Origin: a virus
Strand: one strand, 5' to 3'
Length of the DNA stretch: 64,000 nucleotides
Virus record (IMG/VR): IMGVR_UViG_3300041809_000801
Location: 24,935-88,934 of that record
Both the position numbers and the translations under genes were made by a program. A model generated the notes under the pieces. That model ran no database searches. It was given only the letters and a program-made list of their open reading frames with translations, and had not been told where the DNA came from. Shown piece after piece: positions 1 to 64,000 of the stretch. The number at the start of each line of letters is the position of its first letter. Positions within the stretch are counted from its first letter, which is position 1.

Positions 1-1365
1 GATCATCTGACCTTGGACTTCAGCATCGCCGAATACCTGCTGTACTTCTTCGAGGTAAGTCTTGATGGGGCGGTTTTCTTGCCAACCATTACAAGTCGGG
101 CCGGAGCACTCGCCCCTGCCGCGATAACACATGACGTAAACGAAGCCACCCGGCTTGACAAGCCCCCTCACTTTTCGCATGACCTGTTTGCGAATCTCAG
201 GCTCCTTAATGACGTTCAACACATTAGCAATCGTTGCAGTGTCGGCTTTCCGCTTCTTCAACTTGTGCATGATGTCCTTGTTGTGCTCCGCCGCACGATT
301 ATATGGGTCAAACACGAGGTTGGTGACACCTTTGCCTTTTAAGAACTCAACCGCGTTATCGAATCGGCCACCGCCGTAATCAAGGTTCACCGTTTTCGGT
401 TGCCACTCTACGCGATTGAACACCGCAGGAAGCTGATTCACAGAAGTGCGCTCCGAGGTATACTCCTGCTTGGGTCTTTCAGCAGCGACGTGTTGCTCCA
501 CCGGAACGTACGCAAAATCAGGTGAAATGCGGATGATGTCCTTCTTCGGGGGCTCCTTGCCTTCAGGCACGAGCGACAACTCATACCACTCTGCCCCCAG
601 CACAACGGGGTCTGCTCCAGTGTTTCGAGCAACTTCCTGAGGAGTGTACCAACCCTGATATGCTCTCTTCTTTTTCTTGAGTTGCGATTCAAGGTATTCT
701 TTCTCTTCGGTGAGGTCATCCATCCAGAGTGGCTCCCCGAACTTCTCCATATACAACCTCAGATTGAGACTACTTGGAACGGCGTGCTGATTGATGAAGT
801 CAAGACGGGCTTGTATGTCTGCTCTCCGCTCGTCTGCCTTGCTGGGCTTGTCAGATTTCGGGCGTGGCGGACGCGGTTTGGACTCCTTCTTGGTGGGGTT
901 GACAAGGTTCTTCGTGAGACCAGCAAAAGTGTTGGGTGCCATGATTTCCCAACTCTCTTCAGGAGTCAGAATGTAGACATCCATGTCTTCAAACCCCATA
1001 CGGAGCCGCTTCTTCGCTCGATGGTTGCCGTCGATGAGGATGTAATTGGTTGATTGTTCAGGAAATGATTTTGACGGTTTGAAGGTGATGACGGCTACGA
1101 TACCCGGCTTGTTCTCATCTACCTCATCAACATGCTCCTTCTTCAACCCTACGTTGAGCATACTGAATGTCCCGGTCTCTTCTTCTCTCTTATCCTGCTC
1201 TATTGAACCAACAAAAGCTTCGAGGAATTTCTTGGGGGCCTTCTGTGATGGGCGTGGGTGGGCAGCGATTATTTGCTCCGCTTTCTCAATGTCGAACACC
1301 ATACCGACATAAGTGAAGAGTTCGCCCTCCCACGCTTTTTTGAGAAGCTTCGATGTGAAAGCCAT
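1..1365 (-). CDS. Multi-domain protein, ParB/Srx-like domain plus class I SAM-dependent methyltransferase domain (runs off left edge; not in ORF track)
   Basis: Manual translation from ATG 1365 is open for 455 codons to base 1: MAFTSKLLKKAWEG...YILIDGNHRAKKRL (ParB/Srx-like)...VNLDYGGGRFD...VFDPYNR...ANVLNVI...VKPGGFVYV (Rossmann MTase motifs). Confidence 0.8.
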   Translation of the reverse strand, partial: MAFTSKLLKKAWEGELFTYVGMVFDIEKAEQIIAAHPRPSQKAPKKFLEAFVGSIEQDKREEETGTFSMLNVGLKKEHVDEVDENKPGIVAVITFKPSKSFPEQSTNYILIDGNHRAKKRLRMGFEDMDVYILTPEESWEIMAPNTFAGLTKNLVNPTKKESKPRPPRPKSDKPSKADERRADIQARLDFINQHAVPSSLNLRLYMEKFGEPLWMDDLTEEKEYLESQLKKKKRAYQGWYTPQEVARNTGADPVVLGAEWYELSLVPEGKEPPKKDIIRISPDFAYVPVEQHVAAERPKQEYTSERTSVNQLPAVFNRVEWQPKTVNLDYGGGRFDNAVEFLKGKGVTNLVFDPYNRAAEHNKDIMHKLKKRKADTATIANVLNVIKEPEIRKQVMRKVRGLVKPGGFVYVMCYRGRGECSGPTCNGWQENRPIKTYLEEVQQVFGDAEVQGQMI

Positions 1366-1367
1366 GA

Positions 1368-1775
1368 TTACTTCCTCTCATAGTTGTGGTAGCCCACAAC
1401 CACCCCGCCAACATTCTTCAGTGCAAATTGTTTGACTCTATCCGCGTCAAAAGACTCACAAGAAAAAACGTTGATGAACACCTTATTGAGTTCGTCAATT
1501 GCATGGATAGTGATACTGCTGGAGTGCAAGAACTGAATACAGCTTATCCCGTCTATTTTGGGCTTCTCAGGATGAGCATGGAGGTCTTTCTTCTCCCCGC
1601 CCCATGTGTACATCGGTCCCCGAATCATGCCAATCTCATCGCATAAGGTCTCTGCGAACTGCCGCACCGTCTTCAGTTGAAAGAACTCGTCGGGGACATC
1701 GTGTATGTCCAGTACAGTTTCCTGTCCATAGTTTTCCTCGCGAACTTTCCTAAGCAACTTAGATTCAAACGGCAT
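1368..1775 (-). CDS. S-adenosylmethionine decarboxylase-like (pyruvoyl-dependent) proenzyme
   Basis: YGQETVLDIHD...GISCIQFLHSSSITIH...VFINVFSCESFD follows the SpeD/SpeH class 1b pattern; substrate uncertain. Confidence 0.8.
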   Translation of the reverse strand: MPFESKLLRKVREENYGQETVLDIHDVPDEFFQLKTVRQFAETLCDEIGMIRGPMYTWGGEKKDLHAHPEKPKIDGISCIQFLHSSSITIHAIDELNKVFINVFSCESFDADRVKQFALKNVGGVVVGYHNYERK

Positions 1776-1777
1776 AT

Positions 1778-4420
1778 CTATATCTCTTTGTACCCAGTGG
1801 TGTTGTCGCCGACATACACACGAGGAGTTTTGACTTCAGGAAGTTGTTCATGTAGTGCTGGCTTCACTCCCCCCCCCCTAACCACAGGTGCCTCGACCTG
1901 CAAAGGAAAATCCAAAGCTGGCTTAACCACGTTAGCCGGTGCTTGCTCTACGATTGCTGGTGGAGGAGGGGTGGGTGGAAGTGCTGCTGCCATCTTATTT
2001 CCTTTCGCCACATACTGCTTGCATGTGTCAGGGTGATTTTTGCATTCGTAGTAATCCTCGCCACCATCTTCATACGAAACCCGGTGGTCGCCCTTGTCGC
2101 AGCCACAGTTAGCACACCTGTAGGCATCATTCACTGTAGCCACGGAAGCCTTGGCTTTTTCATCGTAAGGAATGACATGCACCCCTTCACAAATGAACTG
2201 CCCGACCGGCGTATCAAAAATGTCACCCTCTTTAAGGTGGTCATTGATTTGGAATTCGTCATAGAGCGATGAGTAAAGCCCCGCCGTCAATCCAACTGCA
2301 TTGGCAGTGGAGTAGTTCATGCCGGGAATGATGAAGGTGTCTGGTACTTCCTTGACAACACCTTGCTCATCGGTGGAGGCGCTCCAGTCCCTGCTTGGAA
2401 GCCCTTTGATGTACCACTCACCGCCCTCCTTAACGACTGAATAGACGGCTGCGGTTTTCACAGCAGCTTCCTTATCAAACACTGGCTCCCACTTTCGTTC
2501 ATCGCTAACGCGATTTTCCACTTCATCTGCCGCTCTTGGCTCTCGTTCATTTAGCAACACATTACTGCCGTCATTCTCCTTACGGAACTTCTCAGCATCC
2601 TCAGGTGAAAAGAAGGACTTTTTGGAGGTTGGGTTATTGATCCCGTCTACAATGCCGTGATCCCAATTCTTGCCGCACTCTTCGCACTTGGCGGTTTCAA
2701 AGTCAGTCGGCATGAGCGCATACTTGGTCGAGCCACAGTGAGGGCACTTGGGTTTTTCTGAACTCAGTTTTGGTTTTCCACTGGATGCAAATGAACCCGT
2801 TTCGTGGCATCCACAATGGACACGACGAGCGTGGCTCAACGCGCTTCTGATATGACCGACACTCTCCTGCCAAAACGGTTTGTTTAAGCACCCTTGAGCA
2901 GATTCCGCCTTAGAACATTTTCCAAGGAACGTGCCCTTTGCATCTTGACGAAGCTTATTCAAGAACTTTTGAGCGTCATCCAAGGAGTTGATAGAGTTAA
3001 GAACAAACCCCTCGAAGTGAGCATCTCTAGCATAATCATGCTCACTTAACACACCAGCGGCACGCAATGTTTGTTCGACAGTCGCCAAATTGGATTGCGG
3101 TGGGATCGGGGGAACTTGAGATGCGGACTTACTACCCCTAATCCCATTGTCCCTTAAAAATTTGCTGTCGAACTTCTTTACATCCTTTTTACGCTGCTTC
3201 ACTTCAGAAACATCGGCGTCAGGTGCGATACCTATGCTGCGAAGTTCACTATTGTCCTCCGACGTGAATTCCATACCAGCGTCTTCCCGCTCTTCAGCCA
3301 TGAGGTCTTCATCATGGTCAACCATGTTCTCGGGAACACCATACTCTTGTGCCATCTCCTTGGCTGTGGTCTCTGCAAACCCCAGTAGACGCTTATACTC
3401 GATAGCGTCGTTGTCGGTGCGGTTGAATTGACTCGTAGAATCGAAGGGTGAGTTACCGCCGTTGTACTCATCAATGGTGCTGTTACCCCGCATGACACGA
3501 ACCGTGTAGCTCTCTGGACCGGCATCATAGAGAACGTGAGTAGCCTTCGCGGCTTTCTTTGCGAGACTCCCCATCTTGTCCAATGTGCGGTTACTAACTA
3601 CTACTACCTTGGCAATCTCCTTCACCGCAGCCTCATGAGCCGAGGCACGCTTTGGAACATGGCGGCGGTTCAGCGTACAGTTGATACGCACCACTGTGTC
3701 CTTAAGATAGTTAATCGCGGCGACGTTGGCATTCTTGGTAAAGCTGTAACGATTCGCGGAGAATTCAAGCATCCCAGCACGAATGGCTTTATCCCATATC
3801 GGCTGAAGAGAGGCTTCAACGCCGAGGCCGTGAAGAGAAATTTTATCACCCTCACTGAACTCTGGAGTCTTACGAATTTTCTTATCGCGTGGAGTCTTAA
3901 AGATGTCACCCAAGGTTCTCTTTCTTGGCTTGGGTTTGTTGGGAAGAACCGAGAGAGCCGCCTCGACCGCGCCATTCTCATCATCGTGAAAGAAGGCATT
4001 AGACTCGTTATGCGTTGCTTCATTCCACACCGTCGCCATACCTCCCTCTTCCACGGTGATGAAGAGGCGACCTTGGTCAGTGTCAATGTAGGGACCTTGG
4101 TATTGATCGAAGGGCTCGACAGTCCCACCTACAGCGTCGGCGATTGCAAAATGGATTGGGTACGCTTCACGAGTGACTTCCGAACGAGACATCTCACCCG
4201 TGGCAAGCTTGGAACGACGCTGACCCGTTTTCACAGAGCCAAAAATAACCTTCTTGGCATATTCACGCATCTCGGGAGGGAAGTCTTTTCCATCCTCAAA
4301 GAGTCCACCCCGATACTTGTTGAGGTAGACTTTGGACATGCTATTTCTCAGCTTTGAATCCCACCAATCCGCATCGGGATAGGAAAAGCGATTTGCACTT
4401 TTGAAAAGTGGATTTTTCAT
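1778..4420 (-). CDS. Large multi-domain hypothetical protein, possibly an internal head or ejected protein
   Basis: Start taken at MKNPLF (ATG 4420, AAGGG upstream); patchwork of domains with CxxC zinc ribbons (CPHC..CEEC, CANCGC) and K/A-rich linkers. Confidence 0.65.
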   Translation of the reverse strand: MKNPLFKSANRFSYPDADWWDSKLRNSMSKVYLNKYRGGLFEDGKDFPPEMREYAKKVIFGSVKTGQRRSKLATGEMSRSEVTREAYPIHFAIADAVGGTVEPFDQYQGPYIDTDQGRLFITVEEGGMATVWNEATHNESNAFFHDDENGAVEAALSVLPNKPKPRKRTLGDIFKTPRDKKIRKTPEFSEGDKISLHGLGVEASLQPIWDKAIRAGMLEFSANRYSFTKNANVAAINYLKDTVVRINCTLNRRHVPKRASAHEAAVKEIAKVVVVSNRTLDKMGSLAKKAAKATHVLYDAGPESYTVRVMRGNSTIDEYNGGNSPFDSTSQFNRTDNDAIEYKRLLGFAETTAKEMAQEYGVPENMVDHDEDLMAEEREDAGMEFTSEDNSELRSIGIAPDADVSEVKQRKKDVKKFDSKFLRDNGIRGSKSASQVPPIPPQSNLATVEQTLRAAGVLSEHDYARDAHFEGFVLNSINSLDDAQKFLNKLRQDAKGTFLGKCSKAESAQGCLNKPFWQESVGHIRSALSHARRVHCGCHETGSFASSGKPKLSSEKPKCPHCGSTKYALMPTDFETAKCEECGKNWDHGIVDGINNPTSKKSFFSPEDAEKFRKENDGSNVLLNEREPRAADEVENRVSDERKWEPVFDKEAAVKTAAVYSVVKEGGEWYIKGLPSRDWSASTDEQGVVKEVPDTFIIPGMNYSTANAVGLTAGLYSSLYDEFQINDHLKEGDIFDTPVGQFICEGVHVIPYDEKAKASVATVNDAYRCANCGCDKGDHRVSYEDGGEDYYECKNHPDTCKQYVAKGNKMAAALPPTPPPPAIVEQAPANVVKPALDFPLQVEAPVVRGGGVKPALHEQLPEVKTPRVYVGDNTTGYKEI

Positions 4421-4431
4421 TTTTACCCTTC

Positions 4432-5034
4432 TTACCCGACATACCAATTCACACCATCACTCCATACAGGCATAATGTAACTCCCGCCGCCTGTATAGAC
4501 AGCGCCAAATGTGTTAGCTGTCGCATCAAGTACAAGTGCTCTTTCTCCAATTGCAGGGGGCGGAATCGGCGAGGGAGGGCTTCCAATGCTGCTGTAAATT
4601 TGACTGGTGCCGATTCCCGCCAGAATATTCCACTTGGAGAGATTGGAATCCGGGGGCACATCAATGACACCGCTGGAGATGCAGATGTAAGAATTGCCAT
4701 CGACGTAAGATACGCAATCGTAGGCATTGTAGGTGACGGTGGAGAGCCACGCATTACGCCACGTGAATCCCTGTCCGGTCGCCCCCGGTACTCCGGGGTT
4801 GCCTTGAACTCCGGGGTCTCCCTGAACTCCGGGATTGCCCGGAATCCCTTGTTCACCCTGAGGGCCGGGAGAACCAACTGCAAATGTATCCCAAATTGTT
4901 CCGATGTTAGCCTGTATCGGGGCTTGGTTGGTGTTAATGTCCAACGCGACATACGAAACTGTAAGGTAAAAAACTACATCGTCAATTTGATAAGTGGCAC
5001 CCGCATTCCACGGTCCACGCCAGTTCAATGCCAT
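4432..5034 (-). CDS. Collagen-repeat virion/fibre protein with carbohydrate-binding-like repeats
   Basis: G-X-Y run (GSPGPQGEQGIPGNPGVQGDPGVQGNPGVPG) flanked by two W-x5-Y...D-x-V-x-Y modules; start MALNWRG at 5034 with GGGGG RBS. Confidence 0.75.
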   Translation of the reverse strand: MALNWRGPWNAGATYQIDDVVFYLTVSYVALDINTNQAPIQANIGTIWDTFAVGSPGPQGEQGIPGNPGVQGDPGVQGNPGVPGATGQGFTWRNAWLSTVTYNAYDCVSYVDGNSYICISSGVIDVPPDSNLSKWNILAGIGTSQIYSSIGSPPSPIPPPAIGERALVLDATANTFGAVYTGGGSYIMPVWSDGVNWYVG

Positions 5035-5146
5035 AGCAGGAATCCCCCTATTAGTAGGTGTCAATAGTTCAGTTTAGGGGTATTTTTGAGGAATTTTTTG
5101 TTGGTTGGGGGACTTCTGAATCCAGTGTTAGGTAGGAGAATAAACT

Positions 5147-5341
5147 ATGCTGCATCTCATCATTTCATTGATTGTGATTGGAATTCTGCTTTGGCTCGTC
5201 AACACGTACATCCCAATGGACGCCAAGATTAAGAACATACTGAATATCGTGGTGGTAATCGCGGTAGTTCTGTGGTTGCTAAGTGCCTTTGGCGTGCTCG
5301 ACATTAGCTCCGTAACCCATCATCCACTCTTCCACAACTGA
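5147..5341 (+). CDS. Thivi_2564-family small membrane protein
   Basis: LLWLVNTYIPMDAKIKNILNIVVVIAVVLWLL signature; AGGAG RBS. Confidence 0.85.
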   Translation: MLHLIISLIVIGILLWLVNTYIPMDAKIKNILNIVVVIAVVLWLLSAFGVLDISSVTHHPLFHN

Positions 5342-5343
5342 CT

Positions 5344-5829
5344 TCAAGCCTGAAGATGCGCCTGAAGGAACCACAAGTCCTTGTCCGCTTCTCGGACGAG
5401 TTCGATGAAAATATCACCAGAAGCTTGGTCGCCGAGATTGATACAGTCGTCAATGTTCCGACGCATGGCATTTGCTGCTTGAGCGAGGCGCGTGGAAAGA
5501 GCAAGAACGTGGTCGGAGCCCCTGACAGCTTCCATCGGGTACTCGGGGATAGACGACCTCGCGGCTGTTTGCCGTGCCGTGCCTTCAGCAACCCCGCCCA
5601 AAGCAGTTACACGTTCGGCGAGTAGGTCGGATGCACTTTCAAGATGTCCCGCCACAGAGTCGAACAGAAGATGAAGTTCATAGAAGGCCATGCCTTTGAC
5701 GTTCCAATGGGCTTGCTTCGCCTGAGTCTTCAGGTCGATTGAATCCGCCAGACGAGCATTGAGAATTTGGATTATCTGTACCCGCTTATCCTCGGGGATG
5801 CTCACTGAAGTTGGAAACATACTTGCCAT
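5344..5829 (-). CDS. dps: DNA starvation/stationary-phase protection protein Dps (mini-ferritin)
   Basis: KQAHWNVKG..F..LHLLFD...D.LAERVTALGG...DKDLWFLQAH ferroxidase motifs. Confidence 0.95.
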   Translation of the reverse strand: MASMFPTSVSIPEDKRVQIIQILNARLADSIDLKTQAKQAHWNVKGMAFYELHLLFDSVAGHLESASDLLAERVTALGGVAEGTARQTAARSSIPEYPMEAVRGSDHVLALSTRLAQAANAMRRNIDDCINLGDQASGDIFIELVREADKDLWFLQAHLQA

Positions 5830-5845
5830 GGGGAACAGCCTCTAT

Positions 5846-6328
5846 TTAGGTGATTCGAATTTGGTAATTCGGAGTAGTGCGGGTGAGTCCGGGGAATCCG
5901 CTAAAAAGAGGACAAGTAAGGTCAAAACTCCCGGCAAACTGAAGCCAGAACCCTCTCAAAGGGTCGTACCCGGAGTTGAGCAGGGTCATGATGCCGAAAG
6001 CTACTGGGGGCGGTGTCTGCGGAACTGGAATGAGATAGATGCGAGAACTTTGAAGGAGTGGGTTAGGCGGCGGGGCGCTTAATTGGTCCCACTCGTAGGG
6101 CTTGTTATAGAACTGCTTACAGAAAAAGGCGAAGGAATCCTGCACAGTAAGTTGACCCACATCATAATGAATCATGTACAGGGTTTGACCGTAACACGTA
6201 TAAGTTGAAGTGTCAGCCCGAATGAAATTGACAGCCAACAACGCCCGGAGCCCCATATCAATGCCACCGTTGCCCAAATTCTCCGGTGGGGCGAGACGGA
6301 CTGCCAAAATGTTTGCGGGTTGTCCCAC
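5846..6328 (-). CDS. Hypothetical protein (possibly virion)
   Basis: GTG start at 6328 overlaps the upstream TAG (TAGTG), with GAGGG RBS; 160 aa. Confidence 0.6.
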   Translation of the reverse strand: MGQPANILAVRLAPPENLGNGGIDMGLRALLAVNFIRADTSTYTCYGQTLYMIHYDVGQLTVQDSFAFFCKQFYNKPYEWDQLSAPPPNPLLQSSRIYLIPVPQTPPPVAFGIMTLLNSGYDPLRGFWLQFAGSFDLTCPLFSGFPGLTRTTPNYQIRIT

Positions 6329-6597
6329 TAATCCCTCACTTCTGGAAGTTCTGGAGGAGGAATTTTTAGCCACCAACCGCCAATATCTTCACACCAGCGA
6401 CACCACAAACTGTGTTGTTGGGGGTCGCCACTCGCTCTCTCATAACTCTGAACAAAACACCGACCACCAGCAGTTCCACTCACCATAACCGAATAAATAA
6501 ACGGGGCGTCATCGAGGTTACCATTCCAATGCCAGTACCACGCTTGCTCAGTTGGGGGCTCTTGTGTCCAGTTTACTCGTTTGTTTTTGCGTTTCAT
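6328..6597 (-). CDS. Hypothetical phage protein
   Basis: 89 aa, AGGA RBS, WTQEPPTEQAWYW-type motif, packed in operon. Confidence 0.6.
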   Translation of the reverse strand: MKRKNKRVNWTQEPPTEQAWYWHWNGNLDDAPFIYSVMVSGTAGGRCFVQSYERASGDPQQHSLWCRWCEDIGGWWLKIPPPELPEVRD

Positions 6598-6604
6598 ATC
6601 ATTC

Positions 6605-7345
6605 CTACCTAGAATTCAATACTCGTAAATTATCCAAAGCAAGTTCTTTTGCTAAGCACCCACAACTTTTCTTATGCCCGGTACGAAGGAGAGTTGTGGT
6701 TGCTATAGTTGTACCACCACAAGAGCACTGACAATTCCACTGAATCAATCCACGTTTATTACGACCCACTTCAGATTCAACAGTGAGACGTTCAAAAATT
6801 TGACCAACAAGAGAGTGAGTGCTCCAGCGTTTGGCGGAACTCTTCTTGAAGGCTTCACTGATAGCTGTGTGCCCTGCGGGGGACATCCTGTGCTTCATGC
6901 CGGTGTGGGTTACAGCGGCCCTCTTACGACGTTCAGCACCGTGCTCAGCTTCAAACTTACGGTAGCCTTTGAGACGATGGATTTCGTCTTGGTTAGCTCG
7001 TGCCCTTCTCAGCTTATCTTGTATTTCAGCAGTGGGTGTAACCCCGCGACCCCCAGCACATAGGTTGTACCCATGTTTCTGCGCTCCCAACATTTCTACC
7101 AACAGTTTCTCTAACTCGAACAGTTTTTCGTCAGATTGGACATTAGAGATGAGAGGGTAGATTGAAAATTTATCCCACCCATATTTTCGCACTGCATTGT
7201 ACAAATAGGGCTTAGCAGTGCTAGGTTTGTCGCTTCTAAAAATACTGCGCTTTTGTAGCCGCCAGTATTGCTGCAAATCTCGGTTACGAGTTTTCCCGAT
7301 GTAATACTTACCATTGACTTGGTTAACTATGACGTAGACAAACAT
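6605..7345 (-). CDS. GIY-YIG homing endonuclease with C-terminal Cys-rich DNA-binding module
   Basis: FVYVIVNQVNGKYYIGKT...GYNL..GG; C-terminal GQIFERLTV..WNCQCSCG..KKSCGC. Confidence 0.9.
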   Translation of the reverse strand: MFVYVIVNQVNGKYYIGKTRNRDLQQYWRLQKRSIFRSDKPSTAKPYLYNAVRKYGWDKFSIYPLISNVQSDEKLFELEKLLVEMLGAQKHGYNLCAGGRGVTPTAEIQDKLRRARANQDEIHRLKGYRKFEAEHGAERRKRAAVTHTGMKHRMSPAGHTAISEAFKKSSAKRWSTHSLVGQIFERLTVESEVGRNKRGLIQWNCQCSCGGTTIATTTLLRTGHKKSCGCLAKELALDNLRVLNSR

Positions 7346-7406
7346 AATGGGCTCCTACTTAAGAAGCCCATATTTTATTTTGTATGTAAGTTGTTGAAAA
7401 CAAAGG

Positions 7407-8045
7407 TCAAAAACTTAAGACCCAACTGAATATGATGTTCACGCCGGGTGGGAGCAATAAGGGGGGTAGAGTTTTGTAGTTGATGAGCGTAATTGTGCTT
7501 TGTGCGGCGGACACGCTCGGATAGTTCGAAATGTTGCCAGTGAAATAGGGAGCAGTCTGCATGTTAGTTACAGGCGAGGTTGTGTTTGTGCCACCACCGA
7601 TGAGACCCATTTCACGGATGCTCTGTGTGATGTTATCCGTCGTTGCATTTACGACGCACTCAAAGTCAACGTAGGTCGAGAGTGTATTGACAGAAGTCCA
7701 CCCTCCACTATTGTTCGGCTGCACAAAGTTGATTGCAGAGAGCGGCTTGCGGAGGAACTCTTGAACGAGAGCAGTCTGAACCGGGGTTTCCTGCGGCTGC
7801 GTCTCAGGAGCCCACGTAGGCGAACCTGCGCCAAGAGCAAGACCCCACACAGAGTACAAGGGCTCATGACCGAGAGGGTAAGGAACGGAGGCGTCTGTGG
7901 GATTGGCGTTCGCCATCAACCGGGCGAACAACCACTTCACCACGTTCACGATGACGTTGTGCTTGGAGTATAGTACCTCTCCGGTATCCTCCCGCATGAT
8001 GCGGATGTTACAGGTCGGGTAGTGCTTGGAGAAGTCTTCAATCAT
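7407..8045 (-). CDS. Baseplate/tail fibre-attachment protein
   Basis: HNVIVN...LALGAG...IREMGLIGG...FSWVLSF pattern typical of baseplate/tail fibre N-terminal proteins; ATG 8045 with GAGGG. Confidence 0.65.
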   Translation of the reverse strand: MIEDFSKHYPTCNIRIMREDTGEVLYSKHNVIVNVVKWLFARLMANANPTDASVPYPLGHEPLYSVWGLALGAGSPTWAPETQPQETPVQTALVQEFLRKPLSAINFVQPNNSGGWTSVNTLSTYVDFECVVNATTDNITQSIREMGLIGGGTNTTSPVTNMQTAPYFTGNISNYPSVSAAQSTITLINYKTLPPLLLPPGVNIIFSWVLSF

Positions 8046-8055
8046 ATTCTGCCCT

Positions 8056-8277
8056 CTAGTTAATGTCCACGATAGTTCCAACACGCGATTTTGTTGGTAA
8101 ATCGCTGAGATTCCTCAATGTGGTGAACACCCGATTCACCCGAAAGTATGGAGTCTCTTCACGAATTCTGATTCCATGACCGGCCTTAAGCTTTGGTTGA
8201 GTGTTCAAATTGTTGTAAAGCCAGTAGACAAGGGGTTCGTCATTGCGTATAGAGACAAGTTCAACTTGGGTATACAT
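8056..8277 (-). CDS. Hypothetical protein
   Basis: 73 aa, GGAGG RBS, tightly packed in operon. Confidence 0.65.
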   Translation of the reverse strand: MYTQVELVSIRNDEPLVYWLYNNLNTQPKLKAGHGIRIREETPYFRVNRVFTTLRNLSDLPTKSRVGTIVDIN

Positions 8278-8279
8278 AG

Positions 8280-10622
8280 CTACCCTCCTGTTGACCTATT
8301 ACTGGCTGCTTCGCAAATTTCGCAAATTTCATGAATCTGGTCACCAGATTGTTGCAACAGCTTCAGTACACCGGAGTGATAGTCGCCGGGGCTTGACTGT
8401 GTGTCCCGTTGCAAGTCGTCCCATGTGAACCATGCGATGGCGTCCGTTTCATCCGTGAATTGAAGATTACTTGAACCGCCCTGCATGGGGTTGAGACTAA
8501 ACTCTGACGGCACAAGCCCAAGAAAATTATGGTACTTGAACTTACCATGGGTGAACACAAAGGCTGGAATGAGGCGAATACTCCCGTGGTACCCTACTTC
8601 CTCTTTCAACTCTTCTTGAGCACTCTCCGCAGGAGACATCCCAGCTTGAATGGCTCCGCCGACAGTCCCCCAGCAGTCGCCCTCGTCCACGTAGCTGCTC
8701 CGCCACGCGAGACAGATGCGTCCCGTGGTAGTGCAGATGGGAAGAATGCCCGAGGCTCCCCCACCGGCTCCAGCCCAGTACCCATTCTCATCAATGTGGT
8801 CTGCTTTCTTCTTAGCGGCTGATGATTCTCGTTTAACACAAGCAGCATCCTGCCTAGAGATAAATATTTCTTGCCCAGTTGCACGTCTAAACAAATCTCC
8901 ATCATCTTCACTGCTTAACCATTTCAGCTTTTCACCAATCCTCAACATTTGTTGCCATTGTCGTTTCGGGAGGGGTTGAACCACCACATAAATTCCCCCA
9001 CGTGACTGATTACTGGACTCCTTGATGCCGAGCGACTTCATGAAGTCCTTATCGTAATCTGTCTTAGTTGTATCCTGCTTTGCGGGGTTGGCATATCGCA
9101 GAGCCTCGATGAGAGTTTGACGGGTCGGGATTTTCTCCCAGTCTCGAACCACATTGCCTTCCGAGTCAGTTGCTCGGCCCTGACGTGGAAAGAACGGGTC
9201 AACTTTGAGCACCGCTTGCCAGAGAGTTAACATACCCTCTCCACGAATAATGACAGAACACGCATCATTCCAAGTTTTTTTATTTGGAGTTCTGAGGACA
9301 CGTTCCAGCTTTTTACGCATGTCAGGTTTCAGCTTTCCCCATACGTTAGTTAGCGGATCAATGTATTGGGCTGGGTCGAACTTTCCCTCGTCTTCCTTCC
9401 GTTTACGCAGAATGGCTTGCCATGATTCACGAGATACGCCGGGTGGGCGCTTGGTATAGTCATCGTAGTAGCCAGAAGTTTTTTCCTGTCCCTCTAATGC
9501 TTCGTGTGTCTCTTCCACACCTTCCTCAAGCTGTTCGTTCTTTTCATCATCTGGCTTGAGGTCAGCAACCGGGTTGGTTTCCGTCTCTGTTCCTTCGATG
9601 ACCTCGGTGCCACGTTCGTCTACAGCTTCGCTGTCATCTGAAGACTCAGGTACCGCATCCTTAGGAAGCATTGTCCAATTGGTGTAAACGGTCGGCACTG
9701 GGTAGTTCTCATCCTTTAGTTGCCCGACCGTATGAAAATCCGTGAATGCAACACAACGACCATCCGGGAATTTTACAATGTACTCATCCTGTTCACTGGA
9801 ATAGAGAGCCATGTCATCGCTGATGGTAGCGACCGGGGTGTACTTCTCATCCCCCACTAAAATACTTTTCGGGACGCCCTCGGCGTTGGTTGTCTTCATC
9901 TCAATGTCGTTATCAAACTTGATCGTTGGAGTGAACTCAACTTTCGATGAACCCTTTTTATAGACGGTGTTGAGCAATTGATTTTTGAAGTTCGGGCCGA
10001 TGGGAATCGTGCCACGCGGCTTGCCGAACGAATCATACACAATGACGTACATTGGAGAGGGCTGCGACTTTATACTGCGATTGCGAAACTGCTTAATGAC
10101 CGAACGCGCATCCTGCACTGTAGTCTTCGAAGGCTTCTCGTAGGTCAATTCAAGATGACGATGAACGGGTGGACGCTTGATATTCTTCCCTGCGGCGGTT
10201 ACCACCTTGTCATACGTTTCATTGATGAAATCCATGGGGAGTTTGAACGTGCCCTCAAAGGTTTTCACTGTTGGGTCTTTGCTGATAGCCGACTGAGACT
10301 TGTTGGTGTCAGCTTCGCCGGTCATTCCCTTGAAACAAGTCAAGACAGCAGCATAGATGTTCACGATAATTTTCTCTTCGTACCCGAGAGAAATCATAAA
10401 CGCCGACATCTCATCCAGCAGCACGTGAACCGCCTCAGCGACGAGTTCGCTCATAGTCGAAGGCTTGTCTTCAACAAGCGGAAACTTGAGAGAAAACACA
10501 GTAAAATTGGGAATTCCGAGGTCTAAAGAGATGGTCGCATAGGGGCGTGAATCTCGAATAACCGAGATGTCAAGAGACCCATTCGCTGGGCTAAGGTACG
10601 CTTGCTTTGTTGTATCATTCAT
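8280..10622 (-). CDS. Multi-domain protein with C-terminal NUDIX hydrolase domain
   Basis: WGTVGGAIQAGMSPAESAQEELKEEVGY Nudix box near C-terminus; acidic central linker. Confidence 0.8.
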   Translation of the reverse strand: MNDTTKQAYLSPANGSLDISVIRDSRPYATISLDLGIPNFTVFSLKFPLVEDKPSTMSELVAEAVHVLLDEMSAFMISLGYEEKIIVNIYAAVLTCFKGMTGEADTNKSQSAISKDPTVKTFEGTFKLPMDFINETYDKVVTAAGKNIKRPPVHRHLELTYEKPSKTTVQDARSVIKQFRNRSIKSQPSPMYVIVYDSFGKPRGTIPIGPNFKNQLLNTVYKKGSSKVEFTPTIKFDNDIEMKTTNAEGVPKSILVGDEKYTPVATISDDMALYSSEQDEYIVKFPDGRCVAFTDFHTVGQLKDENYPVPTVYTNWTMLPKDAVPESSDDSEAVDERGTEVIEGTETETNPVADLKPDDEKNEQLEEGVEETHEALEGQEKTSGYYDDYTKRPPGVSRESWQAILRKRKEDEGKFDPAQYIDPLTNVWGKLKPDMRKKLERVLRTPNKKTWNDACSVIIRGEGMLTLWQAVLKVDPFFPRQGRATDSEGNVVRDWEKIPTRQTLIEALRYANPAKQDTTKTDYDKDFMKSLGIKESSNQSRGGIYVVVQPLPKRQWQQMLRIGEKLKWLSSEDDGDLFRRATGQEIFISRQDAACVKRESSAAKKKADHIDENGYWAGAGGGASGILPICTTTGRICLAWRSSYVDEGDCWGTVGGAIQAGMSPAESAQEELKEEVGYHGSIRLIPAFVFTHGKFKYHNFLGLVPSEFSLNPMQGGSSNLQFTDETDAIAWFTWDDLQRDTQSSPGDYHSGVLKLLQQSGDQIHEICEICEAASNRSTGG

Positions 10623-10625
10623 CTA

Positions 10626-13274
10626 TTATTCCATCTCATAGCTGTTGAACATGTCGTTGCCACCAATCTCCCAAACGAGGTCCGTTCTCGGAGCGAGTAG
10701 ACCCATCTGGTGGTTTACATCCCAGTTCGCTACCTCTCCCGTTGGAGTGTTAGCGTTACCTACCACCTGAATCCATTTGGCCGGATTGTTGATGTAATTG
10801 GAACCAAGGAACTGCCACAAGACTGTCCCATCATAAGTCGGCACGTCGTTGGTTGTACTGAAAGCGATGCGAACGATGGCGCTTCCCTCGGAGTTGGTTC
10901 CCGAGCTATAATCCGCGTGAACAAACGGCATCGAGATAGAATTCACTGGAGGACTAAGCGCCGTGCCAACCGCAACAACGGGCAATGTGAGGTTGTTCAA
11001 GAATGTGGAGAAGGCGAAGTTCAGAAGAGTCACACTGCTAACCCCGGCGACGAGTCCCATCTGTGCCAAAGTGCTTGCCACATTCACAGTAAGTACATTG
11101 TTCGAAATCGTGACTGCCGAGGGGGATGTCAACACACTTACTACTGGAGCGGTCGTTCCTCCGATGACAGCAAGTTCCAAGTTACCGTTGTTGTCAATAG
11201 CGTATTGCCCCGTGTAGAACGAGAGTCCCGGAGTCCACTGCTGTAAGTTGCTGGCTATGTACTGCCCATTCGTGGCTAGATAGTATGCTTGATACACAGA
11301 AGGGGCGAACTGTCCACCAACACCAGCCAGAGGAATCCAGTAGGTTGGACTGGTCAGCGGGTTTTGAACCCCACCAGCGGACCCAATTCCATTTTTCTTC
11401 AACGCTCGATACAACTGCCAGCCACCCGGCGTCCATACCCCTAAGCTAAAGCTGCCGGGGGTTGATGCACTCACGGCACGCACTAAAGTGCCCTTGGAAT
11501 AGGTGCCTAAATCGTTCCACACCTGAGGGGTGTTTTGCAGCGCCAGCCAATTTGCCGAACTCAACGGCGAAAGAAGCATACGACCATACGCAGCTAGTGT
11601 AGTAGTCGGGTTGTTCACATCGAAGATAGGAGCCTGATACAGCATTGGGTCGAACGGCGGCTCCTCGTACTGCTGAATGATGATGCGAAGAGTGTCATTG
11701 ATTCCCGTGCCAACGCAGTTCAAATCTTGATAGTAACCCTGATAGTGCGGCTTTTGAGACGCGGTAAGAGCAGCGTATGCGGCGATTGTAATTTGTGGTG
11801 TGCCAATGTTGACCCATGTCACTTGACCGTCTGTGGTCACACCCTGAAGACTCGCGTTCCAAACAGGCTGGGTCACCCCTGATACTCCGCCTGTTACAGC
11901 GAGTTGGATGTTTCCATTGGTGTCCTGAATGGTGGTGCCCACCACATAGTTGGTGGATGTAATCCAAGCAATCTCGGGCGAACCTATGTTTTCCCATTCT
12001 GCCAGATTGTCAGGAGTCACCGCATCGAGTATGGTCGTCCAATCCGGTTCCACTGCTCCTGAGACTCCGGCAGTGATTACTCTCTGGAGATACCCATTCG
12101 AGTCCTGAATAATGGTTCCCAAGGCGTAAGATGTGTTCGCTGCCCATGAAATCGGGGCTGCAACGTACGCGATAAGAACATAGTAAACTTGTTGACTACT
12201 GGGCAGCGTATTCAACTGTGCCTGTGTCAAATATTGGGGACTGATGAAACAATCAATGTTCTCATCAGAACCAAACACCGTAGTGAATTCCAATCCAACG
12301 TGAGCCGGTTTTGAGAGGTCGATAGCCCCATACAGGGAGTTGGTAATCTGTTGCAACTCTTGGAGACTCTCAATGTCAACCAGTGGGTCGTCACCGCCAA
12401 CATTGACGCTGACCTTTACTGCGTTACGGTCGCTCTGGTCATAGAAGCCTTCAGATATTAGCTTGTAGAGTTCTTCTACAACGATGTTCTTCCCGGTGTA
12501 AGCATAGATGACATCCTGAATGGACTTAGGTGTAGCTCCTTCCTGATAAGCCGCCAGAAGGTCTACAAGCATATCACGATACCCAATCGGATAGGCGAGA
12601 GTGGCCGGAGCCGCTCCGGCATTTGTCCAAATCACAGAACCATCAATGGTCGTCGCTCCGGTTGTAAGAGCCCACGAAGGTTCCACACTCCCCGTTTGAC
12701 CGGCTGTGGTTGCTATCTGGACGTTTCCATTACTGTCCAGAATCGCCGTGCGGAGAATCATTCCGGTGTCTGCTGCCCACTGTCCAAATGAAGCGCCAAA
12801 ATCCCCCGAATCAAACTGAGACAACTGTTGAAAGTTGCCTGTAACAAAAAGAGGATTGGCATACTCACGCTTGATGTCTGGAGGCGTAAGATATTGGGGA
12901 TTTTTTGCAACGACATCGTATGAGTACATGTACTCAATGCGTGCCAATTCGATAGCCACGGCACGCAAGAATGAACCCCAAATGCTCTGGTCATTACGCA
13001 TGGTATAGTAGTTCGCCATGGCGTTAATGAGGGATTGATACCGAGCGTCTTCGTACTGAAGCAAATCTTCACGGGAGCGAAGATAGTATTGGTCTTCCTG
13101 CGTTACGATAGGCATCGGTACCCATACTGTCAAATTCTGGCTGGGCTCCTGATTCAAAGAGCCCAAGGAATCCACGCAAATATAGGTGACCTTGCTGTAG
13201 GTCACTGCATCGAGGTAATTGTACTGTATCGTGGAGGACCAAGTTCCCCGCGAATTGTAAAGTGGCGAGGCCAT
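10626..13274 (-). CDS. Baseplate wedge/tail protein with repeated carbohydrate-binding-like modules
   Basis: Repeats W-x-A-x-T-x-Y-x-x-G..I-x-D-x-N-G..P-x-W..T-x-D-G-x-V-x-W; KPAH motif typical of wedge proteins; follows baseplate J-like gene. Confidence 0.7.
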   Translation of the reverse strand: MASPLYNSRGTWSSTIQYNYLDAVTYSKVTYICVDSLGSLNQEPSQNLTVWVPMPIVTQEDQYYLRSREDLLQYEDARYQSLINAMANYYTMRNDQSIWGSFLRAVAIELARIEYMYSYDVVAKNPQYLTPPDIKREYANPLFVTGNFQQLSQFDSGDFGASFGQWAADTGMILRTAILDSNGNVQIATTAGQTGSVEPSWALTTGATTIDGSVIWTNAGAAPATLAYPIGYRDMLVDLLAAYQEGATPKSIQDVIYAYTGKNIVVEELYKLISEGFYDQSDRNAVKVSVNVGGDDPLVDIESLQELQQITNSLYGAIDLSKPAHVGLEFTTVFGSDENIDCFISPQYLTQAQLNTLPSSQQVYYVLIAYVAAPISWAANTSYALGTIIQDSNGYLQRVITAGVSGAVEPDWTTILDAVTPDNLAEWENIGSPEIAWITSTNYVVGTTIQDTNGNIQLAVTGGVSGVTQPVWNASLQGVTTDGQVTWVNIGTPQITIAAYAALTASQKPHYQGYYQDLNCVGTGINDTLRIIIQQYEEPPFDPMLYQAPIFDVNNPTTTLAAYGRMLLSPLSSANWLALQNTPQVWNDLGTYSKGTLVRAVSASTPGSFSLGVWTPGGWQLYRALKKNGIGSAGGVQNPLTSPTYWIPLAGVGGQFAPSVYQAYYLATNGQYIASNLQQWTPGLSFYTGQYAIDNNGNLELAVIGGTTAPVVSVLTSPSAVTISNNVLTVNVASTLAQMGLVAGVSSVTLLNFAFSTFLNNLTLPVVAVGTALSPPVNSISMPFVHADYSSGTNSEGSAIVRIAFSTTNDVPTYDGTVLWQFLGSNYINNPAKWIQVVGNANTPTGEVANWDVNHQMGLLAPRTDLVWEIGGNDMFNSYEME

Positions 13275-13276
13275 CC

Positions 13277-16200
13277 TTAGCTCCCTGTTGTCACGTAGTT
13301 AATCGTAATGCGTCCGGGCACAAGATACTCTGTCGAAGACATAGTAATGTCGCTTGCCCCGCCCTCTCCATATACCTGATACGTGACAAAGAAGGAAAGA
13401 AGGGAAGGATTCGTCAAAGTTTGTGGCAATGTGATGATGACCTTCTGGTTGTACGCGGAACTCAAAGCCGTTGTTGTATTGATTTGGTCATTGGTTCCAA
13501 TGATGTAAAAATAGCCATTACCAGACACAGTTGCCGGAGCGGTTGCGGTAGTCAAAAATTGCTGAACCGAACTGGTGCGGGTGTAAGCCTGACCCTGATA
13601 TAGGAACCCAACAAACGCATCTGCTTGACCGCCTGAAGGAAGCGTACTGTCAGGAAGGACTGGGCTCTGCGTTATGAAGCTGTGCGCCGGGGTCGCAACT
13701 CCAGCAAAAGCTGGGTCAGAGGACAGAGGAATCCACGTAGTCGCGGTCGGAATGACCACTCCAATATCGTAGGAACCATCACTCTTAGCACACTTAACCA
13801 GCGGAAGGTTGACTGTTTGCACTCCGGTGACCCCCATGACTTGTTGAACAAGTTCCGATTGATACAAAGTGCCACTGGCATTATCGAGAACAAGGTCTAT
13901 GGTGCTGCGAATAATTGGGTCAACCACATCCGCTGAGGCGTTTGATTGCAAAGTCACAGTCATGGTGATGTCAACCGGATTGGCAATCATCGCCTTCACA
14001 AGGACATCAGCCGCAGCGTGCTTAAACGTATCAATTTGGTTAGCAAGAACCTCTACGAAAGCGGGGTACTCGGTGGCAAATGTGAATGCCTCAGTAATGA
14101 AATAGGACACGCTCACCGCTGCCCCATCCGGGATACGGGTGGTTCCAATATTCGCCGCCGAGCGTGCGATTGCTGCTGTGCCTGAAACTGAATCCACCGT
14201 GAGAACGAAATCCTGATTCTCCACCATCACGGTGCCGTTGTAAGTAACCTTGATGTAGCGATTGTCGTGTGGAATCAACGCCCCCACCAACCCAGTGGAG
14301 GCCGAAAGATTGACCGTTCCATCAGGGTTCAACGAGGCACCATCCAACGTGAGCGTTGTGTTTCCATAGCTTTCAGGGAGCCACGTGTTATGTACGAATC
14401 CTTGATTGTCAAGAGTGGAGTATGTTGTACCTGAGAGGGTCTGAGATTCGTTCGATACGAACGTCAAATTTTCAGCTACCTCAAACTCATTGTAGGTCAC
14501 TAGAAGCTGCTGATTATTTTGAATGCTGCTTCCCGTAACTGTGCCTGTAGTGGGGATAACAGCAGTGTTCAGGGATGACGTGAAGGTCACCGTAAAGGAC
14601 GTTCCATTTGAAGAAGAAACAGTCAGGACTGTACCAGAAGGGAACTGAGTTGCGAGTTGTGGGTTCGTCAAATTATTGACAGTAATCTGAGCCCCGATGC
14701 CAAACAGGTTATTGCAGGTAAAAATTGCCTGACTGGTAGCGCCCAAAATCTGAATTGCCGTAACCGGATAAGTCACTGTCAACGGCTGAATGCCATAGGT
14801 GTGATACGGTCCTGTCGAAACGATAGTGTAATCTGCACCGAATCCATATAAAGTAGATTGGTCAGTGGAGCGCACCGATACCACATTACCAAGAACCCCG
14901 TTAATACCTACCGTCAAACTCATAGCCGAGGCGATTGTCACAGGAGTGCCAGTGATGGCTGTAACTGTTGTTGTGACCGGGGCAGTTGTCGTGGTGGAAA
15001 CATCAACCATGTCTCCGGCTTGGTTGGAACCGCCATTCAACAAGAAGTCAGAAGTATGAATGAGGTCTATGAGGTTTGTAGCCACCGTTCCCGTTTGATT
15101 TTCCTGACCTATGACAGAATTCACCGAAATGACTGGCTGAAAAGCGGGGGTATCAGTAAGAGGAGACTGGTATCGAGCCAACAACTGATACGTTGTGCTC
15201 CCCGACTGAGTGGACAAGCTGGCGATTGCCGCCTTGTTAGTCGCCGGGACGCCGTTGAGCACTAAGGGAACAGAAATTTGAGAAAGCGAATCGCCAACAA
15301 TCTGATAAGCCAAGTCAGTTGGGCTCAAAATGATATACCCAGCGACGTTATCAAACTGAGAATTCTCCAAACCAAGATAGAAGCTGCCGTTAGAGCCAGT
15401 GACAAGAAGCTGCACAGCTTGATACAACGGGTATGAGAGCGATGAGTTCGGAATTTGAGCGTTCAGCGTGTTTCTATTGAATGCGTTAAGCGTGATGTAG
15501 GTCGAGGGTGTTCCAAAAGTGCCTGTATTTTGGTATTGAAAAGCGATGACCTCATCCTGCTCAGAGAAACTAACACCCTTTGTGTAGATGTCCACACAAC
15601 CATATACATGTTTCTGACGGATTGGGTCCCAATCGCGGAGCATCTCAGTGTCCCCGGCAGCTACCACAATCGCGTCAACAATTCCGGGCGTAGCCAGAGC
15701 CGTGGTGCGGTATCCGTTGCGAGTACCGGAGTCAACCCCTGTATCAAGTCGAATGAGGATACGAGCAGCGAAACTGGAATTGATTTCGTCATCTTGTCCA
15801 AAAGCGGCGGCTGTCAAATTGGTGCAATACCATCCAGAGGGGGCTCCAGTGCCGATATTGTTGATAGTCCCCGCCCCCACGTTCGTATTACTGCCTGTGG
15901 ATTGACACGAAGCTGGAACACTAACTGCCCACCACCCATTAACCGGGTCGTAGTAAGTGTTGATAGAGTTGGCTGCGATACTAGCCGAGCCTGTTGTCAC
16001 AAAATTCAAGGCTGGGGTTTCTGCGTCAGCAACCGTTGAGACAACAAGGCCGATAGGGAAGGTTACCGAAGAAGTAGGCTTAACATACGTGTAGAAAGTG
16101 ATGTTGACAACAGAACTAGTCGCTCCCTTACGAGTCAACCCAGCCCGTTCGCCCAGCACATCGAACTGGTTGTCGATGAATGTTTGAGTGTCAGCGGAGT

Positions 16201-17461
16201 TTAACCCATACGCACGCGAAATCTGTTGCTTTATTGGAGAAGAATTGAATGGATCACTGATGCCGTTCCCACTCGTATTATCTATCTGTGCAAGCCCCGA
16301 TACTGATTGACTCACACGAGAGAACCATTCGCGTACGCTCATGTTCGAGAGTTCAATCGAAACCGGATCAATCATAAGGTCGCGGAGTTCGGAACGCGGT
16401 GACAGGTCGAGATTCGGATAGTTGCGGTTGACCTGCGTAATCATCCGACCTGCGATGTCTTCTTTACGCTGAAGGGCAAGAAAATCCGTAAGCTGTACAA
16501 GCTTGAGATTTACATAGCCGCATGTAATCGGACCGTTCTGTTGTGATTCGAAAATAGCCTGAGTGTTGGGGTCTTGAATCACCGTGGAGAGCATCGCATA
16601 GAATATGTCCGCCCCAGCCACATCTGACTGTGGGACATCCACGTAGTTGTAGTTGTTCTGTTGAACCGTGTTGATAGTCGTCACAGTTTGAGTTCCACCA
16701 AGCCCGTCGTAAGAAGTGGCAGACTGAGTAGACAGTACAGAAGTATCCGACCGGCTCAATTGTGATGGCGGAACAACGTCTCCATATTGAACATAGGTGG
16801 GGTTGATGCCATCCGAGTCAGTGCTCAACAAAACACGGGTACCAACGGTTCCGGGGTATGTTGGTTCTAGCCATTCAATACGACAGATGTTTTGTGCCAT
16901 GTAGGAGCGCACCGCAGAGGGAGGACCGATAACAATCCCGGAACCACTCACGTAAGGAATGAGGATGAACTTCAATGTAGGAGTGACAGCAATGTAGCCG
17001 AGATTCTCCCACACCACCCCATTGTCCGTTGTAGAAGCACCAACGGTTGTATTGAAGTTTGGAATGATTAGACCCGAGGTTCCGGCTGTAGTCACAAGCT
17101 GAACATATCCGTTGGGGTCAACCAGCCGAAAGTTGAGAATGTACGCTGTGCTTGCTGCCCATGAAGCGGCGAGTGGGTCGTAGTTGCGACCAAGAATTTG
17201 AACGGTAAGGTCACCCTGCGTGGGATCAATCGTTATAGTTCCACCGAACTGGTTTTGCCCATTGACCAGAAGAGGGTCTTTGTTGTAGGTGATTTCATTG
17301 TACGCAAGAACCTCAATCTGGCTCGTATTTGCATCGGCGTAGATGATGTAAGGAAGGGCTGTCGTATCAACAGAGATAGAACTCGTCTGTCCCTGCGTGA
17401 TTGTGGGCAGAATTGGAGTCACCGATATGAGAGCCGTCAATGAAACATCTGGTGTGGGCAT
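13277..17461 (-). CDS. Baseplate J-like (gp6-like) wedge protein
   Basis: DLSPRSELRDLMIDP, LGERAGLTRKGA, CQSTGSNTNVGAGTI, FGQDDE, GCVDIY pattern of Baseplate_J. Confidence 0.8.
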   Translation of the reverse strand: MPTPDVSLTALISVTPILPTITQGQTSSISVDTTALPYIIYADANTSQIEVLAYNEITYNKDPLLVNGQNQFGGTITIDPTQGDLTVQILGRNYDPLAASWAASTAYILNFRLVDPNGYVQLVTTAGTSGLIIPNFNTTVGASTTDNGVVWENLGYIAVTPTLKFILIPYVSGSGIVIGPPSAVRSYMAQNICRIEWLEPTYPGTVGTRVLLSTDSDGINPTYVQYGDVVPPSQLSRSDTSVLSTQSATSYDGLGGTQTVTTINTVQQNNYNYVDVPQSDVAGADIFYAMLSTVIQDPNTQAIFESQQNGPITCGYVNLKLVQLTDFLALQRKEDIAGRMITQVNRNYPNLDLSPRSELRDLMIDPVSIELSNMSVREWFSRVSQSVSGLAQIDNTSGNGISDPFNSSPIKQQISRAYGLNSADTQTFIDNQFDVLGERAGLTRKGATSSVVNITFYTYVKPTSSVTFPIGLVVSTVADAETPALNFVTTGSASIAANSINTYYDPVNGWWAVSVPASCQSTGSNTNVGAGTINNIGTGAPSGWYCTNLTAAAFGQDDEINSSFAARILIRLDTGVDSGTRNGYRTTALATPGIVDAIVVAAGDTEMLRDWDPIRQKHVYGCVDIYTKGVSFSEQDEVIAFQYQNTGTFGTPSTYITLNAFNRNTLNAQIPNSSLSYPLYQAVQLLVTGSNGSFYLGLENSQFDNVAGYIILSPTDLAYQIVGDSLSQISVPLVLNGVPATNKAAIASLSTQSGSTTYQLLARYQSPLTDTPAFQPVISVNSVIGQENQTGTVATNLIDLIHTSDFLLNGGSNQAGDMVDVSTTTTAPVTTTVTAITGTPVTIASAMSLTVGINGVLGNVVSVRSTDQSTLYGFGADYTIVSTGPYHTYGIQPLTVTYPVTAIQILGATSQAIFTCNNLFGIGAQITVNNLTNPQLATQFPSGTVLTVSSSNGTSFTVTFTSSLNTAVIPTTGTVTGSSIQNNQQLLVTYNEFEVAENLTFVSNESQTLSGTTYSTLDNQGFVHNTWLPESYGNTTLTLDGASLNPDGTVNLSASTGLVGALIPHDNRYIKVTYNGTVMVENQDFVLTVDSVSGTAAIARSAANIGTTRIPDGAAVSVSYFITEAFTFATEYPAFVEVLANQIDTFKHAAADVLVKAMIANPVDITMTVTLQSNASADVVDPIIRSTIDLVLDNASGTLYQSELVQQVMGVTGVQTVNLPLVKCAKSDGSYDIGVVIPTATTWIPLSSDPAFAGVATPAHSFITQSPVLPDSTLPSGGQADAFVGFLYQGQAYTRTSSVQQFLTTATAPATVSGNGYFYIIGTNDQINTTTALSSAYNQKVIITLPQTLTNPSLLSFFVTYQVYGEGGASDITMSSTEYLVPGRITINYVTTGS

Positions 17462-18234
17462 TATTGATTACCTACTAACTGGGATGACGTGGTTAATGAA
17501 AAACTGACCGGGGTTGCATTGGGAGTGCCATAGGATGTAATGTCCGCCGAAACAGCAATGGAGTTCGGGTCGATTGTGTTCGTCTGCAAGTTCTGTATGT
17601 CTTTCAGCATCTCCTGTGGGTCGAGAGACTGCACTGTTCTTTGGGCCGATTGGATGCTCTTCAAGTTCTGAAGAGCGGTCAAAATCTGGTTCGAAACATC
17701 GGCATCTGTAATCGTCACTCCCCATTTCTTTCCGACATACGTCTTAATCGGACAAGTGAACTGCGGGTAAAACTGACATTGGGAGGTCAGCACCATCTTC
17801 AGCACTCGCTGAACCATTTTGTCGGTGCCAACGATGTGAATAACTGAACCATTGCTGGCTGGTTTAATGTCGTTCAACTGCCCCGCCGTACCACACTTCA
17901 AGCAAAAGTTTTTGATGGTGGTGTAGGAGACTTCAATGAGCGGCACATACCAACGAACCGGCTTCCTGAACATGATTTTGTAAAACTGGTCAGAAGTTGT
18001 AACTCGGTTAATGTCCGGGGTCACAGTGTACCCATACGTCGGGTCATCCGCCTGAACCAACTGACCTCCAATGTAAACCTGCACCTGACTAGCCCCATTG
18101 ATAGGCGCACGCATGTTCAATGCCACGTTGCTGGCAAGATGGAAAGTCATAAAGTCCTGCCAGTCAATGACATACCTTTCAAATGACTGCTGATGGTTAC
18201 ATGGAGCTAACCGAATATTGAAGTCATAACTCAT
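17461..18234 (-). CDS. Baseplate wedge subunit (gp25-like C-terminus)
   Basis: CLKCG, then GTDKMVQRVLKMVLT...YPQF...; directly upstream of baseplate J-like gene. Confidence 0.6.
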   Translation of the reverse strand: MSYDFNIRLAPCNHQQSFERYVIDWQDFMTFHLASNVALNMRAPINGASQVQVYIGGQLVQADDPTYGYTVTPDINRVTTSDQFYKIMFRKPVRWYVPLIEVSYTTIKNFCLKCGTAGQLNDIKPASNGSVIHIVGTDKMVQRVLKMVLTSQCQFYPQFTCPIKTYVGKKWGVTITDADVSNQILTALQNLKSIQSAQRTVQSLDPQEMLKDIQNLQTNTIDPNSIAVSADITSYGTPNATPVSFSLTTSSQLVGNQ

Positions 18235-18923
18235 TAAGTTTCGACGGCTCCTTGTTCCTTGATAGAAATTGGCAGTCCCAATGATGGGTCAGAGTGGTTC
18301 ATCTGCTCCAACTCCCAAATGGTTGGAGTGTCGGCCTGATTGACGCGGAAGTACGGCTGACCCTTATACAGGCTGTTAATGTCGTCTACTAGAACAGCCA
18401 CGTACTCAGGTTTCGAGAAATAACTGTTGATTTTTGTCAAGAGCGGTTGAAGCGTGTCAGGAATACCATTCGCGGTGCTAGTGGCTGGCTGGATGAAATC
18501 GTGAGCATACTGGGCCCTGTCTTCACTTTTTTCAATCAAACAGCGAATTTGGTTCATGTGAAAAACAGCCTCTTCATCTCGTTGAAGCATGTCTTTGAAC
18601 TGAGTCTTAATTTTGCTCATCAACACCATGGGCAATTGGTCATTATCATAGGGGTAAGCGAAATGCCCATACTGCCCCGGCTTCCATAGGGTCTTAGAGA
18701 ACGTTGGAGCAAGCGGCTGGTCGTTGACGGTGCTGTAATATTTTTCCAACACTCCCGCCGTTTTGCGAAGTTGCTGTGCTCGAATCTGATGAAACTGAGA
18801 GATGGGAGTGAGGTTATTTTGACGAGCGGAGACCCATGCTTGGAAGGCATTCCACTGGCTGGCCGAAAAATGCCCCAAGAAATGAAATGGAGGATGTGCG
18901 TAAGCGTATTGAAATGCCATCAA
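18234..18923 (-). CDS. Hypothetical virion protein
   Basis: 229 aa, overlapping starts/stops with neighbours. Confidence 0.65.
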   Translation of the reverse strand: MMAFQYAYAHPPFHFLGHFSASQWNAFQAWVSARQNNLTPISQFHQIRAQQLRKTAGVLEKYYSTVNDQPLAPTFSKTLWKPGQYGHFAYPYDNDQLPMVLMSKIKTQFKDMLQRDEEAVFHMNQIRCLIEKSEDRAQYAHDFIQPATSTANGIPDTLQPLLTKINSYFSKPEYVAVLVDDINSLYKGQPYFRVNQADTPTIWELEQMNHSDPSLGLPISIKEQGAVET

Positions 18924-21115
18924 TCTGTCTCGTAGTACGTCGTCGTTGTGTAAGAGCAGGTCAACCCGCCCACTTCATTTGTTGCGGTATATCCCAGCGT
19001 CCCGTTGTAGTCGGAGTATCCGCCTTGACCATCGCTGGTGCTCTCAGGAATAATGTTGCTTGCTATGGCGGTGATGGAATAGGTCTGCAAATACCCCGAC
19101 TGACCGCCGACTGTGGCGGGAGTGGATGAGGTTGGAGTCGAACTAGTTCCTATATCCTGAGTGTAGTTACTGCTGCTGGTATCCCCAAAGTCATCACTGT
19201 AGTTCAAGGTTATGTTGGCAGAAAAATCTACCGACAGCGGATCGTTGCCCCCCGGCGTGAAAACTTGAGCCGTGATCGTAACAGGGGTTGAACTTGTCCA
19301 GAATGATGGGTTCACTGTGAAGTTGTACGGCACAGGAGCAACATACGTCACACCAGTTGCTGTGATAGTCCCGACGTTGCCGTTAATGTAGGTCACCGTG
19401 CCGGTTGTGAACGCATTGCCGCTCAAATATGTGAGCGTACCTGAGACCATAAGGCTGACCGTCAAGGTCTGATTTGTGGTTGATATGGGGGCGACGAATG
19501 GAACATTCCATCCTGTGAGCCAACCATTAGAATCCAAATTGGGAACAGGTGTGCCGGTCGAAGTCGCTCCCGCAATTGCACAAGAGCAATTGACCGTGTT
19601 CCCTGTTCCAAACGCGCCCTGCTGCTGTGGAGAGAACGCCTTATTCAAAGAGATGACCAGTGTGTTATTACCACCATTCGCTGTGGTTGTAGATGGCGAT
19701 ACAGCAGCGACCGCTGGCATGTTCATGTAATCCACTTCGAAATTGAACGTGTTTCCACCTGTTGAACCCGAGGGCACAAAGAGGTCAAAAGAGTTGTTGG
19801 CGCTATTGAACCAAGAAACATCGTCCGCCGTGACTATCAAACTAGTGGAGAGCACACGAGATGTACTAATGGGGTTGGCGGTATACCCATTGTAGTTTAG
19901 AGTAAAGTTTGTGCCATCATACCCGACCGAAAGCAGCCCTAAGTAAGCTGTATTATCGGATGAGGAAAGTTGAAACCCTGCTGGGAAATACGCCGTCTTG
20001 CTAACAGGTTGTCCATTGTATGTCTGGAACGTGTACGTGTTAGAACTGGCACTGTTGTACAAATACAAGGTGCCTGTCGTCCCTTCGAGAATGGGGCAGT
20101 AGGACTTCGAAGTGTACACAATGCCGGAGACATTGACCGTCAACGTAATTGGATTGCCGGTCAACTGAAGATTGGTCGGGCCTCCAGCCGGGGTAATCGT
20201 CAGATTTCCAGTGGGTGTGCTTGCTGCCGGTGCTGAAATCAAAATAACTGGGTCGAGTTCGCCAGAACCAGATTGGATGTGCAGCACACGTCCACTGTGA
20301 TACCAGTAATCCCAGTCAGCCTCAATTGGATACACTCCGGGTTGAGGGAACGTCACTGAGACTGAACTGGTACCGATGTAGCCACCCGAGCCGCTTGTTA
20401 AAGGAGGAGCAGGAAGCAGTGGGTACCCATTAACGACAGTCATGGTTTGGTGCGAACCACCCAAGACTGAACCCTTCCCTGACCATGTTGGGAGTCCGCC
20501 TGTGGCTGAAGCACCCAAGCCCCATATTGAACTATCCTTGTAGGTATGGGTCAGGGTGTAAGCACCGGCTGCGGGTACCAAAATGTAACCAGTGATGCAA
20601 ACGTTGAAATTCTGAGTATAGGGAGGGAAGCTAACATAACTGGCTACAGTTCCTGTTGCAGTCAGAGTAGCCCAGTTCGGGTCGCTCCCGTTTCCCACGC
20701 CGCTTACGAAGGCGTCAAAGGCCAGAGAATTGTTTGTTCCTGTGGCGGTCGCTGTGCTGATATAGCGAACTGTAGCCCCGTAGCCGATGGCTGTTGAGTC
20801 ACTCGGATTACACCAAATATACGAAGCAACTGGACCACTCGTAGGAGAGTCACCCCAAGCGGCGGCATTCACGATGCTTCCAACTTGAATGAACCCATTC
20901 GTTGTTTGCCAGTTGACCTGCGCTACAGGCGTCGTGTAGTGCGTCCCGGCAATGGTTGCAGCCCCCGTGAGGTTATCCGTACCACCATTCGCCCCCGTGT
21001 AGGAGAACGTTGCTGACCCAGCACCTGTGGTTGTATCAACAGGCACCGAAACAGAAATGGTTTGAGGGTTTGCTCCCCCTACTGTGACTGTAATTGTTTC
21101 GTATTGAGTTGCCAT
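18920..21115 (-). CDS. Ig-like/PA14-like beta-sandwich virion adhesin
   Basis: T/G/S-rich; ITGYILVPAAGAYTL..KDSS..GVYPIEADW resembles PA14. Confidence 0.6.
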   Translation of the reverse strand: MATQYETITVTVGGANPQTISVSVPVDTTTGAGSATFSYTGANGGTDNLTGAATIAGTHYTTPVAQVNWQTTNGFIQVGSIVNAAAWGDSPTSGPVASYIWCNPSDSTAIGYGATVRYISTATATGTNNSLAFDAFVSGVGNGSDPNWATLTATGTVASYVSFPPYTQNFNVCITGYILVPAAGAYTLTHTYKDSSIWGLGASATGGLPTWSGKGSVLGGSHQTMTVVNGYPLLPAPPLTSGSGGYIGTSSVSVTFPQPGVYPIEADWDYWYHSGRVLHIQSGSGELDPVILISAPAASTPTGNLTITPAGGPTNLQLTGNPITLTVNVSGIVYTSKSYCPILEGTTGTLYLYNSASSNTYTFQTYNGQPVSKTAYFPAGFQLSSSDNTAYLGLLSVGYDGTNFTLNYNGYTANPISTSRVLSTSLIVTADDVSWFNSANNSFDLFVPSGSTGGNTFNFEVDYMNMPAVAAVSPSTTTANGGNNTLVISLNKAFSPQQQGAFGTGNTVNCSCAIAGATSTGTPVPNLDSNGWLTGWNVPFVAPISTTNQTLTVSLMVSGTLTYLSGNAFTTGTVTYINGNVGTITATGVTYVAPVPYNFTVNPSFWTSSTPVTITAQVFTPGGNDPLSVDFSANITLNYSDDFGDTSSSNYTQDIGTSSTPTSSTPATVGGQSGYLQTYSITAIASNIIPESTSDGQGGYSDYNGTLGYTATNEVGGLTCSYTTTTYYETD

Positions 21116-21126
21116 TTTTAGACCTC

Positions 21127-24100
21127 TTAAGCCTCAGTAAATTGCGTCGGGAATGCGTTGCTGGCCGCGATTCGAAGAACCCCGTCGTTATAAACCAACC
21201 ACTTAAAGGTTCCAGTAGCCGTTACACCTGAATCCGTTACCGAAATTCCAAATGTGTTATCTCCAGCGGTTCCTGAAGAAAACGGACCAGTGACAGCGAT
21301 GTAAGCAACGCCACCGCTCAACGATGTAACCGCAGCGGTAAACCCGGAGTTGCTAATCACAATCCCACTTTGCAGAGTGGTGGGACTTGTTGTAATCACC
21401 CCAGTCGCTACCACATAGAATGAGTAATTAGGACGCGGGTTAATGGATGAAACACTGCCTGTGTCAATGTACCCGAGGTAGTTGGTTGAAAGGCTATCTG
21501 TGTAATCAATGCCCGTGTACAGCTTAAGACCACTGATGACAGTAAGCGGGAGTATCTTATCAACATGCGACCCAATGTTATCGGTCACACGGAAAGTGAT
21601 AGGAAGCGCACTAACAACCTGACTAGTTGTACCGGAAATTATTCCAGTTCCCGAAGCCAAACTCAACCCGGATGGAAGCGGGTTAGCTGACGCCGGGGAG
21701 ATTGACCACGTATATGGTGTGGCTCCTCCAGTTGCTGCCAATGCTGTGGTGTACGCAATTCCTGCCGTGCCCTGAGGCAGAGAGACAGTTGAGATTTGCA
21801 AAGTAGACGCTGAAATAACAAGACTCAATATCGCTTGAGCCGTATCAGCGGGGGTCAAACTATCCGTAACTTGGAAAGTCACATTGCTATTGAACGCCGA
21901 ACTGACAGTGCCAGACAAAGTGGCGCTCGTCGTCGGGCTATTGGGGGTGAGTGTGAGCCCGGAGGGCAACCCAACCGAAGACCACGCGAACGGAGTGTTA
22001 TATCCCGTGGCAGTCAATGTTGTAGTGTAGAACACCGATACAACCCCTTGCGGCAGCGAGGTTGTAGTTATGGCAAGACTGGAATCGGTGCTTAACGAAA
22101 GCGTAGCTGACGCCGGGTTTCCGATAGAGTCTGTTGCATCTACAATCACAGCATAATCAGTCAACACACCAGTGTATGACCCCGAGATTGTAGCGGTGGC
22201 TCCCTGATTACCCGAGTTCGCCTGTAGAATGAGACCCGTAGGAAGTGGGTTCGGGCTGGCGGGATCGACCTGCCATGAAACAGGAAGGTTCGGGACGCCA
22301 ACAACCGTGCCAAGGGCTTTCAACGTTCCTTGGTAAGGAGCGCCACGGTCGATGGGACCAACACCGGAGTCATCAATGTACATGCCACCCTGTGCTCCTG
22401 TCTGAAGCGTAAATACTCTTGGGAATGTGCCCCCAAGGTGGTCAGTGACTGTGACTGTAATCAGTGTGGGGATAATGATGCTGGATGTAGTGCCTGATAG
22501 CACACCTGTGGAAGCATTGAGTGAAATTCCGCTGAGGGGCAATTGAGGACACGACCAAGTATAGGGGAGAGTGCCTCCGACCGCTTGAATGGTGAAAGAG
22601 TAGGCGGTGCCCACCTGAATCGTCGGCAGTGTTGTTGTTGTGATAGTCACAGAATTGATTACTGTGAATGGAATGGCTGCTGATGCCGTAACTCCCCGTG
22701 AATCTGTAACTGTGAAGTTCAGAGTGGTGGTGCCGATTGTTGTCGGCGTGCCTGACAAAGCACCCGTACTGGTATTGAAAGACATACCTGAGGGGGTTGA
22801 TGCCAAAGACCAAGTGTACGGTTGAGCCGGTGGCGAGAATGGTATGCCGCCAAACCCCTGAAGCTGGAAGCCACCTACAACACCATTGTAGATTTCTCCT
22901 ACAACCCCTGTTGGCAGAGATGAGGTCAAAACGACAAGTGGGTTGATGTAGTCAATAAAGAGACGATGATACAAGAACGCCGTCTGGTTGCTTGAGTTAG
23001 TGAGGGTGAACCAGATGTCAAAGTACCCCGCTTCAAGTGGTGTACCAACGATAGAGACATAAGCACCCGACCCAGCAACTTGCGTTGAAAGACCGACAGG
23101 AAGACGACCGCGATAGATACCACACCCGGTGATAGTAGCTGACGATGAGATGGTACTCGTACCTGCGACAATGGTAGTCTGCACTTGTCCATCAAGAATG
23201 TTGTCATTAACCTGAAATGCACTAGCCTGTGTATCCCATGTGATTGTAACTGTCCCTTGAATTACATTGTTCACATCAACGTATTCGATGACGCTCTGAG
23301 TCAATGCGGTTGAAATGAGCGTGCCATAAATCAACATGGTGTTGACATCAAAAGAGAGTCCGGGTGGCAGCGATGACCCAACTTGAACACGAGCAGTAAG
23401 CCCGGTCAAATTCACGGTTGGAGAGTTGAACCATGGCTTCAATGGATTCAAACCAACGAAACTACCCACAATGTATGGGCGAGTGAAACACTGCGTCGTG
23501 CCGATGTTGGTTGTTCCGTTGTGTGACAACAAAGTGTACTCGCGGGTGATGGTAGCAACCTGCGTGCTGCCCTGAAGAATTGGAAGTTGAATTGGCTGTT
23601 GAATATTTGAAAATGAAGTCGGTGGTCCGCTCACGGCCACAGTCGGCGGAGTTGAACCGTTGATATTCAAAACCAGACCATCGCTCAACGTTACAGTGCT
23701 CGATTGAATCGAGAACCCAGCCAAATTCCCAATGACGTTGTGAGTCACAGTTGTGCTATCACTCGAACCCCAAAAATTGTCGAAGAACGCCTCTTCAATG
23801 TAAACGGCGCTGACTGGTTCCTTGACACGATACTGAACTGGTCCAGATGCAACGGCTGGGGTGGGGCTGCTATCGAGTGCTGTGACGTTGAATGAAACCA
23901 AGTTGCCAACATTTTGAGTTGTGGGAATGACAAGATATTCAATCTGACCATTCACAAGACTGACACCCGAACTTGTGGGGGCACTCAACGAGTACGGGTA
24001 GTGACCGCCGTAGATTGGAACTGCCAGTTTGAACTGTTCACTTGCGGAGACGGTAAGCTGGTCGATTGGCCCAAGCGAAAAGACAGCGGGAGCAAGTTCG

Positions 24101-27100
24101 AGAGTAAAATTCTGCGAAGCTTTTGCATTGATAGCATCCGTTACTTGCACAACAAACGTGTAGGTTTCGGTGTAATCCGAGTTGGGGAATTCTGAGGTAT
24201 AAGTACAGGGAACCCCGCCCAAAATCCCTGAGACTGGATTGATGGTCATGCCAATAGGAAGCTGACCGGCGACGACTGCCCAAGTATATGGAGCCAGACC
24301 GCCAGTGTTTGTAATCTGTGTGGAGTTGCCCGGATACGGCACACCCACAACTGCGTCAGGCAGGGGAAGAGAAACAATCTGCAAGTCAGTCGGAATTGTG
24401 AAAGTCAGGATGGTCTCTGCAATGTAAGCGGGGCTGCTGCTGTCCATACAGGCGAAGTTCACCGTGTACGCACCTAGTGCGGTCGGCGTACCACTGATAG
24501 TGCCATCCACATTCATCTTTAAACCGGGCGGTAGCCCCGTGGAGAACCAACTATACTGAAGCGTTCCGCCTGTTGCTTGCATCTTGAATTCTGTCATCGG
24601 CTTGCCAACGTAGGAGTTCGACGGCAGCGTAACTGTAGTAATCGTCACAGGAACGGAGGACGTTGCTGAGTTCGTTTCAAGAATGTAAATAGGTTCGATA
24701 AGTTCCTTGGCATGTGGACGGCCCATCATCGGAAACACATCAATCGCCATAGTGTTGAGTAACGAACTGGCGTTGGAGAACCGAGAGGTTGCTACCATCA
24801 GTTTGAGTTCATTTGTGACCGTATCACGAGCGACAGAACGAACGACCACTTCATACGGCTGCGGAGTAACGGCGGTGGTGGAGGCATCCACAATTTCGAA
24901 CATGACATTACCACCGATGCCAAGTGTCCCAGTCAATGCTCCCTCTGTGGCTGCGCCGGGGTTGTATTGTTGGTCAAGCACGTAAATCTGCTGCGTGAAT
25001 TGACGGCGGAGTTTTACAGGCGGGTTGGCCGTTCCAAAATCATTCTGAGTCTGAACAATGACATTCTGAGCCCCCGGTGTATTGAACGACTTCGCTACTG
25101 AACGGCTACTGAGAGGCAACCATCCAGTTGAAGTGTTGTCAGGGAACAAAATCTGCCATGCTCCAGCCACATCATAGTTTGCATTCAATGTGATAGTCAG
25201 CGTCTGACCGAGCAACAGATTTGTGTTGTCGAAGGTCACATTCGCCGCTTGCAAAGAAGCTGGAAATACGTGACTGAAATCCCATGGAGCGGAATTGAGA
25301 GCTACTGAGCTATTGGAAGACAACGCCGTCATATTCATGGTGTAATCGCCAGTAGCCAATTCCTCTTCGAACACACGAGCAGAAGCAGTTCCGCCATTCT
25401 CTAAACCGTCCGTGAACACCGTAACTGGAGTTCCAATGCCCGGTGGTGTTTGAAGAACAATGTTCCATCCCAAATAGGCTGTATACACGCCATTCACTGT
25501 GTAAGGTTGCCAGTTCGCCGTCAGGTTGTAGTTTTCATCAATGACAGCGATAGTGGGCGCTGGTAGAAGAGGACTTGCCTGAGCGATGGAACTGGAGATA
25601 ACAACCAGCGGTATCGAATAGGACGTACCGTAGTAGTTGTTGCCATACACTCCATACACATTGGAGCCCACCTGTTGCACAGTTGCTGAGTTGTTACCAG
25701 TTACTGTGGTCACGGGAGTGACAGAGGGTTCTTGTGCGAGGTAAAGGTTTGTAGCCGTTCCCGATGTCGCCCAAGAAACAGTAAACGTGGTGTTGTCTTG
25801 AACCGAGTTGACAGAAGTCGTTGGGTTTGTAATTTCCAACTGGGTGCCAACAGCAGTCACAGTCATGGTAACAATCTGACTGTAGCTGCGCTGAAAACCT
25901 GCGGCTATAGAAGCAACGACAAACTTGTATGTGCCGGGTGTTAGCGCGTTGCCAGCAATCTGATTCGAACTATTGATGTACAACCCATCCGGGGCTCCAC
26001 TGATAACGCCCGGACCAAACTCTGAGCCCCCAATCAACTCGAAAGTTGCGCTTGGAACTACAGCACTCGTCAGGAAGTTGGTCGCTGACAACTGAATTGG
26101 GGTAATGTTTGTGCCTGTGGACGTATTGAGAGTGGGAAGTACACCACCCACAACCAAGGGAGTGTTCCCCAAGCATTCGAACAAAACCTGAGCATACCCC
26201 TGTCGAGTTGGGGAACTAGCTGAGTTCGCGACATCAATCTCCAATACCCACTTGTTACCAATTGCAACACCGGCGGGAAATTGGAAAGAAACTGTAGTGG
26301 TTGGTGCGCCTGAGTTAATCACCAATCCCGTGTTTGTAATTAAAGGGGAGGGGAGGGCTGACTCAATCGGAGACTGATTCTGTGTAGTCAGTGTGATGTA
26401 GAGAGTCTCCGAAACGTTGAATCCATCAGGAGAAGAGAGTGTGATAGTGAGAGTCTGACCAAAATACCCCACCACTTTATCTGGCGTGGAGCCAACAGGG
26501 GGAGCAATACCAACTTTAATGGCCGGTGTCCCCAACCAGCTACCGCCACCACTAGGGCCTAATGAATTGAAGTCAATGATCTTAAGTCCACTCGCAACTG
26601 GAAGAGAATTGCTATCCAGAATCTGAAGACTTACAGAACCGGATGTGGTCGGGGCAGAGATGGTATATGTCGCAAATGTGCTGGTAAGTGTACCGCCACT
26701 ATTAAGTGTAAGAGGACTTGTCCACTGATATTGAAGTGGAAGAGCAACTGGAGAGCCTCCCGACTGTAAAAGACCAAGAAGCACATCAACTTCAGCATCT
26801 ACCTCAAGAAGACCAGAGGTTGTATTGAAGTATGCTCCAAGACCAAAATCTAAAGTACCGGCCTTTTGCGTCTGAGAACTAATGATGAGATTGAGTTGAT
26901 AAGCCCGGTCGGGCTCATCATACATAGAGCCGGGTTGGTATGCTTGAATCGTAAGGGGGACTGTAACCGGCGACGTGGTGTAGATTTGCAAACCACCTAT
27001 AAGGTCAATAGTTTCTAACGGAGCGTTTCCAAAATGCGGCTCCGACACACGAAGTACCAATTGGCTTTCGTTTGAAGTGACGAAGTTCAACCCTGTGGGA

Positions 27101-27579
27101 AGACTTGATGGAAGAATAAAATTGCAACCAGTTGTTTGCTGTACCCCATTCAGTCCATAACCGAAGATTTGAATGTCACTGACTGTGCTGTCATAAGAGG
27201 GAATGGTCAGCGTCGTCAATCCACTTGCAGTGGCAATTGAGAATGGTGTTCTGACTTCCATGAAAATCGGGAAAGAGACAGCGGGGTTAATACCATCGGT
27301 GCAGGACACAAAAAATTCATAAGGATTCGACTGATACTGCGCCCCCGCAAAAGACAAAGTGCAGATGGTACCTGCGGAGTTAACCGTGGAAGTGACCCAC
27401 GAGGGCGCTGCGGGGCTCAACGTCCATGTGGCTGTCCCTTCGAGGCCGGTTACACTCAAGGTTCCGAGTGTGGCTGATCCAAGCGATGCAACACGGACAG
27501 CCAGCCCATTGTTGCTCGATGCTAGAGGGAGAACCAAATTGACTTGCGTTGCGAAATTTGCTGTTAGTGTGAGACTCAT
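21127..27579 (-). CDS. Giant putative-Ig (He_PIG-like) repeat fibre/adhesin
   Basis: 2150 aa; many LPxG-x-Y...ATGGxxPYTWS..LPxGLxL..TGxISGT..F.VTD repeats. Confidence 0.85.
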   Translation of the reverse strand: MSLTLTANFATQVNLVLPLASSNNGLAVRVASLGSATLGTLSVTGLEGTATWTLSPAAPSWVTSTVNSAGTICTLSFAGAQYQSNPYEFFVSCTDGINPAVSFPIFMEVRTPFSIATASGLTTLTIPSYDSTVSDIQIFGYGLNGVQQTTGCNFILPSSLPTGLNFVTSNESQLVLRVSEPHFGNAPLETIDLIGGLQIYTTSPVTVPLTIQAYQPGSMYDEPDRAYQLNLIISSQTQKAGTLDFGLGAYFNTTSGLLEVDAEVDVLLGLLQSGGSPVALPLQYQWTSPLTLNSGGTLTSTFATYTISAPTTSGSVSLQILDSNSLPVASGLKIIDFNSLGPSGGGSWLGTPAIKVGIAPPVGSTPDKVVGYFGQTLTITLSSPDGFNVSETLYITLTTQNQSPIESALPSPLITNTGLVINSGAPTTTVSFQFPAGVAIGNKWVLEIDVANSASSPTRQGYAQVLFECLGNTPLVVGGVLPTLNTSTGTNITPIQLSATNFLTSAVVPSATFELIGGSEFGPGVISGAPDGLYINSSNQIAGNALTPGTYKFVVASIAAGFQRSYSQIVTMTVTAVGTQLEITNPTTSVNSVQDNTTFTVSWATSGTATNLYLAQEPSVTPVTTVTGNNSATVQQVGSNVYGVYGNNYYGTSYSIPLVVISSSIAQASPLLPAPTIAVIDENYNLTANWQPYTVNGVYTAYLGWNIVLQTPPGIGTPVTVFTDGLENGGTASARVFEEELATGDYTMNMTALSSNSSVALNSAPWDFSHVFPASLQAANVTFDNTNLLLGQTLTITLNANYDVAGAWQILFPDNTSTGWLPLSSRSVAKSFNTPGAQNVIVQTQNDFGTANPPVKLRRQFTQQIYVLDQQYNPGAATEGALTGTLGIGGNVMFEIVDASTTAVTPQPYEVVVRSVARDTVTNELKLMVATSRFSNASSLLNTMAIDVFPMMGRPHAKELIEPIYILETNSATSSVPVTITTVTLPSNSYVGKPMTEFKMQATGGTLQYSWFSTGLPPGLKMNVDGTISGTPTALGAYTVNFACMDSSSPAYIAETILTFTIPTDLQIVSLPLPDAVVGVPYPGNSTQITNTGGLAPYTWAVVAGQLPIGMTINPVSGILGGVPCTYTSEFPNSDYTETYTFVVQVTDAINAKASQNFTLELAPAVFSLGPIDQLTVSASEQFKLAVPIYGGHYPYSLSAPTSSGVSLVNGQIEYLVIPTTQNVGNLVSFNVTALDSSPTPAVASGPVQYRVKEPVSAVYIEEAFFDNFWGSSDSTTVTHNVIGNLAGFSIQSSTVTLSDGLVLNINGSTPPTVAVSGPPTSFSNIQQPIQLPILQGSTQVATITREYTLLSHNGTTNIGTTQCFTRPYIVGSFVGLNPLKPWFNSPTVNLTGLTARVQVGSSLPPGLSFDVNTMLIYGTLISTALTQSVIEYVDVNNVIQGTVTITWDTQASAFQVNDNILDGQVQTTIVAGTSTISSSATITGCGIYRGRLPVGLSTQVAGSGAYVSIVGTPLEAGYFDIWFTLTNSSNQTAFLYHRLFIDYINPLVVLTSSLPTGVVGEIYNGVVGGFQLQGFGGIPFSPPAQPYTWSLASTPSGMSFNTSTGALSGTPTTIGTTTLNFTVTDSRGVTASAAIPFTVINSVTITTTTLPTIQVGTAYSFTIQAVGGTLPYTWSCPQLPLSGISLNASTGVLSGTTSSIIIPTLITVTVTDHLGGTFPRVFTLQTGAQGGMYIDDSGVGPIDRGAPYQGTLKALGTVVGVPNLPVSWQVDPASPNPLPTGLILQANSGNQGATATISGSYTGVLTDYAVIVDATDSIGNPASATLSLSTDSSLAITTTSLPQGVVSVFYTTTLTATGYNTPFAWSSVGLPSGLTLTPNSPTTSATLSGTVSSAFNSNVTFQVTDSLTPADTAQAILSLVISASTLQISTVSLPQGTAGIAYTTALAATGGATPYTWSISPASANPLPSGLSLASGTGIISGTTSQVVSALPITFRVTDNIGSHVDKILPLTVISGLKLYTGIDYTDSLSTNYLGYIDTGSVSSINPRPNYSFYVVATGVITTSPTTLQSGIVISNSGFTAAVTSLSGGVAYIAVTGPFSSGTAGDNTFGISVTDSGVTATGTFKWLVYNDGVLRIAASNAFPTQFTEA

Positions 27580-27587
27580 TTTTTACC

Positions 27588-30500
27588 CTACGAAAGCAAA
27601 GTTACGGTGTTTGAAGATGAGTCGGCTGTAACTCCACCCAAGAATGGGTTGATAGTGACAGTACGAGCCAAGGTTGAATTCGCTGAAAGCACTGCGGCTC
27701 CATTAGTTTGAAAATCCGACGTAACAACCACGCTTGAGTTAAACTCCACCTGAGCGACCACAGTCGTATTCAAAACGTTTGTTTCCTCAAGATTGGTTGC
27801 AGAGTGTGCCTGAAGATTCAGGGTTGAATTCCGTTCACCAATGAAGAACTGACCGGGAATCGCTCCTACATCCACTGCTAGATTCATGTTTGAAGCTGTA
27901 ATCTCCGATGAACTAGCTACCATGCCGGTGCCGCCGTCTGGAAGAGTGATGCTGCCTCTATCGAAGATGGCGTTGCATCCCTGTGAGAATGCACCGGCCT
28001 GAAGATTATTCGTGAATATGCAATCCACAAAATCAACATCCGAGTCAATGGCGTAGATGGCTGGATTTGAAAACCCTTGGAACGTTATGTTGTTGAAAAT
28101 GACGCGGCTGTTGTCTATAAAGAAGGCTGAAGTCGGTCCATTGCCAAATCCTGTAAATCCGGTAGCGTCAATCACCACTGGATTTGTCGCCCCGGCGACC
28201 GCCGTGATGACCAGACGACCAGCTTCCTGAATTGTGAAGGCAAGGTTGCCCAACGCATAGTAAACCGCTGACCGAATATCCCCATCCCCCAAAGCAATCT
28301 CTTGTAGGGTGCTTTGAAGATTCGTAATCGAAAACGGCACATTTGTGTCCACAAGCTGAATCGAGCACGGGTCGCGAAGGACTGGCGGCAGAGCGTCCAG
28401 AGCCGCTGTAATCGTAGCCTTCGGTGTGTTCAAACTCAGACCATCGTTACTGTCGTTCCCGGCTGGTCCATTGTTGACATATAGAACAATGGGGGCTGTC
28501 GTGGCCTGAAGGTTCTGACCCAACACAGTGCGAGGAGCCGGAGGAGCAATAGCAAAACCAACGTGTGGTGTCGCCTGAGAAAAACCACGCCCCCCGCCAG
28601 CATTGATAAACTGAATCTCCTTACGAAAATCCTTATTCATTGGCGGGATGAAATCGTTAGTGTGAAGCGGCACTTCGAAAGTGTGCTCCACGTTGTTCTG
28701 TCGCATCGCCACATAGTTGGAATCAAACAAGGAAGCCAACGGGGTGTTTATCAGCGTAGCATCCGACCAATTCACCAAAGCCGGTAGCGTAGTCGCGATT
28801 GGAATTTCACGATTGTACGGGTACACATCCTCAAGACCAACGAGTGGTGCAGCCCCGGAGCCGTTTGTGGTAACCAAAGCGTTGTCGTCGTTGTGAATGA
28901 CTTCATAATTGCGACTCAGCACTCCTTCACCTTGGTAGGGGATGTAGCGTTCAACTATCGTCAAACTGGAGGTCGGTGTGAACGCAGGAAGAATCGAGCC
29001 GCAGAACATAAATTGGTTGAGGGGCTTGGCTGGTACTAACCCAGTGCCAAGGACATCGCCAATTACCGTAATTGTCGCCAAACCACTATTGAAATTCACA
29101 GTTGAACAAACTGTAGAGTTCAGATTTCCTGTAGAATCGAGTATCCAGATTAGCCGATTCGAATCGTTTCCAGAGATTCCTTTGATAATGGCGTTACTTG
29201 CTGCCACCACGATTGTGGTGAGGTTTGTGGTGGCGTTGTAACAAGTGGTGTCGTATTGGGAAGATGGTACCTCCACCACCACTCGACTATCCATAGGAAG
29301 AGTAGAGTCGGCGGTGTATGTGCCGAACAGCACTGTCTCTTCAACCTCAGTCACGCCTTTAACAGGAGCGTTGTATGCAAGCTGCGCCGTATCTTGAGCA
29401 AGGAAGGTCATAACAAGGGTCGATGTAGAAGGAACAAGTTGACTGAGAGTGATAACGCAGTTCGGTCCCTTTACCAACATGCCGGAGATTGTGTATGGAA
29501 CTCTGGTGGCCGCGTCTACGACGCTGATGGGATAAAGACCGTTGACTGTGGAATTCAAGTTGGTACGATTGACAATAAACACCATCGTAGTTCCGAGCGC
29601 CGTCCCAGTCGAACCCGGTACGAGAATTTCAATTCTTGTACCAAAAACAAGGTTGGAATATTCAGGATTGTATGCTGTGACGTTGTACGCCTGAACTGCC
29701 AGTGGGTTAGTAAAAATTTCGTACTCAGATACGCCGTACACTGGCAGGTTCTTGCCTGAAGTTGCATCCGAGACAATGCCTCCATCGACTGCAATAGGGG
29801 TCTTCTTCAAATCCGAGCCGGAGTTTGCAGGATACTGAACGCCGAGGGTGCAGTACATTTTGTTGCTGCCGGGATCAAATGGTGTGCCCTGCAAGTTCTT
29901 GATAAGAGTCAAAGTCACCGACTTGGTACCAACTCCGTTGACTTGAAATTGCCCATCTGTCGCAGGGTAGATTGCTACAGGCATGTTGATGGGGGTCTTT
30001 GCAATGATGCCTGAGTTAAAACTCTGTACCGTGACAGATTGAATCGTTGCATTTGATGAAGTCGGGAGCGTAAAGGTGAAAGCATCTCCCTGCATCCACG
30101 GGCCACTTTGAGCACTGGAAGAAAACCAAGCGGTCTTCATGCTAGTTGTAACCTGCTTGGTCACGTAAAAAGTGCGAAGGTCGGAACTGAATCCGTTCGC
30201 AAAACCATCCCAACCACCAGAAAGAGTATTTGTGTTGGGGACGGCTGTTGGAGCCACTGAAATGTAGTAATCCAATGCCGAGCCGAGCCCTTCCGTTTTG
30301 AGACCGTAACCATCACCACGACCGATTGCGATTCGACCATGACCTGTAATTAAGTCCACAAACCCTTCCCGCATAATCTTGTCCAAGTCCCATGCATCGA
30401 GAGTCACCGTTTGACGAGTATCTACCACGTCGTCCGGGAAAATCTGGTCAGCCAATCTCCCATCAAACCGACCTGAAACGCCAGAAGCCCCCGGCGTGGT

Positions 30501-31475
30501 TGATTGAAGAAGACCTGAGCCCGAAACCGAAGGGTCGCCACAACCGAAAATGTTGTTTACAAGGCTGAACGGACCGTAGTTACGCTGGAACATGACAGCG
30601 ACGGGAAAGGCATAGGTATAGCCATCCATCGTTCCCATGGAGTTGTTTACATTGCCATCACCCGCACGCCAAATTCCAGTGTCACCGTTGATGGCTCCCA
30701 TGTTGGTGAATTGATAAGTTGAATCGACAATAGGGGCTAGGTTGGTCGCAGTACCTTGACCATACACAATCTCCGTGGGGATAGCGCCGGGGTCTAAACC
30801 AAACTGATACTTTGTAAAATTGTAGGTTAGAGCAACCCGCTGAATGTTGAACCGCCACTGAATCTGAGCACGCTCTGTAGTCAGGAGCCCCGTCCCTGCG
30901 GTTGTAGTTGCAAAGATGTCAACGGAGTCATCCGGCATAGTTTCTGCGTTGGCTTGGTCAGGTGAGGTACAACCATACGGGTAAAAGTAGCGAAGCTGAG
31001 TCACGGGGTCGAGGTAGTAACCCTGTCCCGTCGTCGGGTCGAGAGACTGATACCAAACTTCAAGGAAGATGACGTAAAGACGCGCATCCTCATCAGTGAA
31101 CCCGTTCGCCCAATATACCGGCTTCTGAGCCGTGGAGAGCGTAATACGATTTTGCGTGAGGTCGGCGGAGTTGAACCCGGAGATAGAGACAACCTCTCCA
31201 TTGAACAAGACATCGAAAGCTGGGATGACAAAGGTGTTGGAAACCAGTGGCGTGAATGTCAGTGGAGCATAGGTCAAACACCCGGAAGTTGCTGACTTAT
31301 CTGCGAGAAGAAGATGACGCTTGTAGTCTTGAAGGTCCTGAATCAGGTTTACGTCTGCATCAGAGAGTTCGTGGTCATGTAGTCCCACAATTGTTCGGAG
31401 TGAACGACCGAACGGGTCGAGAGTACGACTTACGACAGAAGGATACTGAAATGAAGCGTCGTCTATATTTGCCAT
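27588..31475 (-). CDS. Tail fibre/tailspike-like protein with C-terminal beta-helix
   Basis: 1295 aa; LSDADVNLIQD N-terminal motif; LYVN..GNDSNDGLS..PKATI.AA motif followed by pectin-lyase-like repeats. Confidence 0.7.
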   Translation of the reverse strand: MANIDDASFQYPSVVSRTLDPFGRSLRTIVGLHDHELSDADVNLIQDLQDYKRHLLLADKSATSGCLTYAPLTFTPLVSNTFVIPAFDVLFNGEVVSISGFNSADLTQNRITLSTAQKPVYWANGFTDEDARLYVIFLEVWYQSLDPTTGQGYYLDPVTQLRYFYPYGCTSPDQANAETMPDDSVDIFATTTAGTGLLTTERAQIQWRFNIQRVALTYNFTKYQFGLDPGAIPTEIVYGQGTATNLAPIVDSTYQFTNMGAINGDTGIWRAGDGNVNNSMGTMDGYTYAFPVAVMFQRNYGPFSLVNNIFGCGDPSVSGSGLLQSTTPGASGVSGRFDGRLADQIFPDDVVDTRQTVTLDAWDLDKIMREGFVDLITGHGRIAIGRGDGYGLKTEGLGSALDYYISVAPTAVPNTNTLSGGWDGFANGFSSDLRTFYVTKQVTTSMKTAWFSSSAQSGPWMQGDAFTFTLPTSSNATIQSVTVQSFNSGIIAKTPINMPVAIYPATDGQFQVNGVGTKSVTLTLIKNLQGTPFDPGSNKMYCTLGVQYPANSGSDLKKTPIAVDGGIVSDATSGKNLPVYGVSEYEIFTNPLAVQAYNVTAYNPEYSNLVFGTRIEILVPGSTGTALGTTMVFIVNRTNLNSTVNGLYPISVVDAATRVPYTISGMLVKGPNCVITLSQLVPSTSTLVMTFLAQDTAQLAYNAPVKGVTEVEETVLFGTYTADSTLPMDSRVVVEVPSSQYDTTCYNATTNLTTIVVAASNAIIKGISGNDSNRLIWILDSTGNLNSTVCSTVNFNSGLATITVIGDVLGTGLVPAKPLNQFMFCGSILPAFTPTSSLTIVERYIPYQGEGVLSRNYEVIHNDDNALVTTNGSGAAPLVGLEDVYPYNREIPIATTLPALVNWSDATLINTPLASLFDSNYVAMRQNNVEHTFEVPLHTNDFIPPMNKDFRKEIQFINAGGGRGFSQATPHVGFAIAPPAPRTVLGQNLQATTAPIVLYVNNGPAGNDSNDGLSLNTPKATITAALDALPPVLRDPCSIQLVDTNVPFSITNLQSTLQEIALGDGDIRSAVYYALGNLAFTIQEAGRLVITAVAGATNPVVIDATGFTGFGNGPTSAFFIDNSRVIFNNITFQGFSNPAIYAIDSDVDFVDCIFTNNLQAGAFSQGCNAIFDRGSITLPDGGTGMVASSSEITASNMNLAVDVGAIPGQFFIGERNSTLNLQAHSATNLEETNVLNTTVVAQVEFNSSVVVTSDFQTNGAAVLSANSTLARTVTINPFLGGVTADSSSNTVTLLS

Positions 31476-31859
31476 CTATTTCCTCTTTAAGCAACCGCAA
31501 CTTTTGGTCTTCCCCGACCGAAGACTACTCCCTGCTACACTGACAACCGTTCCGCAATCGCATCGGCAGTCCCATATCATTGACCGCCCATTCTTTTTCT
31601 TGCCCTTCCAGAGAACCAGCAACCTACCAAACCTTTGATTGACCAAGCTATACTTCTTTTCAGCCTTGGCCTGTTTGAGTTGCAATTGCACACAACCACA
31701 GCTTCTGGTTCGACCCTTCAACAAATCTTCTTGACGGACGTTAGTTCGACCGCCGCAACGGCAGGAGCACACCCATTTTGAACGCCCACCTTCAGTCACT
31801 CGGGTGAGAGCTACTAACAACCCAAACTGTTTACCAGCGAGATTATGTGGTTGCCGCAC
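31476..31859 (-). CDS. Homing-endonuclease-derived DNA-binding protein (two Cys-rich repeats, no nuclease domain)
   Basis: Two copies of a G/N-x-x-FGxL..W-x-C-x-C-x-CG..G-x-T-x-SCGC module and nothing else. Confidence 0.75.
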   Translation of the reverse strand: MRQPHNLAGKQFGLLVALTRVTEGGRSKWVCSCRCGGRTNVRQEDLLKGRTRSCGCVQLQLKQAKAEKKYSLVNQRFGRLLVLWKGKKKNGRSMIWDCRCDCGTVVSVAGSSLRSGKTKSCGCLKRK

Positions 31860-31946
31860 ACTGTATTCCCATGCCCCTACTACTCAGGGGGCAATAGTCG
31901 GAGAACTTCTTTGACTTTCGAAAATCCTTTTGTAGAGAGGAATTTG

Positions 31947-32591
31947 ATGGCAACTGTCCCTTATAATTACATCAATCAGTCCATAGTGGCTTCGTGCTTA
32001 ATCCAGCCCAAGGACATCGACTCCTTCTATAACCCTGTTCTTTTGTCGCACACGGGTTACGCCTCAGATGGCACTCTGTACTCCGCTGGGGTGCAACAGC
32101 CCGGACCTATTTATGCCTCGTGGTACTCAGAATCGCCGGGATCGTATCGAGGGAGTCTCGCCACTTTTCCTCAAACCGGGCTTGTTCTTCTTTCGAACAC
32201 CGCAATGACTATTCTCGATGGGAGCAGCCTTGCTCTAAATCTATGGATGCTCTTTCTACTTCAAAATGTGATAGTCGCCCCCGTGCCGCCGCCACTTTCA
32301 CCGCCGCTATCTCCTCCGTTGTCTCCACCACTTTCACCGCCGCTGTCCCCTCCGCTTTCTCCTCCTGTTTTTGCGGGTGGGTATGCGCTTGTAGACAATT
32401 TCAATAGTGAAGTCAATGGGTGGGTGCCCAGCGGGTTGGCTTACGCAGATGGAGTCGTTTCTGTTATCTTTGCCCCCGATTTTGGCAATGAGAGCAGAAA
32501 TATCACAGGAGACAATTACGACATCGGCTCCAATATGGTTGTTAGCATTGACTTTTCTCAAGATGCGGTGTATCTCGATGTTGCTGTGTAA
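31947..32591 (+). CDS. Hypothetical virion-like protein with (SPPL)n repeat
   Basis: ATG 31947 with GAGAGG RBS; PPPLSPPLSPPLSPPLSPPLSPP. Confidence 0.7.
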   Translation: MATVPYNYINQSIVASCLIQPKDIDSFYNPVLLSHTGYASDGTLYSAGVQQPGPIYASWYSESPGSYRGSLATFPQTGLVLLSNTAMTILDGSSLALNLWMLFLLQNVIVAPVPPPLSPPLSPPLSPPLSPPLSPPLSPPVFAGGYALVDNFNSEVNGWVPSGLAYADGVVSVIFAPDFGNESRNITGDNYDIGSNMVVSIDFSQDAVYLDVAV

Positions 32592-32645
32592 CAAAAATTT
32601 CTCAAAAACTAGCCAAAACCATGGCTAAACGGGTATACTACAGTT

Positions 32646-33680
32646 ATGGACGAGATTCTTTCCACACCCTTTGTTGACGCAGCCATTGCCAATGACCCCC
32701 GACGCCAGATGAAGTTCGAAGAGGGAAAGCAAACTTTGGTGGACGGCATTGCCAGTCATCAGATTTACAATCCCGAATACGTCCAAGCCAAGGATGCCAT
32801 TCGTCGGGCACTGGACGATACCTTCCGCAAGGCGCACGACGCCATCGTTACGGCTCAACGTTTGAATAACTTCGCCGGAACTTATGACTACTGGGATTTC
32901 GGCATGAGTTTCGATTCAGCCTCCGTCCCCAAGCAGTACCGTACTCTGACCAAAAAATTCGATAAGTACACTCCCGGCAAGGTGGCCGAGCCGCATCAGG
33001 TCGGTCTGAACGTCATTTACCGTTACATGGACATCCTCAGTGACGCCGTGAAGATGGTCAACCTTCTCAAAGAAGCAAAACCTTTCATCATCAAAGGCCG
33101 CAAACCTCCGGTTCTAACCGAGGCACAGCGAGTGCAGCAAGAGGCCGACCTGAAAAACACAGGCATCTGCCCAGTTTGCATGAGGCGGCAGAAGCTGACC
33201 TTTGAGAGCACACTGGTGGCTCACGGATACACTATCCCTCGCGGATGGGGTGGTCGGAATGGAATGTGCGTCGGTCGTGGACATCAAGCGTGGGAACTCT
33301 CTCCTGAGGGGGCTGTAGCCTACAAAGAGATGCTGGAAAAGTATCTTGTGGATTTGAAAAAGCTGCTAGTCAACTTGCAAGACAGCAAGTCCCCCACTCT
33401 CTCGGAGATGGTTCAAGTACGTAAGCCGAAGACTGTTGGCGGGTTTACATCGCTACAGTATCAGAATGAGCAGCGTACCTACGACAAGGGCACGCCTGAG
33501 TATGACCGTGTACGGCGCACGGAACTTCGCAAAACCGAAATCGCCATCGAGGGCATCAAGGCCGAAATTGAAGCGGTCAGCGGACGCATTGCCAATTGGA
33601 AGGCGGAGCCGCTGAAATACGGCGGTGCCGAAACTCAGGAACGTTGGCAGTCCCGATTACTTAAGAAAACCGATAAATAA
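32646..33680 (+). CDS. Hypothetical (probably early) protein with Zn-finger-like motif
   Basis: GICPVC...VAHGY...CVG; TATACT 6 nt upstream of ATG and no SD. Confidence 0.75.
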   Translation: MDEILSTPFVDAAIANDPRRQMKFEEGKQTLVDGIASHQIYNPEYVQAKDAIRRALDDTFRKAHDAIVTAQRLNNFAGTYDYWDFGMSFDSASVPKQYRTLTKKFDKYTPGKVAEPHQVGLNVIYRYMDILSDAVKMVNLLKEAKPFIIKGRKPPVLTEAQRVQQEADLKNTGICPVCMRRQKLTFESTLVAHGYTIPRGWGGRNGMCVGRGHQAWELSPEGAVAYKEMLEKYLVDLKKLLVNLQDSKSPTLSEMVQVRKPKTVGGFTSLQYQNEQRTYDKGTPEYDRVRRTELRKTEIAIEGIKAEIEAVSGRIANWKAEPLKYGGAETQERWQSRLLKKTDK

Positions 33681-33749
33681 CGGCAAAAACGCAGTTCGCA
33701 AAAAAGCAGCCTGAAACAAAACCTCTACCAAACTCTTGGTAGAGGCTCC

Positions 33750-34265
33750 ATGGCTGACTTTCAAACCTGCTACAAATTCATGCTACCGAACGAAGACGCG
33801 GTTCCGACGTACGCGGTCGCGCCTGACCCGCCTCCCGGTGCGTATGCTATCAGCGGGATTAACAGCTTCTCGTTCCCCACACAATATGCTGCCATCGCTG
33901 CAATTCCACAGGCTGAACGCGGTCCAGCGGTGATGCAGTTCTATCTGACAACCTTCTGGAATCAGTGGCTCGAACAACTGACCTCGGATGCGGTCGCAAT
34001 GAGGGTCTTCGATGCTAGTGTCAATATGGGAGTGAAGGAAGCGATTGTTCTTCTGCAACAGGCGGTGAATTCTCTCTCCACTACACCCCTTGTTGTAGAC
34101 GGTAAGATAGGACCAAAAACTGTAGCTGCTGCGAATGCCTGTGTAGACACGAGTCTCGTATCTGCGTTTCAACATGCCAGAGTCAGTTATTACGAAGAGA
34201 TTGTCGCCAAGAATCCTGCGGATGCAATCTACCTAAAAGGCTGGACGGCTAGAGCCCTCAAATAG
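33750..34265 (+). CDS. Endolysin, glycoside hydrolase family 108 with PG_binding_3 domain
   Basis: FY..FW, VFDASVNMG..A..LLQ.A, VDGKIGPKTVAAAN, YLKGWTARA. Confidence 0.85.
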   Translation: MADFQTCYKFMLPNEDAVPTYAVAPDPPPGAYAISGINSFSFPTQYAAIAAIPQAERGPAVMQFYLTTFWNQWLEQLTSDAVAMRVFDASVNMGVKEAIVLLQQAVNSLSTTPLVVDGKIGPKTVAAANACVDTSLVSAFQHARVSYYEEIVAKNPADAIYLKGWTARALK

Positions 34266-34267
34266 GA

Positions 34268-34624
34268 CTAACGCTGCTTGTGGTTTCTCTTCTCTTCAGC
34301 TTCACGTGCGGAAATCCAACTGGTTTTACATTCATCGAGCCATGAGCCCGACTGAATTTCTGCGTGACTTAAACGATGTCGGAGAGTCCACCACTCCAGA
34401 CCTGTCGCATCCCTATCGAAAATATTCTTCAAGCCGTCGTTGAGTATTTCAATGGCGTTGCAGCAACTGGAATAGTTCCCGTTGGCTGAGTCACGCAAAT
34501 AGTCCATCGCATGAACTACCATTATCATCAGTCGCACACGGTCGGATAGGTTGGGCAACAACCTCTCAATGGTTTCTTGAGGCCACTGTTCGTTGTATAG
34601 GCTAGAAGAGTTCAAGGTAGGCAA
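34268..34624 (-). CDS. Hypothetical protein
   Basis: In-frame TTG at 34624 with AAGGA RBS; end of small minus-strand operon. Confidence 0.55.
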   Translation of the reverse strand: MPTLNSSSLYNEQWPQETIERLLPNLSDRVRLMIMVVHAMDYLRDSANGNYSSCCNAIEILNDGLKNIFDRDATGLEWWTLRHRLSHAEIQSGSWLDECKTSWISAREAEEKRNHKQR

Positions 34625-34808
34625 AGTCCTTTTTATTGCGGAATCTCTCCATCCACAGAACATACGGGATTACAGACGCGACGAAGCCAAGAGCCCAAAG
34701 CAGAGCAAGAATATTGCGGCGGAACCACCCACCCTCATTACAGTAGTGGGCAGAGTAGAAGCACAGCCGGATACACCCTTCCCATAGATTGTAACGCCCA
34801 TTCTTCAC
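34602..34808 (-). CDS. Small membrane protein
   Basis: 68 aa with hydrophobic stretch ILALLWALGFVASVIPYVLW; overlaps upstream stop. Confidence 0.5.
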   Translation of the reverse strand: MKNGRYNLWEGCIRLCFYSAHYCNEGGWFRRNILALLWALGFVASVIPYVLWMERFRNKKDFAYLELF

Positions 34809-35041
34809 TGTGGTGCAATCTCGATGGAGTAATGTTTACGTTTGCTCTCTCGTCTCTGCTCTCCTTCAATCTCAAGAAGGAGAGAGTTGTCTTGAGGAAT
34901 GAATAGCCAATCGACATTAGTATAGTTGGAGAGCACCAACCCCATCTCTTGTGGAGTGAGCCCAACCAAAGAATGACAGAGAGGGTTAATCTCGGCATCT
35001 CTCAACGCTGTCGGTATTTCATTCATTTCATCAAACATCAA
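34805..35041 (-). CDS. Hypothetical protein
   Basis: 78 aa, GGAGG RBS, coupled to neighbours. Confidence 0.6.
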   Translation of the reverse strand: MMFDEMNEIPTALRDAEINPLCHSLVGLTPQEMGLVLSNYTNVDWLFIPQDNSLLLEIEGEQRRESKRKHYSIEIAPQ

Positions 35042-35271
35042 ACCTCCGGGTGTGTGCCCATCCCATCAGAGATGGGACCAACCTCAGTTGCCTTGATTTT
35101 AGCGACCTGTGCCTCATCCACCGTTTGGACACTCTTGAGTGCTTGATTGAATTGATAAACAGCGAGAGCCTCTTCCGGGTCTATCCCATTACTGGTGTAC
35201 GCCCGGAAGATGTGCTGGAGATAGCCAAACAGGTCGTCCTGCAAAATCAAAACCTTCATCATAAACCTCAA
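35038..35271 (-). CDS. Hypothetical protein
   Basis: 77 aa, coupled to neighbours. Confidence 0.6.
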   Translation of the reverse strand: MRFMMKVLILQDDLFGYLQHIFRAYTSNGIDPEEALAVYQFNQALKSVQTVDEAQVAKIKATEVGPISDGMGTHPEV

Positions 35272-35912
35272 TCCCCTAATACTCCCTTAAATGGGGAATT
35301 CAACATAGAAATGTTGACAGCGTAGTAGTCTGACCTGCGCCCCCACAAAATGGCTTGTCGGGCATCAGTGAAAAAGACATCCACTACTGGTCGTGTTTCG
35401 GCTGGCGACGTGAGGTCAACAAATCGAGCAATAGTCTGACGGTGACTCCTCTTGTGAATGAGAACGAGGTAATCATTCATCCGAGCGTGAAGCTTGGCTG
35501 CTGCGGTCGGCGACAAGGCCACATTCACCACCCTATCTTCTGGTAGTGTGTGCTGCGGGACCGAGTATGCATGAGTAACGCTCTTCCCGTCAGCAAAAAC
35601 TGCTGACTGAGACGACCGTGTGTAGGCGGTTACCTGCACTGCTGTTTTGTATTTTTCGAGGAATCCGAGTTGTCTTTCAGCAACCGCGAGGCGGATTTGG
35701 ATTTGCTTTAACTCAGTTTGTGAAGACGAAAGTTGGTTGGTTTTTTCGTTCAGTTGACGGGCAAGTGCGTGGTTCTGCTCATGCAGAATTCCAATGGTCG
35801 CACCAAAGGCGAGGGCAATGAGTAGTGCTACTCCTAGCTTGAACTTTTTCATAGCGAGTTTGGTAAGGTGTTGCTTCCCGAACGCTCGTATTGCTCCTTT
35901 CGCCGAAGTCAT
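35268..35912 (-). CDS. Membrane-anchored 3D-domain (lytic transglycosylase-like) protein
   Basis: N-terminal TM, coiled coil, VQVTAY...VALSP...VDVFF..A..WGRR; exact start uncertain. Confidence 0.65.
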   Translation of the reverse strand: MTSAKGAIRAFGKQHLTKLAMKKFKLGVALLIALAFGATIGILHEQNHALARQLNEKTNQLSSSQTELKQIQIRLAVAERQLGFLEKYKTAVQVTAYTRSSQSAVFADGKSVTHAYSVPQHTLPEDRVVNVALSPTAAAKLHARMNDYLVLIHKRSHRQTIARFVDLTSPAETRPVVDVFFTDARQAILWGRRSDYYAVNISMLNSPFKGVLGD

Positions 35913-36039
35913 TCTAATAGAATACCTCAACGGCGTGGTTTTTGGTATAAAAAAATGTTAAGGTTTTTGGTTTCAGTTAGTTAACTGAGCCACGTAAAAA
36001 GCATTGCATACCTATAGTTTGGTATTGTGGAAACTCGAC

Positions 36040-39000
36040 CTAGAAAGTACCGAGGTTCGTCAGATTCGGAATGTGCGGCTCGTAAACGAACTGGTTAGAA
36101 CTGATTGCTCGACCGACGATGACTGTCCACTGACACGGAGGCAATGGGGGCGACAGGGGTGGTGAGAGTGGAGGGGATAGTGGGGGTGACAGGGGTGGTG
36201 AGAGCGGTGCGGAACCGTTAATCAGAAGCGCGTAGTTTTGCGTGAGCACGCCACCCGGTCCAGCATAGATGAGCCCACCTGTAGTGAAGTTGGCACCATC
36301 ATACTCATACACACCACCAAAATATGTAGCCACAATAATGCTCTCTCCCGCGACTGCCGAAGAAAGCGCAACGCCTGTAACAATGGGATAGATGGGGTCA
36401 CCATAGCCATCTGTTTGAACAGTAGTTGGGTCGATGGCTGACACATTACCATCGGGAGAGACTGCCACGGCTGTGAGCGGACCAATCGTGGAATCTGCGA
36501 TGAAGGTACGAGTGGAACTCGTGCCAGTGTTGGAAGGAACACCGCCGCTTGAACTGGGCGTAGTGGTATCAGTGAGAGTGGCTGCAACATAGCTCCCAAC
36601 AACAATGTTTTGAGACACTGAGAGATTATGTGTGGCCACGACTGTCATGACATCCCCGACATTGAAATATGGGGCGAGAGATATTTGGAGCGAGGTTGGA
36701 CCGGATTGAGTTCCATCGGTGGAGGATGTGGCAAGCACCGTGCCATTCAAGAACACTGTACCAGTACGAACCCCGGCGAGACCCGTGTCCCAGTTCAATA
36801 GAACAGTCACAGCGTAATTACCTGCTGTCTGAATTGTGAACGTGTTGGGACTTGTGACGTTCCCACTCATGTCGAAATCAACTTGGTCAAAAGATACTTG
36901 GAGCCCTGTCAATCCGGGAGGGACTACGTTTATAGCCGAAACAACTTCTACCTTGAAGCCAACGTTTTGAAAAGTCTTAATGATGGACTGGCTCTGCTGA
37001 ATCGAATTTTGAATAGCATTGCTGACCGTTGAGGCCATCTGAAGAGTCGCCGCGTAGCTCAGGTTAGTGCGAAGCATAGCAAGCTGCGTCGGGATAGGAA
37101 GTTGCTGAATATCGGGACGGTTCAGATAGGTGGCGGGATCAAAAGAAATACCATCCCAACCATTCTCAACACCGGGACCAAGAGTGGTGGTGTAGCTGAC
37201 AACAGGTACTTCTGGAATCGTAAGCAGGTCGCTTCCCGGCAACCAATTGCGATTGCGTGTAGCTGCATCGGATTGAATCTGGTTGTAAATTGCCAGACTG
37301 CCTAAGGGGTCAATAGCCGAATCCAAAGCAGCCGAATAGGTAACAACAAACGAGATGAGATACGGGTCTTGCAGCAACAACGCTTGAAGGTTCGCATTGA
37401 ATGTCCGCCAAAACTGCGTGAAGCGGTCAACCTCTGTGGCAACAGCGAACTGATTGAAGATGTACTTGAACTGCGGACGGTTCGTGGTGTAATTGGGGGT
37501 GTTCTGAATGTTGATACTTGCGATGTCAATGACTTCTTGCAACACAGCACCGATAGCAGAGGGGAATGTGCAGTCAACCGGGTACTCGGCAGTAGTGGCT
37601 CCAAGTGTAACCGTGCTTGTGACCGTTGCAGCAACCGCTGTTGCCTTGTAGTCCAAATCAGTTCCAGTAAATCCCGACACATAGTTCCCACTCGCATACG
37701 CATCCCATGTCGTGTTGCGGGTGTAACCAAGAAGACTAGCCTCAATGTATGACAGCATCCAAAGAAGATTTCCCCTTACGAAAGGAGAAGCCCCCGTGAG
37801 TGTCACCAAAAGAGGAATGGCGTGTGGAGCATCATTTACTGTAGTGCTTGGCAAAACGCAGTTCCAAGGCACCGGATTATCCGCCAAGTAAGTAAGCGAC
37901 GGTGTAATGTATGTTGTATAAGCTGTCTGAAAACTAGTCAACCAATTACCAGCGCGACCGATGCGATTGAGGTTCAAATAGAACAGCCACTCTGCCGTGA
38001 GATTGGGATCAAAATTGGATGCAACAATCTGCCCGAGATTGACAAACTCCACCAGCGTCCTCTGCAAGTCCGTGGGGTCTGTAACATAACGAGTTTGGGG
38101 CACCACGCAGACGATGTTGTCTTGATACGTGGTAGAAGGCATCTGATAGTTGGAGATAATCGTAGAGGGGTCAGGCACTGAGCCCAACATCGAACTATTC
38201 ACATTGAACGGCGTAGCGTCGTTGTATGCTTCATCTGCTGGAGAGAGATAATTGGGTGTCGCAATAGTTCCCTGCATCAAAGATACATAAGCCGGGTCAG
38301 CAAGGTTCTGCCCTGTCGGGGAAATCGTCCCACTCAACGGCGGGGCAATCAAAGTTGTGCCAAGGGTCAACCCGCTATATGTTGTAATGCTTGCTGGTGG
38401 TGTCTGAGACGTAGGGCCTGTAGTGGCTCCAGTGCTTGTACTAGGCGGGGACGGGCTTATGAAAATACAGTTGCTGAACTGAAAGTTGGACAACAAAGAA
38501 GGAATGGCGTTCAGGTTGCTGAGTGACCCCAAGCTTTTAATCGTGTTGAGAAGAATGTTGAAAGAAGTCAGAGGAGCAAAGACGACCCCATTCCAATGCC
38601 AGATCGTATCCTTAAACTGCGACCCGAGATAATTTGGAAGTGAGGCAAGCGAAGGCAAATGCCAATTACAAATTTGCTGTAGAAGATTTGCCAATGAGTT
38701 GAGATTCTGAGACACCAAACTCAACATACTCGACTCTATGCCCTTAAGTATAGCGATGTTCTGGTTTACCGCCAGAATGAGATTGGTGATTTCATTCTGG
38801 AATGTGTTGATGTCTCTGATGATTGTGCCGGAGTCGATGGCGTACTTGATAGCTCTAGCAGGATTCGACAACTGCCCGTTTACCGCGAGAGAGTTCATGC
38901 GAGTGTGGGTAAGAATTTGCCGCATGAGTTCTTTTTGTTTCTGAGCCAGCCAGTGTTGTGCGTCTGCGATATTCCGCTCAACGAAACGACCTTGCTCCAT

Positions 39001-39126
39001 CGCTTGATGGTAGAACTGTTCAATCTCAGGGTCACCGAGCGGGTTTAGACGCTGCACCGCGCCCTTGGCTTTTATAGGCCAAAGTTCGGCGGCTTGCAAA
39101 CTCGGTGGTAGACCTGTGCTCGACAT
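36040..39126 (-). CDS. Large virion protein with C-terminal (SPPL)n repeat
   Basis: 1028 aa in tail/baseplate operon; C1q-like FTIQTAGNYAV segment. Confidence 0.7.
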   Translation of the reverse strand: MSSTGLPPSLQAAELWPIKAKGAVQRLNPLGDPEIEQFYHQAMEQGRFVERNIADAQHWLAQKQKELMRQILTHTRMNSLAVNGQLSNPARAIKYAIDSGTIIRDINTFQNEITNLILAVNQNIAILKGIESSMLSLVSQNLNSLANLLQQICNWHLPSLASLPNYLGSQFKDTIWHWNGVVFAPLTSFNILLNTIKSLGSLSNLNAIPSLLSNFQFSNCIFISPSPPSTSTGATTGPTSQTPPASITTYSGLTLGTTLIAPPLSGTISPTGQNLADPAYVSLMQGTIATPNYLSPADEAYNDATPFNVNSSMLGSVPDPSTIISNYQMPSTTYQDNIVCVVPQTRYVTDPTDLQRTLVEFVNLGQIVASNFDPNLTAEWLFYLNLNRIGRAGNWLTSFQTAYTTYITPSLTYLADNPVPWNCVLPSTTVNDAPHAIPLLVTLTGASPFVRGNLLWMLSYIEASLLGYTRNTTWDAYASGNYVSGFTGTDLDYKATAVAATVTSTVTLGATTAEYPVDCTFPSAIGAVLQEVIDIASINIQNTPNYTTNRPQFKYIFNQFAVATEVDRFTQFWRTFNANLQALLLQDPYLISFVVTYSAALDSAIDPLGSLAIYNQIQSDAATRNRNWLPGSDLLTIPEVPVVSYTTTLGPGVENGWDGISFDPATYLNRPDIQQLPIPTQLAMLRTNLSYAATLQMASTVSNAIQNSIQQSQSIIKTFQNVGFKVEVVSAINVVPPGLTGLQVSFDQVDFDMSGNVTSPNTFTIQTAGNYAVTVLLNWDTGLAGVRTGTVFLNGTVLATSSTDGTQSGPTSLQISLAPYFNVGDVMTVVATHNLSVSQNIVVGSYVAATLTDTTTPSSSGGVPSNTGTSSTRTFIADSTIGPLTAVAVSPDGNVSAIDPTTVQTDGYGDPIYPIVTGVALSSAVAGESIIVATYFGGVYEYDGANFTTGGLIYAGPGGVLTQNYALLINGSAPLSPPLSPPLSPPLSPPLSPPLPPCQWTVIVGRAISSNQFVYEPHIPNLTNLGTF

Positions 39127-39230
39127 TATTGGTTGTCCTTCTCCTGCCCCGGCTTGAGATTACGCACCGCCAGTATCACCGGCAGCACTGCCATCAAAAA
39201 GAATCCCACGATTGCAAGCAAGTCTCTCAT
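39126..39230 (-). CDS. 34-aa single-TM protein (not in ORF track)
   Basis: MRDLLAIVGFFLMAVLPVILAVRNLKPGQEKDNQ; TAATG overlaps at both ends fill the gap exactly. Confidence 0.7.
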   Translation of the reverse strand: MRDLLAIVGFFLMAVLPVILAVRNLKPGQEKDNQ

Positions 39231-41530
39231 TAGCTGTTCTCATCAGACTGGTAGAGTCCTTGATTGTTCACGATGTCAGGGGCTTCATTAGTAAGCCGCG
39301 TCAACGCAGAGTGGATAATCTTCTGAGCCGAAAACACTTGGTCAGTCTTCGTAATGTGCCGCCATGTGGTGCATTCAGTGATGAAGTCCCCTGTGCATAG
39401 ATACTGGAAGTTCCCCTTATGCGTAATATCTATGTCCCCGTTAATCTCCAAACGGAGGGCCTTCCCTTGCTTGTTCGGCTGAATGGTTATCTCAGCACCG
39501 CCAGCTAATGCCGCAGTGATGGAGCGCCCATAGGTGTCTGCACCAAGAGCCGTCACTATACCACCAAGGAAGTCAAGCAACAGGGATTGACCATCTTTAT
39601 TCGCTCCGACTCGTAACAGAATGTCACGCACCGCGTGCAAATCTACAGATAACCCAGTTGCATCTGCATTCGATACCGGCATTCCGCTCCAAGCATAGAA
39701 TCCCTGAATCTCAGGCATCTGTGGAGTTCCAACTTGCGTGAGGTCATTGAACCGATACGTGGCATCTCCCGAAGGTGTATACACCGGGCGTCCGGGCGAG
39801 TGAGAATCAATACGATTCTGACTTGTCACTGGGTAAGCCGTCTTTCCTTGACCATCCTGATAACCATTTACCAAGTGCTTACGAAGCACTGAAGGGTCAC
39901 GAGCGCCCACACGGGCGACGAGACCACCATCCAGCCCCATACGCAGGGAGATATTCTCCATGCCGGTCTTGTTGGTCAAAACTCCAGCATCTCCAATTCC
40001 AAACTTGGGGGCTGTCCAGTAGTTGAGTGAACGCTTCTGTACCTTATCCCCTTGACTGCGAGTCTGTGTGAGGATTGAACGACCTCGGTCAGGAAGGGAT
40101 GTGTCATCAGCCCCGAGGCGGATAACTGTCTGACCGAGAGCCTGAAGGTCAATAGCGTCTTCCTCATCCCGGTTCTTGCCTACAACCAGCTTCAGAGAGC
40201 CCACAAGATGCCCTTCCAGCGACCGGCCAGCCCCATGGGGGTGTTCGTATCCACCAGCCAGCGGGATGTTCTCCTTGGGCAGCGTAGCCCCAACCTCAAA
40301 GGATGTGAAGCCTTCCTTAGTCACATCCCAACGAGTCGTGTTCTGCTCATAGGGGAATCTCAAAGAGAGGGTGGAAGCGGCTAGTCGCGCCTCAGCATGG
40401 TCAGCAGAATCGACCACCGGGAGATACCCCGACTCGAAGTCAGCACCAAATCTTCCAAGCTGTGTGTATGGACTGAGCACTGGCTTGAGCACCTTGCCAT
40501 ACGTGCTTTTGTCAAAACGGTTGTACCCCACCAATGTTCCCGAGGCACTTTCTACAATGAATCCACGACGTTGGGGTGTGATGCCCTCATTAAGTGTTGG
40601 ACCAAGTGGTGTGCCGGTACCTTGAGGGCTGTCATAGCTCTGGTTAACCAAATAAGTTTCACTGTCGTATGAAATCCCACCGACAGATTGAATCGTAGTT
40701 CGTTGCCAAGGGTCGGCTGTCGTACCCAACACAAAATCCAAAAGGTCTTCTTGAAGAATCTCAGGCGGCATTGGGTAATCCAAAGCGTATTCCTGCACAC
40801 GAGTCGTATTCTCCGCGAAAGGAATTACATCCTGCTTACCGCTGACATAACGGTCGCTAGGTTGAGTTCCCGGCTGAAGATAGACCGTGTAATCTTTAGA
40901 GCCGTCCGGGAGAGTCACTGGAGTGACCCCATCCGCATCCGGGCGGCTCACCGAACCTTGAAACACAAGGCCGGAATCTGTGTAGGTGACTCGACGCCCC
41001 GTAATCTGAGTCCATTGACGACGATGAATATTGAGCCAGTCCCGGCTCATGTCCTGTGAGGCTTTGTCCCATCCGCCATCTGTTTTCTCTGTGTAACCCG
41101 AGGACATGGAAATAGAGTGCTGACCGGGGTATGCTTTCCGAAGATTGCCACGCTTGCGAACATTGTATCCCGGTGTGTTGTCCAGTAGTCGGTAACCAAT
41201 GGTATCTCTTGCCCGTTGAATATCAGTAAGGATAGGTGTAAGAAGGGCGACCTTCATGTACCCCTTCGTGTACTGGATAGGAACGCAGAGATAGGTTGCC
41301 CCCTCTTCAGGCATAGTTATGTCGGTGGATTCGGTGGAGTTTGAGACGCAAGAGATAACCGATATATCTTGCAGGTTTGAGTTTGTTCTTGAATCCTGTA
41401 GGGTGACAACTCCGCGCTCCCAGTCAACACTGAGGACAGTAGCTATGAACACCTGATATGCTTCCTCCGCCGTACTCGTAGCGTGAAGCTGGTCACGGTA
41501 GTTCATCGAATTGTTGTTGACTAGTGCCAT
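39230..41530 (-). CDS. Baseplate central spike (gp5/VgrG/GpV-like)
   Basis: N-terminal OB-fold-like ATVLSVDWERGVVTL..MPEEGA; beta-repeat C-terminus; follows hub gene. Confidence 0.6.
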   Translation of the reverse strand: MALVNNNSMNYRDQLHATSTAEEAYQVFIATVLSVDWERGVVTLQDSRTNSNLQDISVISCVSNSTESTDITMPEEGATYLCVPIQYTKGYMKVALLTPILTDIQRARDTIGYRLLDNTPGYNVRKRGNLRKAYPGQHSISMSSGYTEKTDGGWDKASQDMSRDWLNIHRRQWTQITGRRVTYTDSGLVFQGSVSRPDADGVTPVTLPDGSKDYTVYLQPGTQPSDRYVSGKQDVIPFAENTTRVQEYALDYPMPPEILQEDLLDFVLGTTADPWQRTTIQSVGGISYDSETYLVNQSYDSPQGTGTPLGPTLNEGITPQRRGFIVESASGTLVGYNRFDKSTYGKVLKPVLSPYTQLGRFGADFESGYLPVVDSADHAEARLAASTLSLRFPYEQNTTRWDVTKEGFTSFEVGATLPKENIPLAGGYEHPHGAGRSLEGHLVGSLKLVVGKNRDEEDAIDLQALGQTVIRLGADDTSLPDRGRSILTQTRSQGDKVQKRSLNYWTAPKFGIGDAGVLTNKTGMENISLRMGLDGGLVARVGARDPSVLRKHLVNGYQDGQGKTAYPVTSQNRIDSHSPGRPVYTPSGDATYRFNDLTQVGTPQMPEIQGFYAWSGMPVSNADATGLSVDLHAVRDILLRVGANKDGQSLLLDFLGGIVTALGADTYGRSITAALAGGAEITIQPNKQGKALRLEINGDIDITHKGNFQYLCTGDFITECTTWRHITKTDQVFSAQKIIHSALTRLTNEAPDIVNNQGLYQSDENS

Positions 41531-41533
41531 GTA

Positions 41534-44329
41534 TTATTTGTCCGTAATGGCTGAAGGTGCGCTCTCAGCGGTAGTGCCCACCACCGAAGGGTTGTTTTGT
41601 ATCGTGCTGAATACGAATGCCTGAGCCTGTGGTGTGCTAGTTGTCGTGCCAACAACATTCGGATTGTTTTGTATCGTGGACACCAATTGAGAGGCTAGGC
41701 TCAACGAACTACCAGACTGCGGGGGCGTGTTGCCTGTGAGGAACGTGAGCACATTACTATCGGTGGTCAACTCAGACTGGGTTATCAGAAGACTGTCTGG
41801 TTGCATGTTGTTCAGAATATTAGCTTGTTTATCCCCCGGCTTCGGCGTTTCGATTTCAAACGATGTGGACGAAGCCACCAAATTCGACACGTTAGCAAGA
41901 GAATTCAACTGACTCTGCAAGGTCGAGGAAGAGTCAACAGCATTCGGTGACCCAACGCCAGCAAACAAAAATGTCTGCTTTGTATCTGTAATACTCTGTG
42001 TTTCGTCCGAAGTAGAATGTAAAACCAACACGCCTCTGTGGGTTTCACGTTCCGCCTCCACTAGACTCTTCCACCGCCCCCACGGGAACGGCGTTATTAA
42101 CTCATAACCCCCCTCGTCTGTATATGGCTGGGTTCCAATAATTTTTTGAAGGTATCTCACATCCACCCCTCGGGTGCCCGGTCCCCAATTCGTCGCCGAG
42201 AAGAAGGGCTTACCCTGCGTAATAACTGTCGGGCTAAAAGTTTGAGTGGGGGTAGTAGAGGACGTAGATTGCCCAGTGCTCCCAGCCCCGGTTGACGTTT
42301 GCGCGGCGTCGTCTGCTGTAGCAACGTCATTTTGTACCCTGAAGCTTTTGGTTCTTGTATCCGCCTTGGTTCCAAACGAGGTTCCATACTGCGATTGCCG
42401 TGCAGATATGACAGCCATATCATTCGAGTAAATTGGTTTGGCATCCGGTTGCAGTTGGGTTGCCGGGATGTTCAGCAAATTGGCATTTGAACTTGCCGAT
42501 GGAAACCCGTCATTGGTAATTGATGATGGACTAGAAGAAAAAATACTGGTTTGAGAATTCGTAGTTGAGGGGGGCTCCGTCCATTGCATGACAAGATTCG
42601 GTTGAGTGGTGTAGACCACTGGTGGATTTGTATAGATTGTCTGATTCTGACCTGTTGTCTTGACCGCAGGAAACACTGGACGCTTACGAAGTGTGTCCAA
42701 CATAATGCTCATGGTCGCAGCACCCCCTTGAGAATAAGAGATGCTGATGGTCTTGATGTACCCATACATATCCTTATGTGGCAGGTACATGGGGAACCCC
42801 AAACGCAATTCTGGCCGCAGAGGGATGGTTAAATTGTATGTACGCCAGCCACGATTAGCCCGATTCAATTCGCTAACAGCATAGGTGTAACATGCAACCT
42901 TATCCTGAAGCCCCAGCCATGTAACTGTACGTGCAATTTCTTCTCGCAAACCAAAACGCGCCATTTTGGGAATATCAATGTGTTGAATAACCGGGCGTAG
43001 AAGAGCAGTACCCGCATCCGGGATCATCGGCAAGTTAGGTAAGAGAGATGGTTGAACAGTCACACGAGTGGCTTTGATGGCTTGTTGATCCTCCGCCTCC
43101 GACTCAGTTTCAATTTCACTAAGATGTACAACAAACGGGTTGGTGTTGTCGGTTATCTGTGTATCATTGAGCGCCCCCGTTCCAGTTATCGCCGCTGACT
43201 GCGCTGCCATTGTCCCCCGAATGTTAGTCACATCAAGGTTGTAAAGAGGCGGTTTGAAAATAACTGTTCCATCGAGGTCTTGAAACCCCTCATAACCAAT
43301 CAACTGCACAATCGTACGAATGCGTTCCAATCGAGACGTGACACGACCATTGGTCAATTGAATCTGTCCAATGTTCATATCAGGAAGGTAGCCTCGAATC
43401 ACATCTACGTAGTAATCGGGGTTAGAGACATTTTGTGCCAACAAGGCGTGCTGTGTGTCTCTCGCTGTCTGTAAATTGGGGGTTGTATCCCCATCAGCAT
43501 CCTGATAGGTCTGCGTGAAGCCGTTAATGTCTTGTGGCAACACTGACCCCGGCCTGTAACCAGTGATGTGAACTTCCTTACGAATGTTCTCTATGATTGG
43601 TTGCCACTTGTTACAATAGCCAACCTTAACTGCCTCTGCCCACTGCTGTGATACCCCCGACACTCCTGTCTGTTGAATAGCATTCAATTGAAACCCTTCG
43701 AAAGTGATGCCGCGAAGGAACGTATCCGCGAGAGCCTCATAGGGGTTCATGTTGGCTTGATTGGTTGCATACGGCTGTACAAGACGCTCAGAGTTGCTCA
43801 ACAGCGCGGGGGCTTGGTCGATGTACATGTACTCAAGCAAATGCAGAACCCCCAAACACTGTACTGAAATCTCCAGAAACATGCCAGTATCTGTGTGTGC
43901 CACATGCGATGAGAGTCCTTTGAAAACTCGATGATAGATGGTGTTCCCGTTACTCGATGCAAAGTAGCCCTTAGCAAAAATCTGAACCTCCATCATCGAC
44001 TCAATGAGGTTGTTACCTCCCGGCGTCTGAAAAAGATATTTGGCATGATTGGGAACCTGCAACGTGAAGTTTCCAGATGGAACCAAATTGTCCACATCAT
44101 AGGACGCGGAGAAATTCTGCACGTAGTCATTGAAACTGACAAAGGTGTAGGGTTGCCCTTGAGTAGTATTTGTTATGTAGGGATTGAGCAAGTAAGTCTT
44201 ACCGTCCAAGTAGACAATGAGGTCCGGGCAGGTCTTAATTATTTCACGCTCCTGCACAGTCTGATTCAAATTACGAATCATGCCGTCAGTAGAAGCGTCA
44301 TTGTATGTTGTCTGCGATGAATCAGCCAT
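41534..44329 (-). CDS. Baseplate hub (gp27/GpD-like) protein
   Basis: EGFQDLDGTVIFKPPLYN, RFGLRE, IPLRPELRLGFP, YIKTISISY; ATG 44329 with GGAG. Confidence 0.7.
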   Translation of the reverse strand: MADSSQTTYNDASTDGMIRNLNQTVQEREIIKTCPDLIVYLDGKTYLLNPYITNTTQGQPYTFVSFNDYVQNFSASYDVDNLVPSGNFTLQVPNHAKYLFQTPGGNNLIESMMEVQIFAKGYFASSNGNTIYHRVFKGLSSHVAHTDTGMFLEISVQCLGVLHLLEYMYIDQAPALLSNSERLVQPYATNQANMNPYEALADTFLRGITFEGFQLNAIQQTGVSGVSQQWAEAVKVGYCNKWQPIIENIRKEVHITGYRPGSVLPQDINGFTQTYQDADGDTTPNLQTARDTQHALLAQNVSNPDYYVDVIRGYLPDMNIGQIQLTNGRVTSRLERIRTIVQLIGYEGFQDLDGTVIFKPPLYNLDVTNIRGTMAAQSAAITGTGALNDTQITDNTNPFVVHLSEIETESEAEDQQAIKATRVTVQPSLLPNLPMIPDAGTALLRPVIQHIDIPKMARFGLREEIARTVTWLGLQDKVACYTYAVSELNRANRGWRTYNLTIPLRPELRLGFPMYLPHKDMYGYIKTISISYSQGGAATMSIMLDTLRKRPVFPAVKTTGQNQTIYTNPPVVYTTQPNLVMQWTEPPSTTNSQTSIFSSSPSSITNDGFPSASSNANLLNIPATQLQPDAKPIYSNDMAVISARQSQYGTSFGTKADTRTKSFRVQNDVATADDAAQTSTGAGSTGQSTSSTTPTQTFSPTVITQGKPFFSATNWGPGTRGVDVRYLQKIIGTQPYTDEGGYELITPFPWGRWKSLVEAERETHRGVLVLHSTSDETQSITDTKQTFLFAGVGSPNAVDSSSTLQSQLNSLANVSNLVASSTSFEIETPKPGDKQANILNNMQPDSLLITQSELTTDSNVLTFLTGNTPPQSGSSLSLASQLVSTIQNNPNVVGTTTSTPQAQAFVFSTIQNNPSVVGTTAESAPSAITDK

Positions 44330-44342
44330 GTAACTCTCCAAC

Positions 44343-45602
44343 CTATGCCGAAACGGGGTTGCTCACGCCCGAAAAGAAAGACGGGGGGTTCATAGGCACC
44401 ACCGGCTCTAAATCATTTGCGTTAGCACCCACAACAGCCGGTGCTTGACCCGCTGCTCCAGAGCCAACTGCCGCCGCAGCGGCGGTGGCCTGAGATGCTC
44501 TAAAAGCAAGTGCCGAGGGCGCGTATTGAGATAATGTGTTATTGGTCTGAATGCTGCTATTCTGACCCACCACGACCGGGTAAGCATGACCACGTTCCAC
44601 ATTATTCTCAATGCTGCCCCAGTAGGGAGAGGTCGAACGATACTTTTCTCTCCACACAAAGAAACTCAATGTGAAATTCAACATGAATGGCTGCGTGGCA
44701 TCTTGTGAAACAGTCAAACCATCGAACATGCCGAACCAGATGAAGTTTCCATACCAGAGTTCTACATCCTGATGCATACGAATACGACGACGTAAATAGT
44801 CTGCTGCTAACGGACCCTCGTTATACTCCTCCCCCTCGAACCAATAGCCATTGTTTTCGAAAACTTCCTGAAGCTGCATCAAGTTTCTATAGGACACGGC
44901 ATAGTAGCTGTACTCGTCCGTCAACCCCCGAGTGAAGTAAGAACCTGCGGAAGTTCCTTGTAGTTGCACCATGAAACAATCTTCACCCCACACACCAAAC
45001 TGCCACCCACCACGAGTCAACGATTGAGTGTCCACTGTCTGACGATTGACAGTTACCGTGTGAGGGTTAATCAAGAACCTGAACTCCACCGCCTGTGTGG
45101 GATCGGGCTGTAACGAACTGGAATTCACCCCCCGGTGCGGGATACGAACCTTAATGTAATCAGTGAGCAGTCGCTTCGCTGCTGTTGACGGTGTAATGTA
45201 GAAATCTGTATCTTGAACTTTGTTCCTTTGAACTGTTAGAGAATTCCCGCTCAGTTCATTGTAGTCGTCAAATGTTCCCTGAAGTTCCGCAGCATTGACC
45301 TTTTGAGGAATCAGTCTCTTCTCAGCACGAGTGGGCAAGTACACCACGGTCGAAGTCGGTCGAATATCACTAACATCATTCACCCCTCGGCTATTAGGAT
45401 TTCCAGCTTGCGCCGTAATTGGTGTCCCACTAAGCGGTAGTCCCACCAAGGGTACACTCGGGAGAATGGCAGGAGAGGTATCACCTGTCGTCACAGGGAT
45501 TGTGGGGATAATCGAATTCACTGTCACGGATTCCGTAATCGGCTGACCGTTGATGGTGGTAAGAGCCCCGCTGCTATTTGTTGTAAAGTTGTTCGTAGCC
45601 AT
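44343..45602 (-). CDS. Tail tube initiator/baseplate protein
   Basis: FLINPHTV..TRGGW..WGED..L.G and G.FDGL.V.Q...PF..FTLSF pattern. Confidence 0.6.
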   Translation of the reverse strand: MATNNFTTNSSGALTTINGQPITESVTVNSIIPTIPVTTGDTSPAILPSVPLVGLPLSGTPITAQAGNPNSRGVNDVSDIRPTSTVVYLPTRAEKRLIPQKVNAAELQGTFDDYNELSGNSLTVQRNKVQDTDFYITPSTAAKRLLTDYIKVRIPHRGVNSSSLQPDPTQAVEFRFLINPHTVTVNRQTVDTQSLTRGGWQFGVWGEDCFMVQLQGTSAGSYFTRGLTDEYSYYAVSYRNLMQLQEVFENNGYWFEGEEYNEGPLAADYLRRRIRMHQDVELWYGNFIWFGMFDGLTVSQDATQPFMLNFTLSFFVWREKYRSTSPYWGSIENNVERGHAYPVVVGQNSSIQTNNTLSQYAPSALAFRASQATAAAAAVGSGAAGQAPAVVGANANDLEPVVPMNPPSFFSGVSNPVSA

Positions 45603-45604
45603 TT

Positions 45605-47119
45605 TTACCCCGGTATGAATTCCTGACCGATTGTTCTCTCAACTTGGAAAACGAAAGAGAAATCCCAGCTAAAGGGCTTCATCGCCGACATCTGCCATTG
45701 AAGACTTTTGAAGTATCCCTGATACACAAAATTGCGGTAGGTCATAATGACCCCACCACGAGTCAGGACATCGTTGTTTCTAGCATTCTTTTGAGCACCA
45801 CTCAACCCCAAAGTCGGTGACCATGCCTGAATACTCGTCCAGTCACGGGTTTCCCCCATGTTGTCTTGATACGTCTTGTTCCAAAACCACACATTGCCAT
45901 TCATCTTGAACAAAGCAAGGAATTCCATGAAAGCGTCCTGAGCGGCTACGCGAAAAGCTGAGGTCTGTGAAAAATTGGGATTATTCCTTGCTGCCGAGTT
46001 TATAGTGGCGGTGAATGAGGGGCTACCTCCTGTAGATGTAGTCACACTCTGCCCATTCGGGCCATCTACTGTAATCAAGTTGCTAAAAGAACTTGGGGTT
46101 ACGCTGGCATTGCCCCCTAAGGGGGTGTTATTGCTAGTCCCACTTCCACTTGGCAAATTCAAAAACATGGAGCCCACCAACTTCTTCAAGTTGTCATTGA
46201 TGGTACGGGTGCTGTAGTAATCCGTAAGACCAAACTGATTCATAAACACCCCAGTTGAACACTGTCCCTCGATTGTGTCAGCTTGCAATCCCCACATCGT
46301 GATGTGCTGCGCCGTGCGGGTGTGCTGATGGTGGTAAATATGTTTCATCGACCAATTCACACTCTTCATGGAAGCGTTCAACCTAACCTGAATCGGTTGG
46401 CCTTGCTGCCCCTTTTCAGCGAGGATGAAGTAAGTATTGTTGTGCAGTAAAACCTCAAAGGTCACAGGTTGAACCTCGGCTCTAAGTCTTGGATTTCCTG
46501 TAACCAAACCAGCATCCTGATACCATGGTTTAACGTTCAGCCCCTCTTGAATCACAATCATTGGAACCAGTGCGGTCAGGTCTACATTTTGAGCGTTGTT
46601 ACTCAACGGCACATACGCTTGAGCGGTTGGTGGTATGTTGCCACCTGCGAGAGGATCAGTCATCTCACCCACTGTAGATGTATCCGTGGCTCCGCCAGCC
46701 GTTTGCCAATTTTGAACGTACGTTGAAGAAGCATAGCCATCGGGTGAACCTGTATTGTAAGCTTGCACAGCCGCTGCCATGTTGCCACCGTTGTTCTGTA
46801 GGTTATTCCCAAGTTGAGCGACCCCCTTAGTGATGTTATCAGCCATTGATAAACTAGCAGCGTCGGGGTATGTACCGCTATTCAACTGCATGATGCCATA
46901 GTCGTAAGTGCCGTTAGGGTTCTGCGGTCCGACAAGAACATTGCCATCTGGTCCAAACTGCTTTCCTGATGACTCGATTGCAACAACGGCCAAAACATCA
47001 TTCACATTGAGTTGGTATTGATTCGACCCTAAACTCGCATTGTAGTTATTGACAGCGGTAGTCACCGCAGCCACATTGTTAGGCTGAGTTTGGGTGATTT
47101 GACTTACAGTCGCTGGCAT
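45605..47119 (-). CDS. Virion lytic transglycosylase (SLT domain) fused to tail-tube-initiator-like domain
   Basis: AVVAIESSG, DYGIMQLN, NITKG, AVQAYNTG; C-terminal half resembles 44343-45602. Confidence 0.8.
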   Translation of the reverse strand: MPATVSQITQTQPNNVAAVTTAVNNYNASLGSNQYQLNVNDVLAVVAIESSGKQFGPDGNVLVGPQNPNGTYDYGIMQLNSGTYPDAASLSMADNITKGVAQLGNNLQNNGGNMAAAVQAYNTGSPDGYASSTYVQNWQTAGGATDTSTVGEMTDPLAGGNIPPTAQAYVPLSNNAQNVDLTALVPMIVIQEGLNVKPWYQDAGLVTGNPRLRAEVQPVTFEVLLHNNTYFILAEKGQQGQPIQVRLNASMKSVNWSMKHIYHHQHTRTAQHITMWGLQADTIEGQCSTGVFMNQFGLTDYYSTRTINDNLKKLVGSMFLNLPSGSGTSNNTPLGGNASVTPSSFSNLITVDGPNGQSVTTSTGGSPSFTATINSAARNNPNFSQTSAFRVAAQDAFMEFLALFKMNGNVWFWNKTYQDNMGETRDWTSIQAWSPTLGLSGAQKNARNNDVLTRGGVIMTYRNFVYQGYFKSLQWQMSAMKPFSWDFSFVFQVERTIGQEFIPG

Positions 47120-50100
47120 CAGTACCTACCTCCACTCATTGCTTGATAGAGACTGTTATCAAACCCCGTGTCTACACCCGGCAAACCGCCTCCGGGTACT
47201 GTTTCTCCTGATGCTGGTTTTGTAGATGGGGTGGGGGGCACCGCCGTTTTAAGTGTTCCGACGTTGACAGTTTTGTTTACTTGAACAGTGGGAGCAGGGG
47301 TAGTCTGATTTGGCGCACCGGCACCTGTTGCTGGTACCTGTCCCTGTGCCGCAGCAACAGGATTGGTGTTAGATACGAACCCACCCTTGGATGCTTCATA
47401 AACAGTTTTGAGTGTTTTGTACTCCATGTCTCTGATTTCATCCCAGTGATGACCAGTTCCTTCGAGTCCTTGAAACTTGGCGTGTCCTGCCATCGACTCA
47501 ATAGCATCCCTGAGAGCCAATAACTGTTTGGCGTCCGCAGCCGAGAGCATCCCGTGTTCTTTCTGCTCTTCCTGAAGTCGATTGAAATTCTGCCAAATAT
47601 CTGCTGCTGTTCTATCTGGCATCGGGCCAGCAACATCTTTCCACTTATTCTGCGTGTCCAACTTAACAATCTGAGCTACAGTGGTAGCATCCATCTGTGC
47701 TTTTGTGTCTTCACCAATATGCGAAGCCTCCTCAACTGCCGAGCGGTCAGCCGCAGAGGGGTTAAGCATAAAATCCACCAACATCATGAGAGGCTGTCCA
47801 ATCTTCGATAAGATGTTATCGCTGATGGTGCTGAGAAGCCCACTAATCGTGCGGGTGCCTGAGGCTATCTCTGCTGTGTTTCTTTCTTGCTCAGTTTTTT
47901 CCTCAGTATGATTGAGTTTCAACACTCTGGCTATCGGGTTGTTCGGGTCAGCCAAAAGTTCTAGGATGTCCCCGGCGTCTGTGTTTTGCTTGAGACTCTC
48001 CGTAAGTTTATCCAATGACTTGTCGTCCATGTTAGTGACAAGTTCTTTTGCCCCACCCGGTTTGAAAGCGGTGCCTGTCTTACGCAAAATTCCCTCATAG
48101 AAATTTTCTTCCTCTTGAGGGGCATTAAATGCAGCCCCCAAGCCGCCCTCTTTCATCGACTTGACTTCTTTTTCTATTGCCTCTGATGACTCGTTCAGCA
48201 AGTTCAAAGCCTTCGATGGGTCACCGCCGAATGCTTCCGTCAATTTATCCAAAAGCAATGGATTGGTTGCCAACGCCGCTGTAGGGTTAGCTATCGCCGC
48301 TCCAAAGGAAGTCTTTTGCTGCTTCAACACTTCATTCATTCGGCTGAGATTCAAAGTCATGTTACCTTCGGGCGTCTTACCAAGAACATCCATCATCGCC
48401 CCTAGTTGAACCGGGTTTCCATGTTGAGCCACAACTGCACGACCTTGAGCAGCTTGGTACTGACGCAAATAACCTTCCAGCGGCGTGGTGAATACCCCAG
48501 CATCGGCATTCGATGGCATGTTTCTCTTGAACCGAGTGTAGGCTTTCTCAACATCCCGCCCTGAATTTCTATCCAACCCCTTCCAAATATCCTCTTTATT
48601 CATACTCAAGTGTTCCATGGCTGTATCCAAACCGCTTGCCAATGTATCACTCGCGTTCCTTGCGGCCTCTTCCTGAGTCTTTACAAAGGTCGCCCTTGTT
48701 CCGGGGGATTGCATTTGAAAGAGAGCACTACGCTGTTCCAAACTGGATTTGTCCTCAGTCAACGCGCTCACATCTTCTTTCAACTGGTCGTATGTGGAAG
48801 TTCCCGCAGACCCGAGCATACGGAGGAGGCTAGTGGTGGTTTCTATGGACTTGTTCATACTGCCAAACTGGTCAGTAATATCGTCAATGAGTTGAAGATA
48901 CTTAGTGGTGGAGATGCCAGCCGCGTGGATGTCTTTGCCAATGGTGCGGAAGAAATCCTGCGTACCAGTTAGGGTCATCTTGTAAGTCTGAAGCATCTTC
49001 ATTACTTGCTTCGTACCCTCAACATCAGTGAGGCCAACCTCGCGTGCTTGTTTGAATACGATGTTCCCAATATCTCCTACACTACGAGGATTGCCTTCAA
49101 AAAATCCCTTTGATGGTCGAGCAAGTTCAGCCAACCCGGCTCCCTCTTCTTGCATAGTTTGAGCAACCGCCATTTGACGTTCTGTAGTGATGTTGTGCGC
49201 GTTCAAGCCATAAGCCATCAGATTTTGTCTGACATTCATTAAGGCACGACCGCCGCCCACACCGGCTGTAAATATTCCGGCTTTGCCAAGGTTCTTTTCA
49301 GTCTCTTGATTTTGTTTTGCTACCTTGTCTACCAAATCCCCAAGAGCCCCAACTGCGGCCATACCAATACCCACAGGACCGGCCAGCTTTTCAATCGCAC
49401 CGAGTCCCATATCTGTGGCACCATGAGCAAGACCAGTGAACACATTACCGCCGCCCTGTGCCGCCAGACCAGTCACCGCTTTAGATACAAAACCCCCACC
49501 GCCTTCTTCTTGCTGGCTCTTAAGTGCCATACTAACTAGCTTGCGGTTCAACCACCCGGATTTCTCCCCACAATGACCCTCAGTAAGAGTGTCGGCGATA
49601 ACATCTCGAACTTCCTTAGACTTCCATTTCTTAGGGTCAATCCGTCCTTGCTCATCGTGAACATCAATACCCGCAGCGTGTAACCGAGCCATGATATTCG
49701 CGTTTTTATCTCTGTGCGTCCTCTTGTGTCCAGCTTTTACTTCAGCAAGTTCTTGTCTTTTCTCATACGCGGCTTGCGCTGTTCGATGTGCCTTCTCTAC
49801 ACGACCGGAGCCCCCGCCCAAAACTGCGTTCATAGCCATGATTTTCTGGTTGACACCACCAGTCTTAACCCGCTGTGTAATCGCGATTGTTCTATCCTGA
49901 ATGACCTTCAGAATATCTGCGACTTCCCGATACTCATCTTTGTTACTCTTGACCTTAGCGTTGAAGTCACTTTGATGGCGGGAAAGGAGCCTCTCACCAT
50001 CTGAACATTTACGAATAGCAATGTGAAGGTCATTCATTTCTCTCTTCGTGAGATTTCCACTTTTCGCTAACCGCTCTGCTTCTTCCCTCATCGTGCGAAG

Positions 50101-50430
50101 CTGCTCCCCCGCCTTCTTAAAGGACAGGGTTCCAAGGTTAGCCCCCAATTTCTTGGCCTCAGTAGTCAACACCCTCAACCTATCCCGAGCAGTACCGATA
50201 TACTTAACCAAGTCTTCAGCACTAGTCGCGGCCCCCGTGAACTCTTCAGCCACAGTCTCAGCAGTTCCTGCAACTTCGCGCATAACCTTCAGCACGTCAT
50301 CCCAAGTACCTGTCTGTTTGTCAATTGATTGACGAAGGGCTTCCATAGCAGCATTCAAACGCTCAGGAGCATCTGTCGCTTGTTGTGGGGCATTACCAGC
50401 TTCGCCGGGGGCTTGGTCACCGATTGGCAT
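47119..50430 (-). CDS. Tail tape measure protein
   Basis: 1103 aa helical, A/G-rich middle, immediately upstream of SLT/hub/spike genes. Confidence 0.7.
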   Translation of the reverse strand: MPIGDQAPGEAGNAPQQATDAPERLNAAMEALRQSIDKQTGTWDDVLKVMREVAGTAETVAEEFTGAATSAEDLVKYIGTARDRLRVLTTEAKKLGANLGTLSFKKAGEQLRTMREEAERLAKSGNLTKREMNDLHIAIRKCSDGERLLSRHQSDFNAKVKSNKDEYREVADILKVIQDRTIAITQRVKTGGVNQKIMAMNAVLGGGSGRVEKAHRTAQAAYEKRQELAEVKAGHKRTHRDKNANIMARLHAAGIDVHDEQGRIDPKKWKSKEVRDVIADTLTEGHCGEKSGWLNRKLVSMALKSQQEEGGGGFVSKAVTGLAAQGGGNVFTGLAHGATDMGLGAIEKLAGPVGIGMAAVGALGDLVDKVAKQNQETEKNLGKAGIFTAGVGGGRALMNVRQNLMAYGLNAHNITTERQMAVAQTMQEEGAGLAELARPSKGFFEGNPRSVGDIGNIVFKQAREVGLTDVEGTKQVMKMLQTYKMTLTGTQDFFRTIGKDIHAAGISTTKYLQLIDDITDQFGSMNKSIETTTSLLRMLGSAGTSTYDQLKEDVSALTEDKSSLEQRSALFQMQSPGTRATFVKTQEEAARNASDTLASGLDTAMEHLSMNKEDIWKGLDRNSGRDVEKAYTRFKRNMPSNADAGVFTTPLEGYLRQYQAAQGRAVVAQHGNPVQLGAMMDVLGKTPEGNMTLNLSRMNEVLKQQKTSFGAAIANPTAALATNPLLLDKLTEAFGGDPSKALNLLNESSEAIEKEVKSMKEGGLGAAFNAPQEEENFYEGILRKTGTAFKPGGAKELVTNMDDKSLDKLTESLKQNTDAGDILELLADPNNPIARVLKLNHTEEKTEQERNTAEIASGTRTISGLLSTISDNILSKIGQPLMMLVDFMLNPSAADRSAVEEASHIGEDTKAQMDATTVAQIVKLDTQNKWKDVAGPMPDRTAADIWQNFNRLQEEQKEHGMLSAADAKQLLALRDAIESMAGHAKFQGLEGTGHHWDEIRDMEYKTLKTVYEASKGGFVSNTNPVAAAQGQVPATGAGAPNQTTPAPTVQVNKTVNVGTLKTAVPPTPSTKPASGETVPGGGLPGVDTGFDNSLYQAMSGGRY

Positions 50431-51107
50431 TACTCAGTTCCTTCTTCCTTTTCAACCTCGAACAACTGCCGTACTGAATCAGCAATAACTTCCTTGCTGG
50501 AATCTTCAATCTCCTTCAACACAGTGTCCATAAACCGGCGCTCGACTTCAGTCATGATGGTAGATTCCGGGAACTCCGATTGATAACGCTTCTCAATCTT
50601 TTCAGAGTGAACCATGGCAATTTTCCAAAGAGTCTGCACCAACTCCTGACCCCAACCCATGATGACGTTGCGGAGCACAATTTGGATGTCCCGATTAACG
50701 CCGTCTGCATCCTTGATGACTACCCCCCTCTCCCGGAGAACCCGGATGTCCATCCCATCAATCCAAGAAATAGAACGCGAGAGAATTTCAACTCGGATGC
50801 GTTGAACCCATGCGTAGCCTTTGTACTCTTCGGCGGAAACCAAAGCCTTGATTTCCTCATCCGTGGGCATGTTGGTGATGCGAAGCCGGACCTTTTTTCC
50901 GTTCCCACTATTGAACGTCAAGACCTCTTCGTTTTCTTCGATACCAAAGCCCCGAAGACCAGCTATAATCTCTTCAATCGAGAGTGGTGGGGTTGGTGTG
51001 TCGGCGACGACCGTCGTCTGATCCGCTGTCATTACCACTGGCTCATTGGAAGAAACCGTTGGGGTGGCTTCAATTTTCTCAGAGGGTGCTACATAAACGT
51101 TATCCAT
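50430..51107 (-). CDS. Putative tail assembly chaperone
   Basis: Position directly upstream of tape measure; GGAG RBS; function inferred from synteny. Confidence 0.5.
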   Translation of the reverse strand: MDNVYVAPSEKIEATPTVSSNEPVVMTADQTTVVADTPTPPLSIEEIIAGLRGFGIEENEEVLTFNSGNGKKVRLRITNMPTDEEIKALVSAEEYKGYAWVQRIRVEILSRSISWIDGMDIRVLRERGVVIKDADGVNRDIQIVLRNVIMGWGQELVQTLWKIAMVHSEKIEKRYQSEFPESTIMTEVERRFMDTVLKEIEDSSKEVIADSVRQLFEVEKEEGTE

Positions 51108-51199
51108 AAATCTCCTGTTTTGTTGTTGTTACAATTAAATTCTCATAAAACTAGCCAGAATCTGTGTATTTCCGGTATACTATGGGTGAGGAGTTGACC

Positions 51200-51682
51200 A
51201 TGAACCCACAAGATACGTTCTACCGGACGATGAATGTGGTGACCGCTCCGCTTCGGTTCCTCATCACTTGCATACAGACCCTGATTTTCATCGCATTGGC
51301 AACCTTGGCGGCTATAGCGTGGCCCCTCATTCTGTACATCAAGGGAGAGCCGGTCACCCTCGTTTCGTTCATAATTTCTGGTTTGGCGTTGCTTGCCATC
51401 TTCACCCTCTTCTACACCCCCGGCTACTTTGTGTTTGTGGGTCTTACCCTCTTGGCGATAGGTTGGGTGTACATGATGGTTACGCAAAACGTTCCAGACT
51501 TCTTTTCAGTGGGATGGGAAGTTCGAGCCGCCATTTTTGCCTTCCTCTTCATCGGCATTATGCAGAAATTCCTTCGCAACCACGGCGGTGGTGCTTCGAC
51601 CCCAACTTCTTTGAACCTCCAACAGCCATCACCCGAAGAGCCCGTGTCAGTCGTCACGAGCTACAAGGTAGAATTCCTTTAA
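51200..51682 (+). CDS. Multi-pass membrane protein inserted in tail operon
   Basis: About 4 hydrophobic segments; own TATACT -10 (51176-51181) and GAGGAG RBS. Confidence 0.75.
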   Translation: MNPQDTFYRTMNVVTAPLRFLITCIQTLIFIALATLAAIAWPLILYIKGEPVTLVSFIISGLALLAIFTLFYTPGYFVFVGLTLLAIGWVYMMVTQNVPDFFSVGWEVRAAIFAFLFIGIMQKFLRNHGGGASTPTSLNLQQPSPEEPVSVVTSYKVEFL

Positions 51683-51846
51683 CCCTCAGCTTCGCTGTAC
51701 TTTTTACAGTATTGCTGGTCAAATTCAGCCATAATCTTCTCGTGTGCATCCGGGTGGTTGATGAATGCATCGAGTTCCTTGAGCAAGCCGGGTACTGAAT
51801 CATCCCGGTTTAGCTTGACTTCCACTTGCGTTTTTTCCTCAGCCAT
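51679..51846 (-). CDS. 55-aa protein resembling part of the upstream 369-aa protein (not in ORF track)
   Basis: MAEEKTQVEVKLNRDDSVPGLLKELDAFINHPDAHEKIMAEFDQQYCKKYSEAEG; AAGGAG RBS. Confidence 0.7.
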   Translation of the reverse strand: MAEEKTQVEVKLNRDDSVPGLLKELDAFINHPDAHEKIMAEFDQQYCKKYSEAEG

Positions 51847-51892
51847 ATACGGCTCCTTCTACTTGGTGGTTTTCCAAGTTCCTAAATCGAAA

Positions 51893-53002
51893 TCACTGAT
51901 ACCGTTTTATTCTCTCGGCAGGGTTGGGAGTAGTTTCTGTTTTGTTGCGGTCGATAGGTGGCACCGTCCGCCCCTTCTTGAGTTCAATTTCCCGCTTACG
52001 AACGTCCGCATCAGATTCAACTCGGATGGTCTCTTCATTGATCCCCGGGCCTCCACGACGACGAGCCATAGCCTCAATCGCTCTTTTGCGTTCCTCAGCA
52101 GCCTCAATCTGCTGCTTCTCAAACTTCGCCATAAGTTGCTCGTGCCGGTCGTTCGCCAACATGCCATGGAGTTCCTTGAGCATACCTTCCCGCGTCTCTA
52201 AATTCTCTGCGTGAGCCCATCCATCATCAAGGTCAGGCTTGATTATCGGTCTGACAAGAGTCTCCCACGGCTCCATACTATTCGCGACAAGCTGCCTAGA
52301 AGTTTTCTTCAAATCTGCTGCAAGAGGGTCTACGCTTTTGCCAGCCATCGGTCTAACTTGGAGTACCGCGTTCCAGCTTGCATCCAAGCGTGCTTTAGCT
52401 TGTTCTCTGTACACGCAGAGAGACGCCCACAAACGAGCATGGTCGGAAGGTACTAGGATTTTCATACTTTTCCCATCCGGCAATTCTATGACTCGATTTT
52501 CAAATGATGTGAGCCGGGAGCCTTGTCCGTGCCAAAGATTCTCTGAGGTAAATGTGCTCGTGAATGCTGATATGTAAGGGAAAAGAGAAACGTCGTAATC
52601 AGACATTTTCTGAACCAGCATAACCAGATTACGAAACTCTAATGGACTCAAATCCTCTATCTCAGGACGAGTTAGAGTTGTAGCCAAAGAAAGCACCGTT
52701 ACAAGATATTCGTTGGAATCAAATAACCACCGAGATAGCCGCCGTCTCTCTGTGTAATGAATCCCCCTCACCCATCCGACTTGTTGTCCCTCGACCAACA
52801 TAGGTCGGATACGAGCCCCGACCTCAAGGAGTTCATCGCAGTTATCCACCACAGCCGTTCGAACAGTTTGAATGTACTCACTGGGAACTTTCTGAGAGGC
52901 ACCCTCACTTATTTTCCGCATCAGGTCTACACCCGATGGAAGAAGGGGTTTCTTCGACATTGCCGCAGCGGCCTTGAGTTCAGATTTACTTACCATGCTC
53001 AT
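51893..53002 (-). CDS. Hypothetical protein (putative tail chaperone)
   Basis: 369 aa in operon upstream of tape measure. Confidence 0.6.
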   Translation of the reverse strand: MSMVSKSELKAAAAMSKKPLLPSGVDLMRKISEGASQKVPSEYIQTVRTAVVDNCDELLEVGARIRPMLVEGQQVGWVRGIHYTERRRLSRWLFDSNEYLVTVLSLATTLTRPEIEDLSPLEFRNLVMLVQKMSDYDVSLFPYISAFTSTFTSENLWHGQGSRLTSFENRVIELPDGKSMKILVPSDHARLWASLCVYREQAKARLDASWNAVLQVRPMAGKSVDPLAADLKKTSRQLVANSMEPWETLVRPIIKPDLDDGWAHAENLETREGMLKELHGMLANDRHEQLMAKFEKQQIEAAEERKRAIEAMARRRGGPGINEETIRVESDADVRKREIELKKGRTVPPIDRNKTETTPNPAERIKRYQ

Positions 53003-53516
53003 CCTCGGTAGCCACTACAGCCCCACGGAAGCCACCCTCTTTACGTTGAGCAGCAACAAGAATCTGTCGTTCGAGATTTCTAGTCTCGGCGATTTCTTGC
53101 GGTCCAAACTTCGATTCCATATCTCGAATCGTCTTATCGTGGATTGCATCCTCATCGTTCTCATCCAACTCAATTCGCTTAGTGTACTGAGATGGCTCTG
53201 GAGCACAATACAACTTGGACGTGGTGAACTTCCGGGCTGGAGGAAATGAAGCACGCCAGATTTTGAATACTCGTTCCACGATAGCGGCTGGAATGGCGTC
53301 CATTATACGCATGGATTCTTCGAGGTTTTTGGGTTTTATTCCCGAAACTTCCAGCAGAGAGTTAGCCAATATGATGCGCTGTGGGTCCTTCCCTTTTTCA
53401 AACTTGATAGCGGCATGTTCACGCCAGCGCATTCGTTTGAACTGAAAGGTATACTTCAGAAGCTTAACTTCGACCTGCTCTAACTGTTCCATACACCGAT
53501 TGAACCGAAAGCCCAT
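52986..53516 (-). CDS. Hypothetical protein (putative tail chaperone)
   Basis: 176 aa, first gene of the minus-strand tail block. Confidence 0.6.
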   Translation of the reverse strand: MGFRFNRCMEQLEQVEVKLLKYTFQFKRMRWREHAAIKFEKGKDPQRIILANSLLEVSGIKPKNLEESMRIMDAIPAAIVERVFKIWRASFPPARKFTTSKLYCAPEPSQYTKRIELDENDEDAIHDKTIRDMESKFGPQEIAETRNLERQILVAAQRKEGGFRGAVVATEDEHGK

Positions 53517-53693
53517 TTCTCCAAAATCACTGGCAACCCACAGCCAGAAAAGTCAACACACCACGAAACCAGTATTAGTGGTTATTCGGGTACGTACACC
53601 CCGGACGCAACACTACGGTAGGCGGTTACCCCATCACCGCCTCCTCTTTCAAACAATGGTGGGGAGAGAAAACATGAATGGGGAACACCAATA

Positions 53694-55190
53694 ATGCCAG
53701 CTTACCTTACTGAGATGTTGTATCGTCTCTGTACTAAAGACCTGTACTCATTCTTCCTACAAAACAAACCGGGCTTCCTCTGGATAGCTCGACGTTGGAT
53801 TGATGGTGACAGAGACGAGACCGCCAATCTCCCCACCTTTCGGGCAGTGATACTCCACTATCAGAAACGTGGTCGTGCTCCGGGAAGTGTAGATGCTCTA
53901 CGTCAATATGTTGTTGAAAACCCCGACGAGATAAAAGAGTTCAAACAGATTGCAGGGCTCAACGACAATATCCACGACCTAGAAGAATACACTTCAGAGA
54001 TTACTCTGGATGACAACCTACTATTTGATACTCTACTTTCGACCGCTCGGAAGAAATGGATTATCAACCAATGCAAGGTGGCGATGAATGTTGCCAATGG
54101 TGGTGAAACACCAGACAAGATAAAGGAGGCTGGGCCAACAGCGGCCATCCGGTGGCTTCGGGGGGAGTTTACAAAGGATTTCACACTTGAAGCCCCCGCT
54201 ATTGCAGGTATCCTTCACGAAAACGTAGGTAAGATTCGTCAAGGTTTGGTCGAGCGTTTGACCGACGACCGAGGCGACCGCTTTCCCATCGGCCTTCCAC
54301 ACATCGACAACTGTGTGACAGTTGGCAAGCAGAACCTTCGGTTCATCGCCGTTCTCGGCATGAGCGGCGACGGCAAAACGACGCTGACAAACTACATCTG
54401 CTACAACTGGCTGCGACAAGGAGCCCACATTCTCTATTGCTCGACGGAACATAGCCCCACCGAGATTTGGGAGTTCATGGCATTCCTGCACCAGTCGCAT
54501 CGTGACTACGACGATTTCACACTACCCTCACTAAATGACTGGGAGGGTGAGAAGAGCAGAGTAACACCGGACGATCTATCCAACATGAATCGGATTCTGA
54601 ACGATATTCAGAGTCGCAAGAATCTACCGGGCCTTCTCGATTGCCAGCAGTTTCGCGACTGGGAAAGCATCATCGACTACCTTAACCAGAACCATAAAGC
54701 CAACAAGTACGACATCCTCATTGTCGATTATCTCGGTCGCCTCGATGTGCCGGGGGATACACGCTTTCGTGACCAAGCGATGAAGAAACTGGTGCATGAC
54801 GTGCAAGGGCTCACGCGCTCGTTTGACGGTAACAAGGGGCTCATCGTCCTCACACCTATCCAAGTCAACCGCGAAGGCAACAAGAAGGCACAGAAGGCTG
54901 AGGAAGGCGAAGCACGCTACGATCTGAACGCCATCAACACTGTCTCTGAGTACCAACACGATCTTGACTTGTGTTTATCCGTATGGTCAAACGACGACAT
55001 GAAGATGGGCGACCAGATTGAGATTCAGCAGATTAAGCAGCGGAGAGGTCGCCGTGCGCCGACTAAACGAATGTTGTTGAAACAATCCAGCGGAGCGTTT
55101 GGATACCTTGAAACTGAAACACAGCCGGTTGAAAGTAAGCTGACCGCCGAGTCAATTGGGGCCTTCAGTGGTGAGGAGATTGGAATCTAA
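53694..55190 (+). CDS. DnaB-like (SF4) replicative helicase
   Basis: Walker A GMSGDGKT, YCSTE, ILIVDYL, PIQVNR, KQRRG. Confidence 0.9.
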   Translation: MPAYLTEMLYRLCTKDLYSFFLQNKPGFLWIARRWIDGDRDETANLPTFRAVILHYQKRGRAPGSVDALRQYVVENPDEIKEFKQIAGLNDNIHDLEEYTSEITLDDNLLFDTLLSTARKKWIINQCKVAMNVANGGETPDKIKEAGPTAAIRWLRGEFTKDFTLEAPAIAGILHENVGKIRQGLVERLTDDRGDRFPIGLPHIDNCVTVGKQNLRFIAVLGMSGDGKTTLTNYICYNWLRQGAHILYCSTEHSPTEIWEFMAFLHQSHRDYDDFTLPSLNDWEGEKSRVTPDDLSNMNRILNDIQSRKNLPGLLDCQQFRDWESIIDYLNQNHKANKYDILIVDYLGRLDVPGDTRFRDQAMKKLVHDVQGLTRSFDGNKGLIVLTPIQVNREGNKKAQKAEEGEARYDLNAINTVSEYQHDLDLCLSVWSNDDMKMGDQIEIQQIKQRRGRRAPTKRMLLKQSSGAFGYLETETQPVESKLTAESIGAFSGEEIGI

Positions 55191-55630
55191 TGGCAAGCAA
55201 TAAACGCAAAGTTAACCCTGACAATCTACCTTACTTCCCCTTCTATGCGGCGGCGTGGATTGGGTCAGGTACTGTAGATGAAATGAGCATGGCAGAGCGT
55301 GGAATTTACAGCACGTTGATGGCCTATAACTGGCTTCTCGGGGACATCCCTTGGGACATAAAAGGTGTTGCAAAGCTTCTGCACATCCACAACACAGTTG
55401 CTGAAAGGTTTCTGAAGAAGTTCGGAATACTTGCTGTAGAAGTGCAGAAGGGTTGCAGAAGATATTACTTGCCACACCTATTGAATTTCTCAGAAACAGT
55501 GGGAAAAAGTAAGGGTCGTCCTCCTATAGATAAAGGAGATAAAGAAGATAAAGAAGATAAATCAATAAATCAAGAGGATGGGAGCGGGGATTCTCCAATC
55601 CCAACGGAGGTAGATGATGACATCGTTTAG
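55190..55630 (+). CDS. DUF1376/YdaU-like replication initiator, N-terminal type
   Basis: PYFPFYAAAWI..MSMAERGIYSTLM..W..G.IP motif. Confidence 0.75.
   Translation: MASNKRKVNPDNLPYFPFYAAAWIGSGTVDEMSMAERGIYSTLMAYNWLLGDIPWDIKGVAKLLHIHNTVAERFLKKFGILAVEVQKGCRRYYLPHLLNFSETVGKSKGRPPIDKGDKEDKEDKSINQEDGSGDSPIPTEVDDDIV
55528..55561 (+). repeat. 9-bp-period repeat (AGATAAAG(G/A))x4
   Basis: agataaagg agataaaga agataaaga agataaa within initiator gene. Confidence 0.7.
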
Positions 55631-56132
55631 AGAAGACATCGCCGCCGCTGAGTGTGCAAGTCACTTCAAGCAATTGATGCACATTACTGTACCTTGCAAA
55701 GGTTGGATTAAACTCTCCCGCTCTCTGCTGGATGAGCACAACCTTACCCCGGACGAACTCAAAGCGTTTATGGTTTGGGCTGCAACTAAGAATGTCTCAG
55801 ACACTCCTCAGTTCAGTTCCGTCGATTACTTGGCGAAGGCTAAAGACCCTCTAGTCTCTTTGGTGAAAAATGCCCCCGGCCTCATCAAGGTGTGGCACAA
55901 CCAACAAACACGACGGACCGGAAGGAAAGTTTTTTGGAAGGGTGAATTGAATTGTCACATCTGCCGTGGTGATGGTTATGTTGAACCCGTGCAAGACGAC
56001 AAGCCCGGTGCCAAGAAATTAACTCCGTGTCCCAACTGCAAGTGTGGTTACTATCTCATGCCCGAACGTCGGCTGGTTTCCGACGTGGATTTGACTAAGT
56101 ACGAGAAGTTCACTGGGGTAGTTGATGAGTGA
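55614..56132 (+). CDS. Hypothetical replication-associated protein with Zn finger
   Basis: CHICRGDGYV...CPNCKC; overlaps initiator gene. Confidence 0.65.
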   Translation: MMTSFREDIAAAECASHFKQLMHITVPCKGWIKLSRSLLDEHNLTPDELKAFMVWAATKNVSDTPQFSSVDYLAKAKDPLVSLVKNAPGLIKVWHNQQTRRTGRKVFWKGELNCHICRGDGYVEPVQDDKPGAKKLTPCPNCKCGYYLMPERRLVSDVDLTKYEKFTGVVDE

Positions 56133-56348
56133 TTTTCCATTACAAAATAGAAACTTCATTGGTATTGAGAAAAGTAACCACAAAAGCCGTGAACCATGGA
56201 GTATGAAACTTCAGTCTTACTGCGAAATCAAGAATCGACTCAGAATCGCTAGTGAATGGAGTCCTTCAATTCCTAATCTAATTACGTCGCTGCTTATTTC
56301 TTCGCGACAAACAACCCGAACATTCAACTCTAAGGAAACTGTCACACT

Positions 56349-56846
56349 ATGAGTAAGGTAAAATTGTCTCGGTGCTATGTGTATCTTCACAGGCATCCAG
56401 TTACAGGAGAAGTAGTTTACATTGGAAAAGGCACAGCCGGTAGGGCTTGGGCCTGTGGGACATCAACTAATGCCAAACACGGCAGGGGGACTCGAACCCC
56501 ACAACATCAAAAATGGATTGAGTCACTGCTCGATCAAGGGTATACACCCGCAGACTTTGTAGTCATTGTAGAGCGTGGGTTGGATTCAAAGACTGCCCTT
56601 GTTTTGGAGTTGGAACTAACTGAACAATACAAAATTACAAACACACTTTTCAACGTGATGTGCTATGGCACAACTAAACTGGCTGTGCTTACTCCTGAAC
56701 AACTTAAAAAGGCTAACGGGCTCCGTGAAGAGTTTGCTACGTCCTACTCGAAAATTGCACAGCAGGTAGGTGCGACTACGATGACTGTTTGGAGGGCGTT
56801 AAACAACAAAACCAAATCTTACTCGGAGGAGTACACGAATGCCTAA
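56349..56846 (+). CDS. GIY-YIG endonuclease with C-terminal HTH
   Basis: YVYLHRHPVTGEVVYIGKG..RA; SYSKIAQQVGATTMTVWRAL. Confidence 0.85.
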   Translation: MSKVKLSRCYVYLHRHPVTGEVVYIGKGTAGRAWACGTSTNAKHGRGTRTPQHQKWIESLLDQGYTPADFVVIVERGLDSKTALVLELELTEQYKITNTLFNVMCYGTTKLAVLTPEQLKKANGLREEFATSYSKIAQQVGATTMTVWRALNNKTKSYSEEYTNA

Positions 56847-58746
56847 GTACAAGATGTCCGCTTATTCGGAATACATACATAAAAGCAGATATGCAAGGTG
56901 GATGCCTGAACTGGGAAGGAGAGAGAATTGGGACGAAACCGTCCACCGCTATATTTCATTCTTCGCTCCACGCATTCCAAAATCTGAACGCGAGACCATT
57001 TCACAAGAACTAGAAGATGCCATCCTCGGCATGGAAGTTATGCCTTCTATGCGTTCCTTGATGACAGCCGGGCCTGCACTTGAAAAAGACAACTGCGCTG
57101 GCTACAACTGTTCTTATATCGCTGTGGACGACCCACGGGCTTTCGATGAGGCGATGTACATTTCCATGTGTGGTACCGGCGTAGGGTTTTCTGTTGAGCG
57201 TCAGTACGTCAACCAGATGCCTGTTGTTGCGGAGAACTTCTATCCGACCGACACCATCATCAAAGTCAAGGACTCCAAGATTGGCTGGGCTAATGCTTTC
57301 CGCCAACTCATCGCTTTACTCTACGGGGGTTCCATTCCAAAGTGGGACATTTCACAAATTCGTCCCGCTGGCTCTATCCTCAAAACATTCGGTGGTCGCG
57401 CATCTGGGCCTGAGCCACTTGAACAACTTTTTCGCTTCACTGTTCGTCTTTTCCAAAATGCGGCGGGTCGTAAGCTGACTTCAATCGAGTGTCATGATTT
57501 GATGTGTTTTGTCGCTGACATCGTGGTCTCTGGTGGAGTTCGCCGGTCGGCGATGATTTCTCTTTCCAACCTTTCCGATGAACGTATGCGGAATGCTAAG
57601 AATGGTCAATGGTGGATTGAGAATGACCAGCGTCGTCTTGCCAACAATTCAGTAGCCTACACTGAAAAGCCTGAGATGGGCACATTCATGAAGGAGTGGT
57701 TCACTCTCTACGAATCCCGTTCTGGTGAGCGTGGTATTTTCAATCGTGAGGGAGCCCGTAAGCACGCTGCCAAAAATGGTCGTCGTAAGACGGAAGGTAT
57801 CGACTTCGGTGTTAATCCCTGTGGTGAAATCTTGTTGCGTCCCAAAGGCTTCTGTAACCTTACAGAGGTCGTCATCCGCCCGGAGGATACCAAGGCTAGT
57901 ATCAAGAAGAAGATTCGCAAGGCGGCGATTCTAGGCACCCTACAGTCCACTCTCGTGGACTTCCGCTATCTCCGTAAGGAATGGCAGCGTAATGCTGAAG
58001 AAGAACGTCTCCTCGGTGTGTCATTTACCGGCATCATGGACAACAAGATGATGGCGACGAACGGACCAGAACTGGCGAAGTTGCTGGATGAGTTCCGCGA
58101 GTATGCCATTGAAATCAACAAGGAGTGGGCTGAAAAACTGGGTATTAACGTTGCAGCGGCCATTACTTGTATCAAACCTTCAGGCACTGTAAGCCAGTTG
58201 GTTGATTCTTCTTCAGGCATTCACACGCGGTTTGCTCATTACATCGAGCGTGCAGTTCGTGAAGATCGGAAGAACCCAATCGCTGCTTTCATGAGGAGTG
58301 TGGGGGTTAAATGTGAGCCAGATGTTACCAAACCCAACGACATCGACGTATTCTACTTCCCGTTGGTGTCCCCGGATGACTCCATCTGCCGCAACGACCT
58401 CAACGCGATTCAGCAACTGGAACTGTACCTCACATACAAACTTCATTGGACTGAGCACAATCCAAGCTGCACTATCTACGTTCGTGAATCAGAGTGGCTC
58501 AAGGTTGCTTCATGGGTTTTCGAACACTTCGATGCAATCGGTGGGGTTAGTTTCCTTCCATTTTCAGACCATATTTATAAACAGGCCCCCTATACTGAGG
58601 TTACAGCAGAAGAGTATGCAAATCTTTTGGCGGAGTCTCCATCACAAATTGATTGGAAAGGTCTTACAACTTTTGAGAAAGAAGATCAGACCACAGGAAT
58701 GAAGGAGTTTGCTTGTTCGTCGGGGACGTGCGAGTTAGCCTTGTAG
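56839..58746 (+). CDS. nrdJ: Class II (adenosylcobalamin-dependent) ribonucleotide reductase
   Basis: PSMR, YNCSY, GTGVGFS, GGVRRSAMI, NPCGEI, CNLTE, KPSGT, C-terminal CxxxxC; no beta subunit gene nearby. Confidence 0.92.
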   Translation: MPKYKMSAYSEYIHKSRYARWMPELGRRENWDETVHRYISFFAPRIPKSERETISQELEDAILGMEVMPSMRSLMTAGPALEKDNCAGYNCSYIAVDDPRAFDEAMYISMCGTGVGFSVERQYVNQMPVVAENFYPTDTIIKVKDSKIGWANAFRQLIALLYGGSIPKWDISQIRPAGSILKTFGGRASGPEPLEQLFRFTVRLFQNAAGRKLTSIECHDLMCFVADIVVSGGVRRSAMISLSNLSDERMRNAKNGQWWIENDQRRLANNSVAYTEKPEMGTFMKEWFTLYESRSGERGIFNREGARKHAAKNGRRKTEGIDFGVNPCGEILLRPKGFCNLTEVVIRPEDTKASIKKKIRKAAILGTLQSTLVDFRYLRKEWQRNAEEERLLGVSFTGIMDNKMMATNGPELAKLLDEFREYAIEINKEWAEKLGINVAAAITCIKPSGTVSQLVDSSSGIHTRFAHYIERAVREDRKNPIAAFMRSVGVKCEPDVTKPNDIDVFYFPLVSPDDSICRNDLNAIQQLELYLTYKLHWTEHNPSCTIYVRESEWLKVASWVFEHFDAIGGVSFLPFSDHIYKQAPYTEVTAEEYANLLAESPSQIDWKGLTTFEKEDQTTGMKEFACSSGTCELAL

Positions 58747-58792
58747 TGGAAATGTTTGTGAACTATGGAACTCTTATGTAGAGGGTTCTAAA

Positions 58793-59569
58793 ATGAATGA
58801 AACCAATAATGCGGTAGAATCTACATGTGGAATCTACCGCATCTTCCTTATAGGAACAGACCGCAGTTACGTGGGTCAGGCAAAGAACATAGACCATCGT
58901 TGGTACGACCACAAACGCACTCTTCTAAAGGGCACCCATCATGCTAAGAAGCTGCAAAGAGCGTGGAATAAATATGGAGAAGAGAATTTCAAGTTCGAAG
59001 TGTTAGAAGTCTGTCCTTGCGATGCTTATCTTCTACTCAACCGAGAGCAGCATTGGATGGATACCTTACAGGCGTACAAACGAGGGTTCAATTGCTCTAA
59101 GAGTGCTGGGCTGTCCACTTTGGGGGTAACACACTCATCAGAGACAAAAGCAAAAATTTCAGCTAAAGCTAAAGGGCGAATAACCTCAGATGAGACTAAA
59201 GAGAAGCTTCGTCAGAGGATGAAGAATAGGGTGTTTTCAAAGGAGCATCTTCAGCATTTATCAGAAGCGGGTAAGAAACGAATGAGCGGCTCCCCCGATA
59301 AATTGAAATTGGCTCAATGGTCTAAAGAACATCCAAGGTATGGTGATTCCCACCCTTTATTTGGCAAACATCACTCAGCTAGTTCAAAATTGAAAATGTC
59401 AGAGTCCACCAAAAAGTACCATAAAGACCACCCAGCCACTCCTGAACTCAAAGCCCTTCGTTCCAAGAATGCCAAGGGTTTGTTCAACCCCATGTTCGGA
59501 AGAACCCATTCTGAAGAAACCAAAGAAAAAATACGTCAAGCACGACTAAAACGAGTATCTAGGATGTAG
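58793..59569 (+). CDS. GIY-YIG homing endonuclease with NUMOD3 repeats
   Basis: CGIYRI...YVGQA..R..H; HSSETKAKIS, HPLFGKHHS, NPMFGRTHSEETKEKI. Confidence 0.92.
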   Translation: MNETNNAVESTCGIYRIFLIGTDRSYVGQAKNIDHRWYDHKRTLLKGTHHAKKLQRAWNKYGEENFKFEVLEVCPCDAYLLLNREQHWMDTLQAYKRGFNCSKSAGLSTLGVTHSSETKAKISAKAKGRITSDETKEKLRQRMKNRVFSKEHLQHLSEAGKKRMSGSPDKLKLAQWSKEHPRYGDSHPLFGKHHSASSKLKMSESTKKYHKDHPATPELKALRSKNAKGLFNPMFGRTHSEETKEKIRQARLKRVSRM

Positions 59570-59582
59570 CTGGAGAGGTTGA

Positions 59583-59870
59583 ATGGAAACCAGTTTGCAT
59601 TTTGTAATCACCACCGTTGAAGGCAATCTATTGACACAGGACATCAAGTGTCCCTCTGACGCAGCGGAAGCAGCCGTGAATCAGATGATGGCTCAGTACG
59701 CCAGTGTGGGTATGCTGAAGAAGGAAGGGAACAAGTATAGCTTGCTCCCTTCAAACCAGATTTCCTTTGTGGAAATCGAATTGTCTCCACTTGTCGTTGC
59801 TTCTCCAAGTGAAACAGCACGGGTCGCCGCCGCAGCGGGTGGTATCAAGAAAATCATCACCAAGACGTAA
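59583..59870 (+). CDS. Hypothetical protein
   Basis: 95 aa, GGAGAGG RBS. Confidence 0.7.
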   Translation: METSLHFVITTVEGNLLTQDIKCPSDAAEAAVNQMMAQYASVGMLKKEGNKYSLLPSNQISFVEIELSPLVVASPSETARVAAAAGGIKKIITKT

Positions 59871-59902
59871 ACTTCCTGACTCTTTATCAGGGGGTTTACG
59901 TC

Positions 59903-60154
59903 ATGAGTGACTCCGACTTTGAAATTGTCAATCCAGAAGAACTGCGCGAAGAAGTTCTACTGCAACTTCTCGCTGTGTTTGTTCGGAGATTTGGTGGAGA
60001 GGTTACGATTTCTGCACGCGAATTTGGAATGGTCGAGGGGTTGGAGTTGTTCGCTCGACACACCACGACTGAGAGTCTTATGCTTCGGTTAGAAGATGAG
60101 GCTGAGATTTATTTAGAAGTCGATGATGACGAGGCTGGTCCTGAAGAGAGCTAA
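59903..60154 (+). CDS. Small acidic hypothetical protein
   Basis: 83 aa; RBS embedded in a 16-bp hairpin. Confidence 0.7.
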   Translation: MSDSDFEIVNPEELREEVLLQLLAVFVRRFGGEVTISAREFGMVEGLELFARHTTTESLMLRLEDEAEIYLEVDDDEAGPEES

Positions 60155-60513
60155 AGCATTCGCATCCTGTCGTACTCTGGAAGCAACGGAAGAATTTCCT
60201 TCGCCATCTCGTAGAACATTGCGTAGTAACGGACTGGCGTTCCCCATGAGCCAAACTCATAGTGCCACGCGAAAGCAATGAGGTTTCCCAACTCCTGCTC
60301 CGTCATCCGGTTCATCCCCTCCCGCACAATTCCCCCGGCGATAAGCTTGCACTCACCGTCGTATTCATCAGAAGGGCAACCCATTTTCAAAAGCTGTTCG
60401 GGGTCGTATTTGTCTACGACCGGCTTGACCACGGCAATGATTTCTGCCTCAGTCCTTTGCATCTTTTCTGTCCAGTCAGCAAACCGCTGTTCGCGGGTCT
60501 TTTCGGTGCTCAT
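60151..60513 (-). CDS. DUF1871/YugE-like protein
   Basis: YDPEQLLKMGCPSDEYDGE motif; ATG 60513 lies 6 nt after TATCAT. Confidence 0.65.
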   Translation of the reverse strand: MSTEKTREQRFADWTEKMQRTEAEIIAVVKPVVDKYDPEQLLKMGCPSDEYDGECKLIAGGIVREGMNRMTEQELGNLIAFAWHYEFGSWGTPVRYYAMFYEMAKEILPLLPEYDRMRML

Positions 60514-60545
60514 ATTCACATGATACCTCAATCTAGTCATCGCCG

Positions 60546-60947
60546 TCATATTGATGCTTTTTTCAGATATTTTATGGCAGATTTTAGAATTGTGATGTCC
60601 TCCTGAGCCAGCCCAATAAACACATTGCATTTCATACAGAGCAGTCCTCGAACTCGATTTGTTGTATGACAATGGTCAAGTGCGGGGCCTCGTTTTCCTT
60701 TGACACTACCGGGACGAGCAACTGGTTTTTTACAGATGGCACAGCGCCCTTGTTGGTGTTCATAGAAGTAGTCCACCGTCCCCTTCTTTTGGTTGATGGC
60801 TCGTCTTCTCTTTTTGTCTCCAAAGCGGAGGGTGAGGTATGTTTCCACCTTTTTCTCTTCTTGTTTTGTGACTGGAATCCGCTTCTTTTTTGCTGCCCAC
60901 CGCAGTCGCATTTCTTCTTGCTTCTTGTCCAGATTTTCTCGATTCAT
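60546..60947 (-). CDS. Endonuclease VII-family (HNH-type) nuclease
   Basis: QQGRCAIC...LDHCHTTNRVRGLLCMKCNVFIG. Confidence 0.9.
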   Translation of the reverse strand: MNRENLDKKQEEMRLRWAAKKKRIPVTKQEEKKVETYLTLRFGDKKRRRAINQKKGTVDYFYEHQQGRCAICKKPVARPGSVKGKRGPALDHCHTTNRVRGLLCMKCNVFIGLAQEDITILKSAIKYLKKASI

Positions 60948-61095
60948 AGGGATTCCTCTACTATGATGTCAATAGTCAAATCCTTAATTATTTTTTTGCT
61001 GAAAATAAAGGGTTTAGTAGGTACAGTTCTCAAAATTTCCTCTTAAAACGTATGGAATCAGCAGTTTGAAGACCACACCCGTGTATAATAGAGAC

Positions 61096-61662
61096 ATGCG
61101 AATCGAACTGAAGAACAAGACGCATTATCGTGATGACCACATTCGAGCGTTCCTCGTCAAGGGGATTCAGACAGAACGTCCTGACCTGTGCAAACACGGG
61201 GCTCGGCCTATGCGTGTCATCGTTTCATACCGCCGCAACACGAGCGGGAGTTCAGGCTGTGCCTATCTTCATTCTCATTGGATGACAGTGCGGCTACCGA
61301 AGGACACCACCAAGATTGATAAGGTGGACTTCGCTCTCGTCATTGCTCATGAACTTGGTCACACACGAGGTCTTGACCATCGACGCATGAACTCGTGTGC
61401 CACTTACGGGAGAGTCGGTCGCTGGCGTGAAATCTATGCTTGGGCCGATGGACTCCCGTTGGAAGTCAAACCGAAAACCAGCAAGCGCAAACAGCCTGAT
61501 GCGAAACTGGAGCACTGCAAGCGGATGTTCAAAGCCGCATTGACGCGAGAGAAGAGAGCGACTACACTTCGCAAGAAGTGGGAAGCCAAGGTGAAGTATT
61601 ACACCAAGAGGGCGGCAACTCCGCCTTCGAAAGGGGACACTCATGTTGCAAGTGCGATTTGA
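61096..61662 (+). CDS. Zincin-like metallopeptidase (HExxH)
   Basis: VIAHELGHTRGLDH; ATG 61096 lies 6 nt after TATAAT. Confidence 0.7.
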   Translation: MRIELKNKTHYRDDHIRAFLVKGIQTERPDLCKHGARPMRVIVSYRRNTSGSSGCAYLHSHWMTVRLPKDTTKIDKVDFALVIAHELGHTRGLDHRRMNSCATYGRVGRWREIYAWADGLPLEVKPKTSKRKQPDAKLEHCKRMFKAALTREKRATTLRKKWEAKVKYYTKRAATPPSKGDTHVASAI

Positions 61663-61927
61663 TGACGCTACGAAGACGCGGTTGAAGACAGTGGCGAAGA
61701 GCAAACTGGTGTTGAAATGCCCGACGCACGCTCGTTACAACCCCGGAGAGGGACGCGGAGCCATCAAAGGCTGCTGTCCCGGCTGTGAGGCTGCACTGGA
61801 AGCCTACGAGGCTGTGTGTAATCTTCGTCAGGCTCTCGCTCGGTATTCCGTGCAGACCGAGAGATTTGAAACAGCGAAGCCTCGACAAAAGAAACCCAAA
61901 GCAACTTGCGTTGGAGCCGGAGCCTGA
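61643..61927 (+). CDS. Small Cys/His-rich hypothetical protein
   Basis: CPTHARYNP...CCPGC; AGGGG RBS. Confidence 0.65.
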   Translation: MLQVRFDDATKTRLKTVAKSKLVLKCPTHARYNPGEGRGAIKGCCPGCEAALEAYEAVCNLRQALARYSVQTERFETAKPRQKKPKATCVGAGA

Positions 61928-61943
61928 GGTATAGTTGACGAGT

Positions 61944-62035
61944 TGAGGTTCGGTGGTGTGACGTGGGTTCGGATTAGCCTCCTCTCCACAGAAGTGCTCA
62001 TACCACGCCGTGTAGCGCGGCCACTGCCAGCCTCA
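61944..62035 (+). ncRNA. Unidentified structured RNA A
   Basis: TGAGGTT/AGCCTCA and CGGTGGT/GCCACTG terminal helices, CGTGG/CCACG inner helix; TATAGT -10 at 61930-61935. Confidence 0.45.
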
Positions 62036-62113
62036 CAGAGTTTTCCACAGATTTTTTGAAATGAGTGGACAAAAAGACCAGAATCCGTGTATTATGGATT
62101 TACGTTCTTGAAT

Positions 62114-62240
62114 AGGAAAGCAACTGGCGGGTCACTCGGGGGGTAGTAGGGGAGCCACATCGCTTGCGATTGGAACAACTCCAGCCGAAGCCCAACATGA
62201 AGGCGGGTACTCCGTTTCCGTAGTTGCTTTCCTCCTTTTT
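62114..62240 (+). ncRNA. Unidentified structured RNA B
   Basis: Perfect 12-bp terminal helix AGGAAAGCAACT (62114-62125)/AGTTGCTTTCCT (62222-62233), then T-run; TGGACA-18-TATTAT upstream. Confidence 0.55.
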
Positions 62241-62282
62241 CTAAGCTGTTGCGAAAATAATCGCCAGTGAATGAAAAAGTCC

Positions 62283-62311
62283 TTGCAATTTTCCAACTTT
62301 TGGAGTATTAA
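62283..62311 (+). promoter_or_regulatory. Sigma70-like promoter of the tRNA operon
   Basis: TTGCAA-17 nt-TATTAA. Confidence 0.55.
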
Positions 62312-62331
62312 GTAAGAGAGTGAACAAAACC

Positions 62332-62454
62332 ATGACTATCCAGACCAACATCTCGACCTCCACCGTAGCGGCAGTAGCCGTCGTGGGCGTCGTCGCAGCC
62401 GCTGAAGCCGGTTGCGCGGGAGAGGATACCATGCCTCTGGAGGTCCAAGGATAA
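62332..62454 (+). CDS. Val/Ala/Gly-rich attenuator leader peptide (40 aa; not in ORF track)
   Basis: MTIQTNISTSTVAAVAVVGVVAAAEAGCAGEDTMPLEVQG*; last codons overlap the antiterminator arm. Confidence 0.75.
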   Translation: MTIQTNISTSTVAAVAVVGVVAAAEAGCAGEDTMPLEVQG

Positions 62455-62484
62455 GCGAAAGCGAAATCCGAACTTTCCAGAGGC
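62421..62484 (+). promoter_or_regulatory. Attenuator alternative helices (1:2 and 2:3 antiterminator)
   Basis: AGAGG(62421-25)/CCTCT(62434-38); GCCTCTGGA(62433-41)/TCCAGAGGC(62476-84), which overlaps the terminator 5' arm. Confidence 0.7.
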
Positions 62485-62513
62485 CAGCCGAAAAAGGCTG
62501 GCTTTTGATTTTT
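62479..62513 (+). terminator. Intrinsic terminator (attenuator 3:4) before first tRNA
   Basis: GCCAGCC-GAAAAA-GGCTGGC followed by TTTTGATTTTT. Confidence 0.85.
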
Positions 62514-62532
62514 GTAGCAAACAATTTGTTGT

Positions 62533-62610
62533 GCTCCGGTGGTGTGAGTGGCCTATACCGCCTCCCCTACAAGGAGGATTTCACAGGTTCGAATCCTGTC
62601 TGGAGCACCA
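62533..62610 (+). tRNA. tRNA-Val(TAC), atypical C33
   Basis: Acceptor GCTCCGG/CTGGAGC-A-CCA; anticodon arm CCTCC-CCTACAA-GGAGG; T arm ACAGG-TTCGAAT-CCTGT. Confidence 0.85.
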
Positions 62611-62612
62611 AT

Positions 62613-62688
62613 GCGGGAGTAGCTCAGTTGGTAGAGCGCAACCTTGCCAAGGTTGAGGTCGCGGGTTCGAATCCCACATCCCGCTCCA
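62613..62688 (+). tRNA. tRNA-Gly(GCC)
   Basis: GCGGGAGTAGCTCAGTTGGTAGAGC..CTTGCCAAG..GGTTCGAATCC..TCCCGCTCCA; two stem mismatches. Confidence 0.93.
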
Positions 62689-62703
62689 AGTTTCGGTATT
62701 AAG

Positions 62704-63312
62704 TTAGTGGGCTCGTCGTTCAGCGGGAGGACTACACGCTTGCACCGTGCCAACGAGAGTTCGAATCTCTCCGGGTCCACCAGATTTTAGATTTGTGTAC
62801 ATGCCATCATGGGCTGTGTAGTGTTCCTCTTCATGACAGGTTGGACACAGAATTTCAAGGTTTTCGGGTTTACCATTTTTTCGGTTACGGTCGATATGGT
62901 GTACTCGTAAAACAGGGATGTGGCGGTTGTAGCCACATCTGTTGCATCGGGCAGGATGGTGTCTAAATGCGATTTTTCTGTATTTAAGTTCTGACGTTCC
63001 ATAATGTTCAGGCTGAATCGCAGAGCAGTTACCGTCATCAATGCTTTGGGCTTTATTTTTACAGACGCGAGAGCAGAAACGCAGACCGCTCTTGGATTTT
63101 TTCAGATTGCTTTTGAACTTCTTGAAGGTAGTCTTGCAATAAACACAGGTTACTTCCACTGATTCACGACCCGGTTGGGCACAGGTCAGGGAACAAAATT
63201 TAAGCTTGTTGTGGGTGGAGCCATAGTAAGGTTCCTTGCAGTTTTCACAGTAACGCAAGTAAAGTCGGCGTTTCTTGCCATCTTTACATTTGGAGATAAT
63301 CTCCTTCTCCAT
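62704..63312 (-). CDS. HNH homing endonuclease inserted antisense in the tRNA array
   Basis: FCSLTC, FCSRVC, CNRCG..VHHIDRNRKN....NLEILCPTCHEEEH; ATG 63312 with GAGG. Confidence 0.88.
   Translation of the reverse strand: MEKEIISKCKDGKKRRLYLRYCENCKEPYYGSTHNKLKFCSLTCAQPGRESVEVTCVYCKTTFKKFKSNLKKSKSGLRFCSRVCKNKAQSIDDGNCSAIQPEHYGTSELKYRKIAFRHHPARCNRCGYNRHIPVLRVHHIDRNRKNGKPENLEILCPTCHEEEHYTAHDGMYTNLKSGGPGEIRTLVGTVQACSPPAERRAH
62709..62782 (+). tRNA. tRNA-Ala(TGC)
   Basis: Acceptor GGGCTCG/CGGGTCC-A-CCA with G3:U70; anticodon loop CTTGCAC. Confidence 0.9.
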
Positions 63313-63377
63313 GGTGTGTGCCTCGCTTATGTAAGATAGGTACTCACTAAGGGGTTTGATATTTGACAATTTTAGTT

Positions 63378-63706
63378 TGCACTGGAACTGGACAATCGCG
63401 ACGTGGCGCAATACCACTTCGAGGAAGTTCGGGACTCCATAGGACAGCATGTAGGGTAACGCCCTAGCAGTTGGCGGCTTAACCGCCGTCGATTGACGAT
63501 TAGAGCAACAGAGACGAGCCGATTTAATTCGGGTGAAACGGGCAATCTCCATGTGGAGCAATTCCAAATAGGCCGTGAGACTTGTGTCCGAGTCGTTATC
63601 AAGCGGCGGGTTGGGAGCTAGAGCCAGACGGTAACGGCTGGCCGAGACGAATGATTGTGCATGAGGGAAACCTCAAGACAGAATCCCGGCTATAGGTTCC
63701 AGTGCA
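63378..63706 (+). ncRNA. rnpB: RNase P RNA (bacterial type A-like, lacking P13/P14)
   Basis: P1 TGCACTGGAAC/GTTCCAGTGCA; P4 GAGGAAGTTCGGGA...ACAGAATCCCGGCTATA; GCAACAGAGA, GGGTGAAACGG, GGAGCAA..AAATAGG, GCTAGAG, P18 GCCAG..CTGGC, AGACGAATGATTGT. Confidence 0.93.
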
Positions 63707-63781
63707 TTAAGCGGGGTGACACCTTCCATGGCGAAAGCCAAAAGTGGTGTGGCACAACGGAGAGGACGTTGAGATTTTTGA

Positions 63782-63855
63782 GCGAGGTTGGTATATGGGT
63801 TGTGCCCAGTCCTTCCAAGTCTGAGAAAGGGGTTCGAGTCCCCTACCTCGCTCCA
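63782..63855 (+). tRNA. tRNA-Gly(TCC)
   Basis: GCGAGGT/ACCTCGC-T-CCA; anticodon loop CTTCCAA; AGGGG-TTCGAGT-CCCCT. Confidence 0.9.
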
Positions 63856-63979
63856 AGCTTAGGTGCCGTGTTCACCACCGTCTAGTAGCTTCGCTGTGGT
63901 GGCGAAGTGAAAAACGGGGGCGGAAGCGGCTCCGGTGGAGGGTGGGCTTAACCAGCCCACCAACCCGAACGGTGTTATA

Positions 63980-64000
63980 GGCGCGGTACCCAAGTGGTAA
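63980..64000 (+). tRNA. 5' fragment of a further tRNA (Cys-like D arm), truncated by window edge
   Basis: GGCGCGG-TA-CCCAAGTGGTAA; anticodon not visible, so identity is a guess. Confidence 0.55.

Follow-up and report, generated by a model that had tools for sequence, protein, structure and literature searches.

Towards the 3' end of the window (the whole stretch of DNA analysed here, 64,000 nt), a short open reading frame (ORF) and a strong hairpin precede an array of tRNA genes (Table 1). The source phage is uncultured and comes from a wetland. A preliminary description of this DNA had proposed a promoter of the form TTGCAA-17-TATTAA, a 40-codon ORF and, downstream, genes for tRNA-Val, -Gly and -Ala followed by a second tRNA-Gly and the start of a Cys-like tRNA. 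Both hexamers are present and the reading frame was confirmed; public data contain an independent gene call for exactly this peptide, listed there as a hypothetical protein, and a 92%-identical homologue of the peptide lies on a 413-kb contig. All the named tRNA genes were recovered, the truncated tRNA-Cys by comparison with L011, a relative sharing 98% identity with the window across 4.5 kb. L011 shows that the full array comprises 17 tRNAs, specific for Val, Gly, Ala, Cys, Asp and Glu, and that most of it lies past the window end. The RNase P RNA is found at the same array position in six of seven relatives; in one of these (L004) it lies 14 nt 3' of tRNA-Ala and 8 nt 5' of the next tRNA. 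No promoter-like hexamers were seen in the gap between the terminator stem and tRNA-Val, and transcription of the array therefore probably has to pass the terminator.

Table 1. Features of the leader and of the tRNA array in the window, with the other leader types discussed in the text
Feature	Coordinates	Strand	Basis or remarks
Leader promoter	62283-62311	+	-35 TTGCAA 62283-62288, 17-nt spacer, -10 TATTAA 62306-62311; read from sequence
Purine-rich Shine-Dalgarno-like element AAGAGAG	62314-62320	+	11 nt 5' of ATG; sequence
Leader ORF, 40 codons + TAA	62332-62454	+	ATG 62332, TAA 62452-62454; sequence and ORF list
Putative regulatory run, 21 codons of Val/Ala/Gly/Glu/Cys/Asp only	62365-62427	+	Longest such run in contig
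Segment 1, AGAGG	62421-62425	+	Pairs with CCTCT 62434-62438
Segment 2, antiterminator 5' strand	62433-62443	+	In last ORF codons, 9-19 nt ahead of stop codon
Segment 3, antiterminator 3' strand	62474-62484	+	Overlaps terminator 5' arm
Intrinsic terminator	62478-62515	+	12-pair hairpin 62478-62507 and T-run to ~62515; -22.7 kcal/mol
tRNA-Val (UAC)	62533-62610	+	First array gene, 25 nt past terminator stem
tRNA-Gly (GCC)	62613-62688	+	tRNA prediction
tRNA-Ala (UGC)	62709-62782	+	tRNA prediction
HNH homing-endonuclease gene inserted in array	62786-63312	-	PHROG HNH endonuclease families, best E 3e-17
RNase P RNA, bacterial class A	63380-63708	+	Rfam RF00010, 165 bits
tRNA-Gly (UCC)	63782-63855	+	tRNA prediction
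tRNA-Cys (GCA), 5' 21 nt	63980-64000	+	Cut by contig end; matches start of L011 tRNA-Cys
Other leader type 1			Trp/Met/Lys/Arg/Ile/Val/Thr/Gly array
Other leader type 2			Leu/Ser/Tyr array, with or without Cys
Other leader type 3			Gln/Gly/Thr/His/Ala/Phe/Pro/Arg array
Other leader type 4	genome c16111-16191		Ile/Thr/Gln array; same phage

The leader promoter is not listed by a simple sigma-70 consensus scan, because its -10 hexamer ends in A, not T; in relatives this hexamer is mostly TATTAT. The distance from promoter to ATG is conserved in all seven family-A variants (TTGCAx or TTGACA; 16-18 nt; TATTAT, TATTAA, TACTAT or TATCTT), and relatives carry GAGG or AAGGA 6-12 nt ahead of their ATG. 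Exact contigs from four metatranscriptome runs bridge the terminator (62130-62580, 62118-62627, 62377-62639 and 62337-62600), and together they span the leader, the terminator and tRNA-Val/Gly. Some of them start near 62118-62130, and an upstream promoter at 62066-62095 may therefore also feed the leader. These data are assembled contigs, without information on ends, strand or level, and an origin from DNA is possible. The four runs give no cover at 61900-62112 and 62681-62964, and are uninformative on transcript starts or on a distal promoter within the array.

The ORF is dominated in its middle by codons for only six amino acids. The segment from 62365 to 62421 contains 6 Val, 8 Ala, 3 Gly, 1 Glu and 1 Cys codons and uses all four Ala codons, as had been reported, and the run continues beyond it to 62427. 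No other run of the same six amino acids, in any of the six frames of the 88.9-kb contig, is longer than 11 residues. The preliminary description took the sensed set to be Val, Ala and Gly; these three are indeed in the run, but the set is wider and includes Glu, Cys and Asp, so that the amino acids of the run are exactly the six carried by the 17-tRNA array of L011. The codons of Gly30, Glu31 and Asp32 lie very near segment 2, and a ribosome stalled at any of them might itself mask that segment.

All three pairings proposed for the leader RNA are present: segment 1 with segment 2 (1:2), GCCTCTGGA at 62433-62441 with TCCAGAGGC at 62476-62484 (2:3), and the strong hairpin of the terminator (3:4), which begins 23 nt past the stop codon. 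The 1:2 helix consists of 5 bp only (-5.3 kcal/mol); its GAGG/CCTC core is kept in relatives, and covariation is absent. The 2:3 pairing is much longer (9-11 bp; -16.5 kcal/mol for the 9-bp core), and captures the 5' arm of the terminator. The pairing of ORF to terminator arm has an energy of -21.5 kcal/mol, a value reached in none of 300 dinucleotide shuffles, and the leader region folds better than shuffles (z = -3.4). We folded the nascent RNA with a ribosome footprint placed either in the run or at the stop codon, and the structure switched as the preliminary description had predicted: with the footprint in the run an 11-bp helix forms (62433-62443 with 62474-62484), and with the footprint at the stop codon 2:3 is lost and the terminator remains. 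The minimum-energy nascent fold without a ribosome also gives 2:3, and thus a trp-style default-off state in the absence of translation was not reproduced. Once 2:3 has formed, a residual 5-bp hairpin persists ahead of the T-run, so read-through may be partial.

Six further distinct relatives possess the promoter, the Shine-Dalgarno-like element, the ORF, the run, the alternative pairing and the terminator ahead of tRNA-Val(UAC). The leader is conserved in them although the adjoining SprT-like gene is only 66-71% identical at the nucleotide level. These relatives were recovered by alignment-based scans; neither a scan with a single protein nor a search of viral contigs for an exact DNA pattern gave any, and the SprT-like neighbour had no tblastn match in isolate phages. 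A hairpin with a T-run occurs at the same site in all six (in L022, as read by eye). Failure of homologous leaders to conserve the frame or the 2:3 pairing had been named as an outcome that would refute attenuation; both are kept. Segments 2 and 3 show correlated changes, with CTCTGG/CCAGAG in the window and L004, CTCGG/CCGAG in L006 and L008, and CTTGG/CCGAG, including one G-U pair, in L002. Over segment 2 the peptide changes (M-P-L versus M-A-S) while GCCTC is retained at the nucleotide level in a shifted frame, which points to a constraint at the RNA level. Within the run, relatives preserve composition and not order.

We could not support these pairings by covariation in alignment columns. 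For the terminator, 81.5% of the cells in the alignment (A2) are paired, with one doubly changed pair, which is not significant with respect to shuffles in a test on only seven sequences, with indels. In several relatives segment 2 is displaced by one base, which rules out column scoring for the antiterminator, and duplex tests on each sequence were used instead: among 14 distinct leaders, 11 have a best duplex between ORF and terminator arm that outdoes dinucleotide shuffles (fraction 0.000-0.067). The leaders of L004 and L006 show very high nucleotide identity, which could stem from a recent transfer of the entire array through homing endonucleases and not from selection. The sole link to Acidobacteriota phages is the shared design together with a 91%-identical tRNA-Gly.

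Four further leader types, not homologous to this one, each lie ahead of another tRNA array (Table 1). Each of the four is enriched in the amino acids of its own array (binomial p from 4e-2 to 2e-5), and for the five types the true assignment of leaders to arrays is the single best of 120 permutations. Individual amino acids follow the same trend. A Cys codon is present in all five leaders whose array includes tRNA-Cys, whichever the array, and the one leader of the Trp/Met/Lys/Arg type whose array includes tRNA-Asp/Glu has 8 Asp/Glu codons, versus none in the two leaders of this type with arrays that lack these tRNAs. In the cultured phage Tunturi_5, each of the three arrays has a matched leader (p = 1e-4, 2e-3 and 1e-6). 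The preliminary description had called for a scan of whether leader codons co-vary with the tRNA set, and this co-variation holds over the five non-homologous leader types and the three Tunturi_5 arrays. An alternative pairing that overlaps the 5' arm of the terminator also recurs in the five unrelated types. In the other leaders, the 3' end of the equivalent of segment 2 falls between 18 nt upstream and 6 nt downstream of the first stop-codon base, and therefore within the footprint of a ribosome at the stop. This range counts only leaders whose terminator was correctly called by the fold script; those of B_L001, D_L049 and L022 were assigned by eye. Not every tRNA gene is gated: in the source phage genome no leader was found directly 5' of the tmRNA genes or of tRNA(CUA)/tRNA-Val(GAC), and in G002 none was found ahead of the Asp/Glu/Glu tRNAs that follow the tmRNA.

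We also considered whether leaders are tuned to individual isoacceptors. Their codons cover most of the array anticodons by Watson-Crick pairing (11/13, 12/12, 9/9, 6/6 and 5/5), but leaders with resampled synonymous codons do nearly as well (p = 0.03-0.7). Such tuning, over and above the effect of amino-acid content, is therefore not established. A single, anecdotal comparison concerns the Leu/Tyr leaders: all six Leu codons occur in that of L050, while TTA is missing from that of L048, in whose array there is no tRNA-Leu(UAA).

The match between leaders and arrays bears on several readings in which codons are not sensed by ribosomes. The hairpin could be unregulated, part of a constitutive 5' leader that aids the stability or processing of the tRNA precursor or shields it against Rho or RNases, with a fixed level of read-through and a codon match that serves another purpose or is a relic. 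The contigs crossing the terminator in four RNA libraries would fit, as would the weakness of the 1:2 helix and the presence of 2:3 in the ribosome-free fold. However, twelve pairs followed by a T-run make a canonical intrinsic terminator, the overlapping pairing near the stop codon recurs across unrelated leaders, and it would be left unexplained why each ORF is spelled in the amino acids of its array; we judge this reading very improbable. We give still less credit to the idea that a small hydrophobic peptide is the functional product of the ORF, which would have its own terminator and lie upstream of tRNA genes by chance. The Val/Ala/Gly run is hydrophobic and public data list the ORF as a hypothetical protein, yet a functional peptide is at odds with the conservation of run composition without order, with the persistence of nucleotides over segment 2 while frame and residues change, and with the non-homologous, non-hydrophobic leaders (rich in Thr/Ile/Gln, Leu/Ser/Tyr or Lys/Arg/Trp) that precede and match other arrays.

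Direct sensing of tRNA by the RNA, without translation, in the manner of a T-box or another tRNA-binding riboswitch, has also to be weighed, as T-box leaders likewise toggle a terminator and an antiterminator in response to the state of a specific tRNA. They do so by binding the tRNA itself through a single specifier codon, which cannot explain a match to several amino acids, and their targets are synthetase or amino-acid genes. At E values up to 1, positions 60000-64000 gave no match to the T-box or any other cis-regulatory Rfam family, nor did the seven relatives at the gathering score; this covers the Rfam T-box model with its specifier loop, T-box motif and stem I platform. Moreover, the leader of about 200 nt has a conserved Shine-Dalgarno-like element, an ATG and an open frame. 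We therefore regard direct sensing as scarcely credible.

We suggest instead that the element is a ribosome-mediated (leader-peptide) transcription attenuator ahead of a phage tRNA operon. The same interpretation was offered in the preliminary description, and it is supported, on computational grounds, by the conserved parts, the co-variation of leader and array, and the footprint folds. We consider it likely, with the translation of the ORF, the stalling and the conditional read-through all inferred. Transcription would start at the leader promoter, and possibly also at 62066-62095, and a ribosome would translate the leader as RNA polymerase nears the terminator. If all 21 codons of the run are decoded fast, the ribosome would reach the TAA and cover segment 2, the terminator would form and the array would be off. 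If charged cognate tRNA is scarce at any codon of the run, the ribosome is predicted to stall 5' of segment 2, which could then pair with segment 3, taking most of the 5' arm of the terminator. The polymerase would read into tRNA-Val/Gly/Ala, the RNase P RNA and then the Gly/Cys/Ala/Asp/Val/Glu tRNAs. The new tRNAs would restore decoding, closing a loop of negative feedback on the tRNA pool. Given an array behind a matching leader and a switchable terminator, its tRNAs are thus probably made only when those codons are decoded slowly.

The physiological trigger is likewise an inference: it may be starvation, a host anticodon nuclease or late-infection demand, and we leave it undetermined because host tRNAs also decode the codons of the run. 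Classical attenuators read aminoacylation rather than tRNA abundance, and sequence cannot tell uncharged from absent tRNA. The same parts could serve to report amino-acid starvation, with charged tRNA as a proxy of supply, as in ilv or thr, and the output set by host nutrition. Extra tRNA does not relieve such starvation, however, and the feedback would not close; moreover, the one-to-one partition of amino acids among leaders and arrays fits sensing of the array's own products. We think it unlikely that starvation is the signal, although this is the rival reading to which we grant most weight.

The attenuator that we propose closely resembles the multivalent attenuators of enterobacteria (ilvGMEDA for Ile/Leu/Val and thr for Thr/Ile; also trpL, hisL, pheL and leuL), with which it has no sequence homology. 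In both, a short ORF lies near the promoter and contains a cluster of codons for the relevant amino acids, a terminator precedes the regulated genes, and an antiterminator overlaps its 5' arm, with the upstream strand masked by a ribosome at the stop codon. By these features the element fits the family: the -10 hexamer is 20 nt from a short ORF with a ribosome-binding-like element, the regulatory codons are cognate to the products of the operon, the terminator lies between the ORF and the regulated genes in the window and in all relatives, and the antiterminator, as far as computation can tell, excludes the terminator and has its 5' strand within reach of a ribosome at the stop. The classical scope is not met, since the family regulates biosynthesis or synthetase genes, whereas tRNAs and an RNase P RNA lie downstream here. 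The element would thus work like a leader-peptide attenuator yet lies outside the described scope of the family, and its feedback would run through the tRNA pool itself. It also differs in that one phage leader lists up to six to nine amino acids, and in that a phage encodes a set of leaders dividing the amino acids among its arrays. In Escherichia coli, the operon for phenylalanyl-tRNA synthetase, pheST, is an example of a part of the translation machinery under a leader-peptide attenuator that reads codons for the cognate amino acid; unlike the phage tRNA genes, it is a protein-coding synthetase operon, and it responds to one amino acid.

An inducible tRNA array is known from Anabaena sp. 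PCC 7120, whose trn operon is a long supernumerary array, normally silent and induced by impaired translation (PMC8421152). Its control is different: direct repeats (PMC8421152) and the repressor TrcR (PMC10272220) act at the promoter. Neither paper contains the terms 'attenuat' or 'terminator', and 'leader' is absent from the former and 'leader peptide' from the latter. The preliminary description knew of no ribosomal attenuator controlling tRNA genes, and our full-text literature search likewise found no published attenuator ahead of tRNA genes; the Tunturi paper makes no mention of an attenuator.

It has long been asked why phages carry tRNA genes and at what point they use them. Proposed answers are compensation for codon usage and the replacement of tRNAs that are destroyed in the course of infection or fall to defence nucleases. 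If the leader tests the codons of its array, the phage would measure tRNA shortage directly and answer it with feedback, and the replacement hypothesis would become experimentally testable. A broader possibility, which we put forward only tentatively and do not favour over its alternatives, is that the leaders jointly form a phage-wide, codon-resolved gauge of the host tRNA pool. Only slow decoding of one of its own amino acids would induce an array, along with the RNase P ribozyme of the phage. Loss of specific tRNAs, whether to host anticodon nucleases or to the phage's own host shut-off, could then be detected and repaired in real time, as an undescribed, inducible counter-defence. The cultured phage Tunturi_5, whose host in the cultured pair is Tunturiibacter psychrotolerans X4BP1, carries the design on all three arrays, and the proposed attenuation can therefore be tested at the bench. 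If the attenuator reading is true, textbook leader-peptide attenuation would be extended to non-coding RNA genes, and the phage leaders would be natural multi-input codon sensors whose specificity is readable from sequence.

The preliminary description had read this locus, from sequence alone, as a leader-peptide attenuator gating a phage tRNA array, and the promoter, ORF, codon run, complementary segments, terminator and tRNA genes that it listed were all found where it had placed them. No stretch drawn solely from the six amino acids of the extended run is as long anywhere in the contig, in any of its six frames; the runner-up has 11 residues. At its strongest, the duplex that the ORF can form with the 5' arm of the terminator reaches -21.5 kcal/mol, a value equalled by 0 of 300 dinucleotide shuffles, and the whole leader folds better than its shuffles (z = -3.4). 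Only 25 nt, in which no promoter-like hexamers were seen, separate the terminator stem from tRNA-Val(UAC); Gly(GCC), Ala(UGC) and Gly(UCC) follow, and the contig ends after the first 21 nt of tRNA-Cys.

Features of the phage leader locus and of related or matched loci (window coordinates unless a locus, L, or the whole contig, G000:C1, is named)
Feature	Coordinates or loci	Details
Promoter	62283-62311	TTGCAA-17-TATTAA
Leader ORF	62332-62454	40 codons
N-terminal ten codons	62335-62364	Thr/Ile/Gln/Asn/Ser-rich
Codon run	62365-62421	6 Val, 8 Ala, 3 Gly, 1 Glu, 1 Cys; all four Ala codons
Extended run	to 62427	21 codons, solely V, A, G, E, C, D
Complementary pairs		AGAGG/CCTCT and GCCTCTGGA/TCCAGAGGC
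Terminator	62478-62515	12 pairs and T-run
RNase P RNA	63380-63708	bacterial class A, 165 bits
Upstream promoter-like site	62066-62095	TGGACA-18-TATTAT, 10/12 matches
Upstream RNA unit	within 62066-62240	~130 nt
RNA-library contigs spanning terminator	62130-62580, 62118-62627, 62377-62639, 62337-62600	
SprT-like neighbour	61066-61662	~190 aa, HExxH
Homing-type endonuclease genes	62786-63312 (minus), 58793-59569 (plus), 60546-60947 (minus); L056 4435-4926 (minus)	
Permuted tmRNA genes	G000:C1:23021-23340 (minus); L047 11375-11775; L049 4339-4764	
tRNA(CUA)	G000:C1:17917-17994 (minus); L047 7324-7397 (minus)	
Type B leader	L001, L013	short, includes M-T-G-K-R-V-I-W-G-I-V; array Trp, Met, Ile, Lys, Lys, Arg, Arg, Val, Thr, Ile, Gly
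Type C leader	G001, G003, G002	Leu/Ser/Tyr-rich; arrays Tyr/Leu, in G002 Leu/Cys/Leu/Leu/Ser/Tyr
Type D leader	G002	rich in T, R, F, H, P, A, Q, G, N; array Gln, Gln, Gly, Thr, His, Ala, Phe, Pro, Pro, Arg, His
Type E leader	same phage, genome c16111-16191, outside window	core T-N-Q-T-R-I-T-T-T-T-Q-T; array Ile x2, Thr x5, Gln x2
Type E unit	G000:C1:16068-16191 (minus) = L056 ~5569-5692	26-codon ORF, Thr/Ile/Gln core, then terminator
Tunturi_5 leader ORFs	L054 857-955; L053 5308-5421; L055 774-923	unannotated in record

With the neighbouring SprT-like metalloprotease gene as synteny anchor, we found the locus in six more distinct forms (L004, L006, L008, L002, L005 and L022). A leader ORF and a terminator, which the preliminary description had proposed to look for upstream of the tRNAs of related phages, occur in all six, together with a promoter of the same type ~20 nt upstream of the ATG and a Shine-Dalgarno element (GAGG or AAGGA). 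The ORFs are 38-47 codons long, each with a V/A/G-rich run and then E, D, C and G, and all leader parts precede tRNA-Val(UAC). Among these family A leaders the run keeps its composition, whereas its residues change order. Loss of the pairing between segments 2 and 3, the putative antiterminator, would have spoken against the proposal; instead, correlated changes retain the pairing (the window and L004 have CTCTGG/CCAGAG, L006 and L008 have CTCGG/CCGAG, and L002 has CTTGG/CCGAG, which includes a G-U pair), although formal column covariation was not established. Within segment 2 the nucleotides GCCTC are kept while reading frame and residues are altered (M-P-L versus M-A-S), as a constraint at the RNA level would predict. 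The leader cores of L004 and L006 reach 96-100% identity, against just 68-71% for the SprT gene; since their tRNAs are also highly conserved, it remains possible that the array was recently transferred as a whole. Several genes for homing-type endonucleases (HNH, GIY-YIG-like, endonuclease VII-like and PD-(D/E)XK) are situated within the tRNA arrays and close to them. These enzymes may shuttle array segments between phages, and such transfer could account for near-identical leaders and tRNAs in otherwise diverged relatives. The anchor protein is metalloprotease-like, called SprT-like by some sources and with only weak Pfam metallopeptidase matches; it is widespread across peat and wetland metagenomes and absent from isolate phages.

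The decisive comparative result is the presence of unrelated, array-matched leaders before other arrays. Leaders of types B to E, which are not homologous to family A, are each followed by a terminator and then by their own array. Own-array amino acids are enriched in each of 15 leaders relative to the phage proteome (binomial p 4e-2 to 2e-5), and in a 5 x 5 cross-table of leaders and arrays the diagonal is always top, and none of the other arrangements among the 120 permutations does as well as the true assignment. Codons that match the array stand together in a block immediately 5' of the ORF's 3' tail, which contains segment 2. In the leaders with a correctly called terminator, the 3' end of segment 2 is found from 18 nt upstream to 6 nt downstream of the first stop-codon base, inside the footprint of a ribosome at the stop. 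Pairing between ORF and terminator is better than in shuffles for 11 of 14 distinct leaders tested. The type E leader is the best T/I/Q window of the entire contig; because a DUF6915 gene and a 116-aa ORF stand between its terminator and the Ile/Thr/Gln tRNAs, this attenuator may gate protein genes too. The N-terminal ten codons, similarly biased in all family A variants, resemble the content of this Ile/Thr/Gln leader and array; this is unexplained, common descent of both leaders and a second input being possibilities.

A cultured Acidobacteriota phage has the same arrangement. Tunturi_5 (308.7 kb; PP885688.1; host Tunturiibacter psychrotolerans X4BP1) carries three arrays, each with a matched leader and terminator upstream (binomial p 1e-4, 2e-3 and 1e-6), and the diagonal entries of its 3 x 3 cross-table are highest. 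Its publication lists 43 tRNA genes without mentioning their control (PMC11924767). Next to the arrays, its record has annotations for a tRNA nucleotidyltransferase and an RtcB-type tRNA splicing ligase.

The suggestion that leader codons should co-vary with the tRNA set in related phages was borne out. Where tRNA-Cys belongs to the Val/Gly/Ala array (this phage, G001 and G003), the Cys codon is in that array's leader, and where it belongs to the Leu/Ser/Tyr array (G002 and Tunturi_5), the codon is in that leader instead (5/5 cases). Likewise, Tunturi_5 has tRNA-Asp and tRNA-Glu in its Trp/Met/Lys/Arg array and eight Asp/Glu codons in the corresponding leader, whereas two leaders of this type whose arrays lack Asp and Glu have none. 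Across 14 leaders, array amino acids are much more often represented by at least two leader codons (odds ratio 8.7; table cells not independent). Tuning at the isoacceptor level was not established.

We folded the leader with a masked ribosome footprint either at the stop codon (62437-62466) or within the run. With the footprint at the stop, 2:3 is blocked and the terminator stands (-22.7 kcal/mol); blocking 62421-62455, the check originally suggested, likewise leaves the terminator. With the footprint within the run, nascent RNA to 62487 forms an 11-bp 2:3 helix, whose 9-bp core alone is worth -16.5 kcal/mol. These modelled folds match what attenuation would require. There are weak points: the 1:2 helix has just 5 bp, the ribosome-free nascent fold forms 2:3 as well, and a 5-bp terminator remnant persists once 2:3 has formed. 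Taken with the relatives and the matched unrelated leaders, the folds support the original interpretation, and we regard an attenuator as the probable function of this leader, its translation, stalling, regulated read-through and physiological trigger being inferred.

L011, 98% identical to the window across 4.5 kb, extends beyond its end and reveals the rest of the array: Val, Gly, Ala, [HNH, RNase P RNA], Gly, Cys, Ala, Asp, Asp, Val, Ala, Ala, Glu, Cys, Glu, Val, Glu, Gly. The amino acids served are exactly the six of the run (V, A, G, E, C, D), so the match of leader and array first noted for Val, Ala and Gly holds but was drawn too narrowly and understates the correspondence. Of 7 relatives, 6 have the RNase P RNA at this position inside the array; the one in L004 lies 14 nt 3' of tRNA-Ala and 8 nt 5' of the next tRNA, and the ribozyme is therefore within the tRNA array unit there.

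Joined leader-tRNA sequence is present in RNA libraries: four wetland metatranscriptome runs yielded exact contigs across leader, terminator and tRNA-Val/Gly, and depths over the RNase P RNA region are in the hundreds to thousands. These data are assembled contigs, uninformative on ends, strand or level. An upstream promoter-like site is followed by a unit with a long closing helix and a T-run, without an Rfam match; L006 has an almost identical copy 5' of its leader. Since contigs of three libraries start at 62118-62130 and continue through the leader, this unit and the attenuator may share a transcript. These contig starts also hint, weakly, that the upstream promoter feeds the leader as well.

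The phage contig (88,934 bp, 50% G+C; the window is its final 64 kb) encodes in the window a DnaB-like helicase, ribonucleotide reductase and several homing endonucleases, among others. Its RNA genes comprise 15 tRNA genes, one permuted tmRNA and one bacterial class A RNase P RNA. In this phage and in related ones, every permuted (two-piece) tmRNA gene (Rfam tmRNA_permuted, 59 bits) has its own promoter-like site and lacks a leader ORF. An anticodon-CUA tRNA of amber-suppressor type (labelled Pyl by ARAGORN) adjoins tRNA-Val(GAC), and its upstream region is plain promoter-like, with no leader.

The preliminary description knew of no described ribosomal attenuator controlling tRNA genes, and our full-text literature search found nothing relevant on attenuators or leader peptides that precede tRNA genes, operons or arrays, whether phage or bacterial; nor was there a match to a T-box or any other cis-regulator of Rfam. 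Among published systems, the closest in function is a silent tRNA array of Anabaena, which is induced by translational stress and controlled by promoter repeats and the repressor TrcR, both papers leaving attenuation and terminators unmentioned. In their probable mechanism the phage leaders are like the classical multivalent leader-peptide attenuators (ilv, thr type), and pheST is a precedent for a translation-apparatus target; the phage leaders differ in that their targets are tRNA and RNase P RNA genes and in that they form a set partitioning amino acids among arrays. We therefore class them as a variant of a known mechanism, the novelty being the probable use of leader-peptide attenuation for tRNA and RNase P RNA genes, with the amino acids divided among arrays.

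Follow-up and report, generated by a model that had tools for sequence, protein, structure and literature searches.

A phage gene for bacterial type A RNase P RNA in the tRNA arrays of a clade of huge phages

RNase P RNA is the ribozyme that trims the 5' end of new tRNAs, and it is normally supplied by the cell. Here, we describe a gene for bacterial type A RNase P RNA located inside the tRNA array of a very large uncultured phage from a wetland, in a DNA stretch of 64,000 nucleotides (hereafter the window) belonging to an IMG/VR record of 88.9 kb. The gene is found at the same place in all the close relatives of this phage and its RNA structure is conserved. We estimate at roughly 0.7 the probability that it is a working and vertically inherited phage gene, whose product would be catalytically active.

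Identity and architecture of the RNA

The Rfam model of type A RNase P RNA (RF00010, RNaseP_bact_a) matches positions 63380-63708 of the window on the + strand with 165.2 bits and an E-value of 1.7e-51 (cmscan, Rfam 15), the gathering score of this family being 100 bits. The match spans model positions 1-367 without truncation, and type A was retained over rival families by the clan competition of cmscan. The full-length hit bears out the first-pass annotation, which had recognized an RNase P ribozyme in the tRNA array from the sequence alone; the coordinates that it gave (63378-63706) differ from those of the match. The features of the RNA are as follows.

63379..63708, + strand: RNase P RNA gene, bacterial type A, about 327-330 nt (RF00010, covariation, metatranscriptome contigs)
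63426..63434, + strand: P4 5' strand, AGU-U-CGGGA for a consensus AAG-U-CCGGG (ungapped to the model)
63442..63446, + strand: P6 5' strand, GGACA, forming a pseudoknot with TGTCC at 63585-63589 in the P17 loop (complementary changes in relatives)
63519..63532, + strand: P12, a 4-bp stub with a hexaloop; GGGUGAAAC then leads directly to the P11 3' strand (cmscan)
63608..63611, + strand: GGGU in the P15/16 loop (CGGGU invariant, 13/13 phage copies)
63662..63675, + strand: optional P19 hairpin, GAGG-GAAA-CCTC, between P2 and the P4 3' strand (helix and loop at 63663-63674)
63684..63691, + strand: P4 3' strand, UCCCGGCU for a consensus CCCGGCUU (column-for-column pairing with 63426-63434)

P1 is a perfect helix of 10 bp (63379-63388 with 63696-63705) and P2 forms seven of its eight pairs. 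Altogether, P1-P11, the 4-bp P12 stub, P15-P18 and P19 can be paired in the window sequence, each of the helices listed by the first-pass annotation being confirmed. The P15-P16-P17 arm with the P6 pseudoknot distinguishes type A from type B, and the GGU in L15 of type A enzymes pairs with the 3'-CCA of the substrate tRNA. The blocks ACAGAGACGAG, GGGUGAAAC, CAAAUAGG, CGGGU and GAAUG show no variation, or almost none, across the phage copies, whose P18 loops are GNRA. The lengths of P3, P9 and P12 vary strongly among relatives. P19 displays compensatory changes in one relative (L059), other hairpins are found in three (L050, L058 and L052), and it is missing from the remaining copies.

P13 and P14 are peripheral helices that are present in most type A RNAs and are not required. 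They are indeed absent here, as noticed previously, 43 model positions being deleted between GGGUGAAA and the P11 3' strand in the cmscan alignment. The short P12 and the loss of P13/P14 are shared by all 13 phage copies. This loss is described as 'not uncommon' in bacteria (PMC8172020) and is the rule in a whole class of Chloroflexota. Therefore, P13/P14 are not a defining feature, and the 'reduced core' of the first-pass annotation is ordinary.

Location in tRNA arrays and the partner protein

The gene is surrounded by the following features.

62533-62610, + strand: tRNA-Val(TAC), with encoded CCA (ARAGORN, Rfam)
62613-62688, + strand: tRNA-Gly(GCC), with encoded CCA (ARAGORN, Rfam)
62709-62782, + strand: tRNA-Ala(TGC), with encoded CCA (ARAGORN, Rfam)
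62704..63312, - strand: HNH homing endonuclease gene of 0.6 kb, between tRNA-Ala and the RNase P RNA gene (phrog_1271, Pfam HNH)
63709..63781, + strand: spacer with a decayed tRNA-Glu(TTC) remnant and a terminator-like hairpin with a T run at 63755-63771 (alignment with L059, tRNAs of L038, terminator scan, fold)
63782..63855, + strand: tRNA-Gly(TCC), downstream of the RNase P RNA gene (ARAGORN, Rfam)

CCA is encoded in all four tRNAs of the window and in 43 of the 47 tRNAs of three relatives (47/51 together). The HNH gene (phrog_1271, E 3e-17; Pfam HNH, E 6e-6), whose reading frame extends through the antisense strand of tRNA-Ala, abolishes the direct junction between tRNA and RNase P RNA genes. 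Its insertion upstream of the RNase P RNA gene is specific to the window phage. In the closest relative, the site is empty, tRNA-Ala (97.7% identical) abuts the RNase P RNA gene and a 52%-identical HNH gene is found 3 kb away. A tRNA-Glu(TTC) follows the RNase P RNA gene in this relative; in the window, neither ARAGORN nor Rfam called a tRNA in the spacer at 63709..63781. The promoter scan detected no sigma-70-like promoter directly upstream of the RNase P RNA gene. The window contig terminates within the tRNA array, apparently at the start of a further tRNA.

Relatives were sought through the ribonucleotide reductase (RNR) protein because an exact scan of IMG/VR, the window record being left out, gave no match to the window-type P4 5' strand plus downstream bases, a few flanking bases differing in the relatives. 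All 12 IMG/VR records encoding an RNR with at least 69% identity (69-86%) harbor RF00010 in single copy (141-209 bits). In all 12, the gene is located 4-6 kb downstream of the RNR gene, inside a tRNA array and away from contig ends. RF00010 is absent from the 36 phage records with a more distant RNR, which are smaller. The loci of the 12 relatives (RNase P RNA gene +/-1.5 kb) gave 137 tRNA hits; an abutting tRNA, where there is one, ends about 9 nt before the gene or starts 5-8 nt after it. The clade consists of huge phages, with genomes of about 260-463 kb, originating from wetland, peat and soil samples.

No rnpA had been seen in the window by the first-pass annotation, and extending the search gave the same result: RnpA (PF00825) was found neither in the whole 88.9-kb record nor in five relatives, three of which are complete according to CheckV. 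Hence, the RNA must borrow a host protein or do without. The absence of PF00825 from the three complete relatives fits the earlier proposal that host RnpA is the probable partner, and bacterial RnpA proteins are interchangeable between species (PMC4919922).

The RNA could also be a true ribozyme whose partner is a phage protein that has escaped recognition, or that needs no partner; its main targets could likewise lie outside tRNAs, e.g. in phage mRNAs or tRNA-like elements. Complete relatives of 332-463 kb that lack RnpA and encode mostly proteins of unknown function are compatible with such an enzyme private to the phage, as is the cleavage by bacterial RNase P of non-tRNA substrates that include phage-induced regulatory RNAs (PMC4919922). 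However, the fixed place of the gene in tRNA arrays, the CCA-binding GGU and the CCA-encoding tRNAs point to tRNA substrates. Moreover, P2/P3, J18/2 and J2/4, to which RnpA binds in the bacterial enzymes, are conserved. We therefore consider this possibility quite unlikely.

The rewritten P4 helix

P4, the long-range helix of the catalytic center built from CR-I and CR-V, retains the canonical geometry in the window RNA, i.e. three pairs, a bulged U (at 63429) and five pairs, with four of the pairs swapped. The compensatory pairing of its flanks, reported by the first-pass annotation, stands; their description as about one base shorter than canonical does not, since both strands align to the model without gap. 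Among the 11 distinct phage copies, 100% of the P4 cells are paired and four of the eight pairs covary. The four-swap version is present in the window phage and four relatives, and basal members of the clade have a canonical P4. The clade thus displays a graded series: canonical, one swapped pair and four swapped pairs. Further compensatory changes postdate the rewriting (G-C to A-U in L053, A-U to G-C in L059). In cells, the window-type P4 5' strand was found in one genuine RNase P RNA among 185,579 species genomes. The phosphates of A50 and G51 bind catalytic metals in Thermotoga maritima (PMC4919922); the equivalent positions are G and U in the window RNA. Rewriting at these metal-binding positions may have a kinetic cost or change the function.

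These substitutions, the near absence of the window-type strand from cellular genomes and the abundance of the RNA in RNA libraries (see below) could be explained by a non-catalytic decoy or regulator. Such an RNA would keep the fold and bind host RnpA or pre-tRNAs but, being crippled in P4, would titrate or redirect the host enzyme. Various observations make this improbable. The metal contacts go to backbone phosphates, and the universally conserved bulged U and the helix geometry are retained. The only RNase P RNA of a free-living Limnocylindria genome, necessarily an active one, contains identical G-C and U.G pairs. Furthermore, the canonical P4 of the basal phages in the clade indicates that the ancestral role was the ordinary one, and the modules binding CCA and the T loop are conserved throughout.

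Selection on the structure and presence in RNA libraries

Covariation was counted over 84 pairs in the 11 distinct phage copies, from an alignment of 542 columns. In this alignment, 94.9% of the cells are paired, compared with 77% after shuffling and 33-42% after sliding the partners. Fifty-three of the 84 pairs changed on both sides, a count equalled by none of 500 shuffles, and these compensatory changes include the P4 and P6 pseudoknots. For instance, the relatives carry GAACA/TGTTC, GGAT/ATCC, GAGC/GCTC or AAGCA/TGCTT in P6, giving five complementary versions clade-wide. Three of the five P6 pairs have two-sided changes, the rows scored as unpaired resulting from MAFFT misalignment. P15, P16 and P17 are paired in 91-100% of the cells. 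In the core of the specificity domain, made up of the P7-P11 cruciform with J11/12 and J12/13 (CR-II and CR-III), P7-P11 are paired in 94-100% of the cells and the ACAGAGACGAG and GGGUGAAAC blocks are nearly invariant. These data indicate that the RNA structure is conserved under selection.

The gene is also present at high depth in RNA libraries. Three wetland metatranscriptome runs (X2, X3 and X5) contain contigs that match the RNase P RNA gene exactly: 63396-63846 in X2 (depth 175, no mismatch), 63036-63539 in X3 (depth 671) and 63396-63646 in X5 (depth 620), each depth being the single value of an assembled contig that carries neither strand nor ends. In the same runs, the depth is 2-7 for contigs that cover the leader, the HNH gene and the 3' flank; the depth of the DNA run is even at 8-9. 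The three wetland studies date from 2017-2018 and possibly stem from a single campaign. The HNH region is joined to the RNase P RNA gene by RNA contigs, and so is the latter to tRNA-Gly(TCC) in X2, although contigs cannot prove a single transcript. As for the co-induction with the attenuated upstream tRNAs that the first-pass annotation considered possible, an HNH gene of opposite orientation now separates the two in this phage. The contig end at 63396 in two runs was considered as a possible RNA end and rejected, as it corresponds to assembly breaks. Upstream, positions 61000-62110 are covered in the DNA run and in none of the three RNA runs, an uncovered stretch being weak evidence.

Could the gene be a recently captured host gene in decay, carried as a functionless passenger of a mobile tRNA region? 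Its neighbourhood is in flux, with the HNH insertion upstream and the decayed tRNA-Glu downstream, and P3, P9 and P12 differ markedly in length among relatives. However, a passenger would hardly be kept by 12 out of 12 relatives despite their divergence (69-86% RNR identity), nor would it show compensatory change in 53 of 84 pairs with 94.9% of the cells paired. The phage copies are also monophyletic (100/98) and separate from all sampled bacteria, and the depth in RNA libraries is high. We regard decay as very improbable.

Phage origin of the locus

The window record encodes phage proteins such as NAMPT, a Dda-like helicase, RNR, an endolysin, a spanin, virion proteins and many homing endonucleases. 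Since Terminase_6N (PF03237) was found neither in this record nor in four relatives, the phage identity rests on these other genes. The GC content is flat across the window (about 49% for the phage), and a DNA contig covers 62641-64000. In the three relatives with 100% CheckV completeness, the gene is located at 305.8 kb in a record of 463 kb, at 92 kb in one of 456 kb and at 126 kb in one of 332 kb. The first-pass annotation had presented the gene as owned by the phage; its conservation in the tRNA arrays of all 12 relatives, far from contig ends, confirms that the locus is phage DNA and not a host flank.

The first-pass annotation described such genes as rare in viruses, in agreement with our literature and pattern searches. 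The canonical P4 5'-strand pattern was found in only 35 of 2.9 million IMG/VR contigs, and blastn of positions 63300-63800 gave no match in 50,697 GenBank phage records. Seventeen of the 35 canonical-pattern loci were put through Rfam: 13 contain RF00010, 11 of them with no neighbouring tRNAs and with surroundings resembling host flanks. An origin of the locus from contaminating host DNA or from a chimeric junction at the end of the contig, which these 11 loci and the position of the locus at 292 bp from the end of a 29%-complete record might suggest, has a negligible probability and is already contradicted by the relatives that carry the gene deep in contigs of up to 463 kb at the same place downstream of RNR, by the DNA contig, by the flat GC and by a contig end that falls inside the tRNA array, apparently at the start of another tRNA.

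Proposed role in tRNA maturation

Taking the gene to be a working, vertically inherited one, we propose the following scheme. The RNase P RNA is probably transcribed together with the tRNAs of the array, and probably excised from the precursor by the same reactions that release these tRNAs. The catalytic domain is complete in the predicted fold (P1-P6, P15-P18 and the GGU for the tRNA CCA end), which also contains the modules that read the tRNA elbow in the specificity domain (P7-P11, J11/12 and J12/13); only the P13/P14 braces are missing. The RNA would most likely assemble with the host RnpA protein. The RNase P capacity of the infected cell would thereby be raised or secured, removing the 5' leaders from the many CCA-ending pre-tRNAs of the phage, and this may be beneficial to it. 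In the window phage and four relatives, P4 has been rewritten by four compensatory swaps with its geometry unchanged; in the window phage alone, an HNH homing endonuclease has inserted between the gene and the upstream tRNA.

A bolder view, which is conceivable though unlikely, is that the tRNA array and the RNase P RNA constitute a self-contained module of tRNA supply. This module would work when host tRNA maturation is shut down or attacked, for instance following host shut-off or in the course of a tRNA-targeting defence. The rewritten P4 would then mark an enzyme orthogonal to that of the host, i.e. using a phage protein, protein-free or escaping a factor that acts on the host RNA. If so, the P4 series would be a natural record of the rewriting of the most conserved helix of a universal ribozyme.

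The gene implies that 5' processing can be a limiting step when phages exploit their tRNA arrays. The question of RnpA bears on the interchangeability of the subunits. Moreover, the graded P4 variants of the clade at metal-binding positions, one of which is nearly unknown in cells, would be useful for structure-function work on the catalytic center.

Comparison with known systems

RNase P RNA is considered to be a universal housekeeping ribozyme of cells. The phage RNA shares P1-P12, P15-P18, the P4/P6 pseudoknots and the bulged U with bacterial type A RNAs (M1 RNA/rnpB of Escherichia coli; T. maritima RNA, PDB 3Q1R; RF00010), as well as the CR-II/CR-III modules, the L15 GGU and a GNRA L18. 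Unlike cellular type A RNAs, it is encoded by a virus, in a tRNA array and in a genome without rnpA. It also differs from the type A standard by the lack of P13/P14, a P12 of 4 bp and the swap of four of the eight P4 pairs, including the A50/G51 equivalents.

The same architecture, with no P13/P14 (GGUGAAACG running directly into GGCAA) and a short P12, is found in the Chloroflexota class that holds Ca. Limnocylindria, from which 30 RNase P RNAs were compared, about half of them being 286-303 nt long. The P4 variant AAAGUCGGGG/CCCCGCUU also occurs in this class, one MAG having the window-type G-C and U.G pairs. In the tree, a branch with 96/84 support unites RNAs of this class with the phage copies, apart from 14 RNAs that represent other phyla by a thin sampling of 14 genomes; this class thus appears to contain the nearest cellular relatives among those sampled. 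The tree replaced an origin test by summed blastn scores against 45 cellular RNase P RNAs, which was rejected as its results were mixed and biased by sampling. The phage copies constitute a separate clade (100/98) that lies outside the class as sampled and thus points to no particular donor. Furthermore, in contrast to the phage copies, the genes of this class are cellular, single-copy, outside tRNA arrays and GC-rich. The flanks of a Limnocylindria RNase P locus (L063) are visibly GC-rich compared with about 49% GC in the phage, so that no claim is made on the host. The shared architecture offers a weak initial clue to where the gene came from and, perhaps, to the host.

Homing endonucleases are another point of comparison. 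To our knowledge, phage T4 lacks an RNase P RNA of its own and relies on the enzyme of its host. Its tRNA region with SegB (PMC2330249, as cited in PMC6582537) shares with the window phage a homing endonuclease gene inside a tRNA cluster. This arrangement fits both the HNH insertion and the disagreement between the RNase P and RNR trees of the clade.

Like the theta (HDV-like) ribozymes of gut phages, the RNA described here is a phage ribozyme adjoining phage tRNA genes (PMC10879173). Theta ribozymes are small, self-cleaving and cis-acting; they are proposed to trim 3' trailers and to free tRNA maturation from host RNases (PMC10879173), whereas the phage RNase P RNA would be a trans-acting, multiple-turnover 5' endonuclease of cellular type.

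In the literature covered, which includes PMC7162821, PMC7191817, PMC6582537 and jumbo-phage reviews but not subscription journals, we came across no RNase P RNA attributed to a virus. Huge phages were previously described to encode cellular-type RNAs of translation, i.e. tRNAs and tmRNA, in a paper that does not mention RNase P (PMC7162821). The conserved copy of the phage clade would extend these viral translation parts, after tRNAs and tmRNA, to a trans-acting catalytic RNA.

RNase P RNA identity and P4 helix

The window RNA is a type A RNase P RNA, set apart by being carried in a virus and by a rewritten P4 helix. The Rfam model of bacterial type A RNase P RNA (RF00010, gathering score of 100) matched positions 63380-63708 on the + strand with 165.2 bits (E 1.7e-51, cmscan), over model positions 1-367 and without truncation, and every testable hallmark of type A membership was found. 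The covariance model thus confirms the identity proposed by the first-pass annotation, whose coordinates (63378-63706), helix list, P13/P14 loss and tRNA context also agree with the RF00010 alignment and with the tRNAs found by ARAGORN and Rfam.

62533-62782, + strand: tRNA-Val, tRNA-Gly and tRNA-Ala (ARAGORN and Rfam)
63312-62704, minus strand: HNH-domain ORF between tRNA-Ala and the RNase P gene
63379-63388 with 63696-63705, + strand: P1 helix, perfect 10 bp
63782-63855, + strand: tRNA-Gly(TCC) (ARAGORN and Rfam)

The sole large deletion relative to RF00010 removes 43 model positions between GGGUGAAA and the P11 3' strand, which correspond to P13/P14; P12 is reduced to a 4-bp stub. The core had been regarded as specially reduced, a view that we do not retain: P13/P14 loss is ordinary. 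It is described as not uncommon among bacteria (PMC8172020), is the norm for type A RNAs of archaea (PMC4919922) and is usual in the Limnocylindria class discussed below.

Both P4 strands had likewise been read as one base short. However, cmscan aligns them without gaps, and column counts give the canonical layout of three pairs, a bulged U and five pairs. Compared with the consensus (AAG-U-CCGGG / CCCGG-CUU), the window helix (AGU-U-CGGGA / UCCCG-GCU) has four pairs swapped.

Swapped pairs of P4 (consensus, then window)
Pair 2, counted from the outside: A-U, G-C
Pair 3, counted from the outside: G-C, U.G
Pair 2 beyond the bulge: C-G, G-C
Innermost pair: G-C, A-U

Relatives were sought in IMG/VR with the ribonucleotide reductase (RNR) protein encoded 4.6 kb upstream of the RNase P gene, giving 48 loci. 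The RNase P loci of the close relatives fall into three stages.

P4 stages among RNase P loci
Canonical: L050, L052, L055, L056, L060, L061
One swap (C-G to G-C): L054, L058
Window type: window, L057, L051, L059, L053

In the RNase P RNA tree, canonical forms branch at the base and the window type arose later; compensatory changes continued after the rewrite, with G-C to A-U in L053 and A-U back to G-C in L059, the locus of the closest relative. In Thermotoga maritima, the phosphates of A50 and G51 bind catalytic metals and the bulged U (U52) is universally conserved (PMC4919922). Two altered nucleotides of the window 5' strand are the equivalents of A50 and G51, and the bulged U is retained. 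When one genome per species was scanned for the window-type 5' strand (185,579 prokaryote species), the 20 matches were about the number expected by chance and just one was an RNase P RNA, the only one of a Candidatus Limnocylindria MAG (Chloroflexota). Its P4 has the G-C and U.G pairs of the window but not the other two swaps. Hence, at least one cell lineage tolerates the rewrite. Judged by these sequences, it is hardly known except in these phages.

Abundance in RNA libraries and probable function

Mismatch-free contigs cover the RNase P gene in three metatranscriptome runs of wetland samples; the three coded studies behind them may belong to one campaign.

RNase P contigs (each with one depth figure, without strand or ends) and depth of same-run contigs on the upstream leader, HNH gene and 3' flank
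Run X2: 63396-63846, into tRNA-Gly, 451 nt, depth 175, neighbours 2.6-5.9
Run X3: 63036-63539, starting within the HNH region, 504 nt, depth 671, neighbours 2.0-6.7
Run X5: 63396-63646, 251 nt, depth 620, neighbours 2.8-5.2

Depth is flat (8-9) in the DNA run. The RNase P RNA is far over-represented in the RNA libraries, which is what a stable RNA would show. Run X5 also contains a second, diverged RNase P contig (depth 111) from a related strain. The leader upstream of tRNA-Val (62126-62640), which another annotation made from sequence alone reads as a putative attenuator, is covered by RNA contigs of X2, X3 and X5 at depth 5-7.

No rnpA gene had been noticed in the window, and this absence extends further: PF00825 was found neither in the record nor in five relatives, three of them complete, by a search that recovered rnpA in 10 of 14 control genomes. 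RnpA proteins are reported to be interchangeable between bacteria (PMC4919922). The RNA is most likely catalytic and probably assembles with host RnpA. The resulting holoenzyme would act on the pre-tRNAs of the phage array, which end in CCA, presumably to the benefit of the phage, and the RNase P RNA, if co-transcribed with the tRNAs, would in turn be freed from the polycistronic precursor through tRNA processing on both sides. CCA is encoded by all four window tRNAs and by 43 of 47 tRNAs of three relatives, so the phage tRNAs fit the way in which type A enzymes recognise CCA. It is unlikely that the RNA acts as a decoy for host RnpA, and similarly improbable that it is an enzyme whose protein partner is phage-encoded or whose substrates are not tRNAs.

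Selection on structure

A decaying passenger is also a poor candidate in view of the alignment of 13 RNase P copies (11 distinct), in which P1-P12, P15-P18 and the P4 and P6 pseudoknots were counted. Standard pairs occupy 94.9% of cells, versus 77% in shuffled controls and 33-42% when partners were slid by 1-3 columns. Both sides changed in 53 of 84 pairs, a count reached by none of 500 shuffles, and an independent RNAalifold run found compensatory changes in 48 of 74 pairs. P4, P5, P7, P10, P11, P15 and P16 are 100% paired, and P6 occurs across the clade as GGACA/TGTCC, GAACA/TGTTC, GGAT/ATCC, GAGC/GCTC and AAGCA/TGCTT. Moreover, the unpaired functional blocks (GAGGAA, ACAGAGACGAG, GGGUGAAAC, CAAAUAGG, L15 CGGGU and GAAUG) are invariant or nearly so.

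A hairpin of about 30-37 nt (GGAAGCG..GNAA..CUUCCCAACC) has been inserted into the RNase P RNAs of four relatives, once in P3 and three times in P9 (L057 1805-1832, minus strand; L054 1613-1640; L059 1603-1630; a shorter form in L058). It was found nowhere else among 168 loci compared, the window RNA included, and resembles a module for tertiary contacts or protein binding that can be transplanted.

Phage origin and tRNA array

The record is an 88.9-kb IMG/VR entry rated 29% complete, of which the window is the final 64 kb; the RNase P locus lies 292 bp from its end, and GC is flat along the window (0.46-0.52). It encodes NAMPT, Dda-like and DnaB-like helicases, RNR, an endolysin, an Rz-like spanin, virion, head-decoration and tail proteins, and at least five GIY-YIG or HNH homing endonucleases. 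Exactly one RF00010 match (141-209 bits) occurs in all 12 records with RNR identity of at least 69%, including three rated 100% complete by CheckV (463, 456 and 332 kb, with the gene at about 306, 92 and 126 kb, respectively). None of 36 records with a more distant RNR, mostly phages of much smaller estimated genome and two of them complete, has a match. In every relative the gene lies within a dense tRNA array (137 tRNA matches over 12 loci of about 3.3 kb), with abutting tRNAs ending about 9 nt before it or beginning 5-8 nt after it. Its presence in all 12 close relatives rules out a host flank or chimeric join, and host contamination, a concern raised in the first-pass annotation, is highly improbable with the gene so deep in phage tRNA arrays.

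The window's contig breaks within the repetitive tRNA array. Its last 21 bases (63980-64000) resemble the acceptor and D arm of another tRNA, so the array runs on past the record end. A stretch of 25 nt at 63878 is missing from contigs of X1 and X5, marking an indel by which strains differ.

The closest relative (RNR about 89% identical overall) has a tRNA-Ala 97.7% identical to that of the window and directly adjoining the RNase P gene, and its HNH gene (52% identical) lies 3 kb away; the HNH gene is therefore a homing-endonuclease insertion specific to this phage. The 73-nt spacer between the RNase P gene and tRNA-Gly(TCC) (63709-63781) holds a decayed tRNA-Glu(TTC) remnant, intact 3' of the gene in the closest relative, and a terminator-like hairpin with a T run (63755-63771).

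The arrays of three relatives (L003 16127-19940; L038 6058-12023; L004 15346-20666) contain 47 tRNA genes, only for Val, Ala, Asp, Glu and Gly (GNN codons) plus Cys; the four window tRNAs (Val, Gly, Ala, Gly) fall within this set. In L038, the closest relative, RNR is interrupted (positions 1-2685; residues 104-328 and 325-635 match as two pieces over 2.7 kb), implying that an intron, an intein or a gene for an endonuclease, about 1.1 kb long, is probably inserted there. The RNR gene of the window is immediately followed by a GIY-YIG endonuclease gene (58793-59569).

RNR and RNase P trees agree on window with L038 and on L005 with L007 but conflict on L004 and L048. These two phages (RNase P loci L057 and L051) carry RNase P RNAs with window-type P4, yet RNR groups them elsewhere with 99-100% support, which suggests that the tRNA/RNase P or the RNR region may have recombined among related phages. 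Homing endonucleases promote such exchange in the tRNA region of T4 (reference cited in PMC6582537).

Relation to cellular RNase P RNAs

All 41 genomes of the class holding the Limnocylindria MAG have an RF00010 match. GGUGAAACG runs directly into GGCAA, hence without P13/P14, in 21 of 30 inspected sequences; the other nine gave no read-out by this simple pattern, and none has a long insert of P13/P14 size. In ten RNAs of other phyla the same two blocks are 40-74 nt apart. About half of the 30 class RNAs measure just 286-303 nt and so rank with the shortest RNAs of type A. P4 variants occur in several (AAAGUCGGGG/CCCCGCUU, AACGUCC/GGCGU and, once, AAGUUCCGGG/CCCGGGCU).

L082 (L063 1283-1579, minus strand) and L083-L111: class RNase P RNAs, P13/P14 absent

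A maximum-likelihood tree built from 284 well-filled columns unites the 11 phage copies in one clade (support 100/98). They group with the class and a single long-branched RNA from Peribacteria, apart from the 14 RNAs of other phyla (96/84). This hints at a Chloroflexota-like origin, though only weakly, since sampling of other phyla is thin and the phage clade does not fall inside the class.

Other viral loci and comparison with known systems

Of 2.9 million IMG/VR contigs, just 35 contain the 5'-strand pattern of canonical P4. Among 17 checked, 13 have RF00010; only two of these lie in tRNA arrays and the others look like host flanks.

L134, 2968-3382, minus strand: RF00010, 415 nt, 266 bits, dense tRNA array, outside the clade
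L143, 5399-5667, minus strand: RF00010, 269 nt, 136 bits, dense tRNA array, outside the clade

Furthermore, L136, which comes from a 168-kb contig, shows the 5' strand of canonical P4 within a tRNA array and no RF00010 match above the gathering score; it may carry a more diverged form of RNase P RNA.

Full-text searches, together with the main huge-phage paper (PMC7162821), an rnpB annotation paper and two jumbo-phage reviews, yielded no description of an RNase P RNA encoded by a virus. The nearest published analogue is the theta ribozyme, which also adjoins phage tRNAs but acts in cis (PMC10879173).
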